From Nanobdellota archaeon (GTDB lineage Archaea > Nanobdellota > Nanobdellia > Woesearchaeales > GW2011-AR4): a DNA stretch of 64,000 nt. Below, in pieces: positions 1 through 64,000 of this stretch (positions within the stretch are counted from its first letter, which is position 1; every line of letters starts with the position of its first letter). The notes beneath the pieces were generated by a model. The model was not told where the DNA came from and did not search any database. It saw only the letters and a program-made list of their open reading frames with translations. The stretch is from positions 1 through 64,000 of the forward strand of contig JBBSWH010000001.1 of the NCBI GenBank assembly GCA_038046385.1. The letters run 5' to 3'. The translations under genes and the position numbers were made by a program.

Positions 1-110
1 TTTTTGACGACTTAATTTTAACATTAAAGAGAAAAATTTGAAATTTTATGAAACACCTGTTTAACGACGTTTTAATGTTGTTAAACTGCGTGTTAGGGCT
101 TTTTACATAT

Positions 111-158
111 GAAAATAAGCACTGGACACTGGACATCTGCGCGCGCAGGGTATTTAAA
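111..158 (+). promoter_or_regulatory. CACTGGACA motif (two overlapping copies) plus TATA box TATTTAAA upstream of the recombinase
   Basis: 111-129 is 19/19 identical to 48397-48415; 127-170 resembles 60263-60302. Confidence 0.5.
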
Positions 159-175
159 TCAAAAGCATCCATAAC

Positions 176-991
176 ATGGTTATGGATGACTTCAGAATAC
201 TAGTGGATGAAATGAAAGTAAGGGGATTCAGCAGGAAAACTATCAAGTGCTATCTGCATATAAACAGCAGGTTTCTTGAATTTATCAAAAAATCACCAAA
301 AGACATAAACAAAAGTGACATTGAAGCGTATCTTGTGCATCTTTACGACAGAAACTTATCTTCTGCAACGAGGCATCTGGCGTGTGCAGCATTAAAATTC
401 TATTATGAAGAAGTCATGAAAAGAAGGTTTCAATTGAAGTTTCCAAAAAAATCAAGCAAGCTGCCAATTGTTCTGGAAAAAGAAGAAATTTTGAAGATGA
501 TTGACGCAACATCAAACCTAAAACATAAGCTTCTTCTGATGCTGATGTATGGCTCAGGATTAAGGGTAGGGGAAGCAATAAAAGCCAGAATAGAAGATTT
601 TGACATACACATAAAGGTATTCACTGTCAAATCAGGCAAAGGCGCAAAAGACAGGTATACAAATTTATCAGAAAAATTTATTCATAATTTTACAATATTC
701 ACTAAAAATAAACTATCTGGCTTTTTGTTTGAATCAGAATATAATATAGGACATCCAATAACATCAAGGACCGCATCCAAAATTGTTGAACATTCATTGA
801 GAAAAGCAGGAATAAGCAAGAAAGCGCACTGCCACACTTTGAGGACAAGCTACGCAACGCATCTAATAGAAAATGGGACTGATATTTCTTACATTCAAAA
901 GCTGCTTGGGCATTCTGACATCAGAACAACACAATCATACATAAGATTAAGCAATGAGTCAATAAGGAATGTAAAAAGCCCGCTGGATTAA
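176..991 (+). CDS. Xer-like tyrosine recombinase with N-terminal SAM-like domain
   Basis: Catalytic motifs GLRVGE, KGAKDR, HTLR, LLGH and TTQSY; N-terminus RGFSRKTIKCY. No integron-integrase insertion visible. Confidence 0.9.
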   Translation: MVMDDFRILVDEMKVRGFSRKTIKCYLHINSRFLEFIKKSPKDINKSDIEAYLVHLYDRNLSSATRHLACAALKFYYEEVMKRRFQLKFPKKSSKLPIVLEKEEILKMIDATSNLKHKLLLMLMYGSGLRVGEAIKARIEDFDIHIKVFTVKSGKGAKDRYTNLSEKFIHNFTIFTKNKLSGFLFESEYNIGHPITSRTASKIVEHSLRKAGISKKAHCHTLRTSYATHLIENGTDISYIQKLLGHSDIRTTQSYIRLSNESIRNVKSPLD

Positions 992-1098
992 CGAAAGATT
1001 TTATAAATCACATCACACTATCTATGGGTATCAATTAGCGTATAACTATTTATTTTCCATATAGAACAAAATAAATAAAGAGTGGCTATTGTAATGTA

Positions 1099-1166
1099 TC
1101 GAGGCGTTGCGATGTGGAGTTTGGAGCAACGCCGAGTGTAAGATTTGTTCACGAAGTGAACAGAAT
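1099..1166 (+). repeat. Family A hairpin element (CGAG-stem-CGAG plus GAA-triloop hairpin)
   Basis: cgag gcgttgc..gcaacgc cgag followed by ttgttcac GAA gtgaacag; six related copies in the window. Confidence 0.75.
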
Positions 1167-1199
1167 TAAGCATTAAAAAATCAAGAAACTTTAATCAAA

Positions 1200-3788
1200 A
1201 TGATAACACACTCAGAAAAATTATACAAGCCGGAGGAAATCAAGCACATACTTAATCCCATAATCAACAAATGGTTCTTCACAAGATTCAAGGAATTTTC
1301 GCTGCCGCAAAAGCATGCTGTGATGGAAATACACTCAAGAAATAATGTTCTCATAAGCGCGCCAACAGGAGCGACAAAAACTTTGACTTCTTTTTTATCA
1401 ATTTTAAATGAGCTAATTGATTCAGATGAAAAAGGAATTCTTGAAAACAGGGTTTATTGCATTTATGTAAGCCCGCTTAAGGCATTGTCAGAAGATATCA
1501 AAGTTAATCTATTGGAACCATTGAAAGAGATGGAAAAAATTGCAGGCAGGAAACTTGGAGTTAGAGTTTCATCAAGAACTGGCGACACAACTCCGTCTGA
1601 AAAGGCAAGGATGCTCAAGCATCCGCCGCATATTCTGATAACAACTCCAGAGAGTCTTGCAATAATGCTGTCATCAATAAAATTCAGCGAGCTTCTGAAA
1701 AACGCAGAATGGCTTATCATAGATGAAATCCACGCTCTTGCGGAAAACAAAAGAGGAGTTCATATGTCCTTGTCAATTGAAAGGCTGAACAGGATAGCGC
1801 CTGCAATGACAAGAATCGGATTGTCGGCAACAATAGCACCATTGGAAGAGATTGCGAAATTTCTCGTTGGATATGAAAACGGAAAGTTAAGGGACTGCAA
1901 GATAATTGACGTTCAGTTCATCAAGCAGATGGATCTGAAAGTTTTGTCACCGGTCCCTGATTTGGTTGACACGGAACACAAAGAAGTGCATGATGCAATG
2001 TACCGACTTATTGACGACCTTGTGCAGTCACACAGAACGACGTTAATTTTTACCAACACTCGGGCAGGAACAGAAAGAGTTGTTCATTTTCTCAAGGAGA
2101 AGTATCCAAAGAATTATGCCGAGAATATTGGGGCACATCACGGCTCATTGGCAAAAGAAATGCGGCATAATATAGAACAAAGATTAAGGAACGGAGAATT
2201 GAAAGTGATTGTGTCAAGCACTTCGCTTGAGCTTGGATTAGACATAGGTTACATTGACTTGGTTATCTGCCTTGGATCGCCAAAATCTGTTGCAAGATTT
2301 TTGCAGCGAGCCGGAAGATCAGGACATAGGCTGCACGACACAGTCAAGGCAAGAATAATTGTCATGGACAGGGATGATTTAATTGAATGCGCTGTTCTTC
2401 TAAAATCAGCAATAGAAAAAAAAATTGACAAAGTGCACATACCGACAAAATGCCTTGATGTGCTGGCGCAGCAGATACACGGAATCTCGCTTGAACAAGT
2501 GTGGAAAGTTGAAGATGTTTTCAAGCTGATAAAACAAAGCTATTGCTACCATAATCTCGAAAGAAAAGATTTTACTGAAATTCTTGAATATCTTTCCGGT
2601 AAGTATGTTTCGCTTGAGGACAGGCACATTTACGCAAAGATATGGTACGACGAGGAAACGCAGGAAATCGGAAAAAAGGGAAAGATGTCGCGTGTCATTC
2701 ATATGACCAACATCGGCACAATTCCGGATGAATCTTTCATAACAGTCAAAGCCGGAGAGCAGTCAATAGGCCACATTGACGAGGGCTTTCTTGAAAGGAT
2801 GAAAAAAGGCGATGTTTTTGTTTTAGGCGGGGAAAAATATATGTTTATGTACGCAAAAGGAATGGTTGCATATGTTTCTGCATCTGTTGACAGGTCTCCG
2901 ACAATCCCGTCGTGGGTTTCTGAAATGCTTCCGCTGAGCTTTGACCTTGCGCTTGAAATTGGGCGTTTCAGGAAATTGATGAACGAATTATTCTGCTCCA
3001 ACAAGACGAAGGAAGAGCTGATGGAGTTCATAAACCACTATCTTTATGTTGATGCAAACGCCGCTAATTCAGTTTATGACTATTTTTACGAGCAGTTCAA
3101 TTATGCTGAAATTCCGTCTCATTCAAGAATCATAGTTGAGCATTATTCGGAAGACAGAAGCAAAAGGAAGTTTGCAATATTCCACACACTTTATGGGAGA
3201 AGAGTAAATGACTGCTTATCCAGGGCTGTAGCGTTTGCCATAACAAGGACGCAGCACAAGGATGTTGAAATTGGGATAAATGACAATGGGTTTTTCATCG
3301 GATCAGACAGGAGCGTCAATGCAGTTCATGCTTTTTCTTTGGTAAAATCCACTGAGATGAGGAAGGTGATGGACATGGCGCTTGAGCAAACTGAAGTTTT
3401 AAGACGAAGATTTAGGCACTGCGCTGGCCGTTCGATGATGATACTGCGAAATTACATGGGCCATCAGAAAAGAGTCGGAAGGCAGCAAGTTTCGTCTATG
3501 ATACTTATGAATGCTGTCAAGAGGATTGACCCGAATTTTTCAATTTTGAAGGAAGCAAGAAGGGAAGTTCTTGAAGACCTGATGGACATCGACAACACGG
3601 CGAAAGTTGTTGAAGGCATAGAAAAGAAAAATATTGTTATTAAAGAGATTAACACAAAAATACCGTCTCCATTTGCATTCAACCTGATACTTCAGGGATC
3701 AACAGACATAATGAAGATAGAAGACAAAGTCGAGTTTATCAGGAGAATGCACGAGCAGGTTATGGCGAAGATAAAAATAGGCAAATAA
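1200..3788 (+). CDS. lhr: ATP-dependent Lhr-like helicase
   Basis: APTGATKT Walker A variant, DEIH, SAT, HHGSL, LELGLDIG, QRAGRSGH, C-terminal PSPFA. Confidence 0.93.
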   Translation: MITHSEKLYKPEEIKHILNPIINKWFFTRFKEFSLPQKHAVMEIHSRNNVLISAPTGATKTLTSFLSILNELIDSDEKGILENRVYCIYVSPLKALSEDIKVNLLEPLKEMEKIAGRKLGVRVSSRTGDTTPSEKARMLKHPPHILITTPESLAIMLSSIKFSELLKNAEWLIIDEIHALAENKRGVHMSLSIERLNRIAPAMTRIGLSATIAPLEEIAKFLVGYENGKLRDCKIIDVQFIKQMDLKVLSPVPDLVDTEHKEVHDAMYRLIDDLVQSHRTTLIFTNTRAGTERVVHFLKEKYPKNYAENIGAHHGSLAKEMRHNIEQRLRNGELKVIVSSTSLELGLDIGYIDLVICLGSPKSVARFLQRAGRSGHRLHDTVKARIIVMDRDDLIECAVLLKSAIEKKIDKVHIPTKCLDVLAQQIHGISLEQVWKVEDVFKLIKQSYCYHNLERKDFTEILEYLSGKYVSLEDRHIYAKIWYDEETQEIGKKGKMSRVIHMTNIGTIPDESFITVKAGEQSIGHIDEGFLERMKKGDVFVLGGEKYMFMYAKGMVAYVSASVDRSPTIPSWVSEMLPLSFDLALEIGRFRKLMNELFCSNKTKEELMEFINHYLYVDANAANSVYDYFYEQFNYAEIPSHSRIIVEHYSEDRSKRKFAIFHTLYGRRVNDCLSRAVAFAITRTQHKDVEIGINDNGFFIGSDRSVNAVHAFSLVKSTEMRKVMDMALEQTEVLRRRFRHCAGRSMMILRNYMGHQKRVGRQQVSSMILMNAVKRIDPNFSILKEARREVLEDLMDIDNTAKVVEGIEKKNIVIKEINTKIPSPFAFNLILQGSTDIMKIEDKVEFIRRMHEQVMAKIKIGK

Positions 3789-3833
3789 CAAGCACGGATA
3801 AGATTTTATATTGCATAATTTTTTACTAGTAAC

Positions 3834-4520
3834 CTAATCTTCTTTTATTATGCTGTCCCTTATTATTTCATAGTAAGCTGACGGCAGCTTATGCGCTTTA
3901 TCTATACTTTCAGCCGGAGAATAATACATATTTTCATGATGGTTCCCATAAATGACCAAATAGGGGTGTGTATGGATTGCCTCTGCCAGGATTTCTGGCT
4001 TGAGAATGTTTTCATTATACTGGCAGACTGCAGCAACTTTAATGCGGGGAAATATGCTGTTTACCTGCGACTCATATTCCATAAACTTGCTGTTGTCTTT
4101 TGAATTTTCACATACGCAAGTTGCTTCTCCTGAGATTCTTATTCCGTTATATCCTTCTTTAATAACTTCCTGTTCAGTCTTTTTCAAAAATTCAATCATC
4201 CAGCTTGCGTCAAATGATCTGTTTTTTAGGTATGTTTCATCCTTAGTCAATATTACAAGCTGGTTTAATTTAATATATTTGTCAACGTCAATTCTGTTTT
4301 TTTTAAATTCTAGAAGCACTTCTTCTTTTGAATTTTCTTCAGTGGTGTAAATGCATTTTTCATTATTGCTTAATCCTGCTTTAAAAAAAGGAACAATAAC
4401 TGAGAACTGCTGTTTCTTATTATTGTATATTGAGCAGATGTGGTCCCCTAATTTTATCTTTTCAAAAAATCCATTTTTCTTTTTAGACAAATTATTGTGC
4501 ATAATTAACCAATTATGCAA
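3834..4520 (-). CDS. MEDS (DcmR-like sensory) domain protein
   Basis: GDHICSIY, GLSNNEKCIY, GIRISGE, YESQVN, CQY and THP motifs. Confidence 0.85.
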   Translation of the reverse strand: MHNWLIMHNNLSKKKNGFFEKIKLGDHICSIYNNKKQQFSVIVPFFKAGLSNNEKCIYTTEENSKEEVLLEFKKNRIDVDKYIKLNQLVILTKDETYLKNRSFDASWMIEFLKKTEQEVIKEGYNGIRISGEATCVCENSKDNSKFMEYESQVNSIFPRIKVAAVCQYNENILKPEILAEAIHTHPYLVIYGNHHENMYYSPAESIDKAHKLPSAYYEIIRDSIIKED

Positions 4521-4620
4521 CTAAACATAAAAACTTATTGTTTTTTACATCAACAATTCAGATAAAATCCTTAACCTTTAAAGCGAAGTTTTTATAAACT
4601 GCATTGCATATTGGATTTAT

Positions 4621-5199
4621 ATGATAATCGGAATAACTGGAAGCGTTGGAAGCGGAAAAAGTACAATCGCAAAGATATTCTCAAAGCATCATTATATCAG
4701 GATTGACGCTGACGAGATTGCGCATAAAATTCTTCAGAATAAAAAAATAATAAAAATAATTTCTGCAGAGTTTGGAAGTGAAACTGTAAAAAATAATTCA
4801 ATTGACAGGGAAGTTTTCGGAAACACCGTCTTCAATGACGATGCAAAATTAAAGAAGCTGAATTCTATAATGCACCCTTTGATAATCCTTGAGATAAAAA
4901 AAGAAATAGTTAAAATCAGGAAAAAATCTGGATCAAAATCAAAAATCATTGTTGATGCCCCGCTGTTGCTTGAAGTTGGGGCTGAAGACCTTGTCGACAA
5001 GATTATCGTAATCAAGGCGAGCAACAACAGCATACTGAGCAGGAACAGGAGATTTACCAAGGGGCAGATAGAAAACATTTTAAAGCACCAGATGCCGCTT
5101 GAAGAGAAGATGAAACACGCTGATTTCATGATTGACAACGACAAAAACTTTTCAAACACAGAAAAGCAGATAACTGACATAATAAAATCACTTGAATAA
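4621..5199 (+). CDS. coaE: Dephospho-CoA kinase (bacterial type)
   Basis: IGITGSVGSGKST, DADEIAH, HPLI, DAPLLLE. Confidence 0.92.
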   Translation: MIIGITGSVGSGKSTIAKIFSKHHYIRIDADEIAHKILQNKKIIKIISAEFGSETVKNNSIDREVFGNTVFNDDAKLKKLNSIMHPLIILEIKKEIVKIRKKSGSKSKIIVDAPLLLEVGAEDLVDKIIVIKASNNSILSRNRRFTKGQIENILKHQMPLEEKMKHADFMIDNDKNFSNTEKQITDIIKSLE

Positions 5200-5201
5200 C
5201 A

Positions 5202-5684
5202 ATGAAAACTGCAGTCTATCCCGGAACATTTGACCCTGTCACAAACGGGCACATTGATGTAATTGAGAGGACATTAAAATTATTTGACAAGCTTTACATT
5301 GTCGTCGCTGACAATCCGCAAAAGAAGCATACCTTTTCCGCAAAAGAAAGGGTTGAAATGCTGAAGGATTCCCTGAAAAAATACAAGGGCAGTGTTGAAA
5401 TTGAATACCATGACGGACTGCTTCTTGATTATGTCAGGGCAAAAAAATCGCATTTTGTTGTCCGCGGACTGCGTGCTATTTCTGATTTTGAGTTTGAATT
5501 TCAAAGAGCGCAGTTTAACAGAGAGCTTGCAAAGGAGATTGACACTATTTTTATCATGACAAAAGATGATTATGCTTTCTTAAGCTCCAGTTTGATAAAA
5601 GAGATTGCAATGTTTAACGGCCCTGTGAAAGGGTTTGTTCCTGAAATCGTTGAGAAGAAGCTGAAAGAGAAGTTTAAGAAGTGA
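5202..5684 (+). CDS. coaD: Phosphopantetheine adenylyltransferase (bacterial type)
   Basis: YPGTFDPVTNGH, RGLRAISDFEFE, LSSSLIKE. Confidence 0.95.
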   Translation: MKTAVYPGTFDPVTNGHIDVIERTLKLFDKLYIVVADNPQKKHTFSAKERVEMLKDSLKKYKGSVEIEYHDGLLLDYVRAKKSHFVVRGLRAISDFEFEFQRAQFNRELAKEIDTIFIMTKDDYAFLSSSLIKEIAMFNGPVKGFVPEIVEKKLKEKFKK

Positions 5685-5701
5685 TATTTCTATAATGTAT
5701 T

Positions 5702-5760
5702 GCGAGCCGGTTATGGTGCCGGCGAGCACAAACTTTTGTTGCGAAGCAACGGAAAAATAA
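5702..5760 (+). repeat. Family A hairpin element
   Basis: gcgag ccgg..ccgg cgag then tttgttgcGAAgcaacggaaaaat, followed by an A-rich tail. Confidence 0.75.
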
Positions 5761-5819
5761 ACTCAATAATTAATTACATCAAAAAATATAAATTAAATAA
5801 CTAATAATATAAGAAAAAA

Positions 5820-6068
5820 TCACTGATAGAATTTGCTGAAGTCTTCTTCGTGCATTCTTTTTCTTGGCTCTTTGTCAGAAACTGTTTTCTGCTTTATGAG
5901 CCTTGCAGTGTATCCCGCTATAATATTCCTTAATTTCATGGATGCAACGGTAGTGTATTTTACGACAAGAGACTTGTTCTTCTCAAACTCAGGGGTAAAT
6001 TCCTGCGGATGCTCTTTTACAAGCTTCTTTGCTATTCTCTTAACAAGCAGTGTTTTGATTCTTCCCAT
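5820..6068 (-). CDS. rps17e: 30S ribosomal protein S17e
   Basis: MGRIKTLLVKR, FEKNK, LRNIIAGY. Confidence 0.95.
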   Translation of the reverse strand: MGRIKTLLVKRIAKKLVKEHPQEFTPEFEKNKSLVVKYTTVASMKLRNIIAGYTARLIKQKTVSDKEPRKRMHEEDFSKFYQ

Positions 6069-6070
6069 GT

Positions 6071-6328
6071 TTATTCCAGCTTAGTCTGATCGAAAGGCCT
6101 TGCAGCTGTGTCTTTTTTTGCAAATCCCGGCATTGCTCTTTTAACGATTATTGGTATGAGGTCCTGTTCGTATTCCATTTTTGCTATTTCAATAGGATTG
6201 TAGCCTATTTTTTTAAGATCATCATCATTTAATTTTATCATGAAAGGCGCACCCTGAGAAATCTGCAGTGCTCTTGCACCTACTATCCTTGCGTGCTCGT
6301 ATTTTGTCTGGTCTTCCTTTTTAATCAT
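6071..6328 (-). CDS. rpoK: RNA polymerase subunit Rpo6 (K)
   Basis: TKYEHARIVGARALQISQGAP. Start moved to MIKKED; the Met-rich extension is a shadow of an Asp-rich frame. Confidence 0.92.
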   Translation of the reverse strand: MIKKEDQTKYEHARIVGARALQISQGAPFMIKLNDDDLKKIGYNPIEIAKMEYEQDLIPIIVKRAMPGFAKKDTAARPFDQTKLE

Positions 6329-6414
6329 CATCACTGTCTCCATTATCATCATCCCAACTGTCATCATCATCAAAAAACATTTTCATCAGGCTCACCCCCT
6401 AACTATTCTGATTG

Positions 6415-6528
6415 TTAAAGCGGCTCGTCGTTGTCCACGAAACTTTCGCCGCATGATGGGCATTCTACTTCGCCTTCCTCTATAAGTGTGCCGCAACCCG
6501 GGCATTCTCTTTGGTCTTCATATTCCAT
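6415..6528 (-). CDS. Small zinc-ribbon protein (37 aa)
   Basis: Manually translated MEYEDQRECPGCGTLIEEGEVECPSCGESF; GGTGA SD-like motif upstream. Confidence 0.65.
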   Translation of the reverse strand: MEYEDQRECPGCGTLIEEGEVECPSCGESFVDNDEPL

Positions 6529-6777
6529 GTTTTCACCCTTTTATTGAAGAATACACCCTCATTGCTCTTTAAGTAAAGGCTTACCTTGAGATTTTAGGGG
6601 AATATTTAAAGCTATCGGAATTCCCAAGGTAATTCCTGACGTTTAAATATGTTTAAACGTATCGGTGACCTACATAGGGAATAATGGCATCATCTAAACA
6701 AAATTTTTAACTATTGCAGCCTTTAAATTATGTTACTACTAATTGATAATTAACGACCAAAAAGCTTAAATATTGAC

Positions 6778-7323
6778 ATGAATACTCTGCTAACTGATAT
6801 GGCACAAACCATTGATGAAGTTGTTCAGGGAATAGTTCATGATATTGAACGGGCCCCTTCTACTTTTCTGAATTTGGCAACCATAGCTGGCACTGAACAC
6901 GAAGTATTTGGGCCAAGACCTTTAGGAAACAAAGATGAAACTCCCAGATATGGATTTACAGATGAACTTATTTCTACAGCAAAATCCACAAATACTGATG
7001 AGTTATTTTACATAAAAAATCTGAGATATTGCGGGAGTATATTTTTAGTCAACCCAAGATTGGGCGAAGGATTGAATGCATTGACATTAATGATGAGGCT
7101 TGCTAGAGCAGGAGTTATCATTCCTGCTAACTATAGCGAAGGGATGGATTTAGATGCTTGGAAAGTAGTTCCGGAAGCAACTGCATCAATTAGGGAACTT
7201 GTCGAAGAAACAGGAACATCTCTTCCTAAAATAAACGAAAACATCGTGAAGCTAGTTAATCCAACCACATCATCCAAATCAGGAAAGGCGTTTTATGAGT
7301 GGATAGCCCAACATTATCAGTAA
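6778..7323 (+). CDS. Hypothetical protein
   Basis: 181-aa ORF with no recognised motif. Confidence 0.6.
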   Translation: MNTLLTDMAQTIDEVVQGIVHDIERAPSTFLNLATIAGTEHEVFGPRPLGNKDETPRYGFTDELISTAKSTNTDELFYIKNLRYCGSIFLVNPRLGEGLNALTLMMRLARAGVIIPANYSEGMDLDAWKVVPEATASIRELVEETGTSLPKINENIVKLVNPTTSSKSGKAFYEWIAQHYQ

Positions 7324-7334
7324 TTTTTTTAATC

Positions 7335-7435
7335 TTATTGTAAATTCGTGTATTTATATTTTAGCACGAATTTACAATCCCACATACTCGCTCATTTATT
7401 ACGAGGCGTAAACGCCGAGTGGCGAGTCTGCGTTA
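7335..7435 (-). repeat. Family B double-hairpin element
   Basis: Close match to 56302-56414; begins at the TAA stop of the upstream minus-strand gene. Confidence 0.75.
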
Positions 7436-7732
7436 TTTTGCCTTCTTTTTAAGAAAATCCACTCTTTCCTGCACCTTTTTTAGTGCAGTTGGCTTGGTTT
7501 TTGCCTTTATAAGGTCAGAAGCTAATTCCTTATCTCCGATTATGTCGTTAACCCAGTTGCCGAAATCGCTTTTTTCCTTGTTGACATGGTGCTTAAACGT
7601 TTTATTATCCATGCTTTTCAATTCTTTTGCAAGCCCTTCAAGGTTTGAAATAGTGTGGCCGTCATTGGCCCAGAATAACCTGTCGCCAGGCACATTTGAA
7701 AGATATCTCTGCGCTTCCTGTTTTGTAACCAT
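7433..7732 (-). CDS. DUF5752-like protein (glycogen cluster)
   Basis: FWANDG..NL..L, FKHHVNKEKSDFGNWV..IIGD..LA; paralog of the next gene. Confidence 0.7.
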   Translation of the reverse strand: MVTKQEAQRYLSNVPGDRLFWANDGHTISNLEGLAKELKSMDNKTFKHHVNKEKSDFGNWVNDIIGDKELASDLIKAKTKPTALKKVQERVDFLKKKAK

Positions 7733-8062
7733 TTACATCATCTCCTTTACGACTCTTCTTAAAACTGCTATCTGTGTTTCCATCTTGTTTTTTGCCATGC
7801 TGATATCGTCTGCAAGGCTGTGATCGTAGAAAACATCTCTTACCCAACTGCTGAAGTCGTTCTTGAGCTCGTTTGAATGGTGCTTGAAAACATCTTCGCT
7901 CATTGTTTCCAGCGCATCGGCAAGATCCAGAATATTTTTTAATCTGTTTCCGTCTGCAACGACAAAATGCTGCTCTGTCGGAGCCTCTCCAAGAATCTTC
8001 TTTTTTATAATGACTTCAACTACCGGCTTATTCTCGTGTTTAGAACCATTATTCTTTTTCAT
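7733..8062 (-). CDS. DUF5752-like protein (glycogen cluster)
   Basis: FVVADG..LKN..LA, FKHH..NDFSSWVRDV. Confidence 0.7.
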   Translation of the reverse strand: MKKNNGSKHENKPVVEVIIKKKILGEAPTEQHFVVADGNRLKNILDLADALETMSEDVFKHHSNELKNDFSSWVRDVFYDHSLADDISMAKNKMETQIAVLRRVVKEMM

Positions 8063-8124
8063 GCTATCTACCTCTTTTTTTATATCTTATTTGAAAGGTT
8101 GTTTTTAAAGTTTGCTATTCTTTC

Positions 8125-9330
8125 TTACTCTTCAATCAACTTCTCTCCCATTTTATTCGCCTTTATCCTGAAGTCGCTCAAAATGTTCATGTACGTGATG
8201 AATGCTTCATACGGGCTGTCGTATGGGTTGAAGTATTTGTGCACGTCGCCGTCGTTAAACCACTTGGTGCACATGTAATAGAAATGATCTGATGTCTGCA
8301 GCCTTCTCCATTCATCGATTAATTCAGGATTGCCGGATAATTTTACAGGCGTCTCAAGCATATAAGTTTCCTTGATTGCTTCCTGCTGCATCTTGTTTCC
8401 CAACCATGCCGATAAATCACGCTCTACATCAGCCCAGCTGACAAAATTGTGAAAATCTGCTTCACCGACCGGAGGATACCTTTTGATTGCTTCTGAAGGA
8501 GTTACGAAATCATTGTCAGGATGCTTTAAAATTTCATGAGGAAGCCATCTTAAGAATTCAAAAATACCCTTGTCTTCCCACTGATGCTCGCCGAATGTTT
8601 CATAGTCCATAAATAAATTCAGAACATTTCCGTTGCCGTTTATTGCATTAACCCAATGGGCAAACTTCGGCGCGGTCAATGGAAACTCTTTCCAGCTCTG
8701 CTCTGAAAATCTGAATGCAATGTCATCTGATAATTTGTAATTTTTTAATAACAAGCTCATATTTTTTGAATTAACAGGCTTGTACACGAAATTCGGGCTT
8801 CTCCATCCGAGTATATGATCTGCGCCTTCTGCAATTATTCCCTTGTAGCCCATTTTCTCGACGTAATTTGCAAGCTCGTTGTTGTAAATCAATTCAGTGT
8901 TCCTGAAAACAGTCGGCTTGTAGTTGAACAGCTGCCTTATTTTCCTGTTGTGCATTTCAACCTGCTCTTTGAAATCTTCCTTTGAGTAAAGATAAGAAAG
9001 CGAATGATGGTATGTTTCGTCCAATAATTCAACGCATCCTGTATCGACCAATTCCTTGAAGCTGTCAATGACTTCAGGCATCCATTTTTCAAACTGCTCA
9101 AGCGCAACTCCGCTCATGCTGTATGCTGCTTTGAATTTGCCGTCTGTCTTGTTTATCAATTCAAGAATTGTCCTGTTTGCAGGAAGATAGCATTTGTTTG
9201 CAACTTTTCTCACTATTGCTTCATTCTTCGGATTGTCAAAGTAATTGTTATGTTTTCCTATTTCAAAAACAGAATAACGACGCAACCTCATCGGCTGGTG
9301 GACCTGGAAATAGAAGCAGGTGCTTACCAT
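8125..9330 (-). CDS. GH57 alpha-amylase
   Basis: FQVHQP, ETYHHSL, FRNTELIY, DYETFGEHQW, SWAD.ERDLSAWLGN, TSDHFYYM. Confidence 0.93.
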   Translation of the reverse strand: MVSTCFYFQVHQPMRLRRYSVFEIGKHNNYFDNPKNEAIVRKVANKCYLPANRTILELINKTDGKFKAAYSMSGVALEQFEKWMPEVIDSFKELVDTGCVELLDETYHHSLSYLYSKEDFKEQVEMHNRKIRQLFNYKPTVFRNTELIYNNELANYVEKMGYKGIIAEGADHILGWRSPNFVYKPVNSKNMSLLLKNYKLSDDIAFRFSEQSWKEFPLTAPKFAHWVNAINGNGNVLNLFMDYETFGEHQWEDKGIFEFLRWLPHEILKHPDNDFVTPSEAIKRYPPVGEADFHNFVSWADVERDLSAWLGNKMQQEAIKETYMLETPVKLSGNPELIDEWRRLQTSDHFYYMCTKWFNDGDVHKYFNPYDSPYEAFITYMNILSDFRIKANKMGEKLIEE

Positions 9331-9638
9331 TTTGGCACCTCAAGATTTATGATTTTATTGTCAGATATTTTATTTTCAGCAATTCCGTTTTTTCTAAGAT
9401 GATCTTTTCCGAATGCAGTAAGCTCATAGATTCTTACATAAGAAGAGCTGAATGCTTCTTTAACTAAAGTTTTTCCTGAAAGATGAACAAGATGATTGGA
9501 TACAGTGCGCCAGTTTACTTTTGTTTCGCCGGCTATCTGATTGATGGTTTTCTGGCCCGATGCAAGCGACAAAAGAATTAAATTCCTTATATCCTCAAAA
9601 GTCCTTTTAGCAGTAAAATCTTTTTCTATGTATAACAC
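9324..9638 (-). CDS. Winged-helix (ArsR-like) transcriptional regulator
   Basis: ILLSL..GQKTINQIA....NWRTVSNHL..L; YELTAFG. Confidence 0.75.
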   Translation of the reverse strand: MLYIEKDFTAKRTFEDIRNLILLSLASGQKTINQIAGETKVNWRTVSNHLVHLSGKTLVKEAFSSSYVRIYELTAFGKDHLRKNGIAENKISDNKIINLEVPKW

Positions 9639-9767
9639 CCCTTTATGAAATCAACCTATGATTATTATAGTCCTAAGGTGGTCATATAAAAACATATTGT
9701 TTTGCATCAGGTATGCCTCTCTAGTGGTATCAAAGATTTATAAAAGAAAAGAATAAATTAAGGCATA

Positions 9768-11558
9768 ATGGAAAAAAAGGCTGATGTTTTATTTGAAGTT
9801 TCCTGGGAAGTGTGCAATAAAGTCGGCGGAATATACACTGTTGTCAAGTCCAAGGCTGCAAGGATTGTTGAAACTTACGGCAACGCAAATTATTTTCTCA
9901 TAGGGCCTTATTTTGCATCAAAAGCTGTCGGGGATTTTCAGGAAGAGATGCCAAATGACGCATGCAAGGCTGCTTTTGAAGAGCTTAAAAAAATCGGGAT
10001 AATATGCCACTTCGGCAAGTGGCTGATTGAGGGATTTCCCTATACCATTCTGATAGATTTTACAAATTTCAGGAGCAGAACTAATGACATCAAAACAAGA
10101 CTGTGGGAATGGAACAAAGTAGACTCTCTGAAAGCCGGTAATGACTATGACGAGCCGGTTGCATGGGCATATGCAGCAGGAATGCTGATTGATTCACTTT
10201 CGCATTCATACAAAGGCAAAAAAATTGTTGCACAGTTCCATGAATGGCTTGCAGGCGCAGGACTGCTTTATCTTAAAGAAAACAATGAAAAAATAGGAAC
10301 AGTTTTCACAACACATGCAACAATACTTGGAAGAACGCTTTCAAGCTCTGATATTGATCTTTACAATGTCTGGGACAAAATTGAGCCGGACAAGGAAGCC
10401 TACAAATACGGAATCGAAGCAAAGCATTCCCTTGAGAAGGCTTCTGCAAACAGCGCAAGCGTTTTTACAACAGTAAGCGAAATAACCGGAATGGAAGCGC
10501 AGCATCTTCTTGGAAGGAAGCCAGATGTGCTGCTTCTGAACGGGCTGGACATAAGCAAATTCCCGACTTTTGAAGAGCTGATGATAAAGCACCGGCTTCA
10601 GAGAGACAGAATAAGGGAATTCATGATGTATTATTTTTTCCCTTATTACACATTTGATTTAAAGCAAACTCTGGTTTACTTCATTGCCGGAAGATACGAA
10701 TTAAGGGACAAAGGAATTGATGTTTACATAAGGGCGCTTGGCGAATTAAACGAAAAACTCAAGAAATCAAAAAGCAAAAAAACAATAATCTCCTTTATCT
10801 GGGTTCCTGCGAATTTCCGCAATATAAAGACATCACTCCTTGAAAACAAGACATTTTATCAGGACATAAAAGACGGATTTGACGAAGTCAAGGATGATCT
10901 GGAAAAGGATATTGTATACTCTTTTGTTTCAGGCAGCAAGGTCAGCAAGGAATCTTTGTTTGATGAAGAATTCCTCAATGAAATGAAAATAAGAGTTGCA
11001 AAGTTTGTAAAAAAAGGAACTCCTCCTTTATGCACTCATGATTTGTACGAGCAGAATGATGCAATAATAAATGAGCTAAACAGAGCAGGCCTGAACAACA
11101 AGGAAGAAGACAGGGTCAAAATAATTTATTATCCAATCTACCTTAGCGGAGCTGACGGGCTTCTTAATCTGAATTATTACGAGGCGATGCTGGGCTCGCA
11201 TCTTGGAATCTTTCCAAGCTATTACGAGCCGTGGGGATATACTCCTCTTGAAGCAGGCGCGCTTGGAGTATCCTCAATCACAACAGATCTTGCAGGATTT
11301 GGAAGGTATATCTGCACTGACTGCGTTCAGAACGATGAAAGCGGAATCTTCGTGATTAAAAGATTAAACAAAAAGGAAGATGAGGTTGTAAGCCAGCTTG
11401 CCGGCATAATGCACAAGTTTGCAGAGCTTCCACGCGAACAGAGAGTTGCAAACAAGCAGCAGGCAAGAAAATTTGCATCAACATGCGACTGGAAGAATTT
11501 CATCAAGAATTACATTGACGCGCACGATTTGGCGTGCGTTAAACAGCATCATAAATAG
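9768..11558 (+). CDS. Glycogen synthase (GT3 family)
   Basis: FEVSWEVCNKVGGIYTV, HEWLAG, TTHAT, AGRYE..KG.D, PSYYEPWGYTPLE. Confidence 0.92.
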   Translation: MEKKADVLFEVSWEVCNKVGGIYTVVKSKAARIVETYGNANYFLIGPYFASKAVGDFQEEMPNDACKAAFEELKKIGIICHFGKWLIEGFPYTILIDFTNFRSRTNDIKTRLWEWNKVDSLKAGNDYDEPVAWAYAAGMLIDSLSHSYKGKKIVAQFHEWLAGAGLLYLKENNEKIGTVFTTHATILGRTLSSSDIDLYNVWDKIEPDKEAYKYGIEAKHSLEKASANSASVFTTVSEITGMEAQHLLGRKPDVLLLNGLDISKFPTFEELMIKHRLQRDRIREFMMYYFFPYYTFDLKQTLVYFIAGRYELRDKGIDVYIRALGELNEKLKKSKSKKTIISFIWVPANFRNIKTSLLENKTFYQDIKDGFDEVKDDLEKDIVYSFVSGSKVSKESLFDEEFLNEMKIRVAKFVKKGTPPLCTHDLYEQNDAIINELNRAGLNNKEEDRVKIIYYPIYLSGADGLLNLNYYEAMLGSHLGIFPSYYEPWGYTPLEAGALGVSSITTDLAGFGRYICTDCVQNDESGIFVIKRLNKKEDEVVSQLAGIMHKFAELPREQRVANKQQARKFASTCDWKNFIKNYIDAHDLACVKQHHK

Positions 11559-11572
11559 TTTGGGGGTTTAAT

Positions 11573-13372
11573 TTGCAGGTTGCACATAATTTTGGAGAAG
11601 AAGAAGTAAGCTCAAACACGAATGAGAATGCAAGCTTCATGCTTACCAACGGCAACGGAAGCTACTGCAATCTTGCGTGCATTCCATCTTCAAGATACCA
11701 GGGAGTTTCCTTTTTTGACAAAAACGAAAACAGGATGTTTAAGTTCATAGAAAACCTTGAAGTCAAGGGCAACAATTACATAAATTTAATCAGAAACCTG
11801 TTTTATTCTGTAGAACGTAAAAAAGGAACTCTCCTTGAAAAATTCTTCATGCCGAAAGAGCATAATTCAGTGATATACGAGCTGGATGCAGAAAGGCAGG
11901 TCGATATCATAATGGACTGCAGGGAATCATATTCCAACAAAGACTGGGGAAGATTTTATGAAATATTCCAGCAGGACGGATGCGCTGTTGTAAAGTTCAC
12001 GAAAAGGACAGACAGGAATGAAGATGCAACTGACGGCTATGAAGAGTACACTCTTTACATGGCTATAAAGTCAGACAACCCGAACTGCGAGGAAAATTGC
12101 AGATGGGTTGAAAGAAGATATGTTGATGATGAAAAACGCAATTCTAACCCATTCAGGAGGCATGTGTACAATGCTTTGAGGATGGAAGGGTCCAAGTTCG
12201 TATTTTCAATGGCAAGGAGCATGAAAGGCGCGATAGACGAATGCAATAAAGTGTTTGAAAATGCTGAAGGGCTTAAGAACAAAGAAAAAGAAAGATTTTT
12301 TTCTTTGATGAATTCAAAGCAAATATCAAAGGTAATCAAAAGCAAGAAAATTCCTTCTGAAACAAAAGCAGCTTACTTAAATTGCGCAAATTCATTAGGC
12401 AATCTTTCTGTTGATTCAAATGTGTTTGCAGGCCTTCCCTGGTTTTTTCAGTTTTGGACAAGGGATTCGATGATTTCGCTTAAGGCTTTGTCTATCATTG
12501 ACAAGGGTGCTGCTGAAAGCACACTTGGTGCGCATTTAAGCAAGGTCATGGACAATGGAAGACTGCCAAATATTATCGGGCAGAATGGCTTTGGCAATGC
12601 TGATGCTGTTGGATGGATGTTCCTGAGAAACGATATTGGAAACAAAGAGAAAATTGTCTCAGCTGCAGAAAAATCTCTTAATGGGCTGTTAAAGTACTAC
12701 ACAAAAGACAGCTTTGCTTACAATTACGCAAAAGAAACATGGATGGATACGGACTTTGCAAATGACTCAAGAGAAGGGATGAGGATAGAGATGCAGGCAT
12801 TGAGATTGGGATTTTACAAGATGATGCATGAGCTTACGAGTGATGCAAAGTATAAGATTCTTGAAAACCTGCTTAAGGCTAAAGTAAAAGAAAAGTTTTG
12901 GAACGGAAAAGTTTTGGCAGACGGTTTGGGTGATTTTACAGTAAGACCTAATTCATTCATTGCTGCTTATGCGTATCCGGAATTGTTGCCTAAAGATGAA
13001 TGGATGGTTTGTTTTGAAAATTCCCTTAATTCACTTTGGCTTGAATGGGGTGGATTATCAACAATAGACAAAAGCCATTATCTTTTTACAAATTCCCATA
13101 CGGGCGAAGACAGAAAGAGCTATCACAGGGGCGATTCATGGTTCTGGATAAATAATTTGGCTGCGCTTGTTCTTGCAAGAGCTGATAAGGCAAAGTTTAA
13201 GGACAAAATAAATCAAATTATGAAGGCAAGCAAAGAAGAAATATTATGGAAAGGGTGCATAGGATGCCATTCTGAGCTAAGCTCTGCCAAAGAATTGAAA
13301 TCAGAAGGATGCTATAATCAGGCGTGGAGCAACGCGATGTATATGGAGATGGTTGATGAGTTGTATGGATGA
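11573..13372 (+). CDS. Amylo-alpha-1,6-glucosidase (glycogen debranching enzyme)
   Basis: LTNGNGSY, AGLPWFFQFWTRD, TWMDT, RPN, YHRGDSW, QAWS. Confidence 0.88.
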   Translation: MQVAHNFGEEEVSSNTNENASFMLTNGNGSYCNLACIPSSRYQGVSFFDKNENRMFKFIENLEVKGNNYINLIRNLFYSVERKKGTLLEKFFMPKEHNSVIYELDAERQVDIIMDCRESYSNKDWGRFYEIFQQDGCAVVKFTKRTDRNEDATDGYEEYTLYMAIKSDNPNCEENCRWVERRYVDDEKRNSNPFRRHVYNALRMEGSKFVFSMARSMKGAIDECNKVFENAEGLKNKEKERFFSLMNSKQISKVIKSKKIPSETKAAYLNCANSLGNLSVDSNVFAGLPWFFQFWTRDSMISLKALSIIDKGAAESTLGAHLSKVMDNGRLPNIIGQNGFGNADAVGWMFLRNDIGNKEKIVSAAEKSLNGLLKYYTKDSFAYNYAKETWMDTDFANDSREGMRIEMQALRLGFYKMMHELTSDAKYKILENLLKAKVKEKFWNGKVLADGLGDFTVRPNSFIAAYAYPELLPKDEWMVCFENSLNSLWLEWGGLSTIDKSHYLFTNSHTGEDRKSYHRGDSWFWINNLAALVLARADKAKFKDKINQIMKASKEEILWKGCIGCHSELSSAKELKSEGCYNQAWSNAMYMEMVDELYG

Positions 13373-13495
13373 ATTGCGAAGCAATTCAGCTGTATTCGCC
13401 GATAAATGCATTGCATTTTCGGTCGTGCTCGCAAATCATTGATTTGCGACATTTGGTCAAGCTTTTTGCGAACGCAAAAAAGGTTGGGCGGGATC
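13373..13495. repeat. Mosaic hairpin cluster (GCGAAGC minihairpin, degenerate family D copy, family C copy)
   Basis: aattgcGAAgcaatt; tcgcaaatc..gatttgcgaca; tttggtcaagcttttt..aaaaggttg. Flanked by a duplicated gene 3' end. Confidence 0.7.
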
Positions 13496-13548
13496 AACGC
13501 TATGTTTATGGAGATGATTGAGGAAATATATTTATGATTCTAAGCCAG

Positions 13549-14118
13549 TTATTTAGTCAAATCAGCTACAATTCGCTCAAACATGAAATCCGTCTCCGAT
13601 ATCTCTCTTGGCTCTCTTCCCATTAATTCAAAGCCATTTTTCCTGTAAAATTCAAGAGTGCCGGGGAACAAAGTTGCCAATGCAGACATTGTCTTGTACC
13701 CTCTATCCACTGCCTCCTTTTTTACAACTCTCAACAAATCCCTACCTATATGCATGCCATGGTGATCCGGCGCAACGTAATTGCCGTAGAGGAAACATTG
13801 TTCCCTATCTGCGCCGGGCTCTTCTCCGCTTCCCGAAGCAGCAAAAGAAGTTCCGACAAGCATATCTTTACTATTGTAAGCAAAAGCAGCTGCGAACGAC
13901 CTTTCAAGAAATTGATCGAACTTTGAGGAATACTCTCTGATAAATTTTAACATCTGTTCATTAGAATAAACCCTTACTCCGTTATCTATAGAAACTAAAT
14001 GTGCATCCACAACACTTGTAGTTATATGGCTCAGAATATCCAGCTTCATTTTATCTCCTATTTGAGCGGCTTGCCCATTTACTAAAACCTCAATATTTAC
14101 CGAAGAGTTCTCAACCAT
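13549..14118 (-). CDS. GNAT family N-acetyltransferase
   Basis: YVAPDHHGMHIGRDLL, FYRKNGF. Confidence 0.8.
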   Translation of the reverse strand: MVENSSVNIEVLVNGQAAQIGDKMKLDILSHITTSVVDAHLVSIDNGVRVYSNEQMLKFIREYSSKFDQFLERSFAAAFAYNSKDMLVGTSFAASGSGEEPGADREQCFLYGNYVAPDHHGMHIGRDLLRVVKKEAVDRGYKTMSALATLFPGTLEFYRKNGFELMGREPREISETDFMFERIVADLTK

Positions 14119-14127
14119 TTTTTAGAA

Positions 14128-14835
14128 TTAATCCAATGTATAATACATTCTTCTGTTGATTTTACCCTTGTTTTCAACAGAAACCAGGCTTATTTTTCCT
14201 ATTTCAGAAGTGTTCTTTACCTGTGTTCCGCCATCTGCCTGCATGTCTATGCCCGGGATTTCAACAATTCTTAATTCATCAACTTCAGGCGGCATGACAG
14301 AAGCCAGCTTTACAATGCCCGGTATTTTTAATGCTTCTTCCCTTGGAAGAGTATAGATTTTGACATCAATTGCTTTTTGGACATACTCATTTGCCATGTC
14401 AATGTAGCTTTGAATTTTTTCTTTATTTAATGTTTCCAAAGCAAAATCAATCCTTGACTTGTCAACATTCAATTGGTTGCCGGTGCACAATGCGCCTGCT
14501 TCTTTGTAAAGGACTGCATCAATTATATGCGCTGCTGTGTGCATTCGCATCAATCTATACCTTCTGTCCCAGTCAATCTTGCACTTTACTTGGTCGCCTT
14601 GCTTTAACCCTGGCTTTGCAACTTCGTGGCTGATGGTTCCTTCAAACTTGCCAGCATGCACAACAGGATATTCTACACCGTTGCAAACCATTACTCCAAA
14701 ATCAGCAGGCTGGCCGCCGCCTTGAGGGTAGAACGCCGATTGATTCAAGATAACGTACTTGTCATCCTTTACAGATTCAACAACTGCGTCAAACTCTTTA
14801 ATGTAAGAATCGGTCATGTATATTGCGTTTTTCAT
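14128..14835 (-). CDS. alaX: Alanyl-tRNA editing protein AlaX-M
   Basis: FYPQGGGQPAD, RMHTAAH, QADGGTQV; start placed at MKNAIY. Confidence 0.9.
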   Translation of the reverse strand: MKNAIYMTDSYIKEFDAVVESVKDDKYVILNQSAFYPQGGGQPADFGVMVCNGVEYPVVHAGKFEGTISHEVAKPGLKQGDQVKCKIDWDRRYRLMRMHTAAHIIDAVLYKEAGALCTGNQLNVDKSRIDFALETLNKEKIQSYIDMANEYVQKAIDVKIYTLPREEALKIPGIVKLASVMPPEVDELRIVEIPGIDMQADGGTQVKNTSEIGKISLVSVENKGKINRRMYYTLD

Positions 14836-14866
14836 AAAGAAAGGAATTTGAGTATCATTTATAAAA

Positions 14867-15313
14867 TTGATTATTTTGATTGATGGCCATAAAGAAAGGA
14901 TTATAAACACAAACATTTTAGATAACTATAAATTGACAACAACACTAGGAAGAGTAGCTGGAGCCTTTCTTATACTCTTAGGAATTTTTGGCTCTATATG
15001 GGCACTTATAAGTGAAGGATTTAATTTTATAGGTGGTGAAGTGATTATATTGGGTATCATAGCACTTAATTTAACTATTATCCTTTCAGGAGTATTATTT
15101 ATATTAGGAAAAATATGGGGAATATACCTAATAAGGCCGTCTTTAATAATCCTGTCAATATCTTCGCTGGTTTATTTAGGAATGATGCTACCTATTTACT
15201 CATTAATTTCAATTCAAGGATTTGCATCAACAATGGTTACTCTAATTATATTTGGCTTAACTGCTTATAGTTTTAGTTCTACTGCCAAAATACGTTTAAT
15301 AGGAAATCAATAG
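14867..15313 (+). CDS. Hypothetical 4-TM membrane protein
   Basis: Four hydrophobic segments; start uncertain. Confidence 0.55.
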   Translation: MIILIDGHKERIINTNILDNYKLTTTLGRVAGAFLILLGIFGSIWALISEGFNFIGGEVIILGIIALNLTIILSGVLFILGKIWGIYLIRPSLIILSISSLVYLGMMLPIYSLISIQGFASTMVTLIIFGLTAYSFSSTAKIRLIGNQ

Positions 15314-15333
15314 TAAGCGTTTGTTTATAATAA

Positions 15334-15889
15334 TTATTGTTTGATGCCAAAAGCAGCAAGCTCTTCAAGAGTCGGTTCTCTTAGTTGTGGATTTCTAACA
15401 CTACCTAATGTTCCAAGCTGACCACTAACAGTAAGTTCAAAGCCCATTTCTAAAAACTCTTTTAGAATTCTTTCGAAACCTGAGGCGGTATAAAACTCAT
15501 CATTTGTAAATGCATGAATATAGCCATCTCTTCGGTTGTTTAATGGTGCGCCTCTTGGCAGCAATACAGGCTTATTTTCAACAACCTCAACAGAACCGGT
15601 TTTGGCTCCCGGGTCTTGATATTGTTAATGGAACATGTTGTTTAGCATAACCTACTATCTCTCCAAGCTCGCCTTCACGAGACACATCAGTTCCTCCTGA
15701 ATTTATCTTTTCAAGAGATTCTTGCAATTGAGCGTACCTCTTGCGTAAAACCTCTTCATCCCTTAATTGCCGGAAATTAAAATTATGCATTCCAACACGT
15801 ATCAAACTTAAAGCAACAGAAGCAACATTGCTTTCAATAATATCTGGGAATATTGCTGCATGAACGTGTAAAATTGGATAGCTATTCAT
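15334..15889 (-). pseudogene. Probable frameshifted gene (ORFs 15587-15889 and 15334-15564), weak NDP-kinase-like resemblance
   Basis: The second frame is open back to the CCCGGG at ~15608-15613; motifs IFPDII and YIHAFTNDE. Confidence 0.35.
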
Positions 15890-15964
15890 TACCTATGGAA
15901 ACAAAACACCAAATTTAAACTTATCTTAGAAATAAAGAAGAAAAAAATAAAAAAAACTAAGGAA

Positions 15965-16321
15965 TTAATCCTTAGCTAATCCCCAGATTGATTTTACTGC
16001 TACCAATACAGCAGCTGGAGCAACGAAAACTGCAATATTTCCTACAGCTGTTGCCAAGTAGTCGCCTACTAGCCATATCAATTTAAGGTTTTCTGATGCA
16101 GTTCCAGTAGCCATTAAAGCTATTGATGCCACCAAGAATGGTGTTGCTTCCTTCTCGCTTACGTTAAGGATACCCACCACTAGACCCAAAACTATCAATG
16201 CAAGGGTCAACTGTCCAGCCCACTCGCTGAAAAAACTAAGTCCTAATACAAGGGCTATCACAATACCTGCGACAAATGCCCATTGTCCCATTTTACCTGT
16301 CATTTTAACCTCCACCTCCAA
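15965..16321 (-). CDS. Small membrane protein, paralog of 16703-17062
   Basis: GQWAFVAGIVIA, LGLVVGILNVS.KE, VFVAPAA..VA.K..W.LAK. Confidence 0.75.
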   Translation of the reverse strand: MEVEVKMTGKMGQWAFVAGIVIALVLGLSFFSEWAGQLTLALIVLGLVVGILNVSEKEATPFLVASIALMATGTASENLKLIWLVGDYLATAVGNIAVFVAPAAVLVAVKSIWGLAKD

Positions 16322-16333
16322 ATTTTTTTGGAT

Positions 16334-16415
16334 ATCGCAAATTCTTTAGAATTTGCGGGATTGAAAATTGCGAACCAAACATTTTAAGTTGTCCGATTCC
16401 CCCAATTTTCAATAA
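16334..16415 (+). repeat. Family B double-hairpin element
   Basis: cgcaaattctttagaatttgcgg identical to 27324-27346, then attgaaaattg..caattttcaat. Confidence 0.75.
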
Positions 16416-16702
16416 GAATCCAATTAAACACTTTCAAACGAACTTATATTTAAAGATTATGCTTCAAATGGCTATGGATTAATGCTCAAATTTTAAGGAA
16501 AAACCATTAAGTTCTTGATTGAACAAAAAAGTTATTTTAAGCCTTCTTTTAGTCAAAAAAGGTTGAATAAGCCTTTTTTATAGCTAAAATTATAGGAAGG
16601 TTTAAATAGGGTGATTTTCAGAGTAAGTATTCTGGGCACTTAAAGTGCCTGGGAGCTATGAAACAATGTTTCCTGGCTCATGCGTATCACAGGAGGTGAA
16701 CG

Positions 16703-17062
16703 TTGATGGAAAAAATAGGAAATTACTCCTTTATTGCTGGGGTAATAATAGCAATCGTGCTTGGACTGGCAACAGCTCAGCTTGGCGACGCAGCCACATG
16801 GCTTTGGTCATTGCTGGTTGTACTTGGACTTGTAGTAGGGTTCTTGAATGTTTCCGGCAAGGGAACAAGGGACTTCCTATGGGTAACAGTCGCATTGGTG
16901 CTTGTCGCATTTGCAGGCAAGGAGCAAATTGACGGATGGGCGAATGTCCAATTTATCGGAGCATACCTTTCAGGAGTGTTGGGCAACATACTTGCATTCG
17001 TAATACCTGCAAGCGTTGTTGTAGCACTTAAGGAAGTGTGGAACTTAGCAAAAGGCAATTAA
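16703..17062 (+). CDS. Small membrane protein, paralog of 15965-16321
   Basis: GNYSFIAGVIIA, LGLVVGFLNVS.K, AFVIPAS..VALK.VW.LAK. Confidence 0.75.
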   Translation: MMEKIGNYSFIAGVIIAIVLGLATAQLGDAATWLWSLLVVLGLVVGFLNVSGKGTRDFLWVTVALVLVAFAGKEQIDGWANVQFIGAYLSGVLGNILAFVIPASVVVALKEVWNLAKGN

Positions 17063-17068
17063 GCCTTT

Positions 17069-17116
17069 ACTCAAAAATTAATAATTTTTGAGTTCCACAG
17101 AAACTTTGTTTCTGAT
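17069..17116. repeat. Degenerate family D double hairpin, possibly acting as terminator
   Basis: actcaaaaatt..aatttttgagt followed by cagaaac..gtttctg. Confidence 0.45.
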
Positions 17117-17179
17117 GGATATTTTTATTTTTTCTTTTTTCTAACATACCTTTTTAATTGATTATTCATTACTTCCTAT

Positions 17180-17749
17180 ATGGTTCATGTTTCATTAGAA
17201 GATTGTACTCTATCGGTATATAGCATTCCTCAAACCAGATTAGGGAGGAGTTCTAATTTAGAGATGCAACTAAAGTTGCCTAAGATGATTGATTTAACAG
17301 GAATAACTCCACAGATAAATCCTGAAAGATGGGGTCAGGATCATGAAGTTTATAGTTTCAAAGGCCATGGGGCATTATACGTGCCATGCGATTATCATGC
17401 TTATTTTTGGGCAAACGACTATCTTGAAGATATAGGTGAAGACAGAGATGCGCATAATTTTAATTTAGGAAGCATTGAGGGGAGCATGGACAGGAGACAA
17501 TTTCAAAATTTCAGGATGAGCAACATAGATGCTGTCTTAACTGGTCTTGCAGGTCAAGAAGATAAGGGAAGCATCATAAGGACATTAAAATCATATGGCC
17601 CACTCAATTCATATATGGAAAGTTTCTTTGGATGGCTCAACATGTTCATTGAAAGACACGGAGATCTTAGGTGGTATAATCCTTTGGACGGGGAAGATAG
17701 GTACTCTGAAGAGTTCTTTGAAAGATTAAGAAAAGACAGCACACTATAA
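17180..17749 (+). CDS. Hypothetical protein
   Basis: 189-aa ORF with no recognised motif. Confidence 0.6.
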   Translation: MVHVSLEDCTLSVYSIPQTRLGRSSNLEMQLKLPKMIDLTGITPQINPERWGQDHEVYSFKGHGALYVPCDYHAYFWANDYLEDIGEDRDAHNFNLGSIEGSMDRRQFQNFRMSNIDAVLTGLAGQEDKGSIIRTLKSYGPLNSYMESFFGWLNMFIERHGDLRWYNPLDGEDRYSEEFFERLRKDSTL

Positions 17750-17804
17750 ACTTCATAGAAATTACCCAAAACATAATATACTAATAATCCTTCTTTCTTG
17801 ATTC

Positions 17805-18542
17805 ATGGAGATTCTTAAAAACATCAAAATAGTTGATTTTGCGCTTCTGATAGATTCAACTTTAATCATTGCAGATATCCATATTGGGTATGAAGAAGCA
17901 CTGAACAAACAAGGAGTTCTTGTTCCAAGACTGCAGTTTGCTGAAATTGCAGGCAATATGGAAAAAATATTTGCTTCAATTGATAATAAATTGGATAAGG
18001 TAATCATAAACGGAGATCTGAAGCACGAGTTCGGCACAATCTCAGAGCAGGAATGGCGCAACACGCTGAAGTTTCTTGATTTGCTTTCAAAGCACTGCAA
18101 TGAGGTAATCTTAATCAAAGGCAATCATGACAAGATACTGGGGCCGATTGCAAGAAAAAGAAATGTCAGGGTTTTGGAAAACTACGTTTTCAAAGCGAAA
18201 TGCGGCAATGTGCTTGTAACACATGGAGACAAGATTCCTGATGCTAAACTGCTGAAAGAAGCATCTGTTATTGTGATTGGCCATGAGCATCCTGCTATAT
18301 CATTAAGAGATGGCCGAAGAGTTGAATCTTCAAAATGCTTTCTTTCCGGAAAGTACAATGGCAAAAATCTGATAGTGCAGCCTTCTTTCAACACAATGGT
18401 TCCCGGTACAGATGTAACAAGAAACAGAATACTGAGCCCATTGCTTTCCAAAGGGCTTGATGATTTCAGGGTTTATATCGTTGAAGACAAAGTTTATGAT
18501 TTTGGGAAGCTTGGAAAGTTAAGGAAGAAGATGGAAGATTGA
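17805..18542 (+). CDS. Metallophosphoesterase (MJ0037-like, Lhr-associated family)
   Basis: ADIHIG, NGDLKH, GNHD, THGD, GHEHPA, PSFN. Confidence 0.9.
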   Translation: MEILKNIKIVDFALLIDSTLIIADIHIGYEEALNKQGVLVPRLQFAEIAGNMEKIFASIDNKLDKVIINGDLKHEFGTISEQEWRNTLKFLDLLSKHCNEVILIKGNHDKILGPIARKRNVRVLENYVFKAKCGNVLVTHGDKIPDAKLLKEASVIVIGHEHPAISLRDGRRVESSKCFLSGKYNGKNLIVQPSFNTMVPGTDVTRNRILSPLLSKGLDDFRVYIVEDKVYDFGKLGKLRKKMED

Positions 18543-19085
18543 CTATTTATACAGTTTATTTATCAAATCAGCTTTAGTAACCAACCCTACAAAAGTGCCT
18601 TCTTCTGACACAAGAACCATTGGGTAATGCTTCAAAAGATTAGAAACAACCTGTATTGAAGATGTTTTTGACACAATTGGAGGGGATTCCTGCATTATAT
18701 CCCTTACATGATTGGCTTTTTTTTCAAGAAGCGCTTCAAGTATTGTGGATTCTGAAACCATGCCCACAAGCTTGTGGCCATCAATGACTGGAACTTGCGA
18801 TATCTGGAATTTCTTCATTTTTGAGATTGCTTCCTTTACAGGCTCATTTGAAGCAACACTTACTATTTTGGGATTCATTATTTGCCCTGCTTTTATTTCT
18901 TCTTTCTTCTCCAGCTCGCTTAGCGCTTTGAAGATTTTCTGTGTTTTAGTATAAGTCGGGTCTATCCTGCCGGATTCAACCTTTGCAATCAGCGATTGTG
19001 ATACGCCTGACCTGTTCGCAAGCTCTGACTGAGTCATGCCTAGCTTCTTTCTTATTTTTTTTACTTCTTCTAGTTCGTATGACAT
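18543..19085 (-). CDS. XRE-type HTH plus CBS-pair transcriptional regulator
   Basis: RKKLGMTQSELA..SGVSQSLIAKVESGRIDP followed by two CBS domains; start at MSYELE. Confidence 0.9.
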   Translation of the reverse strand: MSYELEEVKKIRKKLGMTQSELANRSGVSQSLIAKVESGRIDPTYTKTQKIFKALSELEKKEEIKAGQIMNPKIVSVASNEPVKEAISKMKKFQISQVPVIDGHKLVGMVSESTILEALLEKKANHVRDIMQESPPIVSKTSSIQVVSNLLKHYPMVLVSEEGTFVGLVTKADLINKLYK

Positions 19086-19284
19086 AACGGCAGACTCCGT
19101 TAACACGTCGCTCAAGTTGGATTTAACAATCCAACGGACATGCAACAAATTTACTTTACTGTACTAGTTAATAATATCTATTATATAAATTATTCCTTTA
19201 GGAATATTTCTGGCAAAAAGGTTTTTAAAAAGAATGGAAGATTAGCCTCTAATGATATTAATTCTTATAAAATGAGGTGGAAAA

Positions 19285-20457
19285 ATGGCTAAAATAACAT
19301 ATGTTACGAGCGAGAGTGTTACAGAAGGGCATCCGGACAAGATATGCGACCAGATAAGCGATGCAATACTGGATTCATTATACGCGCAGGATCCTTATTC
19401 AAGAGTTGCTGTTGAATGCTTGACCACAACAGGCCTTGTTGTTGTTGCAGGCGAAGTAACCACAAAGGGATACGCAGACATACAGGGCATTGCAAGAAGA
19501 ACTTTAAGGGAAATTGGATATACAAATCCTCAATTTGGAATAGACTGCGAGGATGCAGGAGTGCTTGTTTCAATTCACGGACAAAGCCTTGACATAGCAC
19601 AAGGTGTTAATGAATCCGGCAATAAAGAGCAGGGAGCCGGAGACCAGGGAATGATGTACGGGTTTGCGTGCAATGAAACTCCGCAATTAATGCCTTTGCC
19701 TATAATGCTTGCGCATGGATTAACAAGAAAGCTTGCAGAGTGCAGAAAGAAAGGTGTCATTACAGATCTTGGACCTGATGGAAAATCACAAGTTAGCATA
19801 GAATACCATGACGGTGTTCCAAAAAGAGCAAGTGCAGTTGTCATAGCGCAGCAGCATCTTGAGCATATAAGCGAAGAAAAATTAAAAGAAGAGATTCTTG
19901 AAAAAGTTATAAAACCAGTATGCGGAACTTGGATGGATAAAAACACAAGCGTGCACATCAACGCAACAGGCAAGTTTGTTATTGGCGGGCCTGAAGGAGA
20001 TTCTGGAGTTACAGGAAGAAAAATAATTGTTGACACTTATGGCGGAGTTGGACGCCACGGCGGCGGAGCTTTTTCCGGAAAAGATCCAACAAAAGTTGAC
20101 AGGAGCGGAGCATACGCTGCAAGATACGTTGCAAAAAACATTGTCGCAGCCGGATTGGCAGACAGATGCGAAGTCCAGCTGTCTTATGCAATCGGAGTCG
20201 CGCAGCCAACTTCAGTAAACGTTGATACGTTCGGAACAAATAAAATTCCGGAAGAAAAAATTGTTGAGCTTGTCAAGAAACACTTCAAATTAACTCCTAG
20301 ATGGATAATCGAGCACCTTAACCTTAGGAGGCCTATCTACAGAAAATCTGCAGCCTACGGCCATTTTGGAAGGGAAGACCCTGATTTTACGTGGGAGAAG
20401 ACAGACTTTGCAGAAATCTTGAGAGCAGAAGCCGGATTAAAGGGAAAATCAAAGTAA
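19285..20457 (+). CDS. metK: S-adenosylmethionine synthetase (bacterial/eukaryotic-type MAT)
   Basis: [37 protein letters not shown]. Confidence 0.97.
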
Positions 20458-20550
20458 AATAAACCAATACATTTTTATATTTCTTTTATTTTCTTTTTCT
20501 TATGAGCAGCAGTCCTAGACTTGGATTTTGGTTTCTTTAATTAGTTAAAA

Positions 20551-20610
20551 CTCTGCTATAAGCATTATTTCTTCAAAATCAAAGTTGCTGCGAAAGGCTC
20601 GAGTTCTGGA
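20551..20610 (+). promoter_or_regulatory. Conserved 60-nt leader element, candidate cis-regulatory RNA (copy 1)
   Basis: 58/60 identical to 21109-21168. Confidence 0.55.
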
Positions 20611-20646
20611 ATTTTATAAAATAAACAACAGGAGGAAGACTATAAA

Positions 20647-20985
20647 ATGAATCAATCAAATAAGGAATTGGATTTAAAAGATGCAGATGGAAAATTGAAT
20701 TTGGCATCGGCATTAAGAGTGAATCAGAGCTCTGTAAATGGGCTGTGGAAGCAAATTAGAAAATCAGATGAAACTTCAAGAATAGTAGTGCTTGAAGTAT
20801 TGGCTGCCAAGCTTGCAAGGGATTTTGAGTTTGTTAGCAACTTATCAGAACGTGAAAAGCTGGATTTTTTGGCAAGAATGTACAAAATTTCACCAAGAGC
20901 AGTAATCCCTTTGGTAGATTATAGCGGCTCAAGAGCAGACACCCAGAAGCAGGAATTAGAAGGCGGACGGTACTTCAACAGCTAA
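20647..20985 (+). CDS. Hypothetical protein, tandem paralog 1 (112 aa)
   Basis: About 52/112 identical to 21231-21569; AGGAGG SD-like motif upstream. Confidence 0.8.
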   Translation: MNQSNKELDLKDADGKLNLASALRVNQSSVNGLWKQIRKSDETSRIVVLEVLAAKLARDFEFVSNLSEREKLDFLARMYKISPRAVIPLVDYSGSRADTQKQELEGGRYFNS

Positions 20986-20992
20986 ACTTTTG

Positions 20993-21014
20993 ATAGGCGA
21001 AAGCCTATTTTTTT
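20993..21014 (+). terminator. GAAA-loop hairpin plus T-run
   Basis: ataggc GAAA gcctat tttttt; a similar copy follows paralog 2 at ~21576-21596. Confidence 0.55.
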
Positions 21015-21108
21015 ATTTTTTTAGAAACATTTTTATATCTCCTTCTTTTTCTTTTTCTTATGAGCAACAGCCACATGTTTTGGTTTGGTTATCTGTTTTG
21101 ATTAGTTG

Positions 21109-21168
21109 CTCGGCTATAAGCATTATTTCTTCAAAATCAAAGTTGCTGCGAAAGGCTTGAGTTCTGGA
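21109..21168 (+). promoter_or_regulatory. Conserved 60-nt leader element (copy 2)
   Basis: 58/60 identical to 20551-20610. Confidence 0.55.
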
Positions 21169-21230
21169 TTTAAATTTGACAAATTTTTTACTTTTATCTG
21201 ATACGAAACTAAACGACGGAGGATAATGAA

Positions 21231-21569
21231 ATGAATCAAATAAATAGGGAGTTGGATTTAAGAGATATAAATGGAAGAGATTGTTTAGCTTCGCTTTTGG
21301 GGCTTGATACATCTCCAATGGGTGGCCTGTGGAAAAAAATAAGCACAACACAGGAAACTGAAAGAGTAAACAGACTAAATGTGCTTGCTTCGCAGCTTGC
21401 AAGAGATTTTGAGGAAATGAATGGAGCACCTAAAGCAGAAAAATTGGCAATACTGGCAAGAAGATATAGAATCTCACCTCAGGTTGTACAGCCTTTGATA
21501 AACTATGACAATTCAAGAAAGCCACAGCCAATTGCTCTAGAACCAAGCGGATGGTATTTTGTAGAATGA
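21231..21569 (+). CDS. Hypothetical protein, tandem paralog 2 (112 aa)
   Basis: Paralog of 20647-20985; GGAGG SD-like motif upstream. Confidence 0.8.
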   Translation: MNQINRELDLRDINGRDCLASLLGLDTSPMGGLWKKISTTQETERVNRLNVLASQLARDFEEMNGAPKAEKLAILARRYRISPQVVQPLINYDNSRKPQPIALEPSGWYFVE

Positions 21570-21594
21570 CTTTTTAAGGGCCGAAAGCCTATTT

Positions 21595-22464
21595 TTATAA
21601 TTTTTTAAACTTATACCCAATCATCTTGTAGACTATTCTTGAGCACATGAAGTCAGGCGCATGAAGATTTTTAATCGGAGCAAGCTCAACCAAATCGCAG
21701 CCGACAACGTTCTTCTTTTCAAACACTTTCTTCAGAAATCTCATGGTTTGATAATAACTCAAGCCGCCAGGCTCCGGTGTTCCGGTTGAAGGCATTATGC
21801 TTGGGTCCAATCCATCCACATCAAAAGTTATGTACACATCATTGCTTAATCTGGAAATTGCTTCGTCAAACCATTTGTCATTGTCAACAATGTCGCGCGC
21901 CCAGAAGATTTTAAGGTTTTTTTCCTTTACATAGTCTGCTTCTTCTTCGCTTAAGCTTCGTATTCCAACTTGAACAACATTCGCAAATTCAAATGATCTT
22001 TTCATGGCGCAGGCATGGCTGTGCTTTGAATCTTCAAATTCTTCCCTTAAGTCAGCATGCGCGTCAATCTGTAATACACTTAGTTTTGGATATTTCTCGC
22101 TATAAGCCTTTACTATGCCGCTTGTTATTGAATGCTCTCCTCCGAGTGTCACAAGGAATTTGTTATCAGAAAGAATCTTTTTTGCGTGCGAATAAGCAAC
22201 ATCAGCCATTTTATTGGCATCTTCATTTGTTTTTAAGTCTTTAAGCGTGCATATTCCGCATTCATAGACCGCGCCAATTTCATCATCATATAACTCCATC
22301 TCATGCGAAGCTTCTATTATTGCAGAAGGGCCTTTCTCTGTTCCTTTTCCGTAAGAAGTTGTTTTTTCGTAAGGAAACGGAAGTATAGCTGTTTTTGATT
22401 TCCCGTAGCTTGAGTAGTTGTCTGGCAAATCTCCAAAGTTCCCGTGGCTTTTTACGTATTCCAT
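21595..22464 (-). CDS. speB: Agmatinase
   Basis: GGEHSI, DAHADLR, DVDGLDP..MPSTGTPEPGG. Confidence 0.93.
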   Translation of the reverse strand: MEYVKSHGNFGDLPDNYSSYGKSKTAILPFPYEKTTSYGKGTEKGPSAIIEASHEMELYDDEIGAVYECGICTLKDLKTNEDANKMADVAYSHAKKILSDNKFLVTLGGEHSITSGIVKAYSEKYPKLSVLQIDAHADLREEFEDSKHSHACAMKRSFEFANVVQVGIRSLSEEEADYVKEKNLKIFWARDIVDNDKWFDEAISRLSNDVYITFDVDGLDPSIMPSTGTPEPGGLSYYQTMRFLKKVFEKKNVVGCDLVELAPIKNLHAPDFMCSRIVYKMIGYKFKKL

Positions 22465-22513
22465 TTATTCTGTGAGAATGGATATGCTTATAAATATTTT
22501 CAAATTCAGCAAT

Positions 22514-23002
22514 ATGATGAAGAAAACCATTGTTAAAAAAATTGGCAAAAAGGGAAAGGGAGTATTCGCCCAAAAAGACTTCAAAAAAGGAGAACTCATT
22601 CTTGCTATCAAAGGAAAAGTTGTAAGCTCTGCAAAAGCAGATTCTATGCAGCATTACTACAGGAATCACATATGTGTTGTTGGAGATGATGAATGGGCGC
22701 TGATGGGAATTCCGGAGCGGTATATCAACCATTCATGCTCTCCAAATGTTTTTGACAAAAAAAGAAAAGTCTTTGCGATGAAAAACATCAAAAAAGGAGA
22801 AGAGCTTGCTTTTGACTATTCAATCAATGGGCCGGATGGCGAAGACTGGAAGATGAAATGCCACTGCAAAAGCAAAAACTGCAGAATTAACCTGAACGGC
22901 GAGTTTTTCAGCCTTCCGAATAAACTCCAGAAAAAATACCTGCCTTATCTTGACGAGTGGTTTAGAAAGAGATACAACGATAGAATAAAAAAATTGGGAT
23001 AA
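22514..23002 (+). CDS. SET-domain protein-lysine methyltransferase with post-SET Cys motif
   Basis: GKGVFA, RYINHSCSPN, GEELAFDY, CHCKSKNC. Confidence 0.88.
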   Translation: MMKKTIVKKIGKKGKGVFAQKDFKKGELILAIKGKVVSSAKADSMQHYYRNHICVVGDDEWALMGIPERYINHSCSPNVFDKKRKVFAMKNIKKGEELAFDYSINGPDGEDWKMKCHCKSKNCRINLNGEFFSLPNKLQKKYLPYLDEWFRKRYNDRIKKLG

Positions 23003-23011
23003 CCGCCTTCT

Positions 23012-23122
23012 AGTTTTGCCATCGTTCGCATTGAATGTTAAGATATATTGCAAAATTCTCTCTGGAACTCCGAATTTTGCTTTAGGTTTTATAGAATATA
23101 CTCACATTTTGATGGCAAAACT
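23012..23122. repeat. ~110-bp foldback between convergent genes
   Basis: agttttgccatc / gatggcaaaact terminal inverted repeat with inner gcaaaattc / gaattttgc. Confidence 0.6.
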
Positions 23123-23141
23123 CGTATTTAAGAAATCCTAA

Positions 23142-24029
23142 CTACTTCTGGAATTTGAAAAGCATTTGCTTATCGAATCCCCACTGCTTTTTCCAGTGAT
23201 CGCATGATGATAAAAAGTCAACGTACCTCACTTTCTTGGCTATTGCGTTCTGTATATCAAGAACTACCATCAGCTTGCCTATGTTTGGGATTTTCTGGTT
23301 GTTTGCAGAGCCTGTAAGGACATGATACCAATTCTTATGCTTGAATCCAACGTCAACAGCTTCCACTTTGCCGTTTACCTCAACGCTTATCATCTGAAGT
23401 GTTCTTTTCTTCTGAGCAGCCAGTATCATCTTTTTTACTCCTCTTTTAAGCCATTCCCGTTTGTAGACAGAATCATCCTCAAATTGCTTTATGTTCAGCT
23501 GAACAAGCCTCTTGAAATCACGGGTTCTGTTGTAGTATACTTTATATTTCGGAATTTTCTTCAAATCACTCCTAAAATTTTTTTGTTTTTTCTTTTCGAA
23601 CGAATTAAAATATTTTTCAAAATTGTACCCGTACTTGGCAAGGTCAATGTAGTAAGTGTACTGATCTTCTGAGAAGTTGTAGTATTTTGCCTCTTTTGGA
23701 TCAATTCCTTCTATGAGTGTTTTATCTGGGCATTCATTTAGAAGATTTCCAAGCTTGGACTTATCGTTGAAGAAAAATGCGTTTCTTTCCGGGAACCATC
23801 CTCCGAAATACGAGTAGTCATTGTCTTTTTTTGAATATGCAAGCGGTATGACGCCGACAATCTTTCTCTTGTCGCGGCCGACGATGAAATGCGGCTTTGC
23901 CTCCTGCCTGTCGTAGAAGCACGCTCTGTAGTCCCAGCTGTCAAACATATGCTGGTTCGGGGTAAAATGATTCCATAATCTTGCGCAGTCGTTTATACCG
24001 CGGTATACTTTTAGTTCCATTACATCCAC
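23142..24029 (-). CDS. GNAT-fold protein (CelD/Acetyltransf_6-like)
   Basis: IVGVIPL, NIGKLMVVLDIQNA, VDFLS..DHWKKQW. Confidence 0.7.
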   Translation of the reverse strand: MDVMELKVYRGINDCARLWNHFTPNQHMFDSWDYRACFYDRQEAKPHFIVGRDKRKIVGVIPLAYSKKDNDYSYFGGWFPERNAFFFNDKSKLGNLLNECPDKTLIEGIDPKEAKYYNFSEDQYTYYIDLAKYGYNFEKYFNSFEKKKQKNFRSDLKKIPKYKVYYNRTRDFKRLVQLNIKQFEDDSVYKREWLKRGVKKMILAAQKKRTLQMISVEVNGKVEAVDVGFKHKNWYHVLTGSANNQKIPNIGKLMVVLDIQNAIAKKVRYVDFLSSCDHWKKQWGFDKQMLFKFQK

Positions 24030-24294
24030 CCAGCATATTTGAGAACGAATTTAATTTTTTTATTTTGGCTTTTCGTGGGAAATCAAGCCTCGGTTTTAAC
24101 TGTCATTTGCGTTTTTCTTTTTGCACAATCAATTATTTGTGCTTATTCATACAAATTGGAAAGCTAATATAAAAACTTATTGGAAATTTCAATTGAAATT
24201 TCCAATCTGGCGCGGCATATTGGAAATTTTCATCAAAAATTTTATTAAAACCAAATATTTTGAACTAAAAATAAATTTTTTAATCTTTTTTGAA

Positions 24295-24906
24295 TTATCT
24301 TATTATCGGAAACACATAATCCTTGAATCCTATTGCAACTAATGCAGTGCCAAAATTTTTCTTTGGAACAAATGATCTTGTCTCAATCCTTGTGTCTCTT
24401 AATTCAAACTCTTCTGAAAATCCGTTTTCGTAAAGCTCCTTGAGGCTGCTTTTCAAACTATCTCTTGCATCCCCCTCTTCATCGTTGCCGTTGTACTCTG
24501 CAACCAATCCGCCGTACTTCTTGCCGGTTTTTCTGCTGAAAAGCCAGCCGTAGATTATGCCTGCAGTGAGCCTTGTTCCTTTCTTGCCGGATGCTACTGC
24601 CGTGATTGACTCAAGAACAGAACCATGGGTGACTTCATCATAAGATGGCTTTTCTGTCTCAATCGCTATTGCCGGCATTATTGATGAATAGACCATTATG
24701 TTATACCTTTCAATGCCCGCTTCCTTCAAGGCAAGGTGGTATGAGCCTGCGTGAACTGTTATGTCGCTTTCTCCAATGCCTGATGTCCAGAAAAATGATC
24801 TTGGAATCCTGTTTCCAACTATAATGGAAAGATTCTGCTGTTCAACAATCATAGAATCCTGCATCATGCCGGATTTTTTAATCATATTCAATCGCGAGTG
24901 AGTCAT
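24295..24906 (-). CDS. pdaD: Pyruvoyl-dependent arginine decarboxylase
   Basis: FWTSGIGES, ALKEAGIERYNIMVYSSIMP (SS autocleavage site), GGLVAEY. Confidence 0.9.
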   Translation of the reverse strand: MTHSRLNMIKKSGMMQDSMIVEQQNLSIIVGNRIPRSFFWTSGIGESDITVHAGSYHLALKEAGIERYNIMVYSSIMPAIAIETEKPSYDEVTHGSVLESITAVASGKKGTRLTAGIIYGWLFSRKTGKKYGGLVAEYNGNDEEGDARDSLKSSLKELYENGFSEEFELRDTRIETRSFVPKKNFGTALVAIGFKDYVFPIIR

Positions 24907-25224
24907 TTTTTAAGAGAGTCTTATCTATTTATTTCCAGCAATTTTCTTAGAACTTATTGTCTTTTTAAGCTGCGACAATGAACTTGTTTCCCCTGAGATA
25001 TTATGATCCATTTTTGTCTTTGTGGATGAATTATTGAATTTTTAATAGTGAAGAGGCTAGTATTTAAATCTTTTTATTTTTTGGTTTTATAGACGCTGTT
25101 TTCCAGAAAAATCTTATGTTTTTTTGCTGTTTTTTGGCTTAAATTCTTTCCAAAAAAATATTTATCGACGAGATATTATTTTTTTATATTTTTTTGAAAA
25201 AATTAATATTTTTTTAAATTTTAA

Positions 25225-25359
25225 TCAGTGATGGCTGTGATTTTCTTCTTTGGAATGTTTTTTTGCCTTTTCCAAATCTATTTCGCAGAAGTGGCAGTAA
25301 AGTTCGTCATCTGACAAAGAACGCCGGCAGTTTGGGCATATTGCAACGTCGTGGCTCAT
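25225..25359 (-). CDS. Small zinc-ribbon protein (44 aa)
   Basis: Manually translated MSHDVAICPNCRRSLSDDELYCHFCE...HSHH, directly after the DUF655 gene. Confidence 0.6.
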   Translation of the reverse strand: MSHDVAICPNCRRSLSDDELYCHFCEIDLEKAKKHSKEENHSHH

Positions 25360-25369
25360 TTTCAAAAAA

Positions 25370-25942
25370 TCATGCATCTACAAACAATTTGTGCTTCTCG
25401 TTTCCTTCAAGCTCCAGGAGTATTCTTTTTATGATTGCTTTCTCCGGATCCGGCATCAGTTTTACCCTGTTCTTAAGGTCTGCAAAGCTCTCAAAAGGCT
25501 TTTCATCCCTTGACTCTATGATTTGCCACATATGCTTTTTTCCAAGCCCGGGAAGAAGCTCCAGCTGGTGCATTCTTGTGCTTAGCGGCCTGGCGCTGTT
25601 GAAAAAATCTATGAATTTCTTTTCGTTCTTTTGGATTACATCCTTTATCACAAAATCAAGCTCTGACTTTGCGGTTGAAGATAATTTAGAGGTTCCCATC
25701 TTGCCGACTATGTGGTGGATTTTGTCTCTTTTTCCTTCTCCTATGTACACTTCTTCAAATGGCTGAAGATGAATTCCTTTTTTAGGAACAAGCTCCAGAA
25801 GCACGAAATGCTCTTTTCCCATGGCCTGGGCTATCGGTGTTTTCATGTACAGCGGCCTTTCATCATGGGAATAGCCGTTTGGCAGAAAATCCAGCACTAT
25901 TGCCGTTTCTTCTCTTGTCCTTTCCTGTTTTTCCGGTTCCAT
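25370..25942 (-). CDS. DUF655 family nucleic-acid-binding protein
   Basis: VLDFLPNG, YIGEGKRDK, RMHQLELLPGLGKK; conserved rpl21e-rpoF-DUF655 order. Confidence 0.92.
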   Translation of the reverse strand: MEPEKQERTREETAIVLDFLPNGYSHDERPLYMKTPIAQAMGKEHFVLLELVPKKGIHLQPFEEVYIGEGKRDKIHHIVGKMGTSKLSSTAKSELDFVIKDVIQKNEKKFIDFFNSARPLSTRMHQLELLPGLGKKHMWQIIESRDEKPFESFADLKNRVKLMPDPEKAIIKRILLELEGNEKHKLFVDA

Positions 25943-25997
25943 TTTGATTTAATCAGTATTAAATTTTAACATTTATAAACATTTTGAATAAAAGAAG

Positions 25998-26345
25998 CTA
26001 CTTTTTTTCCAAGAACTCATTTACCGTTTCAACAATCTTCTTCATTGAGTCGTTGCTGACGGTTATTGTGTAGCCCTGAAGTATAACCTTCAGTTCATTG
26101 ATTGTAGTTGGAGCAAGGTCGATTATCTTGTGTATATGCTGGTCCTTGAGCCTTGGAATATTCAGCTTCTGCATTTTTTCAAACAAATCGGTTTCCTTTA
26201 CATCGGCAAGAACCTGATGAAGGTATTCTTCTGTCTTGTTTGCCCTGAAGTTAAGCTCTTTATCTCTTTTTTTTATTTTTTCCAGCTCGTTTTTTAACTG
26301 GTGCATGTTAATAGGTGTTTCAGATACGATTTGCATGTCTCCCAT
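25998..26345 (-). CDS. rpoF: RNA polymerase subunit Rpo4 (F)
   Basis: ELNFRANKTEEYL, KIIDLAP....ELKVIL; synteny. Confidence 0.85.
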   Translation of the reverse strand: MGDMQIVSETPINMHQLKNELEKIKKRDKELNFRANKTEEYLHQVLADVKETDLFEKMQKLNIPRLKDQHIHKIIDLAPTTINELKVILQGYTITVSNDSMKKIVETVNEFLEKK

Positions 26346-26348
26346 TGT

Positions 26349-26639
26349 TTATACTCTCCTCAAGTGGACCGGATGCACTACAAGCATCTTTGCCTTGTTG
26401 ATATCTTTGATTGTGACTTCGTAGCATCTCCCGACCTTTCCTGCGATTATTCCTGCTTTTCCAACAAATCTTGGATGGTACATGCCTTTCTGTATTGCCG
26501 GCTCCACTCCAAGGTACACTTTATCCCCTACGCTAAAAGACTGGAAATAATTGGTCATGCTTACTTTTCCTTTTTCTCTTCTCTCTTTTTTAAACTTATA
26601 TCTAGTCTTTCTCCTCATTCCTCCTATTCTCTTTGCCAT
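26349..26639 (-). CDS. rpl21e: 50S ribosomal protein L21e
   Basis: GMRRKTR, KGMYHPRFVGKAG, HPVHL. Confidence 0.95.
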   Translation of the reverse strand: MAKRIGGMRRKTRYKFKKERREKGKVSMTNYFQSFSVGDKVYLGVEPAIQKGMYHPRFVGKAGIIAGKVGRCYEVTIKDINKAKMLVVHPVHLRRV

Positions 26640-26833
26640 TTCAGCCTTATGGAAGAATGAGTGCTATAAAAAGGTTGCGGAAAATATTGCTTATGCAGTT
26701 TATATATAATTACATAGCGAATTTTCAGGTGGTTTTTCCTTTTACTACCATGTAATAGAAAGATTTATATATCTGCTGGCTTACGACAAAATCATTAAAA
26801 TACAAAATATAATACTACAACAAAAGGTGATTA

Positions 26834-27268
26834 ATGATGGGATTTTTTGGCAAGCTTAAAGAAAAATTGGGAACAAATTCAGGCTCTGAGATGTTTGACG
26901 AGGCAGAACAGGATTATGTTGAACTCGAGAGTGAAGCAAAGTTTGATCCAAAATCAAAACTTGTGGTAAGGCCATTTGTTATTGAAGAGTTTGAGCACAT
27001 CAAGCCAATTCTTGACACATTAAGGGAAGGGCACACAATCGCTTTAATCAACATCAAACCTTTGAAAGACAAAGATTTGATTGAATTAAAAAGAGCAATC
27101 AACAAGCTGAAGAAAACATGCGATGCGCTTGAAGGAGACATTGCAGGATTCGGAGAAAACTGGATTGCAGCTGTTCCAAGCTTCGCCTATATATACAGGG
27201 GCCCAAAAGGGGCAAAGGGAGAAGCTCCAGCTAAAGCTGAGAATGTTGAAGTAGCAGAATACGAGTAA
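26834..27268 (+). CDS. sepF: Cell division protein SepF
   Basis: DYVELE, LREGHTIALINIKPL, ELKRAINKLK, GDIAG. Confidence 0.9.
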   Translation: MMGFFGKLKEKLGTNSGSEMFDEAEQDYVELESEAKFDPKSKLVVRPFVIEEFEHIKPILDTLREGHTIALINIKPLKDKDLIELKRAINKLKKTCDALEGDIAGFGENWIAAVPSFAYIYRGPKGAKGEAPAKAENVEVAEYE

Positions 27269-27320
27269 ACTTCTTTAAATTTTTATTTTTTGTTTTGATT
27301 TTAGTATAACCCCTATTTCA

Positions 27321-27374
27321 TAACGCAAATTCTTTAGAATTTGCGGAATTGTAAAAATCCCATTTTTACAATAA
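27321..27374 (+). repeat. Family B double-hairpin element (minimal form)
   Basis: taacgcaaattct..agaatttgcg ga attgtaaaaat..atttttacaat. Confidence 0.75.
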
Positions 27375-27408
27375 ACTTTATAAACCCCGTTAAAACTAAT
27401 ATACTCAG

Positions 27409-28470
27409 ATGACAAAAAAGGTGTTGAAGGAATTCAAAGTTGAATACCTTCAGGTGATGGATGAAAACGGAAGCGTAGATGAGGCATTAATGCCTGCTCT
27501 TTCTGACGATGAGATTAAGAAAATATATGAAATGATGGTTCTTGTAAGGTGGTTTGACCAGAAAGCATTCAATATGCAAAGACAGGGGAGAATTGGAACA
27601 TATATCCAGTTCAAGGGGCAGGAAGCATCGCAGATTGGAAGCGCTATGGTGCTTGAAGACGCTGATTTTATGTTTTCGATGTACAGGAGCTCTGCTGCGC
27701 TGATTGCAAGAAAGCACCCTATTGCGCAGATTCTTCAGTATTGGAGCGGCGATGAAAGGGGAATGAAAGCTGCTGACAATGTAAACAATTTTCCTATATC
27801 TATTGCAGTCGGCACTCATATGATACACTGCTCAGGCGCAGCATGGGCCGCAAAAATAAGAGGCACAAAGCAGGTTGCAATCACTTATTTTGGAGAGGGC
27901 GCCACTTCAAAAGGAGATTTTCACGAAGCATTGAACTTTGCAGGAGTTTTTCAGGCACCGGCAATATTTTTGTGCGAGAACAACCAATTTGCAATTTCCG
28001 TTCCAAGAGCGCAGCAGACGCAATCAGAGACAATTGCGCAGAAAGCAATTGCTTATGGGATTGAAGGGATTCAAGTTGACGGCATGGACATATTTGCAAT
28101 GTACAAGGCAACAAAAGAAGCTGTTGAAAAAGCAAGAGCCGGAAAAGGACCTACACTGATAGAAGCGTTCACTTACAGATTATGCGACCATTCAACATCT
28201 GATGACGCTACAAGATATAGATCCAAGGAAGAAGTTGAAATGTGGTCAAAGAAAGATCCGGTTGACAGATTGGAAAAATTCATGCGCAAGAAAGGCTTGT
28301 TGGATGATGCTTACAAGGAAAAAGTTTTGAAGCAGGCGCAGGAAACTGTTGAAAAAGCAGTCACTGAGTTTGAAAAGATAACTCCACCTGATCCACAAGA
28401 CTTATTTAAGTATGTTTATGCTGAGATGACGCCTCAGCAGATAGAAGAAATGAAAGATTTGCTTGGTTGA
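27409..28470 (+). CDS. pdhA: Pyruvate dehydrogenase E1 alpha
   Basis: QRQGRIG, GQEASQIG, GEGATS.GDFHE, ENNQFAIS, HSTSDD. Confidence 0.93.
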   Translation: MTKKVLKEFKVEYLQVMDENGSVDEALMPALSDDEIKKIYEMMVLVRWFDQKAFNMQRQGRIGTYIQFKGQEASQIGSAMVLEDADFMFSMYRSSAALIARKHPIAQILQYWSGDERGMKAADNVNNFPISIAVGTHMIHCSGAAWAAKIRGTKQVAITYFGEGATSKGDFHEALNFAGVFQAPAIFLCENNQFAISVPRAQQTQSETIAQKAIAYGIEGIQVDGMDIFAMYKATKEAVEKARAGKGPTLIEAFTYRLCDHSTSDDATRYRSKEEVEMWSKKDPVDRLEKFMRKKGLLDDAYKEKVLKQAQETVEKAVTEFEKITPPDPQDLFKYVYAEMTPQQIEEMKDLLG

Positions 28471-28485
28471 TTGAGGTGCTATAAA

Positions 28486-28689
28486 ATGGTAATTTTGGAA
28501 GCAGAAGGTCAAATTCTTGCAGGCAAACCAAGTAATTTGAGCGATATAATATGCATGGTCGATGTTAAAATCGGTGGACATAGATTTAGTGACGTTCGAA
28601 TGGTGTTAAGCATAGAAGATCCGAGAGTAGTGGGAGTTTTAATTTTTGATAAAATCAATACGAAAGCTATAGAATTAGTGATTAAATGA
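28486..28689 (+). CDS. Small hypothetical protein between pdhA and pdhB
   Basis: 67-aa ORF preceded by GAGGTG SD-like motif. Confidence 0.5.
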   Translation: MVILEAEGQILAGKPSNLSDIICMVDVKIGGHRFSDVRMVLSIEDPRVVGVLIFDKINTKAIELVIK

Positions 28690-28708
28690 TTTTAAACATT
28701 AAACAAAA

Positions 28709-29683
28709 ATGGTAATTGCAACAATCGTTCAAGCAGTGAATATGGGATTAAGGCAGGAATTAGCCAGAGATAAGAATGTCGTCATGCTTGGTGAAGATAT
28801 CGGAGTCAACGGCGGAGTTTTCAGGGCAACAGATGGATTGCAGAAAGAATTTGGAAAAGACAGAGTTGTAGATTCTCCGCTTGCAGAGCTTGGAATTGTG
28901 GGGGCAGCAATTGGAATGGCAGCAAACGGATTAAAACCGGTTGCAGAAATACAATTTTCAGGATTTATGTATGGGCCTTTTGATCAGTTATTGTCGCATG
29001 CAGCAAGGATAAGGGGAAGAAGCAGAGGGCGCTTCACTTGTCCGATTGTCGTCAGAACACCTTACGGAGCCGGGATAAGGGCATTGGAACTGCATTGCGA
29101 ATCCGGAGAAGCGATATTTGCACATGTTCCCGGATTAAAAATGGTAATTCCTTCAAATCCTTATGATGCAAAAGGGTTGCTTGCTGCCGCAATAAGGGAT
29201 CCCGATCCAGTTATCTTTTACGAGCCGATGAGATTGTACCGTGCTATTAAACAGGATATTCCTGAAGGAGATTATGTTGTTCCGATTGGAAAAGCAAATG
29301 TGCTGCAGCAGGGAACTGATTTGACGCTGATTGCATGGGGCTCGATGGTAAAAACATGCCAGGATACAATCGAAAAATTAAATGGGAAGTACAGCGTTGA
29401 ACTGATTGACATGAGAACAATCAGCCCATACGATGCAGAAACTGTTATTAATTCAGTAAAAAAGACAGGAAGATGCGTCATCGTGCACGAAGCCGTAAGG
29501 ACATGCGGCTTTGCAGGAGAATTAACCGCATGCATAAATGAAAAAGCATTCCTGAACATGGAAGCGCCGGTCATAAGAGTCACGTCTCCCGATGTTTCTG
29601 TTCCGCTTGCAAAGCTTGAGAGCTACTTTTTGCCTGATGTCACAAGAGTTATGAAAGGAATTGAAAAGGTTATGAGTTTTTAA
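28709..29683 (+). CDS. pdhB: Pyruvate dehydrogenase E1 beta
   Basis: GEDIGVNGGVFRAT, DSPLAE, EIQFSGF, PSNPYDAKGLL. Confidence 0.94.
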   Translation: MVIATIVQAVNMGLRQELARDKNVVMLGEDIGVNGGVFRATDGLQKEFGKDRVVDSPLAELGIVGAAIGMAANGLKPVAEIQFSGFMYGPFDQLLSHAARIRGRSRGRFTCPIVVRTPYGAGIRALELHCESGEAIFAHVPGLKMVIPSNPYDAKGLLAAAIRDPDPVIFYEPMRLYRAIKQDIPEGDYVVPIGKANVLQQGTDLTLIAWGSMVKTCQDTIEKLNGKYSVELIDMRTISPYDAETVINSVKKTGRCVIVHEAVRTCGFAGELTACINEKAFLNMEAPVIRVTSPDVSVPLAKLESYFLPDVTRVMKGIEKVMSF

Positions 29684-29698
29684 GTTACATAATAAATA

Positions 29699-29756
29699 GG
29701 CGAGCTGGTTGTGGTGCCAGCGAACTGTAAAATTTGTCCGAAGGACGGAAAAATAA
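29699..29756 (+). repeat. Family A hairpin element
   Basis: ggcgag ctgg..ccag cgaa then tttgtccGAAggacggaaaaat, followed by an A-rich tail. Confidence 0.75.
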
Positions 29757-29859
29757 AATTTATAAAAAACAATAACGAAAACGCAATAACGAATAACATT
29801 AACTAAAAAATTAATTTAAAATAAACCCAATAAAAACAAATCAAAAAATAACTAATAAA

Positions 29860-31185
29860 ATGACCTACGAATTCAAGTTTCCGGATGTTGGAGAGGGAAT
29901 CCATGAAGGCGAGATAGTCAAATGGCTTGTCAAGGAAGGCGATAAAGTAAACGCTGACCAGCCGCTTGGAGAAGTTGAGACTGACAAGGCTGTTGTTGAA
30001 ATGCCGTCCCCTAAAAGCGGAAAAATTCTGAAATTGCACGTTGCTGCCGGCGGCGTGATTCACGTCGGAGATGTGATGGTTACAATTCTTGAAGACGGCG
30101 AGACAGAAACTGCAAAGCCTGCAGAAGCAAAATCATCAGCTCCTGCTCCAGTTTCGTCTGCAACCGCTTCCGGCAATGTTCCCTACACTGGTTCTGTTGT
30201 TGGTTTCTTGGAAGAAGCGAAGGATGTCAAGCCTATTGTTTCACAATCCACTGCACAAACAGTTTCACAATCATCTGCATCTTCTGATGCCGGAATATTG
30301 GCAACGCCTCCTGTAAGAAACCTTGCGAAGCAGCTTAATGTTGATTTATCAAAAGTAAAAGGCACCGGACAAGGCGGAAGAATAACAATGGAAGATGTGC
30401 AGAAGGCAAAAAGCTCGGCGCCTGCAACTCCGGCACCACCATCTTCAGAAATAAAAGATTCAGGATTCAAGGTCGTAAGAAAATATGATTTCTTCGGATA
30501 CATCGACAGGGTCAAAATGCACGGAATAAGGAAGATTGTTGCGCAGAAAATGGCAGATTCAATTTTCACAGCAGCTCAATTAACTAATATGAACGAAGCA
30601 GATGTGACTGATTTGGTTGCATTAAGGGAGAAAGAAAAAATAGAATATGAAAAAGAAGGAATCAAGCTTACATTTTTGCCTTACATAATAAAAGCAACAG
30701 CCTTGTCATTAAAAGACCATCCTAATCTGAATGCTTCTCTTGAAGGCGACGAGATAATCCAGAAGAAATATTACAACATTGGGATTGCAGTTGACACAGA
30801 AGACGGATTGTTTGTTCCGGTGCTGAAAGGAGCGTATGCCAAAGATGTCAAGACGCTTGCAAAGGATGCTGAAAAATTAATTTCTGATTCAAAGACGCGC
30901 AAAATAAACATGATGGACCTAAAAGGAGGGTCTTTTACAATAAGCAACCTTGGGTCTGTTGGAGTTGAATTCTTCACTCCAATTATCAATTATCCTGAAA
31001 GCGCGATACTTGGCGTTGGGAAGATAATTGAGAAGCCTGTTGCAAGAACAGGAAAAATAGAGATAAGAAGAATGCTGCCTCTTTCATTAACTTATGACCA
31101 TCGTATTGTTGACGGCGCTCAGGCTGCACGTTTTATGATGGATTTGATAACAAGGCTGCAGCTGTGCGATTTCTCGGCGAAATAA
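29860..31185 (+). CDS. pdhC: Dihydrolipoamide acyltransferase E2
   Basis: Lipoyl motif ETDKA, E3-binding ATPPVR..GTG.GGRI, catalytic DHRIVDG. Confidence 0.94.
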   Translation: MTYEFKFPDVGEGIHEGEIVKWLVKEGDKVNADQPLGEVETDKAVVEMPSPKSGKILKLHVAAGGVIHVGDVMVTILEDGETETAKPAEAKSSAPAPVSSATASGNVPYTGSVVGFLEEAKDVKPIVSQSTAQTVSQSSASSDAGILATPPVRNLAKQLNVDLSKVKGTGQGGRITMEDVQKAKSSAPATPAPPSSEIKDSGFKVVRKYDFFGYIDRVKMHGIRKIVAQKMADSIFTAAQLTNMNEADVTDLVALREKEKIEYEKEGIKLTFLPYIIKATALSLKDHPNLNASLEGDEIIQKKYYNIGIAVDTEDGLFVPVLKGAYAKDVKTLAKDAEKLISDSKTRKINMMDLKGGSFTISNLGSVGVEFFTPIINYPESAILGVGKIIEKPVARTGKIEIRRMLPLSLTYDHRIVDGAQAARFMMDLITRLQLCDFSAK

Positions 31186-31201
31186 AGCGAAATAAACTTT
31201 C

Positions 31202-31963
31202 TCAAGCTCCTCTTTCAACATAACAAGCGCCCCTGCTTTTCATAAAAGAGCCCGGAGGCAATAAAATGTTAGAATATCTTGCCTCTGCAAGGTCTTTTGC
31301 GCGCATTATCTCATACTGCGACAACGATTCTGTTTTGAAATCCTTACTGAAGACAAAACTGGATTTTAATTTGTCATAAACTTCTTTTTGCGTTACTTTT
31401 TTGTTCTGCAATATCGAAGAAACTTTTGCCTTTATTGATTCTTTTGGGATGTTAAGCACAGCAGACATAATCTTTGCGTCAATGTCATAAACAAGAGTGC
31501 CGTGCTGAAGATAAACTCCTTTTTCCATTGCTCTTGATGCGTTGCCCGATATTTTTCTTCCTTTGACAACAATATCGTTTTTATTTTCCAGCTCTGCATC
31601 TATCCCTAATTCAGTTAATGCATCAATAATCCAGTAGCAGACTGCCCTGTATGCCTGGTCTATGCTGTAGTTGAATACCCTTATCGGGGCGATGACACTG
31701 TATGTTAAGTCATTGACGTCGTGAAACACAGCCCTTCCGCCGGTCATTCTTCTTGTTATCTGGACATTATTTTTTTTGCAGGCTTCAAAACTTATATCTT
31801 TTGGATTCTGGTAAGCGCCTAAAGAAACAGATTTTGCTTTCCATTTGTAGAACCTTATTGTTGGATTCTCTCGTCCGATTGCGACGCTTTCGTAGATTGC
31901 ATGATCTATCCCCATGTTCATAGCAGCATCATACGCTTCCTGCTCGATAAGGCGCCATTTCAT
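31202..31963 (-). CDS. lplA: Lipoate-protein ligase family protein
   Basis: NMGID, RRMTGGRAVFHD, NDI...RKISG, QHGT. Confidence 0.85.
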   Translation of the reverse strand: MKWRLIEQEAYDAAMNMGIDHAIYESVAIGRENPTIRFYKWKAKSVSLGAYQNPKDISFEACKKNNVQITRRMTGGRAVFHDVNDLTYSVIAPIRVFNYSIDQAYRAVCYWIIDALTELGIDAELENKNDIVVKGRKISGNASRAMEKGVYLQHGTLVYDIDAKIMSAVLNIPKESIKAKVSSILQNKKVTQKEVYDKLKSSFVFSKDFKTESLSQYEIMRAKDLAEARYSNILLPPGSFMKSRGACYVERGA

Positions 31964-32016
31964 AAGTTTATATTAACATGTTAATATTTAAGAATTTCTA
32001 TTTGTATTGCGTTAAA

Positions 32017-32286
32017 TCAAAGAGCTTCTTCTAAGAACACCATTTGCGGCAGATTTGCATTTGCATTCTCTTCGATTGCCTTTGCATGGACTTTGTCTAT
32101 GAACTGCCTTGCCCTTTTTAAGTCATCTGAATATAAAAGAAACCAGACTTCATCTTTGTCATCGACATTTTGCCACAATCTTTGCAGCCTTAAACCGGCG
32201 TTAGCATGCACTTGTTCGTCTGCTTTTAGAACTTTTTTAACATTCTCTAACTTTGCTCCCTTTATCCTTGCGAGTATGTGTGACAT
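32017..32286 (-). CDS. Small hypothetical protein (possible dimeric alpha/beta barrel)
   Basis: 89-aa ORF with H..AG.....WQN.DD..EV pattern. Confidence 0.6.
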   Translation of the reverse strand: MSHILARIKGAKLENVKKVLKADEQVHANAGLRLQRLWQNVDDKDEVWFLLYSDDLKRARQFIDKVHAKAIEENANANLPQMVFLEEAL

Positions 32287-32400
32287 AGAAAAAAATCTAA
32301 GCGGGTTGTATATAAACGTATTGGATTAGAATAATTTTGCAATAAGTTAGCATCGGCTCAGGCTGTTCGTGTTTTTTAGATAACATGGCATCCCCGTAAG

Positions 32401-32493
32401 TGTCGTAAATCGCCAAAATTCATAATATATTGTTGCGATTTACGAGCATGCTCAAAAATTTACTATGTATTCGTATAATTGAAATTTTTGACA
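32401..32493 (+). repeat. Family D element (TGTC..GAGCATGCTC..GACA)
   Basis: tgtcgtaaatcgc..gcgatttac GAGCATGCTC aaaaatt..aatttttgaca. Confidence 0.78.
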
Positions 32494-32634
32494 GGACTTC
32501 CCCCTGCCATGTTTTAATGTATTAATAGAATGCCTTCGCAAATTGATGCTAACTAAATCAATAAAAAGAAATAAAAAATCGAAAAAAAAGAAAAAATAAT
32601 TCAAAAATCTACCTGTGATCTAAGAAAAATAAAC

Positions 32635-32784
32635 TTAGTATCTTGGCTTCTTTTTGCTGTAGCAGTCCCTGCAGTAAACTGGGCGCCCTTCCTTTGGTGC
32701 AAACGGTACTTCTGCGTCTGCGCCGCATTCTGAGCACTTTATCTTGTGCATGGTTCTGTTTTGGTCAAAACTTCCATATCTCAT
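32635..32784 (-). CDS. CxxC-x17-CxxC domain small protein (49 aa)
   Basis: Manually translated KCSECGADAEVPFAPKEGRPVYCRDCY; AGGAGG SD-like motif upstream. Confidence 0.85.
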   Translation of the reverse strand: MRYGSFDQNRTMHKIKCSECGADAEVPFAPKEGRPVYCRDCYSKKKPRY

Positions 32785-32888
32785 GTTCTTCTCCTCCTAT
32801 GTCTTAGTTACTCGAAGTTTACTAGAAATAGCAACTTCTATGTACTAATAGTAAGTATGAATAAATAGTATATAAAGGTATGGTTTAT

Positions 32889-33188
32889 TTAGAACATAGT
32901 GCCGTCTCTGAAATGGCCTGCAATTTTTTCAGCAGTTCTTGCATCGTTTGCCCAAACAGTTGCAGTAGTTTGGTCCACAGCCATTTCATAGTATCTTCCT
33001 GAATATATGCCTCCAAATCTTGAGCCCAGAGAAGGTGTACCTTTAGAAGGAACCATATTTTCCACAAACGTTTCCAGCAAACTCTGTGCAGATTGGCCTT
33101 TAGGAATTTCTATAATAACATTAACATGAAAGCCTATGCTTCCTACTTCGTCTGGGATAACATCTCCATGAGTTGTTGTAAGTGCCAT
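32889..33188 (-). CDS. Hypothetical protein
   Basis: 99-aa ORF with no recognised motif. Confidence 0.55.
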   Translation of the reverse strand: MALTTTHGDVIPDEVGSIGFHVNVIIEIPKGQSAQSLLETFVENMVPSKGTPSLGSRFGGIYSGRYYEMAVDQTTATVWANDARTAEKIAGHFRDGTMF

Positions 33189-33219
33189 AGTATGGTGGAA
33201 TTAATAATTATATTTAAGT

Positions 33220-34200
33220 TTATTGCTGCTTCTGCACGACTTCAACTGTTGCCCTTACACCTACAAGATAGTTCATGGAATCAACGACTGCAGCATACAT
33301 TCCGTCGCAGTAGCCGTGGTTGCATTTTGTGTCGTTTATAACAAGAAGACTTTTTGGCATCTTTGCATTTGAAAGCGTCTTTACTGTGTAATTTATCGGT
33401 ATTGATTTGTCATAAAGGTTGTGTATGAAGACAACTTTTCTTGGGGAAATTGAGCCTATATACCTGTCTGAATCAAGAGAATTCATGAAAAGATTGACTT
33501 TTGCATCTTCTCCCTCTTTGAAATTTATTCCTGCTGAACTTATCGCAAGGACGCTGTTGACATCAGGGTCTATTGCCGCGGCCATCACCGCTATCCTTCC
33601 GCCTAAACTTTCTCCTGCCATAATAATCTTGCCTGGGTCAACAAAAGGCGCGCTCTTTAACAGGTCAAATCCGCGCAGGGCATCATAGACCATAAGATAT
33701 TGAACAGGTTCCTGCCCATTTGAAAATGTTATAAAATCATCGTTTAATGAAGGAAACTCCCCATCTGTTTCCCCTACGCCTCTTTGGTCAATTGTAAGTA
33801 CAACAATCCCCAGGAATGCTATTTTCTTTGCAAGATCCAGTTCAGATTCTTTTGAAACTCCGGCTCCCGGCAATAAAACAACTCCTGGAAGAAGGCCTGA
33901 TGCTTCTTTTGGCTGGACAAGAAGCCCGTAAATATTCGTGCCTTTGCTTTTGTAAACCATCTTGCTTATCAAAAGCGCATCTGTCTCATTGTAATTCTGC
34001 CTGCTGAACAAAACATCCCCTCTTTCCTGAGTGTAGTGCAGAATTCCGCCGCTGTCTACAAACCATTCCGGCTCAGCAATAGGGGTTTGCTCAATTTTGC
34101 CGGATTTTGGCTTTACAACTACTGCATAATATGACAGCGCTGCAACTACAATGACTATTACAAGAATTGCAGAATACAAAACATTTTTTTGAACTTTCAT
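33220..34200 (-). CDS. Membrane-anchored alpha/beta hydrolase
   Basis: N-terminal TM, DQRGVGE, nucleophile elbow GESLGG. Confidence 0.82.
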   Translation of the reverse strand: MKVQKNVLYSAILVIVIVVAALSYYAVVVKPKSGKIEQTPIAEPEWFVDSGGILHYTQERGDVLFSRQNYNETDALLISKMVYKSKGTNIYGLLVQPKEASGLLPGVVLLPGAGVSKESELDLAKKIAFLGIVVLTIDQRGVGETDGEFPSLNDDFITFSNGQEPVQYLMVYDALRGFDLLKSAPFVDPGKIIMAGESLGGRIAVMAAAIDPDVNSVLAISSAGINFKEGEDAKVNLFMNSLDSDRYIGSISPRKVVFIHNLYDKSIPINYTVKTLSNAKMPKSLLVINDTKCNHGYCDGMYAAVVDSMNYLVGVRATVEVVQKQQ

Positions 34201-35417
34201 AAAATACCCACAATATTCTTCAGATTATCGTTGGTTTGTATTATTTTATAAATCTTTGCCAGTTCCATAATCTTTGCTTTCTCAATTTTTATGCCTTTTT
34301 TTGAAAGGAGCATGTTGAATTTCGTGCTTATCAGAAACTGGCAGAACTGCGTTACGTTTTTTGGATTTTGGGAATAGCGCGTTCTTTCAAAATCTATTAG
34401 GTGGGGAATGCCTTTGCTTACAATCACGTGCTTTACAGGATGATGCATCTCCTCCTTGTCAACTTTTATTTTATCCAGCTTATGCATCTGCATGAAAACA
34501 TTCTTCAGCATTTTTTTTATATTATTCTTTGAAGATTTTTCAACATAATCAATTATAAAATCGCCGCCTATATATTCATAAAAGAAAAATTCATTGCACG
34601 AATACAATAATTTTGGGCCTATATTTATTTTATTTAGTCTTTTTAGCCAGTTGATTTCATTTTCTATCCTTCCAAATGCATGGCTTTCAGGGTTTTTTGC
34701 CTTTATTACAATTTCTTTTTTCTTGTATTTTGCCCTGAACAACAAGCCCCTGTGGCCTTTTGCGAAATATCTTATGTTTTTAATTCCAATACTTTCAAAT
34801 TTTTTCAGCATTTCGCTTTTTTTTATTTTGTATACAAACAAATCCTCAAAGAATATGTGCATTTTTTCCAGCTCTTCAAATTCAAGGAGATTGTTTTTTA
34901 TGAACTCGTTGACTTTTTTCTTGTTTGTTAATGACGAGAAAACCATTAAGATTAACCCATCAGCGTTTAGATAATTATTGACGCCTTCAAGAAATTCTTC
35001 AATGACTTCATACCCTTTTTTTCCGCCTTCAAGCTCTTTGTTGCGTATTTTCAGTTCCTGCGGCAGGTAAGGCGGGTTGAAAATTATTGTGTCGAAAACC
35101 TTCGGTTTTCGAGCATGCTCAGAAATCGCTTTGCGATTTACTGACATGTCAAATGTTCCTTTTATATTTTTGAACAAATCAGAATGGACAAACTTTATTT
35201 TTTTATTAGTTATATTTTTTTTGCAGTAGTTTATCACGCCTTTCTGCACGTCTACTGCCAGGACAGAATCAACTCTGCTGCTTTGCGCTGCTGCAATCGC
35301 CTGTATGCCGGAGCCGGTTCCAACATCGAGAACTTTTCCTTTTGCAAGAAGCCTTACGTGTTTTTCCAGCATTGTGGAATCTTCCTGCGGGTCATATCCT
35401 GATTTGCATGCTGGCAT
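34197..35417 (-). CDS. HemK2/PrmC-like methyltransferase fused to a Ser/Thr-kinase-like domain, with a 19-aa in-frame insert
   Basis: DVGTGSG, NPPY, GGKKG in the N-terminal half; AKGHRG, IKAK, NE..WL, LIDFE in the C-terminal half. Confidence 0.85.
   Translation of the reverse strand: MPACKSGYDPQEDSTMLEKHVRLLAKGKVLDVGTGSGIQAIAAAQSSRVDSVLAVDVQKGVINYCKKNITNKKIKFVHSDLFKNIKGTFDMSVNRKAISEHARKPKVFDTIIFNPPYLPQELKIRNKELEGGKKGYEVIEEFLEGVNNYLNADGLILMVFSSLTNKKKVNEFIKNNLLEFEELEKMHIFFEDLFVYKIKKSEMLKKFESIGIKNIRYFAKGHRGLLFRAKYKKKEIVIKAKNPESHAFGRIENEINWLKRLNKINIGPKLLYSCNEFFFYEYIGGDFIIDYVEKSSKNNIKKMLKNVFMQMHKLDKIKVDKEEMHHPVKHVIVSKGIPHLIDFERTRYSQNPKNVTQFCQFLISTKFNMLLSKKGIKIEKAKIMELAKIYKIIQTNDNLKNIVGIL
35090..35146 (-). 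repeat. Family D element inserted in-frame in the methyltransferase gene
   Basis: 57-nt TGTC..GAGCATGCTC..GACA; its removal restores TFDTIIFNPPY. Confidence 0.85.
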
Positions 35418-35447
35418 TTTAGTTGTCTGAAAATTTATATTTTATTA

Positions 35448-35594
35448 TGGACTCGTCGGGATTTGAACCCGAAGTCTCCGCCTTGCGAAGGCGACGTCAT
35501 CTTCCGCAACTTGTCTGTTGGCTTGAGCAAAGCGAAACCCACGCTTTTGGTCAAGCTTTTCGCAAAAGGTTGTGCCGGATTAGACCACGAGCCC
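35448..35594 (-). tRNA. tRNA-Ala(CGC) with 73-nt D-loop intron (35501-35573)
   Basis: GGGCTCG/CGAGTCC acceptor stem with G3:U70; TCGCC-TTCGCAA-GGCGG; BHB helix TCCG/CGGA with bulges GCA and AGA. Confidence 0.9.
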
Positions 35595-35630
35595 ATATAC
35601 AGGCCAGAATCAAAGTTTATTTTTAATATT

Positions 35631-35722
35631 ATCGCAAATTGCAGTAATTAGTTTAAAAAACAAATGCAATTTGCGAGATAGACAATTACGTGTAAACATA
35701 ATTAATCAACGCAATTGTCTAT
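35631..35722 (+). repeat. Family B double-hairpin element
   Basis: cgcaaattgca..tgcaatttgcg ag atagacaatt..aattgtctat. Confidence 0.7.
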
Positions 35723-35749
35723 ATGGATTATTTTGATATAATCTTTTTT

Positions 35750-36325
35750 TTAATTTGTTTTTTTAGTTCTTTTGTATATTCCGACTAATGTGGCTTGTTC
35801 AATTATATGGCCTTCCATTGCAGTTTCAACTGTTTTTTTATCAGAATTTTTCGGAAGATCAAGCATTGCATCAAGAGCGTAAAGCTTGAAGAAGTAACGA
35901 TGTGTTGACGGCTCATACTGCGGGGGCGGGCACGGTCCTGTGTATGCGTTTTGCCCTGCGCCGTTTAATCCTGCAATTCCGATGGATTTTCCTTCTTCTA
36001 TGCCTTTTGCATCGCTTGGGATGTTAAAAAGCACCCAGTGGTCAAACATTCCGTCTGCTTTCAATGCTTTTGGAACATCGGGATCATCCATAATCAGGAC
36101 TAAAGAGATTGCTTCTTCCGGAACATCGGAAAAAACAAGCTGCGGATTTACCGGTTTAATTCCATCGCACGTATACTTTGACGGGATAAGTCCATTTTGC
36201 TGGAATTCTGTGCTTGTTATTTTCATTTTAACCACATTTTCTGTTTTTTGGACTTCTTGTTTAGCACAGCTAGCAATCAAAAGCAGCGCTAAAATCAATG
36301 ATAAAAATAATTTATTTAAGTTCAT
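35750..36325 (-). CDS. YbhB/YbcL (PEBP) family lipoprotein
   Basis: Lipobox LIASC, MDDPD, FDHWVLFNIP, YTGPCPP, HRYFFKLYALD. Confidence 0.9.
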   Translation of the reverse strand: MNLNKLFLSLILALLLIASCAKQEVQKTENVVKMKITSTEFQQNGLIPSKYTCDGIKPVNPQLVFSDVPEEAISLVLIMDDPDVPKALKADGMFDHWVLFNIPSDAKGIEEGKSIGIAGLNGAGQNAYTGPCPPPQYEPSTHRYFFKLYALDAMLDLPKNSDKKTVETAMEGHIIEQATLVGIYKRTKKTN

Positions 36326-36335
36326 GATGATTGGA

Positions 36336-37025
36336 TTACAATTCTTTCGCCAATCCTTCTGTTGCTTTCTTTATGTCTTTTGCTTCGTAGATTGCCCGGC
36401 CTATTATTGCATGCCACCTGTCGAGTTTTTTTGCAAGATCCATTATCTTTCCGCCTTGCGCAATAAGTCCCGGAGAATAAAACACTGGCTCTTTAATCGT
36501 TTTTTCAATCAGTTTTTTGTATTGCAAGACTTTGTCCGGCTTATTGCCCGGCACTACAAATTCTGAAACGCCCATTGATGCTGCAATCTCGTAAATTCTT
36601 GCAGGCGCATTATTTTCAAGGAAACCGCCTGTTTCATTCAGATAGCCACTGTGCGTCATCTCTCCGCCTATGATGACATGCATCTTTGCATCCTGCGCTG
36701 CCTTTATCCACGCTTTTTCTGTATCAGGACCGGCTTGCGGAAATAGAATGACTGCATCAAATCCTTTGCAGGCTTCCATGAACTTTGCACCCATGTCAGG
36801 AATGTCAGTGCCTGCTTTTTGATGGTCATATATTATTGGCAGTTTTGTATGTTTTCTTATTGTTTTAATCACTTCCTTTGCTCCAAAAGGAATAACTAGC
36901 TCAAAGCCTACTTTGTATGCGCTTACTCCCTTGACTGAGCATGTTTCTTTTACGAGCTTTGAAAGATCTTCCAGACTAGATACATCACAGCTCGGTATTA
37001 TTGACTTTTTTTGTTTTAGCAGCAT
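36336..37025 (-). CDS. pyrF: Orotidine-5'-phosphate decarboxylase
   Basis: KVG, DHQKAGTDIP, SPG...QGG, IIGRAIY. Confidence 0.85.
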   Translation of the reverse strand: MLLKQKKSIIPSCDVSSLEDLSKLVKETCSVKGVSAYKVGFELVIPFGAKEVIKTIRKHTKLPIIYDHQKAGTDIPDMGAKFMEACKGFDAVILFPQAGPDTEKAWIKAAQDAKMHVIIGGEMTHSGYLNETGGFLENNAPARIYEIAASMGVSEFVVPGNKPDKVLQYKKLIEKTIKEPVFYSPGLIAQGGKIMDLAKKLDRWHAIIGRAIYEAKDIKKATEGLAKEL

Positions 37026-37062
37026 TTTGTTTGGGTTATTTGTTGTTTAATTGATTTTATAC

Positions 37063-37971
37063 TTATTGGTTTTTATTTGTTTCGGCATATTTTTTGAAAT
37101 TGTTTAGAATAGCCTGCCATCCGCTTCTTTGCATTTCAAGCGAATTTTCGTTTTCAGCTTCAAAAGTTTCAACAATCTTGGTTTCTTTTCCAAAGCTTGT
37201 GAACTCTATTTTTACTTTTCTCCCACCTTCTATCATGTAAGTTATTAATCTGTGTTTTACAACTTTATCATAAACCCCGTTAAAATCAAATCCTGTGCTT
37301 TTGTCTTTTGCTTCCATTCTAAAAAGAAATTTTCCTCCTACTTTTAAATCATTCTTTGCAAATGGTGTGTGCCAGTCTTCTGAAGCGTTGTTCCATTTGG
37401 TTATATGTTTTGGCAACGTCCACAATTCCCAAACTTTTTCTACTGGAACATTGACTGTGGATTCAACAGTTATTTTTGTTTTTGTATTTTCCATTTTTAT
37501 CCTTTCATAATCAACAAAAGAGAATTTGTATTTGTCATTTTTTAATTCTTCCTTTTTTATTTCCTTCCATTCTTTTTTGCTGAATTCAGGAAAATGAGCG
37601 TCGCCTTCAAAATCATTGTCTATGATTGTCAGATATATCCTGTCTGCAACCGGAAGAAACTCTTTGTAAATCTGTGCGCCGCCGATGACCATTATTTCAT
37701 CTGCGCCTTTTGCAGCTTCCAATGATTCTTTTACAGAATGAACAACAATGCATCCTTCTTTTTTGTAATTTTTATCGTGCGTGATTATTATGTTTGTTCT
37801 TTGCGGAAGAGGCTTTCCGATGGATTCAAAGGTTTTCCTGCCCATGATAACTGGCTTGTTTTTTGTAAGCTCGCGGAAATGCTTCATGTCTTCCGGAACA
37901 TTCCATATCAGCCTGTTGTTATTTCCGATTACCCTGTTGCGCCCCATTGCAGCGATTAGTGATACTGTCAT
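37063..37971 (-). CDS. folA: Dihydrofolate reductase fused to an SRPBCC/AHSA1 domain
   Basis: IMGRKTFESIG.PLP.R, IGGAQIY, GDAHFP; then VWELWT.PKHITKWN.ASEDW..Q..GWQAIL.NFKKYAE. Confidence 0.88.
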   Translation of the reverse strand: MTVSLIAAMGRNRVIGNNNRLIWNVPEDMKHFRELTKNKPVIMGRKTFESIGKPLPQRTNIIITHDKNYKKEGCIVVHSVKESLEAAKGADEIMVIGGAQIYKEFLPVADRIYLTIIDNDFEGDAHFPEFSKKEWKEIKKEELKNDKYKFSFVDYERIKMENTKTKITVESTVNVPVEKVWELWTLPKHITKWNNASEDWHTPFAKNDLKVGGKFLFRMEAKDKSTGFDFNGVYDKVVKHRLITYMIEGGRKVKIEFTSFGKETKIVETFEAENENSLEMQRSGWQAILNNFKKYAETNKNQ

Positions 37972-37972
37972 T

Positions 37973-38827
37973 TTAAACTGCCATCGGCGCTTTTATCGCA
38001 GGATGGCTTTCATAATTTTCGAGTTTTATGTCTTCCATTTTGAAGTTATTTATGCTTTTTATTTCAGGATTCAACCAGAGCTTAGGAAGTGGGAAAGGTT
38101 TTCTTGACAATTGCTCTTTTACCTGATCAAAATGGTTATTGTAAATGTGAGCATCTCCGAGCGTGTGCACGAATTCTCCTGCTTTCAGGCCAGTTGCCTG
38201 CGCAACCATGTGGAGCAGTAATGAATATGATGCAATGTTGAACGGCACTCCAAGGAACATATCACATGAGCGCTGGTACATCTGCAATGAAAGTTTTCCG
38301 TCTGCAACAAAGAACTGGAAGAAAACGTGGCAAGGCGGAAGGGCCATCTTATCGAGCTCGCCGGCATTCCATACATTTACTATAATCCTTCTGCTTGTCG
38401 GGTCTGTTTTTATCAGGTTGATTGCGTTTGCGAGCTGGTCAACCTCTTTTCCATCGGGGCTTTTCCAGCTTCTCCATTGAACGCCGTAAACTCTTCCAAG
38501 ATCACCTGGAAATTTTGCTTTTGGCTTCCAGTAATCAGCTTCTGCGTTTGCAGTCCAGATTGTCTGCTTTGACTGGTCTCTTGTGCCGTGAAGAATTTCC
38601 GCCAATCTTCGTTCATCTCCTGACCCTTCAATAAACCACAATAATTCAGAAACAATTGCTTTCCATGCAATTTTTTTTGTCGTGACAGCCGGAAATCCGT
38701 TTTCCATATTAAACCGCATCTGCACTCCGAAAACAGCCCGTGTTCCAGTGCCTGTTCTGTCTTTTCTGTCGGTTCCGTTTTCAAGAACAAATTTTAAAGC
38801 GTCGAGGTATTGCTGCATGTTTATCAA
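37973..38827 (-). CDS. thyA: Thymidylate synthase ThyA
   Basis: [38 protein letters not shown]. Confidence 0.97.
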
Positions 38828-38863
38828 TAATGAGCAATGCTATTCACTTTTAATAGTTTTGGA

Positions 38864-40348
38864 TTATTTTACCAAATAAACTTCAGAACTCTCTGCAACT
38901 TCCCTTGCGAACTTCAATCTTTGTTCGCTTTCAGCATATATTGTGAACAATTTGTCGTTTTTCCCAACTTTGTCGTTTACATGCTTGTAAATGTAAACAC
39001 CGGCACCCTTGTTTTGAGGTGCGCCTGCGATTCTTGCAATTCTTGTGATGTAAGAATTGCTTATCTCCTTTACAGTTCCGTTCTTGCTTGCAACAATATC
39101 ATAAGTATACTTGCCAACTGCTATTTTTTCAGGGTTAAGCTCTTTTCCTCCCTGGGCTTTTATTATCTCTTCCATTTTTTTGTAAGCCTTGCCCGAATCA
39201 AGCATTTCAACTGCTTTTTTTGCGCCGTCTTTAATTCCCATCATCTTGAAGATATTTGCGCACATTGCAACGCACTTTTTTTCCAGATCAAGCGGCCTTC
39301 TTGCGTCTCTTTTCAAAAGCCATACTACATCCTTGGCTTCAAGCGCCGGCCCTACCCCGTTGCCGATAGGCTGGCTTCCATCTGTTACCATCACTTCAAT
39401 ATGCTTCCCTAGTTTTTTGCCTATGACTTCAAACTGTTTTTTTAAGTGGAGTGCTTCTTTTTTTGTTTTTACTTTTGCGCCTTTTCCTGTTGGAATGTCA
39501 ATCAAAATATGCGTGCTTGAGACAGAATGCTTCTTTGCCATTATTGACGCAAGCAATTGACTCTCTGCATCAATTTCCAATGGCTTTTCAACGGCTATTA
39601 TTTTGTCGTCAGCAGGCGCCAAGTTCAAAGAGCCGCCCCAGACAATGCAGCCCTTTACCTTCAGAACTATTTTTTTCATTTTTTCTATCGGGAAAGTTAC
39701 ATTTGCAAGAACTTCCATGGTGTCTGCTGTTCCTGCCGGGCTTGTTATTGAACGGGAGCTTGTTTTTGGTATATAGAAACCCGCCGCTGCAATTATCGGA
39801 ACAATAACCATTGTCGTTCTGTTGCCAGGAATTCCGCCGATGCAGTGCTTGTCAACTACAGGGTATTTTCCTATTTTCAAAACCTCTCCGTGCTCCACCA
39901 TGGATTTTGTAAGAAGTATTGTCTCTTTTGGCGTCATGACATTTGTGTAGCACGCTGCGACAAAATATGTTAGTTCAATGGAGCTTAATTTGTTGTGCAC
40001 AATATCCCAAACAATCTGGTCTATTTCTTTTTTTGACAGAATTCCTCCGTCTAACTTTTTTCTTATGAACTCTATTGAAAGCGGCTTTTTTGCTATCTTG
40101 ATTTCAACATGGTCGTTGTTTTTTATCTTTAACGACTTCATAACTTCGTCAAAAAGGCCTACGCAGCCCTGTTTTATCACCTTGCTGTTTTGCGCTATGT
40201 CAACAACAACAGTTTCTATTTTATTGCCTTTGATTATTTTTACCCTGTCCATCAAATGCAAATCGAGAAGTTCAGCATCGTGCTTATTGAAGACTGCAAC
40301 AAGCGTCACTCCGCTTGAAATGTCCATATCTTTTACTTTTAGCTTCAT
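38864..40348 (-). CDS. AMP phosphorylase (archaeal thymidine-phosphorylase family)
   Basis: DKHCIGGIPGN, KTSSRSITSPAGTAD, LAPADD, GVGPALEA. Confidence 0.92.
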   Translation of the reverse strand: MKLKVKDMDISSGVTLVAVFNKHDAELLDLHLMDRVKIIKGNKIETVVVDIAQNSKVIKQGCVGLFDEVMKSLKIKNNDHVEIKIAKKPLSIEFIRKKLDGGILSKKEIDQIVWDIVHNKLSSIELTYFVAACYTNVMTPKETILLTKSMVEHGEVLKIGKYPVVDKHCIGGIPGNRTTMVIVPIIAAAGFYIPKTSSRSITSPAGTADTMEVLANVTFPIEKMKKIVLKVKGCIVWGGSLNLAPADDKIIAVEKPLEIDAESQLLASIMAKKHSVSSTHILIDIPTGKGAKVKTKKEALHLKKQFEVIGKKLGKHIEVMVTDGSQPIGNGVGPALEAKDVVWLLKRDARRPLDLEKKCVAMCANIFKMMGIKDGAKKAVEMLDSGKAYKKMEEIIKAQGGKELNPEKIAVGKYTYDIVASKNGTVKEISNSYITRIARIAGAPQNKGAGVYIYKHVNDKVGKNDKLFTIYAESEQRLKFAREVAESSEVYLVK

Positions 40349-40388
40349 GTTGTAAACTCCCGGATAGGTTATTTATTAATTCTTTGAT

Positions 40389-41471
40389 TTAGAAATATTC
40401 CTTCAATTCTGTTTTTTCATCTTCGTATATCTCGACAAAGGTCATGAGCAGCGAGAGAATCACAGGACCCAACAAAAGACCGAGGATGCCAAAAAGGTTT
40501 AACCCACCAAGCACGCCGATAAGCACGAGGATAGGGTGGACATCTGCTTTTGTGCCTATAATCTTTGGCTTTATTATGTTGTCAATGCTGCTTATGATTA
40601 TAATTCCATAAACTAGCAGGAGAACTCCTTTTATTATCGGCGTGTTGTCGTTTTGCAAATATCCAGTAAATATAAGGTTAAGTGCGGCAGGAAGCCATAT
40701 AATTGCAGTTCCGAAATAAGGAATCAAGGCAAAGATAATCATGACAAATCCCCACAAGATGGGGGAGTGAACCCCTAGCAAAAAGAAACCTATTCCGCCA
40801 AGAATGCCCTGTATGACTGCAACAAAGATGTTGACGTAAAACACAGCATAGGTTATATTATGAAATCTTTCAAAAACATTCTGCTTGTGATGGCCTTTTA
40901 ACGGGAGTATACTCTTTATCCTTTTTGATATTGCTTCCCCGTCCTTGAGAAGATAATAAACAACAAACATCATGACAAAAATATTGAGCATTATTGCCGG
41001 TATAGACGATATGAACTGCGAGAAGCTGTCAAGTATGAAAACCGTTATTTTTCTTATTGAAGACTGCACGTAATAATCAAGGTCATTCTGCGGAAGAAAA
41101 CCTACAACTGTTTTTATGTTTTGGCATGACCATGAATCCTGATCGCTGCACACCACATTGATGAAGTTTGTCCCAAGCTTTTGCTGGTTTAATGTTTTGT
41201 ATGTTGCGTAAGCTTCTTTGGATACTAGGCCAAAAACAACTATGAACGGGACGGTAATCAAAAGGACTAACAGGAATGCAATAAGACCTGCCGTAATCAC
41301 TTTATTTTTTATCTGGACCAACATTTTTTGGTATACTGGGTAGGCAAGGTATGCAAGCATTGCCCCGGATGCAAAAGTTGCAAGGAACGGCTTTGTTATG
41401 AAGAATGCAAGCGCAATTATTGCGAGGAATAAAAGCGAGAAAAATATTTTAGGATACAGATTAGACTTGAT
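40389..41471 (-). CDS. AI-2E family transporter, probable ATC start at 41471
   Basis: YYLLKDG, IDNIIKP, HPILVLIGVLGG..FG..G...GP; the frame stays open upstream through a first TM helix to ATC after a GGTGA SD-like motif. Confidence 0.85.
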   Translation of the reverse strand: MKSNLYPKIFFSLLFLAIIALAFFITKPFLATFASGAMLAYLAYPVYQKMLVQIKNKVITAGLIAFLLVLLITVPFIVVFGLVSKEAYATYKTLNQQKLGTNFINVVCSDQDSWSCQNIKTVVGFLPQNDLDYYVQSSIRKITVFILDSFSQFISSIPAIMLNIFVMMFVVYYLLKDGEAISKRIKSILPLKGHHKQNVFERFHNITYAVFYVNIFVAVIQGILGGIGFFLLGVHSPILWGFVMIIFALIPYFGTAIIWLPAALNLIFTGYLQNDNTPIIKGVLLLVYGIIIISSIDNIIKPKIIGTKADVHPILVLIGVLGGLNLFGILGLLLGPVILSLLMTFVEIYEDEKTELKEYF

Positions 41472-41516
41472 TGTTTCACCCTTTTTATTGCTTTAATGGA
41501 TACAAATTAAGTTTTT

Positions 41517-41586
41517 AATTCTGTTCGCTTCGCTCACAATAGTTAGTGCTCGGGTTTCGCTCGATGCCAGTCGCTCAACCCTCGCT
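41517..41586 (-). repeat. Family A hairpin element
   Basis: Minus strand: gcgag ggtt..aacc cgag then ttgtgagcGAAgcgaacag. Confidence 0.7.
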
Positions 41587-41619
41587 TATTTATTATAATG
41601 CTCAATTAACAAATGATTA

Positions 41620-41650
41620 ATGATAATGAATGGGCCTGACAGATGTGAAC
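41620..41650 (-). repeat. Degenerate duplicate of the tRNA-Val 3' end plus flank
   Basis: atgataatgaatgggcctgac-agatgtgaac versus 41711-41742. Confidence 0.75.
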
Positions 41651-41721
41651 CAACCCTTTTGTGAGTTGACGACAAATATCATGTGCCATTTTTAATGGCA
41701 CGACCCGAATATGATAATGAA

Positions 41722-41835
41722 TGGGCCTGACCAGATTTGAACTGGTGGCCTTCACCGTGTCGAGGTGACGTCATTTGCCGCCCGCAAACTCAGCAAATGC
41801 TTAATTTGCGCGGTACCGGACTAGACCACAGGCCC
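41722..41835 (-). tRNA. tRNA-Val(GAC) with 40-nt D-loop intron (41775-41814)
   Basis: GGGCCTG/CAGGCCC acceptor stem; TCACC-TCGACAC-GGTGA; relaxed BHB at the same position as in tRNA-Ala. Confidence 0.9.
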
Positions 41836-41972
41836 TTAATGAATGAGACCAATGCGGTGTTTTTATACCTTTCTAAGCCCAGATGAACATTTTTGGGAAT
41901 ATCTGTATAAATAGGTTTCTACATGGAAAGGCTTTTATATTTTGAAATGATTTACTGCAATGGGTGGTTTAA

Positions 41973-42635
41973 ATGAAAACAAAATTAATTTTTGTTATGA
42001 TTTTTGTATTAATATTGGCTTCTGCATGCGCAACCCAAGTTCAGGTTACGCAGCCTGCAGAAAAAACTGTTGTAAAGGATCCTGTTAAGCCTGATGTTTC
42101 AGTCCAGCCGGTGTTTCCTGTCCCGAAAAATATACCTTCTGAGATAAGGGAATTGTTTGTCAAGGCTGAGACAAGGGCAGAAAGCGCCTCTTATCTGTAT
42201 CAGGGGCCGGAAACAGGAAATGACATTTCCCAGTTTTATGTAAAGGGGGACAAAATAAGGCATATTCCTTCAAGAAATTTAAAATCGCTGGACAAGCCGG
42301 AATCTTTTGACTCAATCTTCATAGACAAGGCTGCAAAAACAGCTAAGTCTTATTGTGTTGATCCTACTTGCAAATACAAGGGGCTGAAAGCAGAGCTGGA
42401 TTATGAAGCGTACTATGTTCCAACAATATTTGACTGGGCTGATTTTAATTCTGCAGAGAAGATAACGGAAGAGCAGATTGAAAGGCGTGCAACGTGGGTT
42501 GTAAAGACCGACAAGGGAACTTTGTGGATTGACACTTATTACGGAGTTCCGCTTAAAGTTGACGCTGATGGAGCTATTTACAAGTACCAGCAGGTTAATT
42601 TCAATGCAGTTAAGGATTCTGACGTGAATCCTTGA
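41973..42635 (+). CDS. Putative lipoprotein
   Basis: Signal peptide with lipobox LASAC. Confidence 0.7.
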   Translation: MKTKLIFVMIFVLILASACATQVQVTQPAEKTVVKDPVKPDVSVQPVFPVPKNIPSEIRELFVKAETRAESASYLYQGPETGNDISQFYVKGDKIRHIPSRNLKSLDKPESFDSIFIDKAAKTAKSYCVDPTCKYKGLKAELDYEAYYVPTIFDWADFNSAEKITEEQIERRATWVVKTDKGTLWIDTYYGVPLKVDADGAIYKYQQVNFNAVKDSDVNP

Positions 42636-42644
42636 TTTTTTTGT

Positions 42645-43052
42645 TTAAATTCGTTTAGTTTTGAAGAGTCTTATGATGTCTTTCTTAAACGCTAAAATCC
42701 AGATAGAAATTGAGTATATGATGAGTTGAGTTATATAAATCAGATAATCCGTGCCATACCCTTTCTGTAAGCCTGACCAGAGCGTACCACCTATTAAAAT
42801 GAATAAGCTAAAACTGATATGAAGAATCAAAACACATAGAAGCAAAATAATAGTCAGGCGAGCCCAGTTTTTGAAATGCCAAAGTCCATAACCGATAATA
42901 GCAGGCAAAATCCCCATGAAGAGAGAGATGCTACCTACCGGCGTATCCCCAGAGATAATGATACGTATCCCGTCAAACACAGCAAGAATTGTTCCGATGA
43001 AAGTCAGCACTGATATTATGCGAACGATTTTACGCGCAGTTGATTGTTCCAT
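42645..43052 (-). CDS. Hypothetical membrane protein
   Basis: Four hydrophobic segments; GYGLW.FKNWAR. Confidence 0.65.
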   Translation of the reverse strand: MEQSTARKIVRIISVLTFIGTILAVFDGIRIIISGDTPVGSISLFMGILPAIIGYGLWHFKNWARLTIILLLCVLILHISFSLFILIGGTLWSGLQKGYGTDYLIYITQLIIYSISIWILAFKKDIIRLFKTKRI

Positions 43053-43133
43053 TGTTTTATAATTAATGCTCTTCTGGCATCATGGAATATATAAAGTTTT
43101 TGTATTGGCTCAAAAATTTATTTTAAGAAATAA

Positions 43134-43523
43134 TCAAGTAGTAACTTTAGTCTGCTCCACTTTCTTCCACAAAAAGTATGATGCAAACATCACTGCAAGG
43201 AATATCAGCGGCATAAGTGTTGCAAACATTCCGTCTCCTACAAAGTAGAACGATGCAGATGCTCCGATAATGTCAATGGTGAATCCTGCATAGGCCCATT
43301 CCTTTATTATTTTGAATTTCCACTGAATTATTGCAATTGCTCCTAAGATTTTTGCAACACCTATGATTGTGTTGACATACATCGGATAGCCAAGGTGCTT
43401 CATTATTTCCACTCCTTGCGGTATCTGCATTATCTCAGATATTCCGGAATAGAGCATGAACAATGCGAACAGTACAGTCACAAACCAATAAAGAATTTTG
43501 ATTATTCTTGGCTTCATTTTCAA
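43134..43523 (-). CDS. DoxX-like family membrane protein
   Basis: YW..T.L, HLGYP.Y, GVAKILG, KEWAYAGF. Confidence 0.85.
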   Translation of the reverse strand: MKMKPRIIKILYWFVTVLFALFMLYSGISEIMQIPQGVEIMKHLGYPMYVNTIIGVAKILGAIAIIQWKFKIIKEWAYAGFTIDIIGASASFYFVGDGMFATLMPLIFLAVMFASYFLWKKVEQTKVTT

Positions 43524-43576
43524 AAGTTTGATTATGGCGGTATTTATAGATTGCTAAAAAATAAATAGTAGATTCA

Positions 43577-44224
43577 CTATTTATGCCTTTTTTTCTTAAA
43601 CTTTATTGTATGTATGTTCCATTGCTTTGAATGACTTTTAATTAATTTGAATTCTTCAAGAAGCGGTCTAATCCTATCCTGCCTACTTTTTAAAAAAGAC
43701 TCAATTTTATCGTCGAATTCTTCATCATTATTAGTATTCCATCCAAACTTATATGAAAAATGATGCTTTCTTGCATAATAATTTAGCCTATTAAATGTTT
43801 CAAATTTAAAATATAACAAAGTTCTACCGTCTTTTAATGTTATCTCTCTAAATTTTTGAGTTGCTAAATCCTTAATTCGTTTCATCCCAATTTTGTTATT
43901 TTCTGGAATATATAAAACTAAAAATGAATTTTCTGGATAATATTTAAAATAGTTAAGCAAAAGCTCTTTGTCTATAATGAACTCTCTATCTCTTGAAATT
44001 ATCAACGATTTTATTTCCACGTAAAAAGTTTGTTCATTAAAGGAATCATACAATTTTAAATCTGGAGAATAAATATCTCTTGCAGAGATGTTTTCAATAA
44101 AGTGTTTCCTATGTTCAACTCCAACAAAATTCACTTCAAAACCCATGTCCTTAAAAAGTTCACAAACTATTTTTTCACCCTCCTTTCCATATTTATATTC
44201 AATTGAATCAGGTATCTCAGTCAT
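43577..44224 (-). CDS. PD-(D/E)xK nuclease-like protein
   Basis: GKEGE..V, SPDL, YVEIKS; start at MTEIPD. Confidence 0.7.
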   Translation of the reverse strand: MTEIPDSIEYKYGKEGEKIVCELFKDMGFEVNFVGVEHRKHFIENISARDIYSPDLKLYDSFNEQTFYVEIKSLIISRDREFIIDKELLLNYFKYYPENSFLVLYIPENNKIGMKRIKDLATQKFREITLKDGRTLLYFKFETFNRLNYYARKHHFSYKFGWNTNNDEEFDDKIESFLKSRQDRIRPLLEEFKLIKSHSKQWNIHTIKFKKKRHK

Positions 44225-44285
44225 ATTGATAATTAAACTAATTGACTTTTTTAATCTTTTTAATATAGCTAGAAAATAATAAAAA

Positions 44286-44404
44286 AGCCTCTGATGGGAA
44301 TTGCACCCACGACCTTTGCCTTTTAGGCTAGCATATGGTACCAAGGCTTCGCGGATTAAAAGAATACTTCCAATCTAACGCAATGGCTACTATGCTACAG
44401 AGGC
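44286..44404 (-). tRNA. tRNA-Thr(GGT) with two introns (44348-44376 at 28/29; 44322-44338 at 37/38)
   Basis: GCCTCTG/CAGAGGC acceptor stem; removing both BHB-like introns restores TTGCC-TTGGTAA-GGCAA. Confidence 0.8.
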
Positions 44405-44468
44405 ATATTAATACAGAAAATTGCCCCATATTTAAATTTAATCAATAAAACAAAAAATAAAAAACCCC

Positions 44469-44786
44469 CTACTTCTTCACAACCTTTTCTTCCTTAAGCA
44501 CTTTCTTTGCTATCCAGAAAACCACAAGCGCGATTATCACAAAATTCAGCAATGCAGCGACAAATGCGCCCCACTTCAGAACTACCGGGCCTAAGTTTAG
44601 AGTTGCTTCCTGCCATGCTCCTCCGGGTATGAACGGGGTTATCAGCGGCATTATTATATTATCAACAAGCGATTTGACCAATGCAGTTATGGCTACGCCC
44701 ATTATGAATGCGACAGCCAATCCCATCACCTTATACTCTTGCAAAAATTCCTGAAATTCTTTTATCATCTGCATAAAACCACCCAT
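44469..44786 (-). CDS. mscL: Large-conductance mechanosensitive channel
   Basis: EFQEFL, LAVAFIMG, SLVDNIIMPL, WGAF...LNFVII. Confidence 0.9.
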   Translation of the reverse strand: MGGFMQMIKEFQEFLQEYKVMGLAVAFIMGVAITALVKSLVDNIIMPLITPFIPGGAWQEATLNLGPVVLKWGAFVAALLNFVIIALVVFWIAKKVLKEEKVVKK

Positions 44787-44864
44787 TTATTAGATTAAAT
44801 CCAATTAATTTAAATCTTTTTATTGGCAAATATTATATACTTGCATCCCAAATAAAAAAAATAA

Positions 44865-46658
44865 ATGGTATTTTCAGTTCAGATAGGCTTAATTATATTG
44901 TTCTCTTTGGTAGGGAGCCTTCTCGCGTCAAGGTTCAGGCAGCCGACTGTTATAGGGCTGCTTATAGCAGGGGCAATCGTCGGGCCGCATGCCCTTGGGA
45001 TTGTGAACGATCCCGAAATTGTCGAAAGCGCAATAGAGCTCGGGGCAATCCTGCTGCTGTTCACCATAGGAATAGAATTCAGCATAAAAAACATATTGAA
45101 TCTGGGGGCGAGGGCTGTTTTGATAGGGGCAATAAAAATAAGCATCGTGCTTCTCCTTTCTTATTATGCTGCGCTTTTTATGGGAGCGAGCGGCCTAGAG
45201 GCGATTTTTTTCGGAATAATCCTTTCAATAACGAGCACAGTCATAGTAATAAAAGTAATGGAGCAGAAAGGGCTTGCAAAAAAAGAGGAGCTTCCGCTTT
45301 TGATAACAATCCTCATCCTCGAGGACATTTTCGGTGTTTTTGCACTTGCATTTATTTCCGGGCTCAATACGCATGCAGACCTGAATCCGATAGGAATACT
45401 TACGAAACTTGCAGTATCCCTTGCCCTGCTGGTATTCACTTATCTTATTTTACAGAGATTAGCGGGGCGCGCTTTCAACTGGATTGCAAAATACAGCTCC
45501 GAAGACACTGCAACATTTACTTCACTGAGCCTTTGCGGAATAATGGCATATGTTGCAACGCTTCTTAGCCTGTCGCCTTCTGTGGGGGCTTTCCTTGCCG
45601 GCAACATAATAGCATCTTTTCCAAATTCAAAATCATTCGAGAAAGCAATACACCCTTTTCTTTTGACATTCACTTCCCTTTTCTTTTTTTCAGTAGGCAC
45701 AGCGGTGAACTTTGCTTCAATAATCTTTGAATTTAGGCTCATACTTGTGCTGTTTGCGGTAAGCGTAATTGTGAAATTCATCACCATAGGGGCCGGCAGC
45801 TACATCTTCACAAATTTCAACGGAAAGCAGGCGGCTTTTAGCGGAATTGCAATGATATCCATCGGGGAATTTTCGCTGCTGATAGCAAAAGAGGCTAATG
45901 CTGTGGGAAGCAGCATGGATTTTGTCAGCATAACTGCCTCGATAATACTTCTTTCGACAATAACCATGTCTCTGATGATAAGCAATACCGGCAGCGTATA
46001 CAGGCTGACAACACGGCTCATTCCAAAAAAGATGAGGGAGAACATGGATATAACTTCAAAATACATAAACAGCATATCTTGGGCGATGGTAAGGGACAGG
46101 GTCAACCTTGGAAAAATAAAATCCGAGTTCTATAAGATACTGAACAACATGACCTTCGTTTTCGTGTTCATAGCCCTGGTGCTTTTTTTATGGAGATACT
46201 TCCATGTTGCAATCAGCAGCCTGCTCAGGAATGACTATGCCACATATTTCACTGTTATTGCCATTGTAGCCATACTCTACATACCGGTATCAAGAATAAT
46301 AAAAAATGCAGCCCATTTAAACAAGGACCTCTTCCGGTTTTTTGTAAAGATATCCCCAAAGGAGCTTCAGTTTGATACAAAAATTTTCAGGAAGATAAGG
46401 ATACTCTCCCTTTTGTTCATAGCCATGATAGTGTTTCCCCAGGTATTCCTTTTTTTCAGGATACCTGTCATCTACAATGCGCTGGTGGTATTAATCTTCT
46501 TAATAATAACATTCAATGCCCTGATGGCATCCAATATGATACACGATGTAGTGCACAAGCACGAGAAGGATTTTGGAAAATCCGACAAGGGATATGTTGC
46601 CATACTGAAGAAAAAGATGAAGAAAGTCGAGAAGGAAAGGATATTCGAAGAGAATTAA
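44865..46658 (+). CDS. CPA2 (KefB-like) cation:proton antiporter
   Basis: G.IVGP, ELGAILLLF.IG.EFS, LILED, GAFLAG, IGEFS. Confidence 0.88.
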   Translation: MVFSVQIGLIILFSLVGSLLASRFRQPTVIGLLIAGAIVGPHALGIVNDPEIVESAIELGAILLLFTIGIEFSIKNILNLGARAVLIGAIKISIVLLLSYYAALFMGASGLEAIFFGIILSITSTVIVIKVMEQKGLAKKEELPLLITILILEDIFGVFALAFISGLNTHADLNPIGILTKLAVSLALLVFTYLILQRLAGRAFNWIAKYSSEDTATFTSLSLCGIMAYVATLLSLSPSVGAFLAGNIIASFPNSKSFEKAIHPFLLTFTSLFFFSVGTAVNFASIIFEFRLILVLFAVSVIVKFITIGAGSYIFTNFNGKQAAFSGIAMISIGEFSLLIAKEANAVGSSMDFVSITASIILLSTITMSLMISNTGSVYRLTTRLIPKKMRENMDITSKYINSISWAMVRDRVNLGKIKSEFYKILNNMTFVFVFIALVLFLWRYFHVAISSLLRNDYATYFTVIAIVAILYIPVSRIIKNAAHLNKDLFRFFVKISPKELQFDTKIFRKIRILSLLFIAMIVFPQVFLFFRIPVIYNALVVLIFLIITFNALMASNMIHDVVHKHEKDFGKSDKGYVAILKKKMKKVEKERIFEEN

Positions 46659-46701
46659 GGATTTTTCTGGTGGAATATAAATGCGGGGAACTGATGCGCC
46701 C

Positions 46702-46737
46702 CAACCTTTTCTTATATAAGAAAAGCTTGACCAAAAG
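46702..46737 (+). repeat. Family C hairpin element
   Basis: caacctttt..aaaagcttgaccaaaag; same motif as 13452-13486 and the tRNA-Ala intron. Confidence 0.75.
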
Positions 46738-46874
46738 AAGTATGCTACGCAGTTGTGAGGTAAACCTCACTAAAGAAAATATAATGCGGGGGAAGCACAT
46801 TCCGCCCCTATTAGAATGCGTATCTTAAATTCCCTTTCTTATTTATATATCTTTTCATGTTACGTAGGGTGCTT

Positions 46875-47348
46875 TTAGTATTTTTTGAGTATAGAGAGAA
46901 TTTCTTCAACTTTTCTACTCCTCTCTAAAGAATCATTTTTTTGCTCTGGCAATAGATTTTGAAATATAACAATCATAGAATTAGAAAGAATAAGCATATT
47001 GGAAAGGATAGTCTCCATTTCTTCAATGGTAGGGATATTTTTACGCATTAAGAAGAACCTCTTTTTATGTAAGTATTTGTACTCTATATTCAGATGTGCC
47101 CAAATTTTTCTTAAGTTTTTTTGTATATCTATAACTTCTTTAAAAAATTCATTAGATATAACTTCTTTGATAAACATGTTTGTAAGTATACTTTTCCTAA
47201 ACATTAGCTCTGTCTGTAACTTATTCAAACTTTCTTTAAATTTATAATATGGCTTAATCATAAACTGGTTAAGAAGCTCTCCAGTTATGTATACTACCAC
47301 TCCCCCTATAATTGTTAGTGAAGCCGTTAAAAATTCTGATTCATACAT
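46875..47348 (-). CDS. Hypothetical protein with N-terminal TM (element cargo)
   Basis: 157-aa AT-rich ORF. Confidence 0.6.
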   Translation of the reverse strand: MYESEFLTASLTIIGGVVVYITGELLNQFMIKPYYKFKESLNKLQTELMFRKSILTNMFIKEVISNEFFKEVIDIQKNLRKIWAHLNIEYKYLHKKRFFLMRKNIPTIEEMETILSNMLILSNSMIVIFQNLLPEQKNDSLERSRKVEEILSILKKY

Positions 47349-47413
47349 ATCTTAAAAAGTTACTAAGATTTATTAATAAGCTTTCCTCTAATTAGTGTCT
47401 TCTTAAGAATTAA

Positions 47414-48322
47414 TTATAGTTTTTTGTGTTCAAGTTGCCTGATACGATTTAAAATTTTTCCAACCTCTCGTGGCCGCATGAAAGCCATAAACAGTATAAA
47501 TGGAATTATAATAAAAGTTGCCCACACAACTATGACATAAATCCAAGTATAAATAACTTCGAATATATTGTTAAATTTATCAACACTCTCAATAGTTACC
47601 GACATAACCAACCAGGTCATAATAAAAAATATGTTTGCTATGGTTATTTTATTTAAGAATCTCGAAACTCTTATTTTATGGTTCAAGTACTTAATATTGT
47701 TCCCCATATGCAAGAAGAGGTAAGCTCCCAAATAAAAGATAACTGATAAGCTAAATTTGAAACTAACTTTATCTGCTGAGTCTGCACCCCCATTTACTCT
47801 GAAAAATAGATTAATAACAGTTCCTAAAAATATGGCTAATGTAGTTAGAAATTCTAATTTAGACTTTAAATCCTTGACATCAACAGAGGCAACAACTCTT
47901 AGTACTTGAGTTTGTTGGACAGTGGTTTCTGGTTTTTCTTTTACAAAAAAAGCAACTACACTCAATAATAATCCCATCAAAATGAACAAAAGCTCCAATT
48001 GTCTGTAGTATTTTACTTTTTCATTCAGATAAATATATTTATTAGTCAAAGGACCCATATTTTCTGCCAGATTTCTCGCTTTTAGGGCATAATTTGAGCT
48101 ATTGATTAAGAATTTTGTATCGCTTTTATTCATGTAATAGATTAGAAAATTAAGGTCAGATTCCGAACTCCAAGAATTAACAGCATCACGAACGTAATCT
48201 CTTGTAGTAACAAATTCTTCTGATGTGCTTTGATAGAAATCTCCAATGAAATGAAAAAATATCGATAAAGTAACAGCTATGGTAGAAAGTATAATTAAAT
48301 TATTTTTTGTTAAGCTAACCAT
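47414..48322 (-). CDS. Hypothetical multi-TM membrane protein (element cargo)
   Basis: About 6 hydrophobic segments; GAGGTG SD-like motif upstream. Confidence 0.65.
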   Translation of the reverse strand: MVSLTKNNLIILSTIAVTLSIFFHFIGDFYQSTSEEFVTTRDYVRDAVNSWSSESDLNFLIYYMNKSDTKFLINSSNYALKARNLAENMGPLTNKYIYLNEKVKYYRQLELLFILMGLLLSVVAFFVKEKPETTVQQTQVLRVVASVDVKDLKSKLEFLTTLAIFLGTVINLFFRVNGGADSADKVSFKFSLSVIFYLGAYLFLHMGNNIKYLNHKIRVSRFLNKITIANIFFIMTWLVMSVTIESVDKFNNIFEVIYTWIYVIVVWATFIIIPFILFMAFMRPREVGKILNRIRQLEHKKL

Positions 48323-48458
48323 GATTTAACCACCTCACCACCCCTTAACTGTAGTAAATAAGGCTTGTTTTATTAATTTATCCAAAAAATATATAAGAAA
48401 ATAAGCACTGGACACCTATACGCAAAGTTTAAATACTTTTAAAATTAGGGTAGTATCA

Positions 48459-48530
48459 GGGTATTTCGGTATACGAAATATCCAATTCAGTCTAAGTGGT
48501 GCGGTTTACGTAATCACTTAGACTTTTTTT
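48459..48530 (+). ncRNA. Candidate two-hairpin small RNA convergent with the DUF3800 gene
   Basis: TATA-like TTTAAATA at 48428, hairpins 48459-48483 and 48489-48524, terminal T7 run. Confidence 0.4.
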
Positions 48531-49326
48531 AAAATCTGGGTTCTGGGAAAACTTTTACTTTAACTGATCCATCTATTACTACGCTTCCTATTTCTAAAGT
48601 GCATATTGGCTTTAATATTTTTAAGTACCCTTCATTATAGCACTGTTTTTTTAAATTTGAACATAGGAAGCAGTAATAGGATCTTTGAAAAGCATAGCAA
48701 ATTAAATCAGCAATTTCATAAAATGATGACTTGGACATCGGTTCAATATTTAAATCTGCTAATATATTTGAAAAATCTTTTACATATGTGGTTCCATTCT
48801 TCATTACATCTCGATGCACCCTTTTAATATTAGACGCTAATTTAGTTGAGCTATCACATAAATTTACAATCCCTAAAGAGTTTTTATTATCTCCTCTTCC
48901 CTTAATTATTTTTTGAAATTTCTCTAATACGAACTCGTAAGCTAAAAGATAAGGGTTTGCAGGATGTTTGTATTTTTTCCTTAGGTTATGATTATCAATA
49001 ACTATAATTATTGGTTCAATAGGCATCTTTGCAATGAACTCATACAGTTTCAACATTATTTCTTTGCCTTGTTGATCGGTTAGATACCCCTTATACCTAT
49101 TTCTGTTGTTCCTGGAGATATGATTTAACTCTACAGCATGGGCTGGAGTAGTTTTAAGCTCTTTAGGGAATAGTGACTCTTTAAATTCTTTGAAAATCCT
49201 ACTTTGATTAAAATAATCTTCTTCTTTTATAATTAAACCACCTAAAACAAAGAAATCAGATTGCTCTCTTATGTTAGGGTTATCAATACGTGAACTTCCC
49301 GATTCATCTAAGTATAAGAGATACAT
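48529..49326 (-). CDS. DUF3800 family protein (RNase H-like fold)
   Basis: YLLYLDESG, FVLGGLII, HAVEL, IADLICY. Confidence 0.8.
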   Translation of the reverse strand: MYLLYLDESGSSRIDNPNIREQSDFFVLGGLIIKEEDYFNQSRIFKEFKESLFPKELKTTPAHAVELNHISRNNRNRYKGYLTDQQGKEIMLKLYEFIAKMPIEPIIIVIDNHNLRKKYKHPANPYLLAYEFVLEKFQKIIKGRGDNKNSLGIVNLCDSSTKLASNIKRVHRDVMKNGTTYVKDFSNILADLNIEPMSKSSFYEIADLICYAFQRSYYCFLCSNLKKQCYNEGYLKILKPICTLEIGSVVIDGSVKVKVFPEPRF

Positions 49327-49591
49327 TATATAGGAAATTTTTTTGGTATTTATAAAGAATACTGTGTTACGCCCCTTTAATGAAGAGGTATATGCACGCT
49401 TATATTTAAAATATTTTATTTTTTAGGTTTAAATATAATAAAAATTAGGAAAAAGTTTTGGTTATAGGATAACGCCTCGGTTAAATATATTTGAAGGCCA
49501 ACCATCCTCCGATTGCAAAAGCTATCAGGCCATAAGCAATAAGTCGAAGTATAAACCTTTTATCCATTCTTTTTGGGCTGTCGAGTTAGTA

Positions 49592-49990
49592 TTATCTATT
49601 AATTGAAAAAAAACTCTCACCTTTTTTATAATTTTTTACCCTTGTAAACTTTTTTGAGTTTGGATAAATTTTAGTAAATTGACAATCATCTATATTATCT
49701 CCCTTAAATGATATAGTTATCTCATCATAACTGCTCGGATATGTCTTAATTGCAAACTTATGAGCTGTTTCAAGATTATCTAATGCTATATGAAAAAGCC
49801 ACTCAATAACAGCTTTTCCCCCCCATTTTTCTTTGATATAATCTTCGTAATCTTTAGTATAGGAATGTCGTTCTATTCTATGATTGTATTTTAGCCATTT
49901 TCGAGGTTCATCTATCCATTGATGAAGTTCTTGAAAAGTCTGTCCAGTTCTACACTCACTTACTTCCATATGAAATTTTAGAGACGGCAT
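49592..49990 (-). CDS. Hypothetical His-rich, possibly metal-binding protein
   Basis: H, LHQWID, HRIERH, HIALD. Confidence 0.65.
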   Translation of the reverse strand: MPSLKFHMEVSECRTGQTFQELHQWIDEPRKWLKYNHRIERHSYTKDYEDYIKEKWGGKAVIEWLFHIALDNLETAHKFAIKTYPSSYDEITISFKGDNIDDCQFTKIYPNSKKFTRVKNYKKGESFFSINR

Positions 49991-50137
49991 CTTTAATCCT
50001 CCTAAACATTTAATTTTTTGGGCTGAAAAAGTAAAAATGAAGGGATAGTTTTTCGTTAGAATAACTTACCTTACCTTTTCCAGCTTTCCAACATAAAACC
50101 ATTATAAAACATATTATAAAAGCTTTGCGACATAAAA

Positions 50138-50383
50138 TTAAGGATAATCAATACAAGACTCAGTATTTTCATCAGTACATCTATTAAATCGTCTACATGC
50201 TAAAAACCAGCCTTTGAAGAACCCATATTTCTTAAGTGCCAATATTGCATGATTTGAGCATGAAGGATAAAACCTACAAATTATGTTTCTTTTTTTATTA
50301 AAATTTCTACCAATTTTCCCGTGCCATACTTTCTTTATAAAAAATATTGATATTAAAATCAAGAGATTATTTTTTCTTCTCAT
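50138..50383 (-). CDS. yidD: YidD-like (membrane protein insertion efficiency factor) protein
   Basis: CRFYPSCS..A..A..KYG..KG......R..RC.......DYP. Confidence 0.8.
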   Translation of the reverse strand: MRRKNNLLILISIFFIKKVWHGKIGRNFNKKRNIICRFYPSCSNHAILALKKYGFFKGWFLACRRFNRCTDENTESCIDYP

Positions 50384-50675
50384 ATATACTCACTTCTTCA
50401 GTGTAATTCTGTGAACCACATTCTGGACATCTTCGTAAATTATCAAGTGAATCTTTAGATGCACCTACATTTCTTTGAGCTTGTAGAGCTGCACCAGAAT
50501 TACAACAACACGCATTAGACATTTGGTTTAAAGCAGCAACACCTTTAGCACTTTCAATTTCTTTTTCTCTTTCTGATAAAGAATGCCACACCTTACCACA
50601 TTCATTACATTTTCGTTTAAACTCTTTTACGTGCTTGTTCTTATCAAAATCCGCTTCCGAAATCTTTTTGCTCAT
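50367..50675 (-). CDS. Zinc-ribbon protein
   Basis: CNECGKVWH and RCPECGS. Confidence 0.7.
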   Translation of the reverse strand: MSKKISEADFDKNKHVKEFKRKCNECGKVWHSLSEREKEIESAKGVAALNQMSNACCCNSGAALQAQRNVGASKDSLDNLRRCPECGSQNYTEEVSIYEKKK

Positions 50676-50699
50676 TTTTCTAAAGATTATTTAAATATT

Positions 50700-51230
50700 T
50701 CAACACATACCATTGGTAAAACTTATCAGTTCTTTGGCATCAGCAGTGTATAGATATATATCTTTGCAAGATTTCATTAATTCTAACCTGACGACTGGGA
50801 TACCACCATCACATTCTTTTGTTTTGGATAGGCACTTATAATAGGCTTGATCTTTTGTTAAAACTTTTGGAGCTTTTGAGGTTTCATTAACCTTTTGCTG
50901 TGGCATGAAGTTAGAAATGAGAATCATAGCAGCTATAACTATAATGCCCCACAAAAAGAATTTTTTATAGTTTGGGTTTTTCTTATCTATTAAATTTGTT
51001 TTACTTACGCTAACATTTTTATTAATTTTATGTTCTCTTGACTTAAAATTCAATTTCTCTTTAAAGAACTTTCGTGATGGTGGAAGTATCACAAGTCCTA
51101 TTGCGAGTGAGGTAGTTCCAACAATAAAAGATGAATCTGAAAAATTTCCTAAAGAAGCCAAAATAAAGATAATCCCAAAAATCCAGCTAAAAACTCCTCC
51201 TAAAGTAATTTTTTTAACATCTTCTACCAT
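50700..51230 (-). CDS. Hypothetical membrane protein
   Basis: Three TM segments and a Cys-containing C-terminal domain. Confidence 0.65.
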   Translation of the reverse strand: MVEDVKKITLGGVFSWIFGIIFILASLGNFSDSSFIVGTTSLAIGLVILPPSRKFFKEKLNFKSREHKINKNVSVSKTNLIDKKNPNYKKFFLWGIIVIAAMILISNFMPQQKVNETSKAPKVLTKDQAYYKCLSKTKECDGGIPVVRLELMKSCKDIYLYTADAKELISFTNGMC

Positions 51231-51262
51231 TAACTTACCACCACACTTCTATATCCATTTTT

Positions 51263-51937
51263 CTACGTTGACCTTAAGTTAATATTAAATATATCGTTAA
51301 TCTCACTATTGGAAGCAACAACTATTTTCAAGTCTTCAAGGTTTTCTGGAATATCAAACAAAACAAAACCTCTTTTTTTAATGCCTGGGTTTATAGCATC
51401 ACCAAACCCTGAAAATAAGGTAAAACTCTCTCCATTGTAAGTTCCAGTAGCATCATTATCACTAAGAAACTCCCTTCCTTGAATATCCTCTAATTTCATT
51501 AAAGTATTATCAAACTTAGCTGCCTTTTTAGCTAAATTTTCAACTTCTACTTCTATAATTAAATAAGTGCCGTCGGCTACTTGCATGCCACTAAACATTC
51601 CACCAGAAAAAGATTTTAGTTCTTTATTGCTTAAAAATGTCCACTTAAAATCTCCGGCCACTATTTCATCTTTAAAATTGTACGTTACATTTCCAAAGAA
51701 TTTTTTCTTACAATCTATAATATTGCTTACAATAGTAGATTCATCAGGGCAGACATATTGTATTTTTTCCACAATCTCAGTTTTAATTTCAACCTTTGGT
51801 GGACAAGAATTACAATCAAGCTCTTGGCACTTTGTAGAAGGACAGGCAGTTTCTTTGCATTCTGGACACTGAGGAACTGCTTGAGTACAAGCAGTAATAA
51901 ACAACAATCCTATCAACAATAAAGCATAAACTTTCAA
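51263..51937 (-). CDS. DUF4352-like lipoprotein
   Basis: Lipobox ITAC, Cys-rich linker, YLII.V.VEN, L.D.QGREF, INPG....G..LFDIP. Confidence 0.72.
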   Translation of the reverse strand: MKVYALLLIGLLFITACTQAVPQCPECKETACPSTKCQELDCNSCPPKVEIKTEIVEKIQYVCPDESTIVSNIIDCKKKFFGNVTYNFKDEIVAGDFKWTFLSNKELKSFSGGMFSGMQVADGTYLIIEVEVENLAKKAAKFDNTLMKLEDIQGREFLSDNDATGTYNGESFTLFSGFGDAINPGIKKRGFVLFDIPENLEDLKIVVASNSEINDIFNINLRST

Positions 51938-52006
51938 ATTAAATACCCCCTAATAGATAATTTTTGAAGATGGCTTTAAATAATTTTCTATCCTCTTAAT
52001 ATTACG

Positions 52007-52044
52007 CTGATTATCACGCTTTCTTTTATTCTGATTATTACGCT
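52007..52044 (+). promoter_or_regulatory. Direct-repeat operator candidate upstream of the wHTH gene
   Basis: ctgattatcacgct (52007-52020) and ctgattattacgct (52031-52044). Confidence 0.4.
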
Positions 52045-52052
52045 ATAGATAT

Positions 52053-52307
52053 ATGGATGACGAGTTAAAAATATTCTTAGCAAGAAGCAAGCTTAGAAGT
52101 AAGATTTTACAAGAGTTAGAAGAAAAGCCTCAAATAGCTTCTTTTTTGGCAAAAAAGATTAAAAAGCATAGAGAAGTTATAAGCAGGGTATTTTTGGATT
52201 TACAGAGAAAAAAGTTAGCTGTATGCACAAATTCAAAAGATTCAAGCTTTAGGTATTACAAAATAACAGAGCAAGGCAAAAAGGCACTTAAAGAGTTAAG
52301 AGTTTGA
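52053..52307 (+). CDS. Winged-helix transcriptional regulator
   Basis: RSK.R.KIL..L, ISRVF.DL, YYKITEQGK. Confidence 0.8.
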   Translation: MDDELKIFLARSKLRSKILQELEEKPQIASFLAKKIKKHREVISRVFLDLQRKKLAVCTNSKDSSFRYYKITEQGKKALKELRV

Positions 52308-52474
52308 ATTTTCAAAATCTGACAAAAATTTCTGACAAGCGGTAGCTTTACCATATAAGAGATAAAAAATTCTACCCCCACCCCCTATATGAAGTAATAC
52401 TACTTCTATATTCTACATCCTATATAAGTCAGCACAGAAGTATTTATATAGTAGGCTTACTTTATTTATGAAAT

Positions 52475-52672
52475 ATGGAAGAACTAAAAGGAAAGAAAGT
52501 TAAGATTGTAACACTCAATTACTTCGAGACTAAGCAGAATGGGTTAATCAAAAGGCAGTACAGGGTTAGTATTGCTCCTAAGATTATAGAAAGCTTAGAA
52601 CTGAAGGCTCACGATAAGCTCAAAGTATGGGTTAACAAGGCAAAGAAGCAGATTAGAATGACAAAATTATAA
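52475..52672 (+). CDS. AbrB/MazE-like DNA-binding protein
   Basis: QYRVSIAPKIIESLEL..HDKL.V.V. Confidence 0.6.
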   Translation: MEELKGKKVKIVTLNYFETKQNGLIKRQYRVSIAPKIIESLELKAHDKLKVWVNKAKKQIRMTKL

Positions 52673-52869
52673 TCATAAGACTGCTGGCATAGACCAGCAG
52701 CTTGGAGTAAACAAAATGGCTTGCGACCAATTAGATACTCCACAGGAAGCAGTTCCTGTGGCTATTAAAAACCTTTCTGGACAAGAAAAGGTATTCAAAG
52801 ACCAAAAGGCTCAGGATAGATTTGAGTACCTTGTAAGAACAAGGAATAAGGTTTGGGCAATTGTAAAAT

Positions 52870-53160
52870 TCAAATAGAATTTTTTTTATTTTTCTTTTTA
52901 TCCGATTCTTTTGTAAAATATGTTAGTAACTGTCCCATCATTGAATTTGGACTTATTCTTAGGGCGAGGCTTTCTAATGGGTATTTTTGGGCATTTAATG
53001 AAGATTTAAACTTTCCAATGTCTGATTTTGGGCCAGAGCTTCTTTCTCTTGAAATTTGAGCAAGCAGTTCTTTCCAATTTGAAGTTCGTTCTCTCCACTT
53101 CCTTCCTTCTGCTGCTATCTCAGGATTACCCTTTGGATTATTCCACCTTTTACCTATCAT
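52870..53160 (-). CDS. Small protein with HGGxSTG-like motif
   Basis: SSGPKSDIGKFKSSLNAQKY resembles STGPxTxEGKxxSxxNAxKHG of phage/MGE proteins. Confidence 0.55.
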   Translation of the reverse strand: MIGKRWNNPKGNPEIAAEGRKWRERTSNWKELLAQISRERSSGPKSDIGKFKSSLNAQKYPLESLALRISPNSMMGQLLTYFTKESDKKKNKKNSI

Positions 53161-53438
53161 TTTTTGGTTTTGGAAGATAGTTCGTTTGGTTATTATCGAT
53201 AAGTTATGAATATAAGTATTATAATCATTCTTCCTTCTTCAATAGGGCTATTATTTTTCGGTTTAGGGCTTCAAGTTGGTTAAGTTTATACCTTACCCAA
53301 TCCTCAAAGTTTAACCCTTCTTCTTTTTCTTCCATTTTATAAATAATATAATTATTATATTATTGAGATGTATACTATGTACTACGTACTGAACGTGAGA
53401 TAGTGTCAAATAACATTGATGTTATGATAATATCCATA

Positions 53439-53843
53439 TTATTGTTCATGTAGTTTTGGTTTAACTTTATTCAATAAATATTCAAATTCTTCATCTGAAA
53501 GGTCTTTTCCAAAGTTTTCGTAAAACCCTTGTTTTTGACCTTCAAAGAATTTTCTGTCTCTCTCAATAGCCTGTAGAGCGTTCTTCAAATATGGAATCCA
53601 ATTTGAGTTAAGTTCTACTTTGATTTCTTCTATGCGACTTCTGCCTTTTAGTTTCTCTAATTCTTCACTCTCTTCTCTCAGTTCTTGCTGTCTTTTTTCT
53701 ATTTCCTTATCAGTAAACAAATTGCTATCAATCAGTTTTCTGATATATTGAGATCTGTCCTTGCCAAGAATATTCATTCTGGCTATCTGCTCTGGTGTTA
53801 GCGTTATGCTGACATTAACAAATCTTGAGTGGTATTGTTTCAT
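53439..53843 (-). CDS. Ribbon-helix-helix plus coiled-coil protein
   Basis: VSITLTPEQ, RSQYIRKLID. Confidence 0.65.
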   Translation of the reverse strand: MKQYHSRFVNVSITLTPEQIARMNILGKDRSQYIRKLIDSNLFTDKEIEKRQQELREESEELEKLKGRSRIEEIKVELNSNWIPYLKNALQAIERDRKFFEGQKQGFYENFGKDLSDEEFEYLLNKVKPKLHEQ

Positions 53844-54036
53844 TTTTCTCCAGTTTTTTACGAATAAGTGAGCTTAAGTCTATGCCGAGTTGTAAAGCCT
53901 CATGTTTTAATTGCAGTAACCTATCGGCTTCTAAACGAAAAGCTAAAAATTCTGTCTTCTTTTGGATATGATTGGATTTTTTCTCAAAGCCAGGGTGATA
54001 GTATTGTTTTTGCATAGTTATCACTACGTTATACAT
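53815..54036 (-). CDS. Ribbon-helix-helix protein
   Basis: LAFRL, LKHEA.QLGIDLSSLIR; start may be ~54015. Confidence 0.6.
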   Translation of the reverse strand: MYNVVITMQKQYYHPGFEKKSNHIQKKTEFLAFRLEADRLLQLKHEALQLGIDLSSLIRKKLEKNETIPLKIC

Positions 54037-54161
54037 ACCTTTTTATTTCAGAATTAGCTACCCTTTATTGCTTAGGTTTGGAAGCTAATTCCTTACTTAA
54101 TTCTTGCTCTGCCTCCTCTGTCAAGGAGGCTATTCTTTTAATTATATTATTATAAACTAAG

Positions 54162-54302
54162 TTAGGATTTTTCATTTTCTTTTACTGCCATTTGAATTAG
54201 TTGAAAAACAAGGTTGCTAACTGACCTACCATCTTTTTTTGCTTTATTTTTTATCTTTTCAGCAAGTTCATCTGAAATAATAGTTTGGAGTTTTTTACTC
54301 AT
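54162..54302 (-). CDS. Small Arc/CopG-like ribbon-helix-helix protein (46 aa)
   Basis: Manually translated MSKKLQTIISDELAEKIKNKAKKDGRSVSNLVFQLI. Confidence 0.7.
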   Translation of the reverse strand: MSKKLQTIISDELAEKIKNKAKKDGRSVSNLVFQLIQMAVKENEKS

Positions 54303-54388
54303 GCTAATCGAAATGAGTATAGTGGATTAATATATAAAGAGTGATTCAATGGCAAGTTATTTGTAACACTTCGCACAAGTGCTATATT

Positions 54389-54784
54389 TTTCTAACCGGT
54401 TAGAAACCGGTTTCCACTTTTTGAAAAGTATGGGAAAGATGGAACGCGAAATCGATTTCGCAAATTGAAGCAATATGGCAAAAACTCAAATGCCAACCGG
54501 TTGGCGAACCTAAAACAATATGGTAGGGTGGGACCTGAGCATTTGACAAACCGGTTTGTCAAATTGCAACCGGTTGCAAAATTTGAAGAAATATGGGGAT
54601 GGGACTGAAAATCGATTTTCAAGATTGAAACAATACGGAATTAGGTTGCTTATAATATCTCTTTTGGTGCCGATTTTCTGGAAATCGATTTCCACTTCCA
54701 AAAATTGTTTTCGCTTTTGTCGAATCGATTCGACAAAACCAAGTAAAAATGTCAAACCGGTTTGCCATTTTGTCAAATCGATTT
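54389..54784. repeat. Array of 11 AAYCGRTT-centred palindromes, five followed by N16-TAYGG
   Basis: Cores at 54394, 54405, 54450, 54495, 54549, 54568, 54610, 54683, 54723, 54755 and 54776. Confidence 0.85.
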
Positions 54785-54809
54785 TACATTTACTAAATAT
54801 CTAAATAAA

Positions 54810-56084
54810 CTAATTCTTTAATTCCTTAATCTCCTTCTGTAGTTCTGAAACTATCTTAAACAACTTTTGTACCTCTGGGATCTGCATAAAATTATCATAT
54901 TTTTGCATTTGATCTTGTATCTTTGTTCTATCTAAGGGCCTCTTGCAGTTGTTGCACGTTTCAGAAGTAAACCCATTTTTTACATTACAGAATAAGCAGT
55001 CTTTGATTTTTGGCTGCAATTCCTTATATTTTTCATCCTGAACTAATCCTCTTTTTACCAGCTCAATCTTAAAGGATTCATCATGCTGGCTTAAATCATA
55101 AGTTTTGAGCTGTTTGTTAGACGTCCATCTTGCAGCGTGCTGTATTTCTAAATCACTATCCCCTCTTAATCTCCGGAAAGTTACTCCATTTCGCTTTAGG
55201 GAATAAGCAGTCACGGGCTTTTCTATTCCAAGATATTTACAGGCTGTATGTATCTTGTTGTTGATGTTTTTAGGCTTAAATTGTTGCCCAAATTCTCTGT
55301 CACTCAAATTGACGAATAGAAAGGCATCTTTATTCTTCTTAAGCGGATGTTGCTCTAACCATTTTATAAGATAAGGATAGCTATCTATACATTGCAAAAA
55401 TCCTGTTCCTTCTTTTCCATGCTCAGAAATCCATATCTTAGCATAGTTATCATAAAGCTCGACATCTTTTACTTTTGTGTAAAGAATTTCTTGTGGTCTT
55501 CCTAAACTTTCCAATGACAAAGTTAGATAAAACTGCATCCTTGGATCATTAGAAAAGAAACTAACTACTTTTTCAAACTCTTCAAACGTAACCTTATCAC
55601 CCCTCCTTTTTTCTTTGCTTTTGTCAATTTTAGGGCTTAAATGCCTAACGGGATATGGCACAAGTGTATCGTCAATTCTTTCTCTTTCATCCTTTTCAGG
55701 AAAAAGCACCTTCCACATATGCTTTAGGTCTCTTATGAAATCAGATTTGCTCTTTGGAGACTTATAGGAAGTATGCATAAAAGATACAATGCTGTTGACA
55801 TCCTCTCTTTCCAAATCCTTTAAGTCCTTGTCAGTTGAATTGCAAATAAGCCTCATACTCATAAGAAGCCGATTTCGCCTAACATAGCTAAGATCTTTAG
55901 CTTCAAAAACTTTGAATAGCTGCTCGAAATAGACTAAATTATCCTTATTCTTGCAGTAGTACTTACCTCTCTTAGTTACTTCCTGCCTTTCTTCAGGCTT
56001 TACAACAAATTGATCCAGGTTTTTCTTAAATCTCCCGTAAATCCTTTCATTATGGTATATATCGTCTTCTGCCATGGCTATCAT
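54810..56084 (-). CDS. Tyrosine integrase with C-terminal zinc ribbon
   Basis: GRPQE (R), HGK, YSLKRNGVT, HAARW...TY; CLFC and CNNC; adjacent to the tRNA att site. Confidence 0.85.
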   Translation of the reverse strand: MIAMAEDDIYHNERIYGRFKKNLDQFVVKPEERQEVTKRGKYYCKNKDNLVYFEQLFKVFEAKDLSYVRRNRLLMSMRLICNSTDKDLKDLEREDVNSIVSFMHTSYKSPKSKSDFIRDLKHMWKVLFPEKDERERIDDTLVPYPVRHLSPKIDKSKEKRRGDKVTFEEFEKVVSFFSNDPRMQFYLTLSLESLGRPQEILYTKVKDVELYDNYAKIWISEHGKEGTGFLQCIDSYPYLIKWLEQHPLKKNKDAFLFVNLSDREFGQQFKPKNINNKIHTACKYLGIEKPVTAYSLKRNGVTFRRLRGDSDLEIQHAARWTSNKQLKTYDLSQHDESFKIELVKRGLVQDEKYKELQPKIKDCLFCNVKNGFTSETCNNCKRPLDRTKIQDQMQKYDNFMQIPEVQKLFKIVSELQKEIKELKN

Positions 56085-56141
56085 TCTCCTGCTTCCGACT
56101 TATATACTCTTGTTAAACAACGCATTCATTTAGAAAATAGG

Positions 56142-56259
56142 TGCGGGGGAAGGGATTCGAACCCCCGAATCCACTAAGGAACAGGATAGCTTATCTCGCT
56201 TACAGCGCGAGTGTTCCATCTTAAGTCCTGCGCGTTTGGCCAGGCTTCGCTACCCCCGC
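56142..56259 (-). tRNA. tRNA-Leu(TAA) with canonical 32-nt intron (56188-56219)
   Basis: GCGGGGG/CCCCCGC acceptor stem, long variable arm, CAGGA-CTTAAGA-TCCTG, BHB helix CTTA/TAAG. Confidence 0.92.
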
Positions 56260-56301
56260 ATAAAACCAATGATTCAAAGACCTTATTTAAATGTTTTCAG
56301 A

Positions 56302-56414
56302 ATTATTGAAAATTTTGTGAGTTAATACCTCCTATCTTAGTACGAAATTTTCAATCTCGCAGACTTGCCTATTAATTACGAGGCGCAATTGCTCCGAGTG
56401 GCAAGTCTGCGTTA
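56302..56414 (-). repeat. Family B double-hairpin element
   Basis: Matches 7335-7435; begins at the TAA stop of 56412-56933. Confidence 0.75.
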
Positions 56415-56933
56415 CCCGTACTTAAACTTCTGCAGCTTGAAGAATGACTGTATCCTCTTGAACAGCTCGCGCCCCTGCATGTTAACTACGCCGTCGTACC
56501 TGTCAGACCAATAACTGTAGATGAACCTGTCAATCAGCGTCCTAAAGAACCTGAGAACCGGCCTCGATTGCCAGTATGTTCCGTGCAGATGCGCTGATAT
56601 GAAGCATTCAACAAGAATGTGAACATCTCCATTATTGATTTTGTACTTTTTTCCGTCTTTTTTGATAATAATCTCTTTAACATTGTCCATCTGCGCCCTT
56701 AAAACAACGTCTCCGTGATGATAATCATCAAGATGCGAATGGATTTCTGTAAGCCATTCAATTTTTTTGCCGTCTTTTGTGACGTGCTCCATCTTTCTCT
56801 TATGCTCTTTCTCAAATCCGTTTTCCTTTGCCCAGTCATCAACTTCCTTGTAGAAATCCTCGGCCGAAAAAGGGCCGTTGTACGCCATCCTTAAGTCATA
56901 AAGCACTTGTTTTTTTTCTGAGATTAAAATCAC
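56412..56933 (-). CDS. Conserved hypothetical protein (paralog 3 of 3)
   Basis: Shares Y.G....D.Y, K..G.V.I and F....D.F motifs with its neighbours. Confidence 0.7.
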   Translation of the reverse strand: MILISEKKQVLYDLRMAYNGPFSAEDFYKEVDDWAKENGFEKEHKRKMEHVTKDGKKIEWLTEIHSHLDDYHHGDVVLRAQMDNVKEIIIKKDGKKYKINNGDVHILVECFISAHLHGTYWQSRPVLRFFRTLIDRFIYSYWSDRYDGVVNMQGRELFKRIQSFFKLQKFKYG

Positions 56934-57457
56934 CCTGATGGTTTCGATATTACAGAATAATGCCTGTACATGTTAAGGAATTTTTCTATGCTGTCATGAA
57001 GATGGTTTATATCGTGCGTCAGTCTCTGCTCAAACCTTTCTGTGTAAGTCTTGAAGAAAACATAGTCAAAAAGTGTCCTTATGAAGTGCAAAAACGGTTT
57101 TTCATCCCAATAGCTTTCATAGTCAAACTCCATGAAGCCGTCTATCACTATTACTAATCTCCCGTTGTCAACCTTTTTTTTCTTTCCATTAACCATAGCA
57201 TCGCTTCTTACAAAATCATATCCAATAACGCGTATCTTGACAATATACCTTATGTAATCTGTTATTTTTTTCCAGGGGGAAATCTGCCATTCTATGAACT
57301 TGCCGTTTGCAGTGTTCTGCTCAAAATCCTTATCCTGCTTTTTGTCAAACCCACGCTCCCAGAGGAAATGGTCTATTACGCTGAAGAAATCATTCAGGTC
57401 AACTGGCCCGCTGTAATCCAGCTTCTGGTGGTCGACTACTAGCTTTAAGTGTCCCAT
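56930..57457 (-). CDS. Conserved hypothetical protein (paralog 2 of 3)
   Basis: YSG..D..D, DY, KK...G, DYE..W. Confidence 0.75.
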   Translation of the reverse strand: MGHLKLVVDHQKLDYSGPVDLNDFFSVIDHFLWERGFDKKQDKDFEQNTANGKFIEWQISPWKKITDYIRYIVKIRVIGYDFVRSDAMVNGKKKKVDNGRLVIVIDGFMEFDYESYWDEKPFLHFIRTLFDYVFFKTYTERFEQRLTHDINHLHDSIEKFLNMYRHYSVISKPSG

Positions 57458-57533
57458 TTTTAGTAATTATTTTTTTAAATTATCTTTGCTGTTTATTATT
57501 ATTCAGTGTTTTTTCATTGTTGTTATTTTGATA

Positions 57534-57592
57534 TTTTTCCGTTGCTTCGCAACAAACTCTTGGCTCGCCGCATTGCTCGCCTATTTATTATA
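57534..57592 (-). repeat. Family A hairpin element
   Basis: Minus strand: taggcgag..cgag then tttgttgcGAAgcaacggaaaaat, an identical 3' hairpin to the 5702 copy. Confidence 0.75.
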
Positions 57593-57600
57593 ATTTTTTC

Positions 57601-58164
57601 CTAATGCGTTCTTGAAAAGTTTCTGTGCTGGTTGCCTTCTGAAGTCATCTTCAGCCTTTCTTTTATCAAAGCATGCAATTTTAACACAATGTTATAGTAA
57701 AGTTCATCCCACCAGACGCCTTCAAGTTTTTTTCTGATAACATACTTGTTGTAGAAGCTTTTCAGATGGGCAACGAAAGCGCTTCTTTCCCATACTTTTT
57801 CATGATCAGTTGTTATTTTTCCGTGCAGCTGAATCCAAACTCTTCCTTTTGTCATTTTTTTCTTTTTTCCGTTTTTTGTTACAATCTCTACATCATGCAT
57901 ATCGAAAGTCTCTATTGTGATATTAACAGACCATTCATAATAATCTTCAACAGCTCTTGTTGCTTCAAACATGTACAAAATTTCTGATCCAAAAGGGCCG
58001 GGCCTCCTTAATCTTTGCTGCGTCTCGCGAAGCTTGAACTTCTTTTCCCTGAAAAAGTTTGCAATAGACTCATACAGATCCTGCATATCAAGAATTCCTT
58101 TGTATTGGACATAAACAGTAGGCGTTCCGGCTTCTGCATTGTGCACAAAATCCTCTGGCTTCAT
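57601..58164 (-). CDS. Conserved hypothetical protein (paralog 1 of 3)
   Basis: YKGILD..DLY, EDY, KK...G, DHE..W. Confidence 0.75.
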   Translation of the reverse strand: MKPEDFVHNAEAGTPTVYVQYKGILDMQDLYESIANFFREKKFKLRETQQRLRRPGPFGSEILYMFEATRAVEDYYEWSVNITIETFDMHDVEIVTKNGKKKKMTKGRVWIQLHGKITTDHEKVWERSAFVAHLKSFYNKYVIRKKLEGVWWDELYYNIVLKLHALIKERLKMTSEGNQHRNFSRTH

Positions 58165-58353
58165 GGCAATACCCTGCTGATAAAGGTATATAAATATATC
58201 GAAATGTACGCATTTCGAAGATTTATATTAGAAAATTTTAATGAATAGCGTACAAAAATTTTCTAAATATAAAGGTTGCGGAAATCGACTCATATAGAAA
58301 AGATTTATATATAAGTAACTGCCTTATAAAAATAAAAATAAGGTGGAAAATTA

Positions 58354-59784
58354 ATGAAAAAACTACTCAAATTCTCGGTTTTCGCTGCAGTCATGGCAAT
58401 AATGTCCTGCTTTGTGTTTGCAGCACCATTTGATGCGACAGTAACTCCAATAAAAGACAAGATTGTTGTTGATGAGGTTGCAGAATTTAACATAACGATA
58501 GAGAATAATCTCGACAGGGCGCAGGAATTCACAATAAAAAAAGCCGGATATCCTTTCTGGGACATGTACACGCAGCCGCTTCAGAACCCAATCACGCTTA
58601 AAGTTGCTGCAAACAGCGCAGCGTCAATAAGTGTTTTCGTTGACCCGCTGTACATCACTTCAGTTGATACTTACACTCTTGATCCGTCAATAGTCATGGA
58701 AAGCACAGGCGAGGAGCAAAAAGTAGCAATCACAGTCGGAATAAAATCCACAGACCCTTTGATAGGTGGGTACATCCCGACAGTCTTGGCAAATATAGAT
58801 ATCCCGGAGAAGATAGACCCGAGAGACGAGTTTACAATCAAAGTTCTTCTAAACAACCAAAATTCCTTAGATTATCCTAATCTGACCATAAAGGCAGAAA
58901 GCAAACTTTTCAAAGATGAGCTTAATTATCTGTTGGGCCCTAAAGAAGACAGAGTGGTTGAGATAAAGAAGAAGCTTGATGCAATGACTGCCCCTCAGAA
59001 AGATGACCTTGTTGTTGCTGTTTTCAGGGGCGACAGGATGATAGTCAGCCCAATTGTGAAAGAATTCGAAATAACGGAGTATGTTGTTACAGAGCCGATG
59101 ACAACGGAAACATCTTTCATGAAAACAAGAAAAGGGATAAGCCTTTACTCAAACAGCCCTGATTATTCCGGAGATGTTAAAATAGAAACAACATCTCTGA
59201 AGAATTTGTTTACTTCAACAAATCCGAGAGCAAAGTTTGTGAAAGAAAACGGGAAAGAATATCTTGTTTGGAATGTGCATGTTGATTCGGACAGGAAAGC
59301 CTCAGTTTACATGACAGAGAATTACAGGCCGATACCAGTCATAGCAATTGCGGCAATAATTGCAATTGTTCTTTATTTCCTTTTCAGAAGCCCGATAGTT
59401 GTAAGGAAAAGCATAGCCAATGTCGGAATGAGCGAAGGCGGAATTTCTGAAGCAAAGGTTGTTGTAAGGGTGAAGAACAGAAGCAGCCACCAGATAACTG
59501 CAATAGAAGTGATGGACAACGCGCCTCATATAGCGCACGTTGAAAAAGAGCTTTCAATAGGCTCAATGCAGCCTAATGCAATTCTTAAGCACCCGAAAGG
59601 GGGCATCGTGATAAAATGGAATGTCGAATCTCTTGACACAGGAGAAGAAAGGGTATTGTCTTATAAAATGAAGTCCAGGCTTGCGATACTCGGAGAATTA
59701 AGCCTTCCTGCAGCATCTGCAAGGTGCAAGGTCGGCAATAGGGTAATTATCACGCAGTCCAACAGGGCAAGCACGGGAAATTAA
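58354..59784 (+). CDS. Secreted or membrane-anchored Ig-like domain surface protein
   Basis: Signal peptide, beta-rich repeats, TM at ~aa 325-345, C-terminal V.VKN..I.V.D..W....L..GEE domain. Confidence 0.7.
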   Translation: MKKLLKFSVFAAVMAIMSCFVFAAPFDATVTPIKDKIVVDEVAEFNITIENNLDRAQEFTIKKAGYPFWDMYTQPLQNPITLKVAANSAASISVFVDPLYITSVDTYTLDPSIVMESTGEEQKVAITVGIKSTDPLIGGYIPTVLANIDIPEKIDPRDEFTIKVLLNNQNSLDYPNLTIKAESKLFKDELNYLLGPKEDRVVEIKKKLDAMTAPQKDDLVVAVFRGDRMIVSPIVKEFEITEYVVTEPMTTETSFMKTRKGISLYSNSPDYSGDVKIETTSLKNLFTSTNPRAKFVKENGKEYLVWNVHVDSDRKASVYMTENYRPIPVIAIAAIIAIVLYFLFRSPIVVRKSIANVGMSEGGISEAKVVVRVKNRSSHQITAIEVMDNAPHIAHVEKELSIGSMQPNAILKHPKGGIVIKWNVESLDTGEERVLSYKMKSRLAILGELSLPAASARCKVGNRVIITQSNRASTGN

Positions 59785-59841
59785 TTGTTTTATTGATTTA
59801 AATTCTTGTTATTCATTGTTTTTAGTTATTGAGTTTTTTAC

Positions 59842-59913
59842 TTTTGTTCGGCTTCGCCTCACAATAATTACAGCTCGTTGTCGCTCCGATTGCCACATCG
59901 CGACAACTCGCCT
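59842..59913 (-). repeat. Family A hairpin element
   Basis: Minus strand: ggcgag ttgtcgc gatgtgg..gga gcgacaa cgag then ggcGAAgcc; covaries with the 1099 copy. Confidence 0.75.
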
Positions 59914-59943
59914 ATATATTTAACAGTACAACAAAAACCTGCA

Positions 59944-60031
59944 TGTCAGAAATCATAAAGTCCATAATAATAGTTTTGATTTCTGAGCATGATCAAAAAC
60001 ACTTTTAGCACTTATTAGGGTGTTTTTGACA
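59944..60031 (+). repeat. Family D element
   Basis: tgtcagaaatca..tgatttct GAGCATGATC aaaaacac..gtgtttttgaca. Confidence 0.78.
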
Positions 60032-60068
60032 TAATCTTTATAAAGCGAATAAAATACTTTTATTTCAT

Positions 60069-60216
60069 CCCCGCGTAGCTTAACGGCGGAGCGCTCGGCT
60101 GTGAGACTTTAAAGTCTGGCTAGAGATGCGCTCTAAGACCTTACGCTATTCTAGCGAGGAATGATAGAGAGCCAGTCGTGCCCGGGAGGTTGCTGGTTCA
60201 ACTCCGGCCGCGGGGA
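60069..60216 (+). tRNA. Intron-containing tRNA, probably tRNA-Tyr(GTA) with a split anticodon (unspliced reads GTG/His)
   Basis: CCCCGCG/CGCGGGG-A acceptor stem (C1:G72, A73), T-arm GCTGG-TTCAACT-CCGGC, 76 extra nt in the anticodon loop. Confidence 0.75.
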
Positions 60217-60314
60217 TTTTGGGTTAGCGTCATTGCTAACCCTATATTTTTCTATTAAATACCACTGGACATCTCCGCCTAAGATATTTAAAGCAAAACA
60301 TCTTAATTCTCATT

Positions 60315-60938
60315 ATGAAAACAAAAATATTGAAATATGGTTTTAAGAAACTAACAAAAGCTAAATCCAGAATCATTGCACATTTGATAGGAGACGGCTG
60401 TGTTTACAAAAGCAATCATGATTATAACATTAAATATGAAGTAAAAGATCAAGAATCTTTAGATTCTTTTGAAGAAGATTTGATTTCCGTTTATGGCTTA
60501 AAATTAACTAAAGGATTTAAAAATTCCGGATTTACTGGCAAGCCCATCCCTTTTATAAGATTAAGATCAAAACTGGCTTATGAGGACTTATTGCGCTACG
60601 CAACCTATAATTCAAGAGATTGGAAAATTAATTCAATAATTCCCCCTTCATCTAAAACAATAAAAAAAGAATTTCTCAAGGCATTGTTTGATGACGAAGG
60701 AAGTGTAATAATAAAAAGCAAAAATAGCGAAGTCAGGCTCTATTCAATAAATTTGGACGGCTTAACACAAATACAAAAAATACTGCTGGATTTTGGTATT
60801 AACACAAAGATAACTCCAGGATACGGCTTGAAAAGGAATGTGTATGCCGTAATAATTAAGGATTTAATGGCATTTAGGAAAAAGATAGGATTCAATTTAA
60901 GGAGAAAACAAGACAAACTTGATACCTTAAAATTCTAA
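60315..60938 (+). CDS. Free-standing LAGLIDADG homing-endonuclease-like protein
   Basis: Two LAGLIDADG helices, IIAHLIGDG and FLKALFDDEG; no intein splicing motifs. Confidence 0.85.
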   Translation: MKTKILKYGFKKLTKAKSRIIAHLIGDGCVYKSNHDYNIKYEVKDQESLDSFEEDLISVYGLKLTKGFKNSGFTGKPIPFIRLRSKLAYEDLLRYATYNSRDWKINSIIPPSSKTIKKEFLKALFDDEGSVIIKSKNSEVRLYSINLDGLTQIQKILLDFGINTKITPGYGLKRNVYAVIIKDLMAFRKKIGFNLRRKQDKLDTLKF

Positions 60939-61010
60939 AAAACCAAACTTTATATACTAGCTTTCAAAGAAATTCATAATAAAATTTATTTTTAACAAGA
61001 GGTGAATTAA

Positions 61011-61556
61011 ATGGTTAAGCAATGGCACGATATACAGCTGGGAAAAGACATACCGAAAGAAGTAAATGTCCTGATAGAGATTCCAAGAGGGTCAAGCACG
61101 AAGTATGAAGTTGACCACGAGCATGGGCTTTTGATGCTTGACAGGTTTGTTTATTCTTCAGTCCATTATCCTGGTGATTACGGCTTTGTGCCGCAGACGA
61201 TAAGCGGAGACGGAGATCCTTTGGATATACTGGTTTATTCAGAAGGCATTGTAATCCCGCAGACAATTGCCGCTTTCAGGCCGATTGGAGTCATGAAGAT
61301 GATAGACAACGGTGAGAAAGACGATAAAATCATCGGCGTTTATGTAAAGGACCCTATGACGATGCATATCAAAGACCTGAAAGACCTGCCGGAGCATGCT
61401 TTGAAGGAATACAAGGAATTCTTCCAGACTTACAAGGATTTGGAGAACAAGAAAGTGACTGTGACAGGATTCCACGGCAAAACCGTTGCTTATGGGCTTA
61501 TCATGGACAGCATCAAAACTTACGAGAAGAAGTTCAAGAGAAAGCACAGGAAATAA
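61011..61556 (+). CDS. ppa: Inorganic pyrophosphatase (family I)
   Basis: EIPRGS..KYE, LDR, YPGDYGFVPQT, DGDPLD, D.GEKDDK. Confidence 0.95.
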   Translation: MVKQWHDIQLGKDIPKEVNVLIEIPRGSSTKYEVDHEHGLLMLDRFVYSSVHYPGDYGFVPQTISGDGDPLDILVYSEGIVIPQTIAAFRPIGVMKMIDNGEKDDKIIGVYVKDPMTMHIKDLKDLPEHALKEYKEFFQTYKDLENKKVTVTGFHGKTVAYGLIMDSIKTYEKKFKRKHRK

Positions 61557-61557
61557 A

Positions 61558-62781
61558 CTATTTTATTTTTTTCTTTTTTGTTTCTTTTTCATCAAACACC
61601 GGAATTCCGTATTCGCCGTCATAGCCCGGCAAAAATGGAATCTTCATGCTTCTGTTGCGCATTATGCTGCCTGCAATCTTTTCAGTTGTTATCTTATTTA
61701 TCTCTTTTTCATCAGCATCAAGCAGAATATTAAATTCATTTCCAAAAGCGTTTGTCAGTTTGTAATACTCTTCCCAGACTTTCTTGGAAGCAACAGGCGC
61801 TTTTATTGTGCCTGCTATGACTTCTGACAATGAGATTATATTTCTGAAAGGAACAGCGTTCTTTGGAACGAATCCTTCTTTTCTATCGGCTAAACTTTCT
61901 ATTCTTTGCGCTACTCCAACAGTAAGCTTTTTTTTGCAAACTGGGCAGATGTCTTTGAGTTTTATTGATTCTTTTGGGGACAGGCAGACTTTGCATGCGC
62001 GATGTCCGGTATAGTGGTATTTGCCTTCATGAGGCCACATTTCTATTGTTTCTGTAAATCCCTTTTTCTTTCTAATTGCGCCAAGCAGTTCATCATATTT
62101 CCATTTGATGTTGAATACGTTGCATTCTCTTCCAAGACGCCATGGCCAGAATGAATGAGCATCAGAGCTGCTTACCAAATTGTATTTATCTAATTTAGAA
62201 ATGCGCCAGTTCATTGCCGGGTCGCTTGATAAGCCGGTTTCAATTGCATGTATGTGCTTTGCCTGGTCTTTGAAGCAGTCTTCAACAGAATCAAAGCCGG
62301 TTGCTGATCCAAACAAGCCAAACCATGGAGTCCAAACGTGCGCTGGAATTATTTCAATATCTTTGTCAATACTTTTCATCATCTCGACAAGCTCAATGCA
62401 CGAGAATCCGAAAATTGGGCGCCCGTCATAATCTAATCTTCCCTTCTTCAGCAATGCTTTGTTTATCTGCTCAACAACTTCAAAATTTCTTGCCAGCAAA
62501 AGTGAGTGAATACGGCGTCCTTTTCCATCCTGCGTGTACATATTAGAAATTTCGCCTTGCAGAACAAACTTGAAGCCGGATTTTGACGTTAAGATTCCGG
62601 AACCGTCTTCCTTTAATTCATCTTTCAGCTCAGCAAGCCATTTTGGATGCGTAAAGTCGCCTGTGCCCAAAAGGTTCAGCCCTTTTAATCGCGCATATTT
62701 TTCTAAGTTTGTTAGATTTAAGTGCTTGCTTGTTGCCCTTGAAAATCTCGAATGAATCTGCAGGTCTGCGAATACTTTCAT
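61558..62781 (-). CDS. Endonuclease Q family protein (PHP domain plus zinc finger)
   Basis: DLQIHSRFSRATS, GTGDFTHP, PAHVWTPW, ETGLSSD, SDAHS, GKYH..GH..C, PGYDGEYG. Confidence 0.9.
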   Translation of the reverse strand: MKVFADLQIHSRFSRATSKHLNLTNLEKYARLKGLNLLGTGDFTHPKWLAELKDELKEDGSGILTSKSGFKFVLQGEISNMYTQDGKGRRIHSLLLARNFEVVEQINKALLKKGRLDYDGRPIFGFSCIELVEMMKSIDKDIEIIPAHVWTPWFGLFGSATGFDSVEDCFKDQAKHIHAIETGLSSDPAMNWRISKLDKYNLVSSSDAHSFWPWRLGRECNVFNIKWKYDELLGAIRKKKGFTETIEMWPHEGKYHYTGHRACKVCLSPKESIKLKDICPVCKKKLTVGVAQRIESLADRKEGFVPKNAVPFRNIISLSEVIAGTIKAPVASKKVWEEYYKLTNAFGNEFNILLDADEKEINKITTEKIAGSIMRNRSMKIPFLPGYDGEYGIPVFDEKETKKKKIK

Positions 62782-62861
62782 ATAAATTGGAACTGAATAA
62801 CTTTATTTAAAGGTTTCATAGAAGACAAAAGATTTTTATACTACTCAAAAATACTAACAAC

Positions 62862-63338
62862 ATGACAAAACAAGTCGCAATTGTTGATGCTGATATAGGT
62901 TATGGGGTAATTGACGCAGTTTTGGACTCCACTAATCCCGTTACAACAAGATTTAGACAGGCCGACCAAGCTTTGTCACAACTAAGAACGACAAAATATG
63001 ATCTGATTTTAGCACGTTTAAGAATGGCACCGGGATTGAGTCCAGAACCAGCACTTAATGACCTATGGCGAGGTTCCCAGGGAGATTATGCCGTAGTATG
63101 CGAATATTTTCTAAGCCAGATAAGGGATGAAACATCTGCTAATAAAGAGACACCTATAATTGTAATGGATGTTGTTGCTGCAGAAGGAGACAGACTATTT
63201 CCAAATGCTGCAAGAAGAGTGATTCAAGCAGGCGCAAATGATTATGTTGAAACTAGGAATTTCCCTGAATTAGAAAGATTAATAATCAAATATATTGGTG
63301 AGGGGCAGAAACCCGAGCTTAGTGATGAGCAATCTTAA
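62862..63338 (+). CDS. Atypical receiver (CheY-like) domain protein
   Basis: VAIVD, YDLILARL.M.PG (no phospho-Asp), TPIIV, AGANDY. Confidence 0.6.
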   Translation: MTKQVAIVDADIGYGVIDAVLDSTNPVTTRFRQADQALSQLRTTKYDLILARLRMAPGLSPEPALNDLWRGSQGDYAVVCEYFLSQIRDETSANKETPIIVMDVVAAEGDRLFPNAARRVIQAGANDYVETRNFPELERLIIKYIGEGQKPELSDEQS

Positions 63339-63410
63339 TCAGAGTCTTACTTCCAGTTGCAGTTTCATCTTCCCGCAACTTTTAAATAGTCCATTCTAAA
63401 ATAAATATCC

Positions 63411-64000
63411 ATGGCATCAGACATTCTTTCAGAGTTCAATTCTAATGATGTTTCTCACTTTAAGAAAGATGCAATGCAGATGGTGAAAGTCGGCATAGAA
63501 ATTGACAGGTACTACGGGGAAGGCCATCACGACCTTGACGCTTTCATTCCAAAATATGAAAAACTGATACAATTATTTAACAAAAAGTACAAAGGCATTG
63601 CAATCAAGACAAAAAAGACATCTGACTCTTTCAGGACAAGGCTTTTCGCAAAATCCAAGGACATAAAGGAATTCTTTGCAGAATCTGCGTCAAAAATACA
63701 GGGACTAAGGGCGATAGGAAAAACCGGATTCAATCAGGCAGATTCTTCCAATACAGAAGCGTTTGTTGCTTTGATAGAATCATTGGCAGATTTTTTGTTT
63801 GTTTCATATGCCGACCCTGACAGGGGCACAAGCACGCTTGCGGTTTTTTACGACAAGAAAGAAAAAATGGCTGAAATCAATTATAATCCTGAAGACATGA
63901 TGAACGAAAACTCTGCATCGTTCAAGGTTTTTGCTTACTATGCACTAAAATCAGGAATTGACAGGAAAATAGATATTCTTGCAGAAGCATCAACATTTTG
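63411..64000 (+). CDS. Hypothetical protein (runs off the window end)
   Basis: Open frame from ATG 63411 (MASDILSEF...) to the end; TATA-like TTTAAATA upstream. Confidence 0.6.
   Translation, partial: MASDILSEFNSNDVSHFKKDAMQMVKVGIEIDRYYGEGHHDLDAFIPKYEKLIQLFNKKYKGIAIKTKKTSDSFRTRLFAKSKDIKEFFAESASKIQGLRAIGKTGFNQADSSNTEAFVALIESLADFLFVSYADPDRGTSTLAVFYDKKEKMAEINYNPEDMMNENSASFKVFAYYALKSGIDRKIDILAEASTF

Follow-up and report, generated by a model that had tools for sequence, protein, structure and literature searches.

Near-identical leader segments in a tandem array of two rare genes for putative HTH proteins, inserted beside metK in a probable archaeon

The 64,000-nt stretch of DNA analyzed here (the window) carries a two-unit tandem array on its forward strand, between metK and the gene for agmatinase (speB). 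The units (20469-21026 and 21027-21610) share one order of parts, comprising a TATA promoter, a mini-ORF of 12 or 13 codons, a 60-nt conserved block, a GGAGG sequence, an ORF for a 112-aa protein and a terminator (Table 1), and together they form a 145-nt direct repeat (20469-20613 versus 21027-21171). A first-pass annotation of this DNA had described such a tandem cassette, and the features it listed are present where it placed them. Its terminal GAAA-loop hairpins hold up fully for unit 1, whereas the counterpart in unit 2 is weaker and was not called by the terminator scan. This second site adjoins the stop codon of the convergent agmatinase gene.

Table 1. Features of the tandem array and of the adjoining metK junction, in window coordinates.
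Feature	Position	Strand	Remarks
Junction scar AAAATCAAAGTAAAATAAAC	20445..20464	+	overlaps metK stop codon; repeat families D5, D13
Unit 1 promoter	20469..20501	+	ACATTTTTATAT, TATA at 20472-20479, then 22-nt pyrimidine-rich spacer
Mini-ORF 1, MSSSPRLGFWFL and stop	20502..20540	+	ATG at predicted transcription start; TATA + 22 nt
Conserved block, copy 1	20551..20610	+	starts 10 nt past mini-ORF 1 stop
Shine-Dalgarno (SD) GGAGG of ORF 1	20631..20635	+	11 nt upstream of ATG
ORF 1, 112 aa	20647..20985	+	rare orphan family, HTH-like fold (modelled)
Terminator 1	20992..21019	+	7-bp stem, GAAA loop, T-run; called by terminator scan at 20992-21009
Unit 2 promoter	21027..21059	+	TATA at 21030-21037, then 22-nt spacer
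Mini-ORF 2, MSNSHMFWFGYLF and stop	21060..21101	+	by sequence
Conserved block, copy 2	21109..21168	+	starts 7 nt past mini-ORF 2 stop
Shine-Dalgarno (SD) GGAGG of ORF 2	21218..21222	+	8 nt upstream of ATG
ORF 2, 112 aa	21231..21569	+	paralog of ORF 1, 47% identical
Terminator-like site 2	21578..21597	+	short stem (~4 bp), CGAAA loop, T-run; by reading; repeat family D3

The array is a species-specific insertion: no cassette was found next to metK in 36 congeners. The metK/speB neighborhood is therefore incidental, and the proposal, based on these neighbors, that S-adenosylmethionine (SAM) or a polyamine might serve as ligand loses its footing.

The two 112-aa proteins are identical at 52 of 110 positions (E 3e-33), close to the ~46% first estimated. 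They are members of an orphan family that is very rare, and their modeled fold is HTH-like. Searches of Pfam, NCBIfam and PHROGs gave no family assignment, and Foldseek returned no match at E<=0.001. The AF2 model of the ORF 1 protein (pLDDT 82.5) is all-helical over ~110 aa, with five helices, and its C-terminal half (residues 46-107), a three-helix unit, superposes on sigma-70 region 4, DeoR-N and LuxR-type domains with Z 5.0-6.6. In VIA-align the top Z is 6.6, with 33 chains at Z>=5 and none at Z>=8, and values below 8 lie in the range that the tool calls common. Similarly, the Pfam matches among 11 family members are restricted to HTH families (YdaS_toxin in 3 of the 11; HTH_Tnp_1, HTH_23 and MerR in one each), and every one is below the curated threshold. 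The proteins thus resemble small Cro-like, sigma-70 region 4-like and transposase N-terminal HTH proteins in the C-terminal three-helix unit, and differ from them in lacking a match at curated threshold. The locus is probably best described as holding two tandem copies of a rare orphan gene, whose small product is of HTH type and probably binds DNA.

The family looks horizontally acquired. A Nanoarchaeia MAG encodes one of the relatives. The protein has no match among phage and plasmid records, PHROGs or viral contigs, nor in the ESM Atlas at >= 0.9, and the relative P0005, used alone as a query, matches nothing in the genome contigs. One homologous locus could be reached (genome G569, contig L054), where a gene ~39% identical lies inside an operon-like cluster whose neighbors, searched against their own genome, gave no match of note. 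Both the block and the mini-ORF are absent there. The first-pass annotation held that homologous genes lacking the block would speak for a recent local gene conversion, and this locus goes part of the way; because its gene is so distant and sits inside an operon-like cluster, it is a weak test of the block.

What sets the array apart is the conservation of the block. Its two copies are identical at 58 of 60 positions, differing at positions 4 and 50, and have in common an exact 45-mer (20555-20599 and 21113-21157), two matches of which occurred in none of 100 shuffles. Elsewhere the units form a mosaic. Identity is 31/44 in the promoter and 34/43 in the terminator, whereas the tracts that flank the block, from the mini-ORF ATG to the block (36/54 columns) and from the block to the ORF ATG (27/62 columns), are at or near neutral levels. 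The remaining conserved islands coincide with recognizable signals, namely the TATA box, the mini-ORF start, the SD sequence with its start codon, and the terminator; the block (97%) exceeds every functional island of the unit, the promoter included. Since dS between the paralogs is 0.73-1.14, third codon positions are identical in only 59 of 112 codons, and the most similar 60-nt window of the coding sequences reaches only 44/60, the likeness of the two blocks is not due to chance. The earlier claim of a noncoding element far more conserved than the proteins is thus borne out. Its position is fixed on one side: it begins within a short distance of the mini-ORF stop in both units, whereas its distance to the SD sequence varies (20 versus 49 nt).

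Beyond this array the block could not be traced. Searches of 69 other genomes from the family yielded no full-length copy, and 41 of these genomes gave partial matches that are AT-rich and only 16-38 nt long. With a covariance model of the block (R1), neither the 149 genomes searched from the order nor G569 gave a credible match; four weak matches in the order genomes scored 21.6-28.1 bits, compared with 97.5-97.8 bits for the true copies, and the best of them, which runs across the terminus of a 155-aa ORF, was attributed to chance. An exact 21-mer of the block has no match in the genome contigs or viral contigs, and an exact 20-mer has one viral match, which is unrelated past ~22 nt.

Several other identities for the block were considered and set aside. 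On the plus strand one reading frame stays open across both copies, yet it lacks a start in unit 1, and each of the two differences between the copies would change the encoded residue; minus-strand ORFs across the block differ between the units. Ribosomes shifting +1 out of the mini-ORF to enter the frame of the block would be stopped by a TAG at 20542-20544. Within the genome, possible trans targets amount to chance matches of 14-20 nt. As a C/D-box sRNA, the RNA would be ~109 nt long, and neither its 5' AUGAGCA nor its 3' CUGG agrees with the usual C and D boxes. Finally, the block does not have the marks of an integron attC site: its sole GTT reads GTTGCTG, versus a GTTRRRY core, neither strand forms a hairpin above background, and no block follows the last gene.

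The mini-ORFs follow the pattern MS.S…FWF in both units, keeping M-S-x-S and the in-frame TTTTGGTTT that encodes F-W-F. Their length differences are multiples of three, and the two reading frames show two synonymous differences (AGT/AGC and CTT/CTG). A TTTTATA followed by 22 nt and an ATG is the modal leaderless arrangement of this genome: 32 ATGs lie at this offset genome-wide, 15 of them opening ORFs of >=80 aa, compared with 0-6 at other offsets outside 21-25. Both mini-ORF ATGs stand at exactly this distance. Leaderless long ORFs at other places in the genome have this motif ahead of them at equal spacing, and the ACATTTTTATAT promoter recurs before a leaderless 188-aa gene on contig 5. 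The leader mini-ORF of the first-pass annotation is therefore plausible, and because of this spacing the mini-ORFs are probably translated from the 5' end of transcripts predicted to start at 20502 and 21060. In addition, GGAGG placed 7-11 nt before an ATG is enriched upstream of long ORFs genome-wide. The GGAGG sequences of ORF 1 and ORF 2 fall within this range, which indicates that the 112-aa ORFs are read from a leadered mRNA containing the block.

From these features we tentatively favor a reading, at somewhat under even chances, in which the block is a leader segment that acts in cis without folding, is coupled to an upstream ORF of the leaderless kind, and owes its likeness in the two units to concerted evolution. 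Each gene copy would be a separate transcription unit, whose strong archaeal TATA box at leaderless spacing would set the start of the RNA at or next to the mini-ORF AUG. The mini-ORF would be translated from the very 5' end, and past the block the leader would continue with a U-tract and the GGAGG before the 112-aa ORF. The block would be the core of this leader, largely single-stranded and recognized by sequence rather than as a folded aptamer, and its availability would be set by the ribosome finishing the mini-ORF 7-10 nt upstream. It could act, for instance, as a loading or binding platform that gates transcription or translation into the HTH gene, while concerted evolution between the two leaders would maintain its near identity. 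A function at the RNA level and the coupling to the mini-ORF are what we infer from the sequence pattern.

Structure predictions bear on this reading and on the one first proposed, in which the block is a ligand-binding riboswitch (for an aromatic amino acid, a polyamine or SAM) or provides the terminator and antiterminator of a classical Phe/Trp attenuator. We consider the latter largely refuted and very improbable. No match to any of 4227 Rfam families was found by cmscan over 19000-23000 on both strands at E<=10. The leaders fold no better than shuffled sequences (z-scores +0.79 and +1.51), and the same is true of the block alone (-0.03 and +0.36); these values fit a single-stranded platform rather than an aptamer. 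The CTC/GAG pairing suggested earlier, as well as GCA/TGC, is indeed present in the minimum-energy fold of the block, but that fold does not surpass those of shuffled sequences. Positions 4 and 50 oppose each other in its outer stem (U.C in unit 1, G.U in unit 2), which would suit a structured RNA, although only two near-identical sequences from one species stand behind this comparison. Nor does the block recur before genes of one pathway across taxa, as riboswitches do, in the family and order genomes, G569 or the exact scans.

An attenuator fares similarly. A leader peptide is expected to carry a run of codons for the sensed residue, and the identical in-frame TTTTGGTTT supplies one in both mini-ORFs. 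However, the terminator scan found no terminator-like hairpin with a U-run between mini-ORF and gene, and masking the mini-ORF in silico produced no consistent opening of the SD sequence and no consistent structural switch. The gene under control would be that of an orphan HTH protein, neither biosynthetic nor otherwise metabolic, and the setting near metK and speB is an accident of insertion. Also discarded was a long-range interaction joining the 5' end to the block, whose energies (-22.3 and -17.9 kcal/mol) were reached by 108 and 516 of 1000 shuffles, respectively.

Known systems resemble the units in part. Attenuators of the trpL/pheL type place a short ORF with consecutive aromatic codons before the regulated gene, as is seen here, but the units lack alternative hairpins, a hairpin-plus-U terminator and a biosynthetic gene downstream. 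Like the cis-regulatory RNAs and riboswitches in Rfam, the leaders contain a conserved noncoding stretch; they differ in having no Rfam match, a fold at background and two copies in one genome. In the tnaC leader of Escherichia coli, a short peptide with an essential Trp is encoded next to a Rho-loading site, and its stop codon is immediately followed by RNA that lacks structure and can be covered by a ribosome stalled or terminating there. The mini-ORFs share with tnaC the Trp codon and a stop just ahead of an unstructured segment, whereas they are half as long and no tryptophan-related gene follows. We know of no Rho in archaea, and thus an archaeal termination factor would have to take its role. 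Leaderless attenuators reported from mycobacteria (bioRxiv 10.1101/834739) use a short ORF that opens with the AUG at the very 5' terminus of a polycistronic transcript. The units resemble them in a short ORF, predicted to be 5'-terminal, that contains a run of codons of one class and precedes the gene under control. Those systems are described there as bacterial and Cys-rich and precede cysteine-related operons, whereas the units here come from a probable archaeon, carry an F-W-F run before an orphan HTH gene, and are predicted from sequence.

Two further accounts dispense with a leader element of the favored kind. In one, the block acts as DNA, serving as an operator at +50 to +109 that is bound by the 112-aa protein or proteins to achieve autoregulation by roadblock. 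A shared operator would explain why the same sequence precedes both genes, and the resemblance of the C-terminal half to DNA-binding domains, together with the weak Pfam matches to HTH families only, points in this direction. We nonetheless judge it improbable. The block is long for a single operator and contains no clear dyad or helically phased repeat, offering only TCAAAA/TCAAAG and short arms of 3-4 nt; moreover, the paralogs diverge from each other at the variable positions of their putative recognition helix, and all of the fold matches have Z below 8.

The other account, whose chances we consider slim, groups promoter, mini-ORF and block into an independent small RNA gene, ~115-135 nt long and terminating at the U-tract past the block, with the protein gene served by a weaker promoter of its own. 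A strong promoter ahead of a highly conserved body is reminiscent of an sRNA gene, U-tracts do follow the block (T4 at 20613-20616 in unit 1; T6 at 21184-21189 plus T4 in unit 2), and the interval from block 1 to ORF 1 contains a TATA-like TTTTATAAAA. Starts from such an internal site, however, would leave the well-spaced GGAGG of both ORFs upstream of the transcript, and the units show no conservation of their internal TATA-like sequences, in keeping with the 27/62 columns of that spacer. The absence of an Rfam family and of a stable fold, and complementarity to the genome at chance level, also weigh against it.

The main rival to the favored reading holds that the block is functionless, a patch passed from leader to leader by recent gene conversion or template switching within an old, diverged duplication. 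We regard this as rather unlikely, yet as deserving the most serious consideration among the alternatives. Identity above that of every functional island would more typically result from copying in the recent past than from prolonged purifying selection. Furthermore, the block appears to be confined to two copies in one species, has no predicted structure and is missing from the single homologous locus within reach. A 20-nt scar at the metK stop adds to this case. It consists of two abutting pieces of the unit 1 leader, the block core (20575-20585) and a pre-SD segment (20617-20626), with the 32 nt between them absent; its gapped local alignment score of 15.45 was reached by none of 3000 shuffles and by 3 of 3000 random genome 39-mers of like AT content. 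The scar indicates recent short-patch recombination at this site, and shows recent recombination inside the very sequence of the block. The predicted lack of a consistent change in SD accessibility upon masking, and 5' end pairing no better than in shuffles, likewise argue against a leader element.

On the other side, the conserved tract is short and has sharp borders with diverged sequence on both sides, and it is confined exactly, with no spill-over, to the interval bounded by the mini-ORF stop and by the U-tract and SD region, a non-random place. Conversion would also need prior similarity at the tract ends, and it does not exclude function. The pattern is like concerted evolution between tandem paralogs in showing a short near-identical tract within a diverged duplication and a recombination scar at the locus, but differs from it in that the tract coincides with a discrete noncoding module. 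If the block is only a conversion patch, it remains a clear small example of short-patch recombination reshaping the 3' end of metK, a housekeeping gene, and would be of limited wider interest.

If instead block and mini-ORF work as a control module, as the favored reading proposes, they would constitute a compact, testable instance of leader control by a uORF in an archaeon of DPANN type, linked to small HTH proteins from an orphan family that is very rare. To our knowledge, hardly any cis-regulatory RNA or translation-coupled regulation has been described for such archaea. More speculatively, and with little probability in our estimation, the units could be the first archaeal case of leader-peptide control, or the aromatic mini-peptide and the HTH protein could form a co-diversifying signal-receptor pair. 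In the former version, a ribosome terminating or stalled on the leaderless F-W-F mini-ORF would mask the unstructured 60-nt platform, and on this masking would depend whether a mobile HTH regulator continues to be expressed or is shut off by an archaeal factor for termination or decay. By analogy, this would amount to tnaC/rut-like logic without Rho.

The organism is present in groundwater samples. The stretch occurs in 14 sequencing runs, all of DNA and none recorded as RNA. Four DNA runs with a small share of it contain only short pieces identical to the window, along with metK of other organisms, and no diverged relatives were seen in these four, where regions lacking coverage carry no information. 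A contig of the same species (L021) differs from the array only at 21035-21036, within the TATA box of unit 2.

Between metK on the left (TIGR01034, 560 bits) and a convergent agmatinase gene on the right (TIGR01230), the sequence carries the tandem cassette much as the first-pass annotation had described it, with its mini-ORFs, 60-nt non-coding block, 112-aa ORFs and hairpins all present. At the 5′ end of each unit lies one copy of a 145-nt direct repeat, and the remaining length aligns more weakly. Each opens with ACATTTTTATAT, followed by a pyrimidine-rich 22-nt spacer and the mini-ORF ATG. The GAAA-loop hairpin with T-run proposed for both units holds for unit 1, where a terminator scan calls a 7-bp stem, but the hairpin of unit 2 is weaker (about 4 bp, CGAAA loop, T-run), was read by eye and received no call.

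Features of the two units and their identity by segment
Feature	Unit 1	Unit 2	Identity, unit 1 vs 2	Remark
Whole unit	20469-21026	21027-21610		head-to-tail
Promoter			31/44	
Mini-ORF	20502-20540	21060-21101		MSSSPRLGFWFL (1); MSNSHMFWFGYLF (2)
ATG to block			36/54 columns	
Block	20551-20610	21109-21168	58/60	
Block to ATG			27/62 columns	
ORF, 112 aa	20647-20985	21231-21569		preceded by GGAGG
Terminator			34/43	

The block copies share an exact 45-mer, and the proteins are identical at 52/110 positions, which agrees with the earlier counts of 58/60 and about 46%. That the block is conserved far above the proteins is borne out by the segment identities, by a dS between ORF 1 and ORF 2 of 0.73 (LWL85) to 1.14 (NG86), with dN at 0.50-0.54, and by coding windows, the most similar 60 nt of which reach 44/60; third codon positions are identical at 59/112. 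Because of these segment identities and dS values, the block stands as an island of near-identity amid flanks whose divergence is close to neutral. Its similarity is beyond chance: the feature is real and its conservation non-random. The block is either a selected leader cis element, a recently copied patch, or both.

The motif TTTTATA occurs at 674 sites genome-wide, with an ATG at +22 nt in 32, of which 15 begin ORFs 80 aa or more in length; each offset outside 21-25 yields 0-6 such ORFs. Several long ORFs show this leaderless layout; one is a 188-aa gene on contig 5, with a promoter similar to those of the units over 38 nt. In archaea, the signal for leaderless translation is transcription starting at or beside the AUG. 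Both mini-ORF ATGs sit at the genome's +22 spacing, and for this reason transcription should start at or beside them. Both mini-ORFs keep M-S-x-S and an in-frame TTTTGGTTT (F-W-F), and their indels are multiples of three; two differences are synonymous (AGT/AGC and CTT/CTG), a small sample that fits coding constraint. The stop lies 10 nt (unit 1) or 7 nt (unit 2) before the block, which is followed by the Shine-Dalgarno (SD) sequence after 20 versus 49 nt. GGAGG stands 11 nt (ORF 1) and 8 nt (ORF 2) from the start, within the enriched range of 7-11 nt, which implies translation of the ORFs from an mRNA whose leader includes the block. This layout supports two autonomous transcription units, whose long leaders would begin with a leaderless mini-ORF. 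Compared with the window, a same-species metagenome contig (L021, 1133 nt) has just two adjacent bases changed, 21035-21036. The change is AT to TA inside the unit 2 TATA box (TTTTTATA to TTTTTTAA), either a promoter polymorphism or a low-coverage contig error.

The proposal of a riboswitch-like folded RNA finds no support. Rfam returns no match to the block region at E<=10, and neither leader folds as well as its shuffles (z +0.79 and +1.51); the block alone gives z -0.03 and +0.36, and its opposite strand +0.06 and +0.85. The suggested CTC/GAG and internal (GCA/TGC) pairings do appear in the minimum-energy fold, but without statistical weight. The two bases that differ within the block lie opposite one another in the outer stem (U.C vs G.U), a weak, post-hoc structural hint. 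For pairing between the 5′-terminal 49 nt and the block, 108/1000 and 516/1000 shuffles do as well, and when the mini-ORF is masked in silico as if by a ribosome, SD accessibility does not shift consistently at either 37 or 15 °C. The leader-peptide idea gains concrete support on one point, the leaderless spacing of the mini-ORF ATGs. The units lack the tested defining features of trpL/pheL attenuators, and a riboswitch or classical attenuator is highly improbable. Membership in any riboswitch class and identity as an integron attC site were likewise rejected on their tested defining features.

Within its own genome, the block occurs as the two copies and a scar, nothing further. The 69 other genomes of the family give merely AT-rich matches of 16-38 nt, in 41/69 (top match 29 nt, E 9e-5). 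A covariance model of the block (R1) scores 21.6-28.1 bits in 4/149 genomes of the order versus 97.5-97.8 bits for the true copies, and its top match outside these falls over the end of a coding gene. An exact block 21-mer has no match in genome and viral collections, and a 20-mer has a single, unrelated viral match. The comparison across other genomes proposed in the first-pass annotation thus came back empty, with no further copy of the block in any collection searched. Public sequencing runs containing the stretch number 14, all DNA, from 6 studies; four low-share runs hold short pieces identical to the window and nothing else from the stretch. None is recorded as RNA. A separate sRNA is a decidedly unlikely reading of the block.

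In the genus, metK is present in 39/43 genomes, this one counted, and diverse genes closely follow it in congeners (27 loci with usable flanks), including ORFs whose translations read as agmatine-deiminase-like, agmatinase-like and deoxyhypusine-synthase-like. The 112-aa protein is found in 0/36 congeners and 0/24 genomes of the order's other families. Given this absence and the varied metK followers, the 1.14-kb cassette is a species-specific insertion, and the neighborhood from which SAM or polyamine had been suggested as ligands is therefore accidental.

The left cassette edge bears AAAATCAAAGTAAAATAAAC (20445-20464), which overlaps the metK stop and consists of the unit 1 block core plus the unit 1 pre-SD segment, with the intervening 32 nt missing. 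The last metK codons and first post-stop bases are thus a 20-nt copy of two unit 1 leader pieces, whose alignment score is reached by 0/3000 shuffles and 3/3000 random genome 39-mers. It is a recombination scar, left by recent short-patch exchange within block sequence. That the block itself recombines, and that its identity exceeds even that of the promoter, make a functionless conversion patch a serious alternative, if on balance an unlikely one. Counted for selection are the mosaic conservation pattern, the match of all other conserved islands to known signals, and the block's fixed position directly after the mini-ORF stop. We tentatively favor an unstructured leader platform that would be coupled to translation of the mini-ORF, its two copies being kept alike by concerted evolution. 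Among the nearest analogues in logic is the leader of tnaC, which has a factor-loading site beside it. A narrow literature search found no description of such a module in archaea. Mycobacterial leaderless short-ORF attenuators (10.1101/834739) are also among the nearest analogues.

The 112-aa protein belongs to no family in Pfam, NCBIfam or PHROG. Its AF2 model has five helices (pLDDT 82.5, pTM 0.70) and no Foldseek match at E<=0.001. VIA-align places residues 46-107 onto sigma-70 region 4, DeoR-N and LuxR-type domains at Z 5.0-6.6, below the tool's distinctive level, and the weak Pfam matches over 11 family members are all to HTH families. The protein is probably a small HTH-type, DNA-binding one, and the block could be its DNA operator, although we consider this quite unlikely.

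Among 1.84 billion representatives, 13 proteins match at E<=0.001. P0001 is the window's own; P0002 and P0012, with P0003 from a separate search, are frame-shifted versions of ORF 2. In these public assemblies of the same organism ORF 2 is broken, for example near an A-run in TGGAAAAAAATAAGC, an apparent fault of assembly and not a biological feature. P0009, a 1038-aa repeat protein, was set aside as spurious. Nine real relatives remain (98-122 aa), one from a MAG named Candidatus Nanoarchaeia. The family profile (A3) finds 1/401 genomes of the phylum and 1/401 of the class, the window's own each time, and 3/401 of the order: this genome, G569 and G507. The G507 match (45 residues, E 6e-4, within a 563-aa frame) was not counted, leaving G569 as the only other genome found with the family. 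Within the family to which G569 belongs, the profile finds 1/3 genomes. Such rarity and patchiness are as expected for an accessory or mobile gene. In G569 (locus L054 on contig C5, locus positions 286-1561) the homolog lies in a tight three-gene cluster: its start overlaps by 4 nt the end of an HTH-like ORF of 109 aa, and an unknown ORF of 192 aa begins 5 nt downstream; the locus has no mini-ORF or block, and the genome no block match at E<=1. The window's genome contains no match to either cluster neighbor. The cluster adjoins a gene that, by reading, resembles the phenylalanyl-tRNA synthetase alpha subunit.

The metK 3′ end (20430-20464) looks remodelled. The window's MetK has 390 aa and ends in …EAGLKGKSK; 21/27 congeners have a longer KP(L/M)(K/R)AE… tail, and 2/27 (L026, L040) end about where it does. 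A second, distant metK-like gene of the same genome lies outside the window (C1:139195-140262; 35% identity, E 4e-46), and a few congeners have similar copies. Divergent from metK is an HTH and CBS-domain gene (18543-19148, minus strand), which most congeners conserve upstream of metK (tblastn identity 63-79% in 25/29 loci, L025-L053) and which may be a metK-linked regulator. Beyond the agmatinase gene lie two ORFs without an NCBIfam family, 23142-24029 (minus strand) and 22418-23002 (plus strand); the latter shares about 47 nt with the start of the agmatinase gene and, by reading, has a SET-domain-like C-terminal Cys motif.

Follow-up and report, generated by a model that had tools for sequence, protein, structure and literature searches.

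The tRNA-Ala(CGC) gene of a tiny groundwater archaeon (genome G000, 1.28 Mb, 85% complete) is interrupted in its D-loop by a 73-nt intron that carries hairpins also dispersed elsewhere in the genome, and the locus raises the question of where such an intron comes from. In the Thermoproteales, families of bulge-helix-bulge (BHB) introns were transposed between tRNAs (Fujishima et al. 2010, as related in the available portions of PMC4090602 and PMC10714607); spread of these introns after speciation is implied there, and a DNA-level process of unknown mechanism is suggested in review (same sources, in part). For Caldiarchaeum subterraneum, a mobile-element model of tRNA gene disruption has been built on a 1.8-kb recombinase element (Sugahara et al. 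2012, PMC3293823, in the excerpt available). For Asgard tRNAs, a 2026 preprint examined copying from one tRNA to another, mobile elements and reverse transcription as possible sources, and the accessible part of its text gives no general intron route. Outside the supplements of Fujishima et al. 2010 and of the Asgard preprint, a literature search on such introns returned intron transposition between tRNAs only, and no element family described both as a BHB intron and as a duplication-flanked insertion.

Described here is one sequence family found in two states, as a putatively spliceable intron at several tRNA positions and as an ordinary insertion, flanked by target duplications, whose site is empty in some relatives. 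Together with the long, short and absent forms found at a single tRNA site within one genus, it offers a concrete lead on the birth of archaeal tRNA introns, and makes that question testable by sequence data and simple biochemistry. The window referred to throughout is the whole 64,000-nucleotide stretch of DNA analyzed, and coordinates are window positions unless a contig is named.

The tRNA-Ala(CGC) gene and its predicted splice motif

The gene and the parts of its intron are as follows.

35448-35594 (-), tRNA-Ala(CGC) gene; 5' exon 35574-35594 (21 nt), 3' exon 35448-35500 (53 nt)
35501-35573 (-), D-loop intron, 73 nt, comprising hairpin 1, module 2 and the 3' adaptor
35544-35572 (-), hairpin 1 (family C): CAACCTTTT, GCG loop, AAAAGCTTGACC, AAAAG, with a C-C mismatch in the stem
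35520-35540 (-), module 2: GGGTTTCGC-TTT-GCTCAAGCC, related to the family A core and to module 2 of other copies
35501-35510 (-), 3' splice adaptor: GTTG, CGGA, then AG as bulge bases, as read from the sequence

When positions 35501-35573 were cut out by script, the remaining 74 nt were read by ARAGORN as a tRNA-Ala(cgc) cloverleaf with anticodon CGC and a G3:U70 pair, which bears out the D-loop intron proposed in the preliminary description of this DNA. The intron site lies between tRNA positions 20 and 21, or 21 and 22. Run without introns, ARAGORN called no tRNA in the window, and with introns enabled it miscalled the tRNA-Ala gene; Rfam at the gathering score reported three other tRNAs in the window and gave for this gene only a partial match of 27.2 bits over its 3' part (35448-35516).

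As read from the sequence, exon TCCG (35576-35579) pairs with intron CGGA to give a 4-bp central helix, and two bulges of 3 nt each (GCA and AGA) lie one after TCCG and one after CGGA. CAAC at the start of the intron pairs with GTTG directly upstream of CGGA as an inner helix, and the outer helix is the D stem of the tRNA. The exon-intron borders in this way form a helix-bulge-helix-bulge-helix splice motif, at which splicing is predicted. The 19-nt tail of the intron pairs with the element start and with exon bases and supplies the 3' half of the motif, and its last 10 nt are identical in the orthologous introns of three related genomes (G051, G007 and G050). In intron copies generally, (C)AACC pairs with GGTT(G), which is followed by 4 exon-complementary nt (e.g. 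at loci L007, L048, L053, L082 and L090). A scripted BHB search recovered the tRNA-Ala closure, yet it closed 18 of 72 copies against 10 of 72 decoys and discriminates poorly. Readings of the hairpin as a K-turn and as a self-contained BHB were ruled out by hand inspection of its letters.

Both splicing enzymes are encoded in G000: EndA as a single-unit ORF of 200 aa (one PF01974 match, 97.5 bits), and RtcB (536 bits). Single-unit EndAs of DPANN archaea with an extra (L3-type) loop have been linked to broad specificity and to heavily disrupted tRNA genes (2018; PMC5829648, in the available part of the article).

A hand check for direct repeats at the tRNA-Ala splice sites gave nothing convincing, and four DNA runs containing the same strain, searched as contigs, showed the intron intact and no intron-less tRNA-Ala joint; since contigs drop rare variants, this weighs neither way. 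No RNA run was found to contain the strain. Immediately upstream of the gene, at 35633-35675, stands a long inverted repeat, CGCAAATTGCA...TGCAATTTGCG.

Hairpin families in the window and the genome

Along the intron the order is CAACCTTTT, a variable stem-loop, AAAAGCTTGACCAAAAG and the second module. The family C pattern AACCTTT-N(4-34)-AAAGCTTGACC has three matches in the window against 0.00 expected (100 shuffles), and the earlier claim that the intron and two other window copies share this hairpin with the same internal mismatch is thus confirmed. These copies, and the other repeats and genes compared with them, are listed below.

13455-13485 (-), family C copy behind the stop codon of a GDE_C glucosidase gene (11573-13372)
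35549-35571 (-), family C copy in the tRNA-Ala intron
46703-46732 (+), family C copy with a longer tail, beside a relic tRNA-Leu 3' end
41552-41581 (+), core of a family A copy, having both 9-nt halves in common with intron module 2
41722-41835 (-), tRNA-Val(GAC); its D-loop intron of 39 nt (41775-41813) occupies the site used in tRNA-Ala and contains a CGCAAA...TTTGCG stem
41645-41710 (-), 66-nt insert behind tRNA-Val, containing a hairpin like that of family C, decayed and in antisense to the tRNA

With up to one mismatch allowed per half, family C has 11 copies in the 1.28-Mb genome, and C stands opposite C in every stem. The copy behind the glucosidase gene is bracketed by diverged duplications of the gene's 3' end (13325-13372 and 13490-13537), and the insert behind tRNA-Val is flanked by two copies, of about 25 nt, of the tRNA-Val end and trailer, beginning in the T loop. 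At C2:15651-15722 a tRNA-like locus undetected by the finders matches the 5' exon and D-loop intron of tRNA-Val(GAC) at 89% identity along 72 nt; it is probably a second Val tRNA gene, a paralogue that shares the intron.

The reported match of the intron to the inner stem of family A likewise held, both 9-nt halves being shared with four family A copies in the genome. The family A-type pattern GGGTTTCGC...GCTCAA[GC]CC has six matches genome-wide, namely these four copies, the tRNA-Ala intron and, on contig C4, the paralogue of that intron; of eight occurrences of the 9-mer GGGTTTCGC by itself, six have the second half after them. Family B (CGCAAA-N-TTTGCG) is over-represented as a class, with five occurrences in the window, the tRNA-Val intron (41783-41810) included, against 0.32 expected; the likeness drawn between that intron and family B extends to a 6-bp stem only, and is the weakest of the links.

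Hairpin and module 2 stand together again at C4:37556-37608, with 50 identical bases out of 53 (94%, E 7e-17), and the same unit recurs in other genomes. The intron had been described as a mosaic of the dispersed repeats. Its C and A-like parts are present as described, but because the same two-module unit stands on C4 they were not put together in place: the tRNA-Ala intron is one copy of a composite two-module element plus a splice adaptor, not a local mosaic of three families. Among the 23 tRNA loci of G000 with any non-self blastn match, only the introns of tRNA-Ala and of a tRNA on contig C3 match dispersed copies.

Distribution in related genomes and association with tRNA genes

The hairpin pattern was found at 73 places in 22 of 41 related genomes, these being G000, 20 of the 24 genus relatives and, from another family, G037 alone, while the reversed pattern, run as a control, had no match in the 41. 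Together with the shuffles, this places the matches far beyond chance both genome-wide and genus-wide. The apical part of the hairpin takes 46 distinct sequences among 72 copies, and 38 of these 46 variants stay paired up to a terminal loop no longer than 6 nt, where shuffled middles do so in 7.4 cases on average (maximum 11). The base of the hairpin, including the C-C mismatch, is thus fixed, and the apex is constrained only to pair.

Association with tRNA genes was scored by a strict enclosure rule (7-bp G+C-rich acceptor pairing, U8 and a T arm), under which a tRNA gene surrounds 19 of 72 hairpins but only 6 of 3000 random G000 positions, several of these 6 being real tRNAs. A lenient form of the rule was dropped (476 false positives in 3000). 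By eye, about 29 hairpins lie within tRNA introns. In many different tRNAs, with introns in the D-loop, at 37/38 or in the T-loop, the hairpin adjoins the 5' splice site, and in at least three cases an antisense hairpin stands at the 3' splice site. The enrichment supports the earlier suggestion that tRNA introns are havens for, or products of, these mini-elements, which occur outside tRNAs as well. Interruption by the family accounts for the failure of standard tRNA finders to recover many genes in these genomes. Rfam with an E-value threshold, applied to 60 loci, gave nine tRNA matches only, missed most non-canonical introns and was not used for the census; brute-force splicing followed by ARAGORN was rejected as too permissive, since it gives two readings for the C3 tRNA.

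Both orientations of the hairpin occur: it is antisense in the G000 tRNA at C3:26316-26440, and G024 and G011 have it in sense, at 37/38 of their Thr(CGU) genes. Two identities fit the C3 tRNA, Thr(CGU) if its intron is placed at 37/38 and Phe(GAA) if it is placed at 32/33; the Thr reading is favored, by its likeness to the G024 and G011 genes and by a U73 discriminator, presumably a Thr trait.

Four Ser-type tRNAs (L082, L084, L076 and L079, in G023, G010, G009 and G011, respectively) apparently have two introns in the T arm, one of them headed by a family C hairpin in sense or antisense. A near-identical subfamily with apex TTCTTCACAAGAA (L006, L010, L043, L047, L051, L058, L064 and L066, in several genomes) stands on the strand opposite to various genes, 2-10 nt before their start codons, its end AAAAAGGTT preceding the ATG; no clear duplication was found at these loci.

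Copies outside tRNA introns

In G000 the copies outside introns lie at gene ends, between direct target duplications of the following lengths.

Start of an spt5-like gene, about 30 nt
Start of the L37e gene, 19 nt
3' ends of two tRNAs, 18 and 26 nt
3' end of an ahcY-like gene, 12-16 nt
3' end of the glucosidase gene, diverged, about 35-50 nt

A local-alignment test across genomes detected duplications at 10 of 40 non-intron copies (18, 18, 24, 25, 26, 27, 29, 33, 51 and 55 nt) and no clear duplication at the other 30; around intron copies the same test gave 2 of 29, both spurious and due to unrelated similarity. In the clear cases the truncated copy of the target adjoins the hairpin and the intact gene lies at the opposite end of the element. 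The element measures about 57-150 nt and has no ORF.

Empty sites were found at two of these positions. Of 11 relatives compared at the spt5 start, six are empty and four are filled as in G000, with the same duplication of about 30 nt, and G020 has an element there at a different point; the G000-type fillings carry three kinds of cargo module. At the ahcY end, nine of 10 relatives are empty and one (G017) is filled as in G000. Since the same element stands outside tRNAs with duplications and empty sites, it is an insertion element and not merely a conserved intron motif.

At L068 (G003:C16:10944-11871) the element and a target segment of 44-55 nt are repeated in tandem, in at least two units with a run of N between them, an arrangement that suggests amplification through recombination between duplications.

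The tRNA-Ala site in relatives

The intron is not invariant among relatives, in which absent or shorter forms had been proposed as a point of comparison. The orthologous D-loop intron of tRNA-Ala(CGC) is 73 nt long in G000, 80 nt in G051 and 28 nt in G007 and G050, and is absent from G020 and G052; the 28-nt form keeps the 5' arm of the element and the 3' adaptor. G051, G007, G050 and G052 are close kin, with 94-97% amino acid identity in the Lhr helicase, and G000 and G020 are each about 80% identical to this clade in the same protein. Because long, short and absent forms all occur within the 94-97% clade, the site has undergone large changes among close relatives. The comparison was made without a rooted tree, and gain and loss both fit it; a long form first, followed by deletion, needs fewer events, the distant G000 having the long form too. 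The T-loop intron of the same tRNA in G050 resembles the short intron found in related genomes, lengthened on both sides by a family C hairpin in antisense, and because of this case entry of the element into existing introns probably happens too.

Sequence similarity among the copies follows a different partition. The core of the G000 intron is 95% identical to the D-loop intron of a different tRNA in G019; the value is 93% for the tRNA-Glu 37/38 intron of G008, 91% for the C4 copy and only 75% for G051, whose intron is the orthologous one. Between a T-loop intron of G008 and a G023 copy flanked by duplications, identity is 94%. Core similarity tracks the element subfamily, not the locus. The genomes compared (G000, G020 and the G051 clade) are about 20-30% divergent in conserved proteins, and because identity ignores locus at this level of divergence, the comparison indicates that copies have apparently moved or been converted recently, from one genome to another as well as between introns and other sites.

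Origin of the intron

The tRNA-Ala intron is probably a copy of a small, gene-less mobile element, widespread in this genus of Woesearchaeota, that survives as an intron in tRNA loops. The element would consist of an invariant hairpin base (CAACCTTTT / AAAAGCTTGACC, with the C-C mismatch) and a variable paired apex, followed by one of a few interchangeable modules, and would insert at the DNA level in either orientation. Most insertions would survive only at gene ends, where a long target duplication, of 18-51 nt, leaves an intact gene on the 3' side of the element. Insertions in tRNA loops would survive as introns, (C)AACC pairing with GGTT(G) and the 4 bases that come after it with the end of the exon; the resulting helix-bulge-helix-bulge-helix would be cut by host EndA and the exons sealed by RtcB. 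The intron could later decay by internal deletion, as in the 28-nt form, or be lost. A counterpoint is that the 3' tail of intron copies, made up of GGTT and 4 exon-complementary bases, is missing from duplication-flanked copies. Our guess is that the 4 bases came about through selection among many insertions or through pairing-guided choice of target.

A wider reading, put forward tentatively and given slightly less than an even chance, is that the hairpin-led family is a class of archaeal mobile DNA not described before, one that gives rise to introns spliced by proteins, a single insertion process yielding a long duplication at gene ends or a ready-made BHB in tRNA loops, and that the short anonymous introns of archaeal tRNAs are its decayed remains. 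If true, it would supply an arrival route for archaeal tRNA introns, a question that the 2026 Asgard preprint, in its accessible part, still treats as open.

Other origins were weighed against that of a mobile element surviving as an intron. An older short D-loop intron, comparable to the 28-nt form, could have been entered by a 45-52-nt piece of the element and the addition rendered harmless by splicing, as the existence of short forms in close kin of the long-form G051 (94-97% Lhr identity), the extended T-loop intron of G050 and an imperfect 9-10-nt direct repeat (AAAA.GTTG-like) flanking the extra segment in G051 and G000 would lead one to expect. The short form, however, already has the element's own 5' arm, CAACCTTTT; hairpin and tail move elsewhere as a single unit; the hairpin stands at the splice junction and not at random intron positions; and the long form in distant G000 makes a long-first order more parsimonious. 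Entry into an older intron is accordingly held to be unlikely at this site, and the element would itself have made the intron.

Still less probable is that the hairpin is a functional RNA module, a protein-binding or folding motif aiding processing, whose copies are akin by function and not by mobility. Target duplications and empty sites speak of insertion, the hairpin can run sense or antisense to the host RNA, and near-identical copies stand at unrelated loci in different genomes, all of which sits poorly with such a role, as does the lack of any Rfam family match for the hairpin; these outweigh an identical hairpin base across genomes whose proteins are only 70-82% identical, the compensatory changes in the apical stem and the position of several copies 2-12 nt from start codons, each of which a functional module would explain. 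Chance likeness among AT-rich palindromes, which a genome of 38% G+C with many short hairpins might bring to mind, is given practically no weight, being refuted by the controls (shuffled expectation of 0.00, no reversed match in 41 genomes) and by the E-value of 7e-17 for the 53-nt match.

Mobilizing enzymes and known element classes

No RVT_1, Cas1 (PF01867) or DDE_Tnp_1 was found in G000, which is 85% complete, and no transposase, integrase or reverse transcriptase found could be tied to the element. Y1_Tnp is present in only 13 of 24 genus relatives and does not co-occur with the hairpin, G037 having the hairpin and no Y1_Tnp. The single Y1_Tnp-like gene of G000 (C10:41826-42305, L124 1423-1902, 159 aa) is set tightly between other genes, has no flanking hairpins and may be domesticated.

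MITEs are short, non-coding, multi-copy insertions, and long, variable duplications are made by the IS1634/IS1549 group (IS4 family). The present elements are MITE-like in being short, non-coding, multi-copy and flanked by direct target duplications. They depart from MITEs, whose terminal inverted repeats match those of a parent transposon and whose target duplication has a set length, in their ends, the duplication-flanked copies having no 3' partner for the 5' end and CAACC...GGTTG end pairing being confined to intron forms, and in a duplication that is not of fixed length (18-55 nt), in a genome where no DDE_Tnp_1 was found. Derivatives of IS200/IS605 (PATEs), REP/RAYT and integron attC are mobile DNA recognized as single-strand hairpins, and they make no target duplication. 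By analogy the present hairpin would resemble them in its imperfect palindrome, conserved base, unpaired position, apex free in sequence but paired, and use of either orientation; the duplications seen here, and a Y1_Tnp restricted to 13 of 24 relatives and without a flanking hairpin, set it apart from IS200/IS605 and REP/RAYT. Casposons have a Cas1 integrase, terminal inverted repeats and a 14-15-bp duplication, unlike the present family with its variable duplication length and no PF01867 found in G000. Partial tRNA copies also recall an integrase element at a tRNA (attL/attR), but here only 57-150 nt without an ORF lie between them, and protein-gene ends are duplicated by this element too.

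Among systems that bear on introns, the transposing tRNA introns of Thermoproteales are alike in having closely similar introns across tRNA species and positions (cores 93-95% here). The present family differs in standing also at protein-gene ends and behind tRNAs, with long duplications and empty sites, in being defined by a conserved hairpin base and in occurring in both orientations. The Caldiarchaeum subterraneum case, as far as the available excerpt describes it, is similar in linking intron gain and scattered tRNA fragments to integration (PMC3293823). That element is 1.8 kb long and encodes a recombinase (PMC3293823), whereas those described here are about 57-150 nt and encode nothing, and the partial tRNA copies here flank the mini-element itself. 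Eukaryotic introners provide a parallel in which transposable insertions persist since host splicing removes them (PMC11282704, in the part available); these are spliceosomal, whereas the process proposed here would use EndA and RtcB on a BHB, in tRNA hosts and in a prokaryotic lineage.

The rtcB gene of G000, which lies outside the window on contig C19, has an interruption of its own of about 31 nt (approximately 25343-25373, minus strand), which folds as a BHB and follows ...PDGHWG. Across 14 genus loci, G000 included, the insert is carried by eight, with compensatory stem changes, and the other six are intron-free and read HWGYGFP without interruption; G011 has both forms.

Follow-up and report, generated by a model that had tools for sequence, protein, structure and literature searches.

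An array of eleven palindromic boxes with a common core and covarying arms beside an RHH operon in a groundwater archaeon

Given the presence, in a groundwater archaeon, of neighbouring palindromes that hold one core fixed while their flanks differ from site to site yet remain mirror images, we questioned which constraint maintains the core, which maintains the arms, and to which neighbouring genes the sites belong. The array consists of 11 dyad-symmetric boxes of the form nnnnAAYCGRTTnnnn in 396 bp (54389..54784, strand (.)) of the window, by which we mean the whole 64 kb stretch of DNA that was analysed. It lies on a mobile island no longer than 12.6 kb that adjoins a tRNA gene, where it occupies the 507-bp gap between an integrase gene and an RHH operon, and is best explained as a non-coding intergenic region of this tRNA-integrated island. 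The features that define its surroundings are the following.

46785..46795, plus strand: 11-nt direct repeat of the tRNA 3' end (second copy 56142-56152; E 0.59, chance possible)
53439..53843, minus strand: p134, with an N-terminal RHH-like pattern found by reading, followed by long helices; no Pfam match; 29-nt overlap with p73
53815..54036, minus strand: p73, weak CopG-antitoxin-like RHH candidate (PF12441, 20.3 bits, under the cut-off of 28)
54162..54302, minus strand: p46, RHH protein (PF07878 RHH_5, 34.1 bits against a cut-off of 26; Arc-like repressor PHROGs), the first gene downstream on the minus strand, its start 86 nt from U1
54327..54339, minus strand: TATA-box-like element TTAATATATAAAG, ~25-37 nt upstream of the p46 ATG, read by eye from the sequence
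54810..56084, minus strand: tyrosine recombinase/integrase of 424 aa (PF00589, 30.3 bits against a cut-off of 27.1; phrog_1 integrase, E 2.8e-13), its stop 25 nt from U11
56142..56259, minus strand: intron-containing tRNA with a long variable arm (Rfam RF00005, 43 bits; missed by ARAGORN), its 3' end 57 nt upstream of the integrase start

GC content drops at 46-56 kb, and the 11-nt repeat is a candidate for the far end of this low-GC element, with the intron-containing tRNA as its presumed integration target. The tRNAs at 44 kb and 56 kb were considered as att duplicates and rejected because they are unrelated. With a pLDDT of 52.7 for the AF2 single-sequence model of p134, only its helices can be regarded as suggestive. 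The eleven units, all of strand (.), are laid out as follows.

54389..54406: U1, TTTCTAACCGGTTAGAAA, 18-nt perfect palindrome with a 4-nt overlap with U2
54403..54414: U2, GAAACCGGTTTC, 12 nt; a box 2 whose TATGG is at 54429-54433 comes after it
54446..54461: U3, GCGAAATCGATTTCGC, 16 nt, with box 2 TTGAAGCAATATGG at 54465-54478
54492..54505: U4, GCCAACCGGTTGGC, 14 nt, with box 2 CTAAAACAATATGG at 54510-54523
54541..54564: U5, ATTTGACAAACCGGTTTGTCAAAT, 24 nt, without box 2
54564..54579: U6, TTGCAACCGGTTGCAA, 16 nt, 19 nt past U5, a distance that moves the NRF frame by +1; box 2 TTGAAGAAATATGG at 54583-54596
54606..54621: U7, TGAAAATCGATTTTCA, 16 nt, with box 2 TTGAAACAATACGG at 54625-54638
54679..54694: U8, TGGAAATCGATTTCCA, 16 nt; its 3' flank TCCACTT is common to U2, but the core type differs
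54715..54738: U9, TTTTGTCGAATCGATTCGACAAAA, 24 nt
54746..54771: U10, AAAATGTCAAACCGGTTTGCCATTTT, 12 nt perfect at 54753-54764 and 26 nt with one mismatch; copy 1 of a 21-nt tandem duplication
54775..54784: U11, AAATCGATTT, 10 nt perfect, or TGTCAAATCGATTTTACA with one mismatch; copy 2 of the 21-nt duplication; its core is of the other type

All 11 cores were either AACCGGTT or AATCGATT, as a preliminary description of the locus had stated, and the four examples it quoted of distinct perfect arms were present as written. It had also placed the array ~25 nt past the integrase stop, and 25 nt do separate the end of the last palindrome (54784) from the stop codon (54810-54812). Six columns were invariant among 10 aligned units (A16, A17, C19, G20, T22 and T23), and mean identity among the array units was 56%. 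Five units carried TAYGG exactly 16 nt past the core (cores at 54405, 54450, 54495, 54568 and 54610), and four of these five fitted YTRAARMAATAYGG, again in agreement with the earlier account. The 42-45-nt spacing that it reported was found in the left half of the array but did not extend elsewhere, since centre-to-centre distances along the array were 11, 45, 45, 54, 19, 42, 73, 40, 32 and 21 nt.

The array is real and unusual. AAYCGRTT occurred 14 times in the window, with 11 of the 14 sites within 54394-54783, compared with a mean of 4.9 and a maximum of 11 in shuffled sequences (14 was reached in none of 100). Across the whole genome (1,283,103 bases) there were 70 such sites, 46 of them palindromic (AACCGGTT or AATCGATT), and the array accounted for 11 of these 46. 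Mixed cores (AACCGATT or AATCGGTT) made up 24 of the 70 sites genome-wide but none of the 11 in the array, which is also the only cluster of perfect palindromes of at least 12 nt in the 1.28 Mb scanned. Perfect complementarity extended past the core by 5, 2, 4, 3, 8, 4, 4, 4, 8, 2 and 1 nt in successive units (mean 4.1), compared with a mean of 0.46 nt for the 35 palindromic cores outside the array in the same genome. In run X4, from an independent metagenome study, contigs corresponded to 53699-54629 and 54601-54828 with 0 differences, excluding an artefact of one assembly data set; one contig of run X11 matched 54304-54479, and runs X3 and X7 were without a contig over most of the array. Taken together, shuffles, genome counts, arm lengths and independent contigs led us to reject chance or artefact as its source. 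The other cluster of cores in the genome (three sites on contig C2) was rejected as a second copy, being ordinary coding-looking sequence without arms. AACCGGTT and AATCGATT each occurred 23 times in the genome against rough composition estimates of ~15 and ~41, and avoidance of the core as a restriction-modification target was therefore not striking on these rough expectations.

We assessed how closely the two arms of each box follow one another. Paired cells made up 79.2% of the arms in the array and 61.6% after shuffling, and covariation scored 0.513 in the array, 0.194 after shuffling and 0.07-0.15 when the partners were slid; none of the 500 shuffles equalled the array in either measure. 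The four arm pairs flanking the core were paired in 10, 9, 8 and 10 of 10 units, with three to five double changes each; among the inner eight pairs, 76 of 80 cells were Watson-Crick and one was U-G. The absence of a G-U bias in the arms fits DNA rather than RNA. Core type also changed by coordinated double substitution between units with common flanks (U2/U8, U3/U5 and, within the 21-nt duplication, U10/U11). Arm diversity with preserved pairing had been attributed from the outset to selection on a hairpin or cruciform. Covariation upholds one part of this claim, a constraint or templating that acts on intrastrand pairing, and leaves selection as one of two options.

The array may have been built by tandem duplication, of units of ~45 nt at first and of 11-21 nt later. 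Perfect arms and coordinated switches of the core from C/G to T/A would be superfluous for recognition by a dimer, and we infer that the symmetry of the arms originated instead in intrastrand pairing. Such pairing may be under selection for the extrusion of a hairpin or cruciform; the alternative that we prefer is replication template switching in quasi-palindromes, whereby an arm would be copied from its partner. Since a template switch copies one arm from the other, apparently compensatory changes arise in a single step. Template switching is reported to generate perfect hairpin stems and keep them perfect, and to make inverted-repeat arms more uniform and longer (PMC8794818, PMC8604942, PMC13100816). 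Quasi-palindrome correction of this kind accounts for perfect stems, one-step compensation and the growth of arms around a palindromic seed; however, it is a mutational process rather than a function, and is not known to act on 11 neighbouring sites with a protected common core.

With regard to the neighbouring genes, a link of the array to the integrase had been part of the earlier account, and was not supported. Of 401 genomes of the order, G000 among them, 74 had an integrase match at E 1e-10 or better. We examined 590-1500 nt of downstream sequence at each of the 14 best full-length loci of 30 (41-58% identity; truncated or distant loci were left out). None of the 14 had AAYCGRTT, a palindrome cluster or a recurrent 8-mer beside the integrase gene, and perfect palindromes of at least 12 nt numbered at most one per locus, indicating that the array is not tied to the integrase. 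An absence of arrays from related elements had been named at the start as an outcome that would refute the earlier account, and this outcome was observed. As a caveat, these loci share the integrase but not the cargo: the only cargo in common with the island was a 23%-identity match to a DUF4352 protein (E 8.5e-4), and the remaining matches involved a spurious ORF opposite the integrase gene. The integrase itself scored 29.6 bits against the NCBIfam XerA/integron-integrase model (cut-off 220) and otherwise matched the generic PF00589 only.

On the other side of the array lies the RHH operon. RHH dimers contact short symmetric sites through a two-stranded ribbon placed in the major groove; MetJ binds its 8-bp met box in this way. 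Our leading reading, held tentatively and short of an even chance, is that the array is a multi-site operator or nucleation region for dimers of the adjacent RHH proteins, in which the core is the protein site and the arms are kept by intrastrand pairing. Two marks of RHH operators were found, namely an RHH gene adjoining the sites and a conserved short symmetric subsite in 11 copies. The invariant 8-bp palindromic core within a 16-bp box would be the site of a dimeric DNA-binding protein, most likely one of the three RHH proteins whose operon starts 86 nt away. By eye, the array begins ~50 nt upstream of the TATA-like element at 54327..54339, a position that would place it upstream of the RHH promoter. 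Eleven sites over 390 bp could then form a high-capacity operator or nucleation platform from which dimers or tetramers might oligomerise or loop the DNA, setting the expression of the RHH operon; read-through from the integrase gene could perhaps also be blocked by array-bound RHH protein. The binding and the regulatory role are both inferred.

In its short symmetric 8-bp unit, its many copies and its position beside an RHH gene, the locus resembles RHH operator arrays such as the MetJ met boxes and those of Arc/Mnt, CopG, omega, SvtR, AvtR and F55. In known RHH operator arrays, flanks are alike, or units are contiguous and regularly spaced. Here, by contrast, spacing is irregular (11-73 nt), which counts against an operator, and helical phasing of the boxes is no more than suggestive (P 0.088); 4 bp on each side of the core vary yet stay complementary, and the core flips only between two symmetric versions. 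A homodimer that accepts C or T in each half-site should also accept mixed cores, and with none of the 11 cores mixed, protein recognition alone is insufficient to explain the core. No full or one-mismatch box was found at the RHH promoter or at any other island promoter: four one-mismatch sites were present in 46.7-56.2 kb, none of them in 52-56 kb outside the array, and the half-site AATCG at 54306 was the sole partial box near the RHH promoter. For the archaeal virus regulators SvtR, AvtR and F55, a review gives imperfect inverted or tandem repeats as targets (PMC5569661). The same review describes cooperative binding of RHH dimers at multiple operator sites, and distal high-affinity sites that may sit ~80 nt away, from which oligomerisation proceeds to the promoter (PMC5569661).

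Alternatively, the boxes could be structure-specific sites, that is, hairpins of single-stranded DNA or RNA with a stem of at least six pairs and a conserved AA-YCGR-UU tip read by a protein, in the manner of CsrB-type sponge RNAs or hairpin-loop nick sites. A fixed tip on freely covarying stems is the classic signature of such sites, and the minimal stem is uniform (four variable pairs plus AA/TT). RNA of the minus strand at 54380-54810 had a better fold than its shuffled versions (z -3.79; none of 100 equalled it), and with the integrase stop 25 nt away, cotranscription with the integrase is possible. However, the symmetry extends across the centre of each box, with covariation between loop positions 1 and 4 (C..G in five and U..A in five of 10 units) that is superfluous for a 4-nt loop, and G-U pairs are not enriched (1 of 77 paired cells in the inner eight pairs). 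Neither an Rfam family in the array (E up to 1) nor an HUH/Rep endonuclease, RNA-binding or RNase domain (Pfam, 20 ORFs: 18 in the island and two beyond the tRNA) was detected, and no relatives were found on which conservation could be assessed. We regard a folded site of this kind as unlikely. ToxI-like repeats of type III toxin-antitoxin systems are near-identical tandem units of ~36 nt directly upstream of an endoribonuclease toxin; the array did not match them, as its units are 56% identical, its downstream genes are RHH genes, and PADLOC gave no match.

Translation of the plus strand raised a different explanation. The repeats had been described as reading NRxxxLKQYG across a frameshift with no clear start, and this proved correct: successive units give NRFPLFEKYG, NRFRKLKQYG, NRLANLKQYG and, after a change of frame, NRLQNLKKYG and NRFSRLKQYG, with no start codon before the first unit. 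The array might then be the relic of a broken repeat-protein gene on the plus strand, convergent with the integrase and built of 14-18 aa units of NR[FL]xxLKQYG, whose palindromes would be a functionless by-product of template switching. Invariant columns fell at 0 of 14 third, 5 of 14 first and 8 of 14 second codon positions (in five aligned units only, and with paired columns that are not independent), and this variation at every third base in the five best units hints at a coding past. LKQYG is spelled in three ways that differ only synonymously, GGN occurs with all four bases, the linkers read like hydrophilic loops, and seven of the 14 integrase-homologue loci carry an unrelated convergent gene of 150-455 aa that starts 18-286 nt past the integrase stop. 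However, wobble positions coincide on the two strands, so that PYCFxLxNRF on the minus strand is equally "conserved". Stops occur in every frame, and the 11 boxes are spread over three frames (U2-5 and U9; U1, U6 and U7; U8, U10 and U11). Each of the 11 "Arg" codons is CGG or CGA, a pair that accounts for 3.8% of the Arg codons in 460 long host ORFs. Open-frame length was ordinary (P 0.14 for plus, 0.13 for minus and 0.023 for both together).

Peptide searches of both strands returned no homologue. A HMMER search against 1.84 billion representative proteins gave one match (E 3.4e-4) that pairwise BLAST identified as low-complexity noise; word-indexed searches found no homologue at near or longer lengths, Pfam and PHROGs gave no match at E up to 10, and the protein-language-model recognition score was 1108, where 2300 was reached by 91 of 100 real families. 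Nor can coding explain why none of the 11 cores is mixed. Given the missing start, the three frames, the host-rare Arg codons and the lack of homologues, NRFxxLKQYG is probably not a live gene, and its descent from a broken one is doubtful.

A more novel possibility, which we consider improbable, is that the boxes form a new kind of folded-DNA array (hairpin or cruciform) for structure-specific docking or cleavage, each box having 8 constant nt at its tip and a free stem of 6 bp or more, and each being read by an island dimer or by the tyrosine recombinase, as an archaeal cassette-less counterpart of the shape-recognised attC.

An origin of replication, or a centromere-like partition site to which an RHH adaptor would bind as ParR, ParG or omega do, is quite improbable. 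Partition loci of type Ib and type II typically carry arrays of short repeats beside RHH genes, which would agree with the arrangement here, as would weak matches of p46 to PHROGs labelled "partition protein ATPase" (E 1.5e-3 and 2.8e-3) and the weak helical phasing of the boxes (best period 10.3 bp, R 0.70, P 0.088). Baculovirus hr regions, which act as enhancers and origins, offer a further analogy: their palindrome units are built on a conserved restriction-type hexamer and bound by a dimeric viral regulator. The resemblance lies in the tandem units, each a palindrome centred on such a hexamer, and implies no homology; hr units measure ~70 bp with imperfect palindromes of ~30 bp, and occur in several dispersed copies per genome in insect viruses. 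However, Pfam revealed no ParA/ParM ATPase, Rep, helicase or primase in the same 20 ORFs (of an element that is perhaps incomplete), and NCBIfam and PADLOC, each applied to nine ORFs, likewise found none. The lack of a Rep or partition ATPase weighs against an origin or centromere, as do repeats that, unlike plasmid iterons or the repeats of parC-type centromeres, are neither regular nor alike in sequence and an element that is integrated in the chromosome.

Still harder to sustain is a role as sites for the adjacent tyrosine recombinase, whether as a cassette-less attC-like array or as a shufflon-like set of symmetric crossover sites, and we regard this as very improbable. Besides the position next to the recombinase gene, its support consists of AAC...GTT in six of the 11 cores and, by our own derivation, of the preservation of the NRF frame by a crossover at the box centre. 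The array was, however, missing from all 14 integrase-homologue loci, and crossovers that joined boxes whose arms differ would leave hybrids that are no longer palindromic, yet nine of the 11 are perfect over at least 12 nt. Contigs from four runs of four studies showed no joints, insertions or deletions, although contigs hide rare forms. Integron attC sites are imperfect palindromes of 57-141 nt with R''/L''-L'/R' boxes and extrahelical bases, and gene cassettes lie between them. Array boxes share with attC the proximity to a tyrosine recombinase and a definition by pairing rather than sequence, but are bulge-free, perfect over 10-24 nt, 11-73 nt apart and without cassettes, which supports the initial judgement that they do not follow an attC pattern. 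The same judgement on CRISPR also stands, as there are no near-identical 23-50 nt repeats with spacers of similar length (direct-repeat families in the array are 60-88% alike, and TRF reported a 21-nt two-copy repeat only).

We also searched for relatives of the array and its genes. Three AAYCGRTT sites within set gaps were found in none of 60 related genomes, of which 36 came from the genus and 24 from the order of this archaeon. Across 400 genomes of the order, p134 had two weak matches, both with stop codons, and p46 had four (E ~1e-3 to 7e-3), none beside an array. Scans with the DNA pattern gave at least 120 matches in genome contigs (none of the 120 listed with at least three boxes), seven in metagenome contigs (none alike), and 100 and 52 in viral contigs, mostly plain tandem or coding repeats without arms. 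Viral contigs scanned with p134 and with the integrase yielded no relative, blastn of 54303-54809 against phages and plasmids gave no match, and the linkers, compared by BLAST with the host genome, had chance-level matches of 13-18 nt only. In none of the collections searched did we find a relative of the array, of its peptide or of a cargo gene.

The same core also forms small intergenic clusters elsewhere (three copies of tgcAACCGGTTgca at locus L046 and four of caAACCGGTTtg at L038), and these, together with a viral contig, L326, look like operators. At L326 (bases 1403-1518), four palindromic sites of arm types tgtgcAATCGATTgcaca and tgtccAATCGATTggaca lie beside a phage integrase gene. 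Their core AATCGATT is identical to that of the array, and the arms tgtgc/gcaca and tgtcc/ggaca differ by a compensated change. Their outline, TGT-N2-core-N2-ACA, is also that of U9 and, with one mismatch each, of U10 and U11. Since the core served as the search key, this likeness may be due to chance. L326 further differs as a bacterial-type temperate phage module with a 348-aa integrase and an XRE-type repressor region, with its sites upstream of the integrase in two copies of one 74-nt unit, and has no protein in common with the window.

As a single locus for which no relatives were found, the array carries limited weight and does not yet permit generalisation. If the structural reading were true, the boxes would represent a new class of shape-defined site. 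If the RHH reading were true, the locus would be a natural split in which the protein-contacted core of an operator is conserved and the flanks diverge as exact mirror images of each other, and would offer a clean system in which to set selection for extrusion against template-switch correction in short regulatory palindromes. It would also bear on multi-site control by the almost unstudied RHH regulators of DPANN-type archaeal mobile elements.

Eleven palindromic boxes (U1 to U11, numbered left to right) lie within 54389-54784, six centred on AACCGGTT and five on AATCGATT, in an AT-rich window (G+C about 38%) from a genome of 1.28 Mb in 19 contigs; the runs containing the stretch are groundwater metagenomes, and the source is presumably a small DPANN-type archaeon. 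Their shared core, AAYCGRTT, occurs at 14 sites in the window, 11 of which are in the array, against a mean of 4.9 in shuffled windows (0 of 100 reached 14), and the array holds 11 of the 46 palindromic cores of the whole genome. Mixed cores (AACCGATT or AATCGGTT) make up 24 of the 70 AAYCGRTT sites genome-wide, and none was found in the array. Perfect complementarity extended 1-8 nt past the core in the boxes (mean 4.1) versus a mean of 0.46 nt at the 35 genomic cores outside the array. Perfect palindromes of at least 12 nt number 469 in the genome; ten fall inside the array, and no comparable cluster of these was found in the rest of the genome. Contigs of other sequencing runs were identical to the window at 53699-54629 and 54601-54828 (run X4, a separate study) and at 54304-54479 (run X11), so the array, with its 19-nt step from U5 to U6, did not arise from a single faulty assembly. 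The array is genuine, unusual and statistically robust, and stands as a single orphan locus.

We assessed arm covariation in 10 units aligned on the core, counting pairs over a 12-pair dyad. Paired cells amounted to 79.2% versus 61.6% when shuffled, and the covariation score was 0.513 versus 0.194 (0 of 500 shuffles as high in both cases); with partners slid by 1-3 columns the score was 0.07-0.15. The four core-adjacent arm positions paired in 10/10, 9/10, 8/10 and 10/10 units, with 3-5 double changes per position, and pairing beyond them was sporadic, a profile that defines the standard box as a 16-bp dyad, nnnnAAYCGRTTnnnn. The core Y and R always co-varied (CG in five units, UA in five). 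Units with common flanks but different core types, namely U2 and U8 (TCCACTT), U3 and U5 (CAAATTG) and the 21-nt tandem duplication U10/U11, imply that this coordinated core switch occurred repeatedly.

The array is bordered by a recombinase gene and by three small genes on the same strand, in the following setting.

43550-56141: strain-specific insertion of at most 12.6 kb, adjoining the tRNA gene
48529-49326 and 50138-50383: DUF3800 protein and YidD-like protein (E 4e-15 and E 7e-14)
First gene past U1, - strand: p46, ribbon-helix-helix (RHH) match to RHH_5 exceeding the Pfam cut-off
Small gene, - strand: p73, CopG-antitoxin-like, below threshold
Small gene, - strand: p134, no family match, predicted long helices after the N-terminus
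54810-56084, - strand: tyrosine recombinase, 424 aa (PF00589, phrog_1)
56142-56259: intron-containing tRNA with a long variable arm (Rfam)

U11 ends 25 nt from the recombinase stop, the recombinase start is 57 nt from the tRNA 3' end, and the small genes start 86 nt from U1; by eye, the N-terminus of p134 looks RHH-like. The RHH promoter has a single core-like element, the half-site AATCG (54306-54310), which lies 4-8 nt before the p46 ATG and after a TATA-like element, and no further boxes were found at island promoters. The tRNA and the segment at 42.1-43.5 kb are 12.6 kb apart in the window, whereas their homologues in five same-genus genomes are separated by 0.7-1.8 kb; the array thus falls within strain-specific inserted DNA. 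G+C drops to 0.30-0.34 across 46-56 kb. Besides this low-GC integrase element, the insertion holds a second tRNA and, on our reading of the ORFs, encodes an MscL-like and a 597-aa antiporter-like protein; other island ORFs include wHTH, DUF4352, DUF3800, YidD-like (overlapping the start of a zinc-ribbon ORF) and membrane proteins. An 11-nt repeat of the tRNA 3' end (46785-46795), a weak match, may mark the far end of the island, and about 60 nt from this candidate att repeat is a 20-nt perfect palindrome, CTTTTCTTATATAAGAAAAG (46706-46725). Rfam matched all three tRNA genes of 118-148 nt (56142-56259, 44286-44404 and 60069-60216) and ARAGORN none; introns of 35-42 nt are visible by alignment in two of the three. 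Just past the tRNA at 56 kb lies a dispersed repeat (56285-56414, about 90-130 nt) with an 11-nt inverted repeat (GCAGACTTGCC...GGCAAGTCTGC). It has at least eight more copies on other contigs of the genome (75-93% identity) and matches in several same-genus genomes, and may represent a small RNA or a MITE-like element.

Other families of the order have integrase homologues with 41-58% identity. No core, palindrome cluster or recurrent 8-mer was found downstream of them in the 14 loci examined, so the array is not a trait that goes with this integrase family. These loci have essentially no cargo in common with the island; unrelated genes directly follow the integrase, the first being convergent and 150-455 aa long in 7 of 14. 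Three closely spaced cores were found in 0 of 60 relatives, real homologues of p134 or p46 in none of 400 genomes of the order, and relatives of either in no viral contigs. Pattern scans returned nothing alike among the matches listed for genome contigs (at least 120), the seven for metagenome contigs, or the 100 and 52 for viral contigs, and blastn against phage and plasmid collections gave 0 matches. Five metagenome contigs (L259-L263, e.g., L262:13000-13300) carry long cggAACCGGTT arrays of 11-nt period, in groups of 2-4 units with ccagtccttttttggttatgg between groups, at ~52-56% G+C and with all three + frames open; this is another kind of AACCGGTT array, unrelated to that of the window. 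In a temperate-phage module on a viral contig (L326:1403-1518), four 18-nt palindromes lie between integrase and repressor region, tgtgcAATCGATTgcaca alternating with tgtccAATCGATTggaca inside two copies of a 74-nt unit; they have one common core and arms differing by a single compensated change. A baculovirus-like viral contig (L299:2950-3375, VP91 N-terminal domain match) has clusters of four and six AATCGATT boxes around 5-6 ATATACTAC-like repeats, within or overlapping an 848-aa VP91-like ORF.

The fixed 8-bp palindrome matches a site for one RHH dimer in size and symmetry, the met box of MetJ being 8 bp. In archaeal viruses, according to a review (PMC5569661), RHH regulators bind inverted or tandem repeats, occupy multiple sites cooperatively, and can spread towards the promoter from distant sites of high affinity. 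On these grounds our tentative reading is that the array serves the adjoining RHH operon as a multi-site operator or nucleation platform, with an RHH dimer that would dock on each core. Helical phasing of the boxes (period 10.3 bp, P 0.088) is only suggestive. Recognition by a protein accounts for neither the arms, which mirror each other differently at each site, nor the all-or-none switching of the core; both call for intrastrand pairing, which could come from selected extrusion or from template switching in quasi-palindromes. The latter reportedly creates and maintains perfect stems and expands inverted-repeat arms (PMC8794818, PMC8604942, PMC13100816).

Such pairing would also suit hairpin sites in single-stranded DNA or RNA, which we consider unlikely; of the 80 cells that make up the inner eight pairs, 76 are Watson-Crick and one U-G, so RNA-type tolerance of wobble is not apparent, though the informative cells number only four. 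A decayed repeat gene is somewhat more doubtful again. In five units, 0/14 third, 5/14 first and 8/14 second codon positions are invariant, LKQYG spellings differ synonymously only, and GGN shows all four bases. However, a start codon is absent, the 11 boxes spread over all three frames, open-frame lengths are unremarkable, every one of the 11 "Arg" codons is CGR, a class that supplies 3.8% of Arg codons in the host, and a language-model recognition score of 1108 is typical of non-proteins. Nor does coding account for the lack of mixed cores, and because wobble positions coincide across strands, the - strand appears equally "conserved". Pfam, PHROGs and word-indexed searches, - strand included, yielded no homologue of the repeat peptide, nor did 1.84 billion representatives, where the one match (E 3.4e-4) was low-complexity noise; any coding content is probably a relic at most, not a live gene. 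An origin or centromere bound by the RHH proteins is improbable, and no Rep, helicase or partition ATPase was found among the island ORFs. Recombination sites are the most improbable, the integrase-linked reading of the preliminary description having failed on its own comparison with the homologous loci.

Among these readings we tentatively favour the RHH operator, and the array is best classed with RHH-type operator arrays, as an unusual variant whose palindrome arms have evolved in concert.

Follow-up and report, generated by a model that had tools for sequence, protein, structure and literature searches.

Positions 60069–60216 on the forward strand of a 64,000-nt stretch of archaeal DNA (hereafter the window) very probably encode a tRNA-Tyr(GUA) whose transcript carries two protein-spliced introns of the BHB type within the anticodon loop, removed stepwise. 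Comparison with orthologous genes indicates that the introns are two, with a 2-nt exon (A36 G37) between them, and that the anticodon GUA is predicted to exist only after the intron at 35/36 has been removed.

The host is a DPANN Woesearchaeota archaeon from groundwater, and its genome (G000; 1.28 Mb in 19 contigs, 38% G+C, 85.1% complete) has 20–24 detected tRNA genes. The Rfam tRNA model (RF00005) matches the locus over model positions 1–71 with 43.2 bits against a gathering score of 29, and its alignment places a 78-nt insertion in the anticodon loop after CUGUG. With default settings ARAGORN called no tRNA in the 64-kb window; with introns allowed it reported a tRNA-His(gtg) with a 76-nt intron at the target locus and, across the whole genome, 24 tRNA genes with no Tyr among them. 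The layout of the gene is given in Table 1. A contig of another study covers 60017–60330 with 0 differences. Contigs of other organisms match only the exons, at 60067–60102 and 60181–60220 (starting at 60181/60182), and no intron-less DNA form of the locus was seen among the matching DNA contigs.

Table 1. Layout of the interrupted tRNA gene and its flanks (window coordinates; abbreviated end positions share the leading digits of the start).
Feature	Position	Strand	Basis
TATA-box-like element TTTATAAA, ~25–32 nt upstream of the tRNA 5′ end	60037–60044	+	
5′ exon, tRNA positions 1–35: acceptor, D arm, C32 U33 G34 U35	60069–60102	+	Rfam alignment
Acceptor stem, CCCCGCG / CGCGGGG	60069–75 / 60209–15	+	sequence
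D arm	60078–92	+	sequence
Anticodon stem, CTCGG / CCGGG	60094–98 / 60182–86	+	sequence
GGCT (positions G30–U33), 5′ strand of the central helix of the mini-intron BHB	60097–60100	+	
Bulge GTG	60101–60103	+	sequence
Predicted mini-intron, 21 nt, between positions 35 and 36	60103–60123	+	BHB scan and orthologs
Hairpin palindrome AGACTTT/AAAGTCT, inner helix	60104–60117	+	
GGCT, 3′ strand of the central helix	60118–60121	+	
Bulge AGA	60122–60124	+	sequence
Micro-exon, 2 nt: A36 (third anticodon base) and G37	60124–60125	+	orthologs
Predicted large intron, 55 nt, canonical 37/38 position	60126–60180	+	ortholog comparison
K-turn-like helix CTCTA/TAGAG	60131–35 / 60165–69	+	sequence, drawable motif
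K-turn-like element GA	60137–38	+	
K-turn-like element CC/GG	60139–40 / 60158–59	+	
K-turn-like element, hairpin	60144–48 / 60152–56	+	
K-turn-like element AAU	60160–62	+	
K-turn-like element GA	60163–64	+	
3′ exon, positions 38–73, starting with C38	60181–60216	+	Rfam alignment
Variable loop AGGTT; T arm GCTGG-TTCAACT-CCGGC	in 3′ exon	+	sequence
T run directly 3′ of A73	60217–60220	+	sequence

Of 58 distinct tRNA-Tyr orthologs, 45 have a motif of the TTTATA[AT]A type in the 130 nt preceding the gene, and we infer a promoter role for TTTATAAA. At the 3′ end, the sequence at the locus does not encode CCA after A73, and the T run that follows presumably acts as a terminator. Right after this run, at 60221–60243, there is a hairpin, GGGTTAGC...GCTAACCC, and a similar one is found in orthologs L023, L024, L027 and L028.

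The initial annotation had drawn a BHB at 35/36 from two GGCT strands with bulges GTG and AGA, bounding a 21-nt intron at 60103–60123 whose loss would yield GUA. Our coordinates match, and covariation among orthologs now backs the structure. In the BHB scan the motif has 4/4 central pairs (two Watson-Crick and two G-U), and its inner and outer helices are 5 and 2 bp long. The same loose scan also picks up numerous BHB-like motifs by chance across the 148 nt, so that the motif carries little weight by itself. When the 78-nt insert was shuffled, 69 of 20000 sequences gave a 35/36 BHB with an inner helix of at least 4 bp that yielded GTA and a purine at 37. The same layout recurs in 21 distinct orthologs (class B), reading GGCTGT, one bulge base, hairpin, [AG]G[CT][CT], A plus one base, AG and then ATGCGC..., and the hairpin sequence is different in all 21. 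The inner helix abutting the bulge has a mean length of 4.76 bp in these orthologs compared to 0.70 bp when shuffled, with a maximum of 1.52 bp in 2000 shuffles. In the alignment of the mini-intron structure (A2) 98.2% of 218 cells are paired, with compensatory changes in 5/5 inner pairs; the observed pairing and covariation were reached by 0/500 shuffles, and slid controls gave 21–50%. The mini-intron has the strict hBHBh′ form, its central helix being paired in 100%, its inner helix in 96.7% and its outer helix in 97.6% of cells. Across the orthologs the central pairs are G:C or G:U, and U:G or U:A, and the outer pairs are C29:G37 in 21/21 and U28:A in 20/21.

Unspliced GUG is not conserved, because the base after U35 varies among the 21 orthologs (T in 11, G in 9, A in 1). 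On one tRNA body the unspliced triplet would read Asn, His or Tyr; once the intron is taken out, GTA results in every ortholog, as the initial annotation had expected for this gene. The two bases of the micro-exon (AG, columns 47–48 of alignment A2) are invariant. Some of the class-B pattern searches required AG after the intron; in class-B orthologs from searches lacking this requirement AG is present in 13/13. A family-wide class-B pattern produced five chance matches (G429, G403, G017, G440:C21 and G443), which a stricter regular expression dropped before counting, and a 15-nt exon pattern that produced 120 unrelated, mostly bacterial matches was replaced by a gapped pattern, with which 3 of 14 matches were bacterial chance hits.

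The boundaries of the large intron come from comparison with 37 further distinct orthologs, in which an uninterrupted CTGTAG is followed by one intron (these include L194, from an unpublished genome, and the boundary argument stands when it is left aside). Eight of the 37, all from the same genus as the target, have a perfect 37/38 BHB, CTGT x [GA][CT]AG, followed by [CT]T | C and then CCGRG. As these perfect BHBs end YT|C CCGRG, position 38 is the base directly before the stem. Among the other uninterrupted orthologs the 3′ end CAG[CT][CT]G NN|N38 is found in 28/29 (the common type) and TAGCCG in one. In class B, 13/21 genes end CAGYCG (in the target CAGTCG at 60173–78, then TG | C CCGGG) and the other 8/21 end CAGCCA, 7 of these 8 lying outside the genus. 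Whether interrupted or not, the genes of the genus have C at position 38 and those of other families have A; the only exception is L203, which has C although it lies outside the genus. The shared 3′ end and this genus/family base pattern place position 38 at C60181 and the predicted large intron at 60126–60180. The 11-nt remainder for which the initial annotation had found no convincing BHB is, by the same comparison, identified as the conserved 3′ end of the 37/38 intron, with a pattern present in 28/29 single-intron relatives; CAGTCGTG reads as the normal end of such an intron.

In the splice-site register, the central helix of the large intron has 3/4 pairs in the target (C32:G, G34:U and U35:G), with U33 opposite C. 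Over the 58 orthologs there are 3/4 pairs in 42 (target included), 4/4 in 8 and 2/4 in 8, the last being the class-B orthologs that end CAGCCA; a mismatch of U33 with a pyrimidine is constant in 50/58. The intron end CAGYYG (60173–60178) also pairs at 5–6 of 6 positions with tRNA positions 29–34 (60096–60101) in 50/58 orthologs. This register is 3 nt off the cleavage register, and where its bases vary, those facing G30 and G31 remain pyrimidines. As a 7-nt loop is impossible in it, cleavage does not take place in this register; splice registers derived from it were rejected, giving 6- or 8-nt loops or U37 in orthologs. Its helix G30–U33, which is directed at 35|36, is the one that the mini-intron also uses. 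Boundaries were decided without free-energy folding, which fails to recover the BHB motifs.

The amino-acid identity of the gene follows from its acceptor end and from the rest of the genome. C60069 pairs with G60215 (C1:G72), the discriminator A73 is A60216, and position −1 is T (60068), leaving the target without G−1; all three features had been seen in the initial annotation. In a survey of 3936 archaeal tRNA genes, the PPV of G72 for Tyr was 0.99 and that of C73 for His was 0.97, the sensitivity being 1 for both (PMC5029447). The target has the C1:G72 and A73 of a tRNA-Tyr, and GUA in a 7-nt loop appears only after in-silico removal of both introns: without 60103–60123 and 60126–60180 the product is 72 nt long, has the loop CUGUAGC and is called Tyr(gta) by ARAGORN. 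It has neither the G−1 and C73 nor the conserved GUG of a tRNA-His. A separate intron-less tRNA-His(GTG) lies on another contig (C5:113272–113344), with an encoded G−1, C73 and the acceptor GCTGCGG/CCGCGGC. It is the best Rfam tRNA match of the genome (61.9 bits) and has an ortholog in 21/43 genomes of the genus at E≤1e-5, among them G001, G009 and G020, in which an interrupted tRNA-Tyr gene is present as well. In a genome-wide search for C1, G72 and A73 with the start of a D arm, the target alone was tRNA-like, the other 23 matches lacking T arms, and among GC-rich tRNA-like candidates in the genome it alone begins with C. Neither a contiguous Tyr anticodon arm in a tRNA context nor a second tRNA-Tyr candidate was found in the 85%-complete assembly. 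Judged from its sequence and that of its relatives, the locus is a tRNA-Tyr(GUA) and not a tRNA-His. The initial annotation had suspected as much and had proposed looking for other Tyr and His genes, a check that returned the canonical tRNA-His and no competing tRNA-Tyr.

The call that ARAGORN makes with introns allowed amounts to a tRNA-His(GUG) with a single 76-nt intron, and the in-silico product of that excision also folds as a cloverleaf. We give this reading next to no credence: it would be a tRNA-His with no G−1 and with A instead of C at position 73, where the sensitivity of C73 for archaeal His is 1 (PMC5029447), in a genome that already has a proper tRNA-His elsewhere. It would also leave out a BHB backed by covariation, and would read a triplet whose last base is G in only 9 of the 21 orthologs (T in 11, A in 1). 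Nor do we think that the target is a decaying pseudogene, with a working tRNA-Tyr in the unassembled 15% of the genome, a possibility that the 85.1% completeness and the count of 20–24 tRNA genes would allow. The exons are invariant or nearly so and the intron hairpins carry compensatory substitutions across 21 orthologs, the TATA-like element has been kept, and each of four relatives that are 90–99% complete (G001, G003, G009 and G020) has one gene of the tRNA-Tyr family; on this evidence decay is extremely improbable.

The genome has one EndA gene (200 aa, with N-terminal and catalytic domains; PF02778 and PF01974) and one RtcB ligase gene. EndA aligns almost gaplessly to the M. jannaschii alpha4 enzyme and is without the 6 extra C-terminal-domain residues of the N. 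equitans alpha subunit, so a broad substrate specificity is not evident. An alpha4-like EndA is expected to accept a strict hBHBh′ motif anywhere in the transcript. In the RNA structure shown by the covariation, on which the first step of the proposed pathway would act, G30–U33 pair with GGCT at 60118–21, the hairpin at 60104–17 forms the inner helix, and C29:G60125 with U28:A60126 form a 2-bp outer helix. The 3-nt bulges G34 U35 | G and A G | A36 would then present the splice sites; EndA would cut at 60102|60103 and 60123|60124, and RtcB would join U35 to A36, creating the GUA anticodon. By homology, the resulting intermediate would have the layout of the single-intron pre-tRNA-Tyr of most relatives, and in the second step 60126–60180 would be removed at the canonical 37/38 site, with G37 joined to C38. 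Sequential removal is plausible because, with a 2-nt exon, four simultaneous cuts would free an AG dinucleotide; at each step these two bases would have to remain joined to one of their flanks. Removal of the mini-intron first appears the likelier order, since only then would CUGU be stacked on the anticodon stem beside the A36 G37 | A bulge, and since the outer helix of the mini-intron uses A60126 of the large intron.

The initial annotation had also described a canonical 37/38 BHB, CTGT with ATAG, and had envisaged two or three introns separated by exons of 1–2 nt. The motif is present (ATAG at 60164–67, bulge AG|A), but the comparative data indicate that it is not the splice site used; two introns with a 2-nt exon are retained, and the third intron and the 1-nt exon A60170 are not, position 38 being C60181. 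A model with three introns (60103–60123; 60126–60169, bounded by CTGT x ATAG and AG|A; and one of 11 nt), in which A60170 would be position 38, has in its favour a 4/4 helix and a 3-nt AG|A bulge after the first splice, which is a better central helix than that at the 60180 boundary, and a product that ARAGORN likewise calls Tyr(gta). It is nevertheless very unlikely. T165–G169 pair with C131–A135 inside the intron and, by eye, C131:G169 becomes T:A in L022, L024, L026, L173 and L176; the leftover is only 9 nt in 9 orthologs (T CAGYCGKK; hand count), where its 2-nt loop is too short for a BHB hairpin. A, T and G all occur at the would-be position 38, whereas the base next to the stem follows the taxonomy (C for the genus, A for other families, L203 excepted), and 28/29 common-type single-intron relatives carry CAGYYG NN as part of one intron. 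With the two introns placed as we propose, it is also conceivable that there is no fixed order, and that the large intron or its 3′ site may be cut first. The site U G | C38, where the large intron ends beside the anticodon stem, is independent of the mini-intron; the large intron has a weak central helix both before (2/4, hand count) and after (3/4) the first splice; and C. merolae removes its BHBs in an order that depends on motif stability without being absolute (PMC3728597). Against this, A36 G37 are preceded, until the first splice, by four intron bases (CTAG) unstacked on the anticodon stem; excision of the large intron first would cost the mini-intron outer helix its U28:A60126 pair, present in 20/21 orthologs; and simultaneous cleavage at all four sites would release the free dinucleotide. 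We consider the absence of a fixed order unlikely, and favour stepwise removal beginning with the mini-intron.

A further-reaching reading is that the anticodon of the only tRNA-Tyr is spread across two exons and that Tyr decoding depends on an obligatorily ordered double splicing, with the pairing of 60173–78 and positions 29–34 as a possible switch. Taken as a whole we hold this tentatively and find it rather doubtful. As a conformational switch, that pairing may keep the large-intron sites misaligned for as long as the mini-intron is present. The helix of the 29–34 register that points at 35|36 may also be a trace of mini-intron gain.

The core of the large intron resembles a K-turn (Table 1) and may be a binding site for L7Ae. 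The arrangement GA[CT]...hairpin...[AG]ATGA recurs in tRNA-Tyr introns across the order with very different hairpin sequences, and ATGA is present in 29/30 order-wide loci (GTGA in one; by reading) and in 21/21 class-B rows. Covariation of the K-turn within class B was not significant (229/500 shuffles were as high), and no Rfam family matched in the large intron. In the MAFFT alignment A1 the 3′ strand of the intron inner helix is out of register between two sub-types, and this helix was left out of the pair counts. The euryarchaeal pre-tRNA-Trp intron carries a box C/D (K-turn) RNA. The target resembles it in having GA...(R)AUGA elements around a hairpin in a 37/38 intron, in a K-turn-like arrangement, but differs from it in lacking a usable pair of boxes C and D. 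No pair of box C (RUGAUGA) and box D (CUGA) with a long enough guide was found, and a box C/D guide function was rejected for the large intron.

The exon pattern was found in 182/401 sampled genomes of the order. Thirty loci drawn from this order-wide search comprise 27 with a contiguous GTA and 3 with a mini-intron. The genus of the target has 12 distinct interrupted genes, the target included (L012, L021–L029, L173 and L176), and 8 distinct uninterrupted ones (L032, L035–L038, L040, L041 and L044). Beyond the genus, interrupted genes were seen in four further genera of its family and in at least four more families (G025, G033, G063 and G196). Within the genus, species carry either the interrupted or the uninterrupted allele. 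As the large introns of the two alleles are unlike, this suggests allele replacement or transfer between the two types rather than simple intron loss. Orthologous tRNA-Tyr genes have additional introns in the D loop (L025–L029 and L044), the T loop (L021, L027–L029, L035, L037–L039 and L044) and the variable region (L200, L204 and L209), with up to four interruptions per gene.

BHB introns outside the canonical site, as many as three in one gene, have been described for archaeal tRNAs (PMC4090602, PMC3239211), and according to the tRNAscan-SE 2.0 paper some introns are such close neighbours that the second BHB forms only once the first intron has gone (PMC8450103). Ordered processing has also been observed in C. 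merolae (PMC3728597). Non-canonical positions named in the excerpted text of one survey are 20/21, 22/23, 25/26, 29/30, 30/31, 45/46, 53/54, 56/57, 59/60 and 3/4, with 35/36 not among them there (PMC4090602). Our literature search returned no archaeal BHB intron at 35/36 and no 2-nt tRNA exon; the position tables of earlier surveys may list such cases. Multi-intron archaeal tRNAs and an ordered formation of BHBs are thus known already, and what appears unusual here is the intron within the anticodon triplet and the 2-nt exon. The target shares protein-spliced BHB introns with the multi-intron tRNA genes of Thermoproteales (Pyrobaculum, Thermofilum) and with the ARMAN-2 tRNA-Pro(GGG) (53/54 and 59/60). 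It differs from them in having an intron within the anticodon triplet itself and an inter-intron exon of only 2 nt, in that the unspliced gene would specify the wrong amino acid, and in its lineage, a DPANN Woesearchaeota with a single alpha4-like EndA. Compared to a canonical 37/38 hBHBh′ intron, the large intron is alike in position, in the pairing of C32 with a base 3 nt before the 3′ splice site and in the use of the anticodon stem as outer helix. It departs from it in the U33 x pyrimidine mismatch, a perfect central helix being confined to the 8 same-genus genes lacking a mini-intron, and in that an intron end of the target type pairs better with positions 29–34, in another register.

Since the anticodon triplet is itself interrupted and the exon that completes it is 2 nt long, the identity of the gene is unreadable without splicing. 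For annotation this means that a false tRNA-His (Asn or His in orthologs) is added and the true tRNA-Tyr is hidden. Disrupted tRNA genes, and predicted tRNA sets that are incomplete, have been reported for DPANN genomes (PMC5829648), and the locus provides one concrete case behind the latter. For the mechanism, it offers a compact natural test case of ordered BHB splicing with a 2-nt exon and an apparently plain alpha4-like endonuclease; for evolution, the presence of both alleles in one genus is material on the gain and loss of tRNA introns.

The reverse strand of the window holds two further tRNA genes with introns. The one at 56142–56259 is a Leu(taa) with a canonical 37/38 BHB (CTTA x TAAG); for the other, at 44286–44404, ARAGORN made no call even with introns allowed. 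Downstream of the target, a 32-nt module at 60262–60293 consists of ACCACTGGACAT, 7 nt and CTAAGATATWTAAA, and at least 8 further copies occur on 7 contigs of the genome, with a raised depth in metagenome contigs. The module lies ~25 nt upstream of ORF starts and probably serves a repeated gene family as a common promoter or operator. The product of the ORF behind it, at 60316, contains a LAGLIDADG-like ‘LIGDGCV’ motif, as does that of the ORF behind the copy on contig C10.
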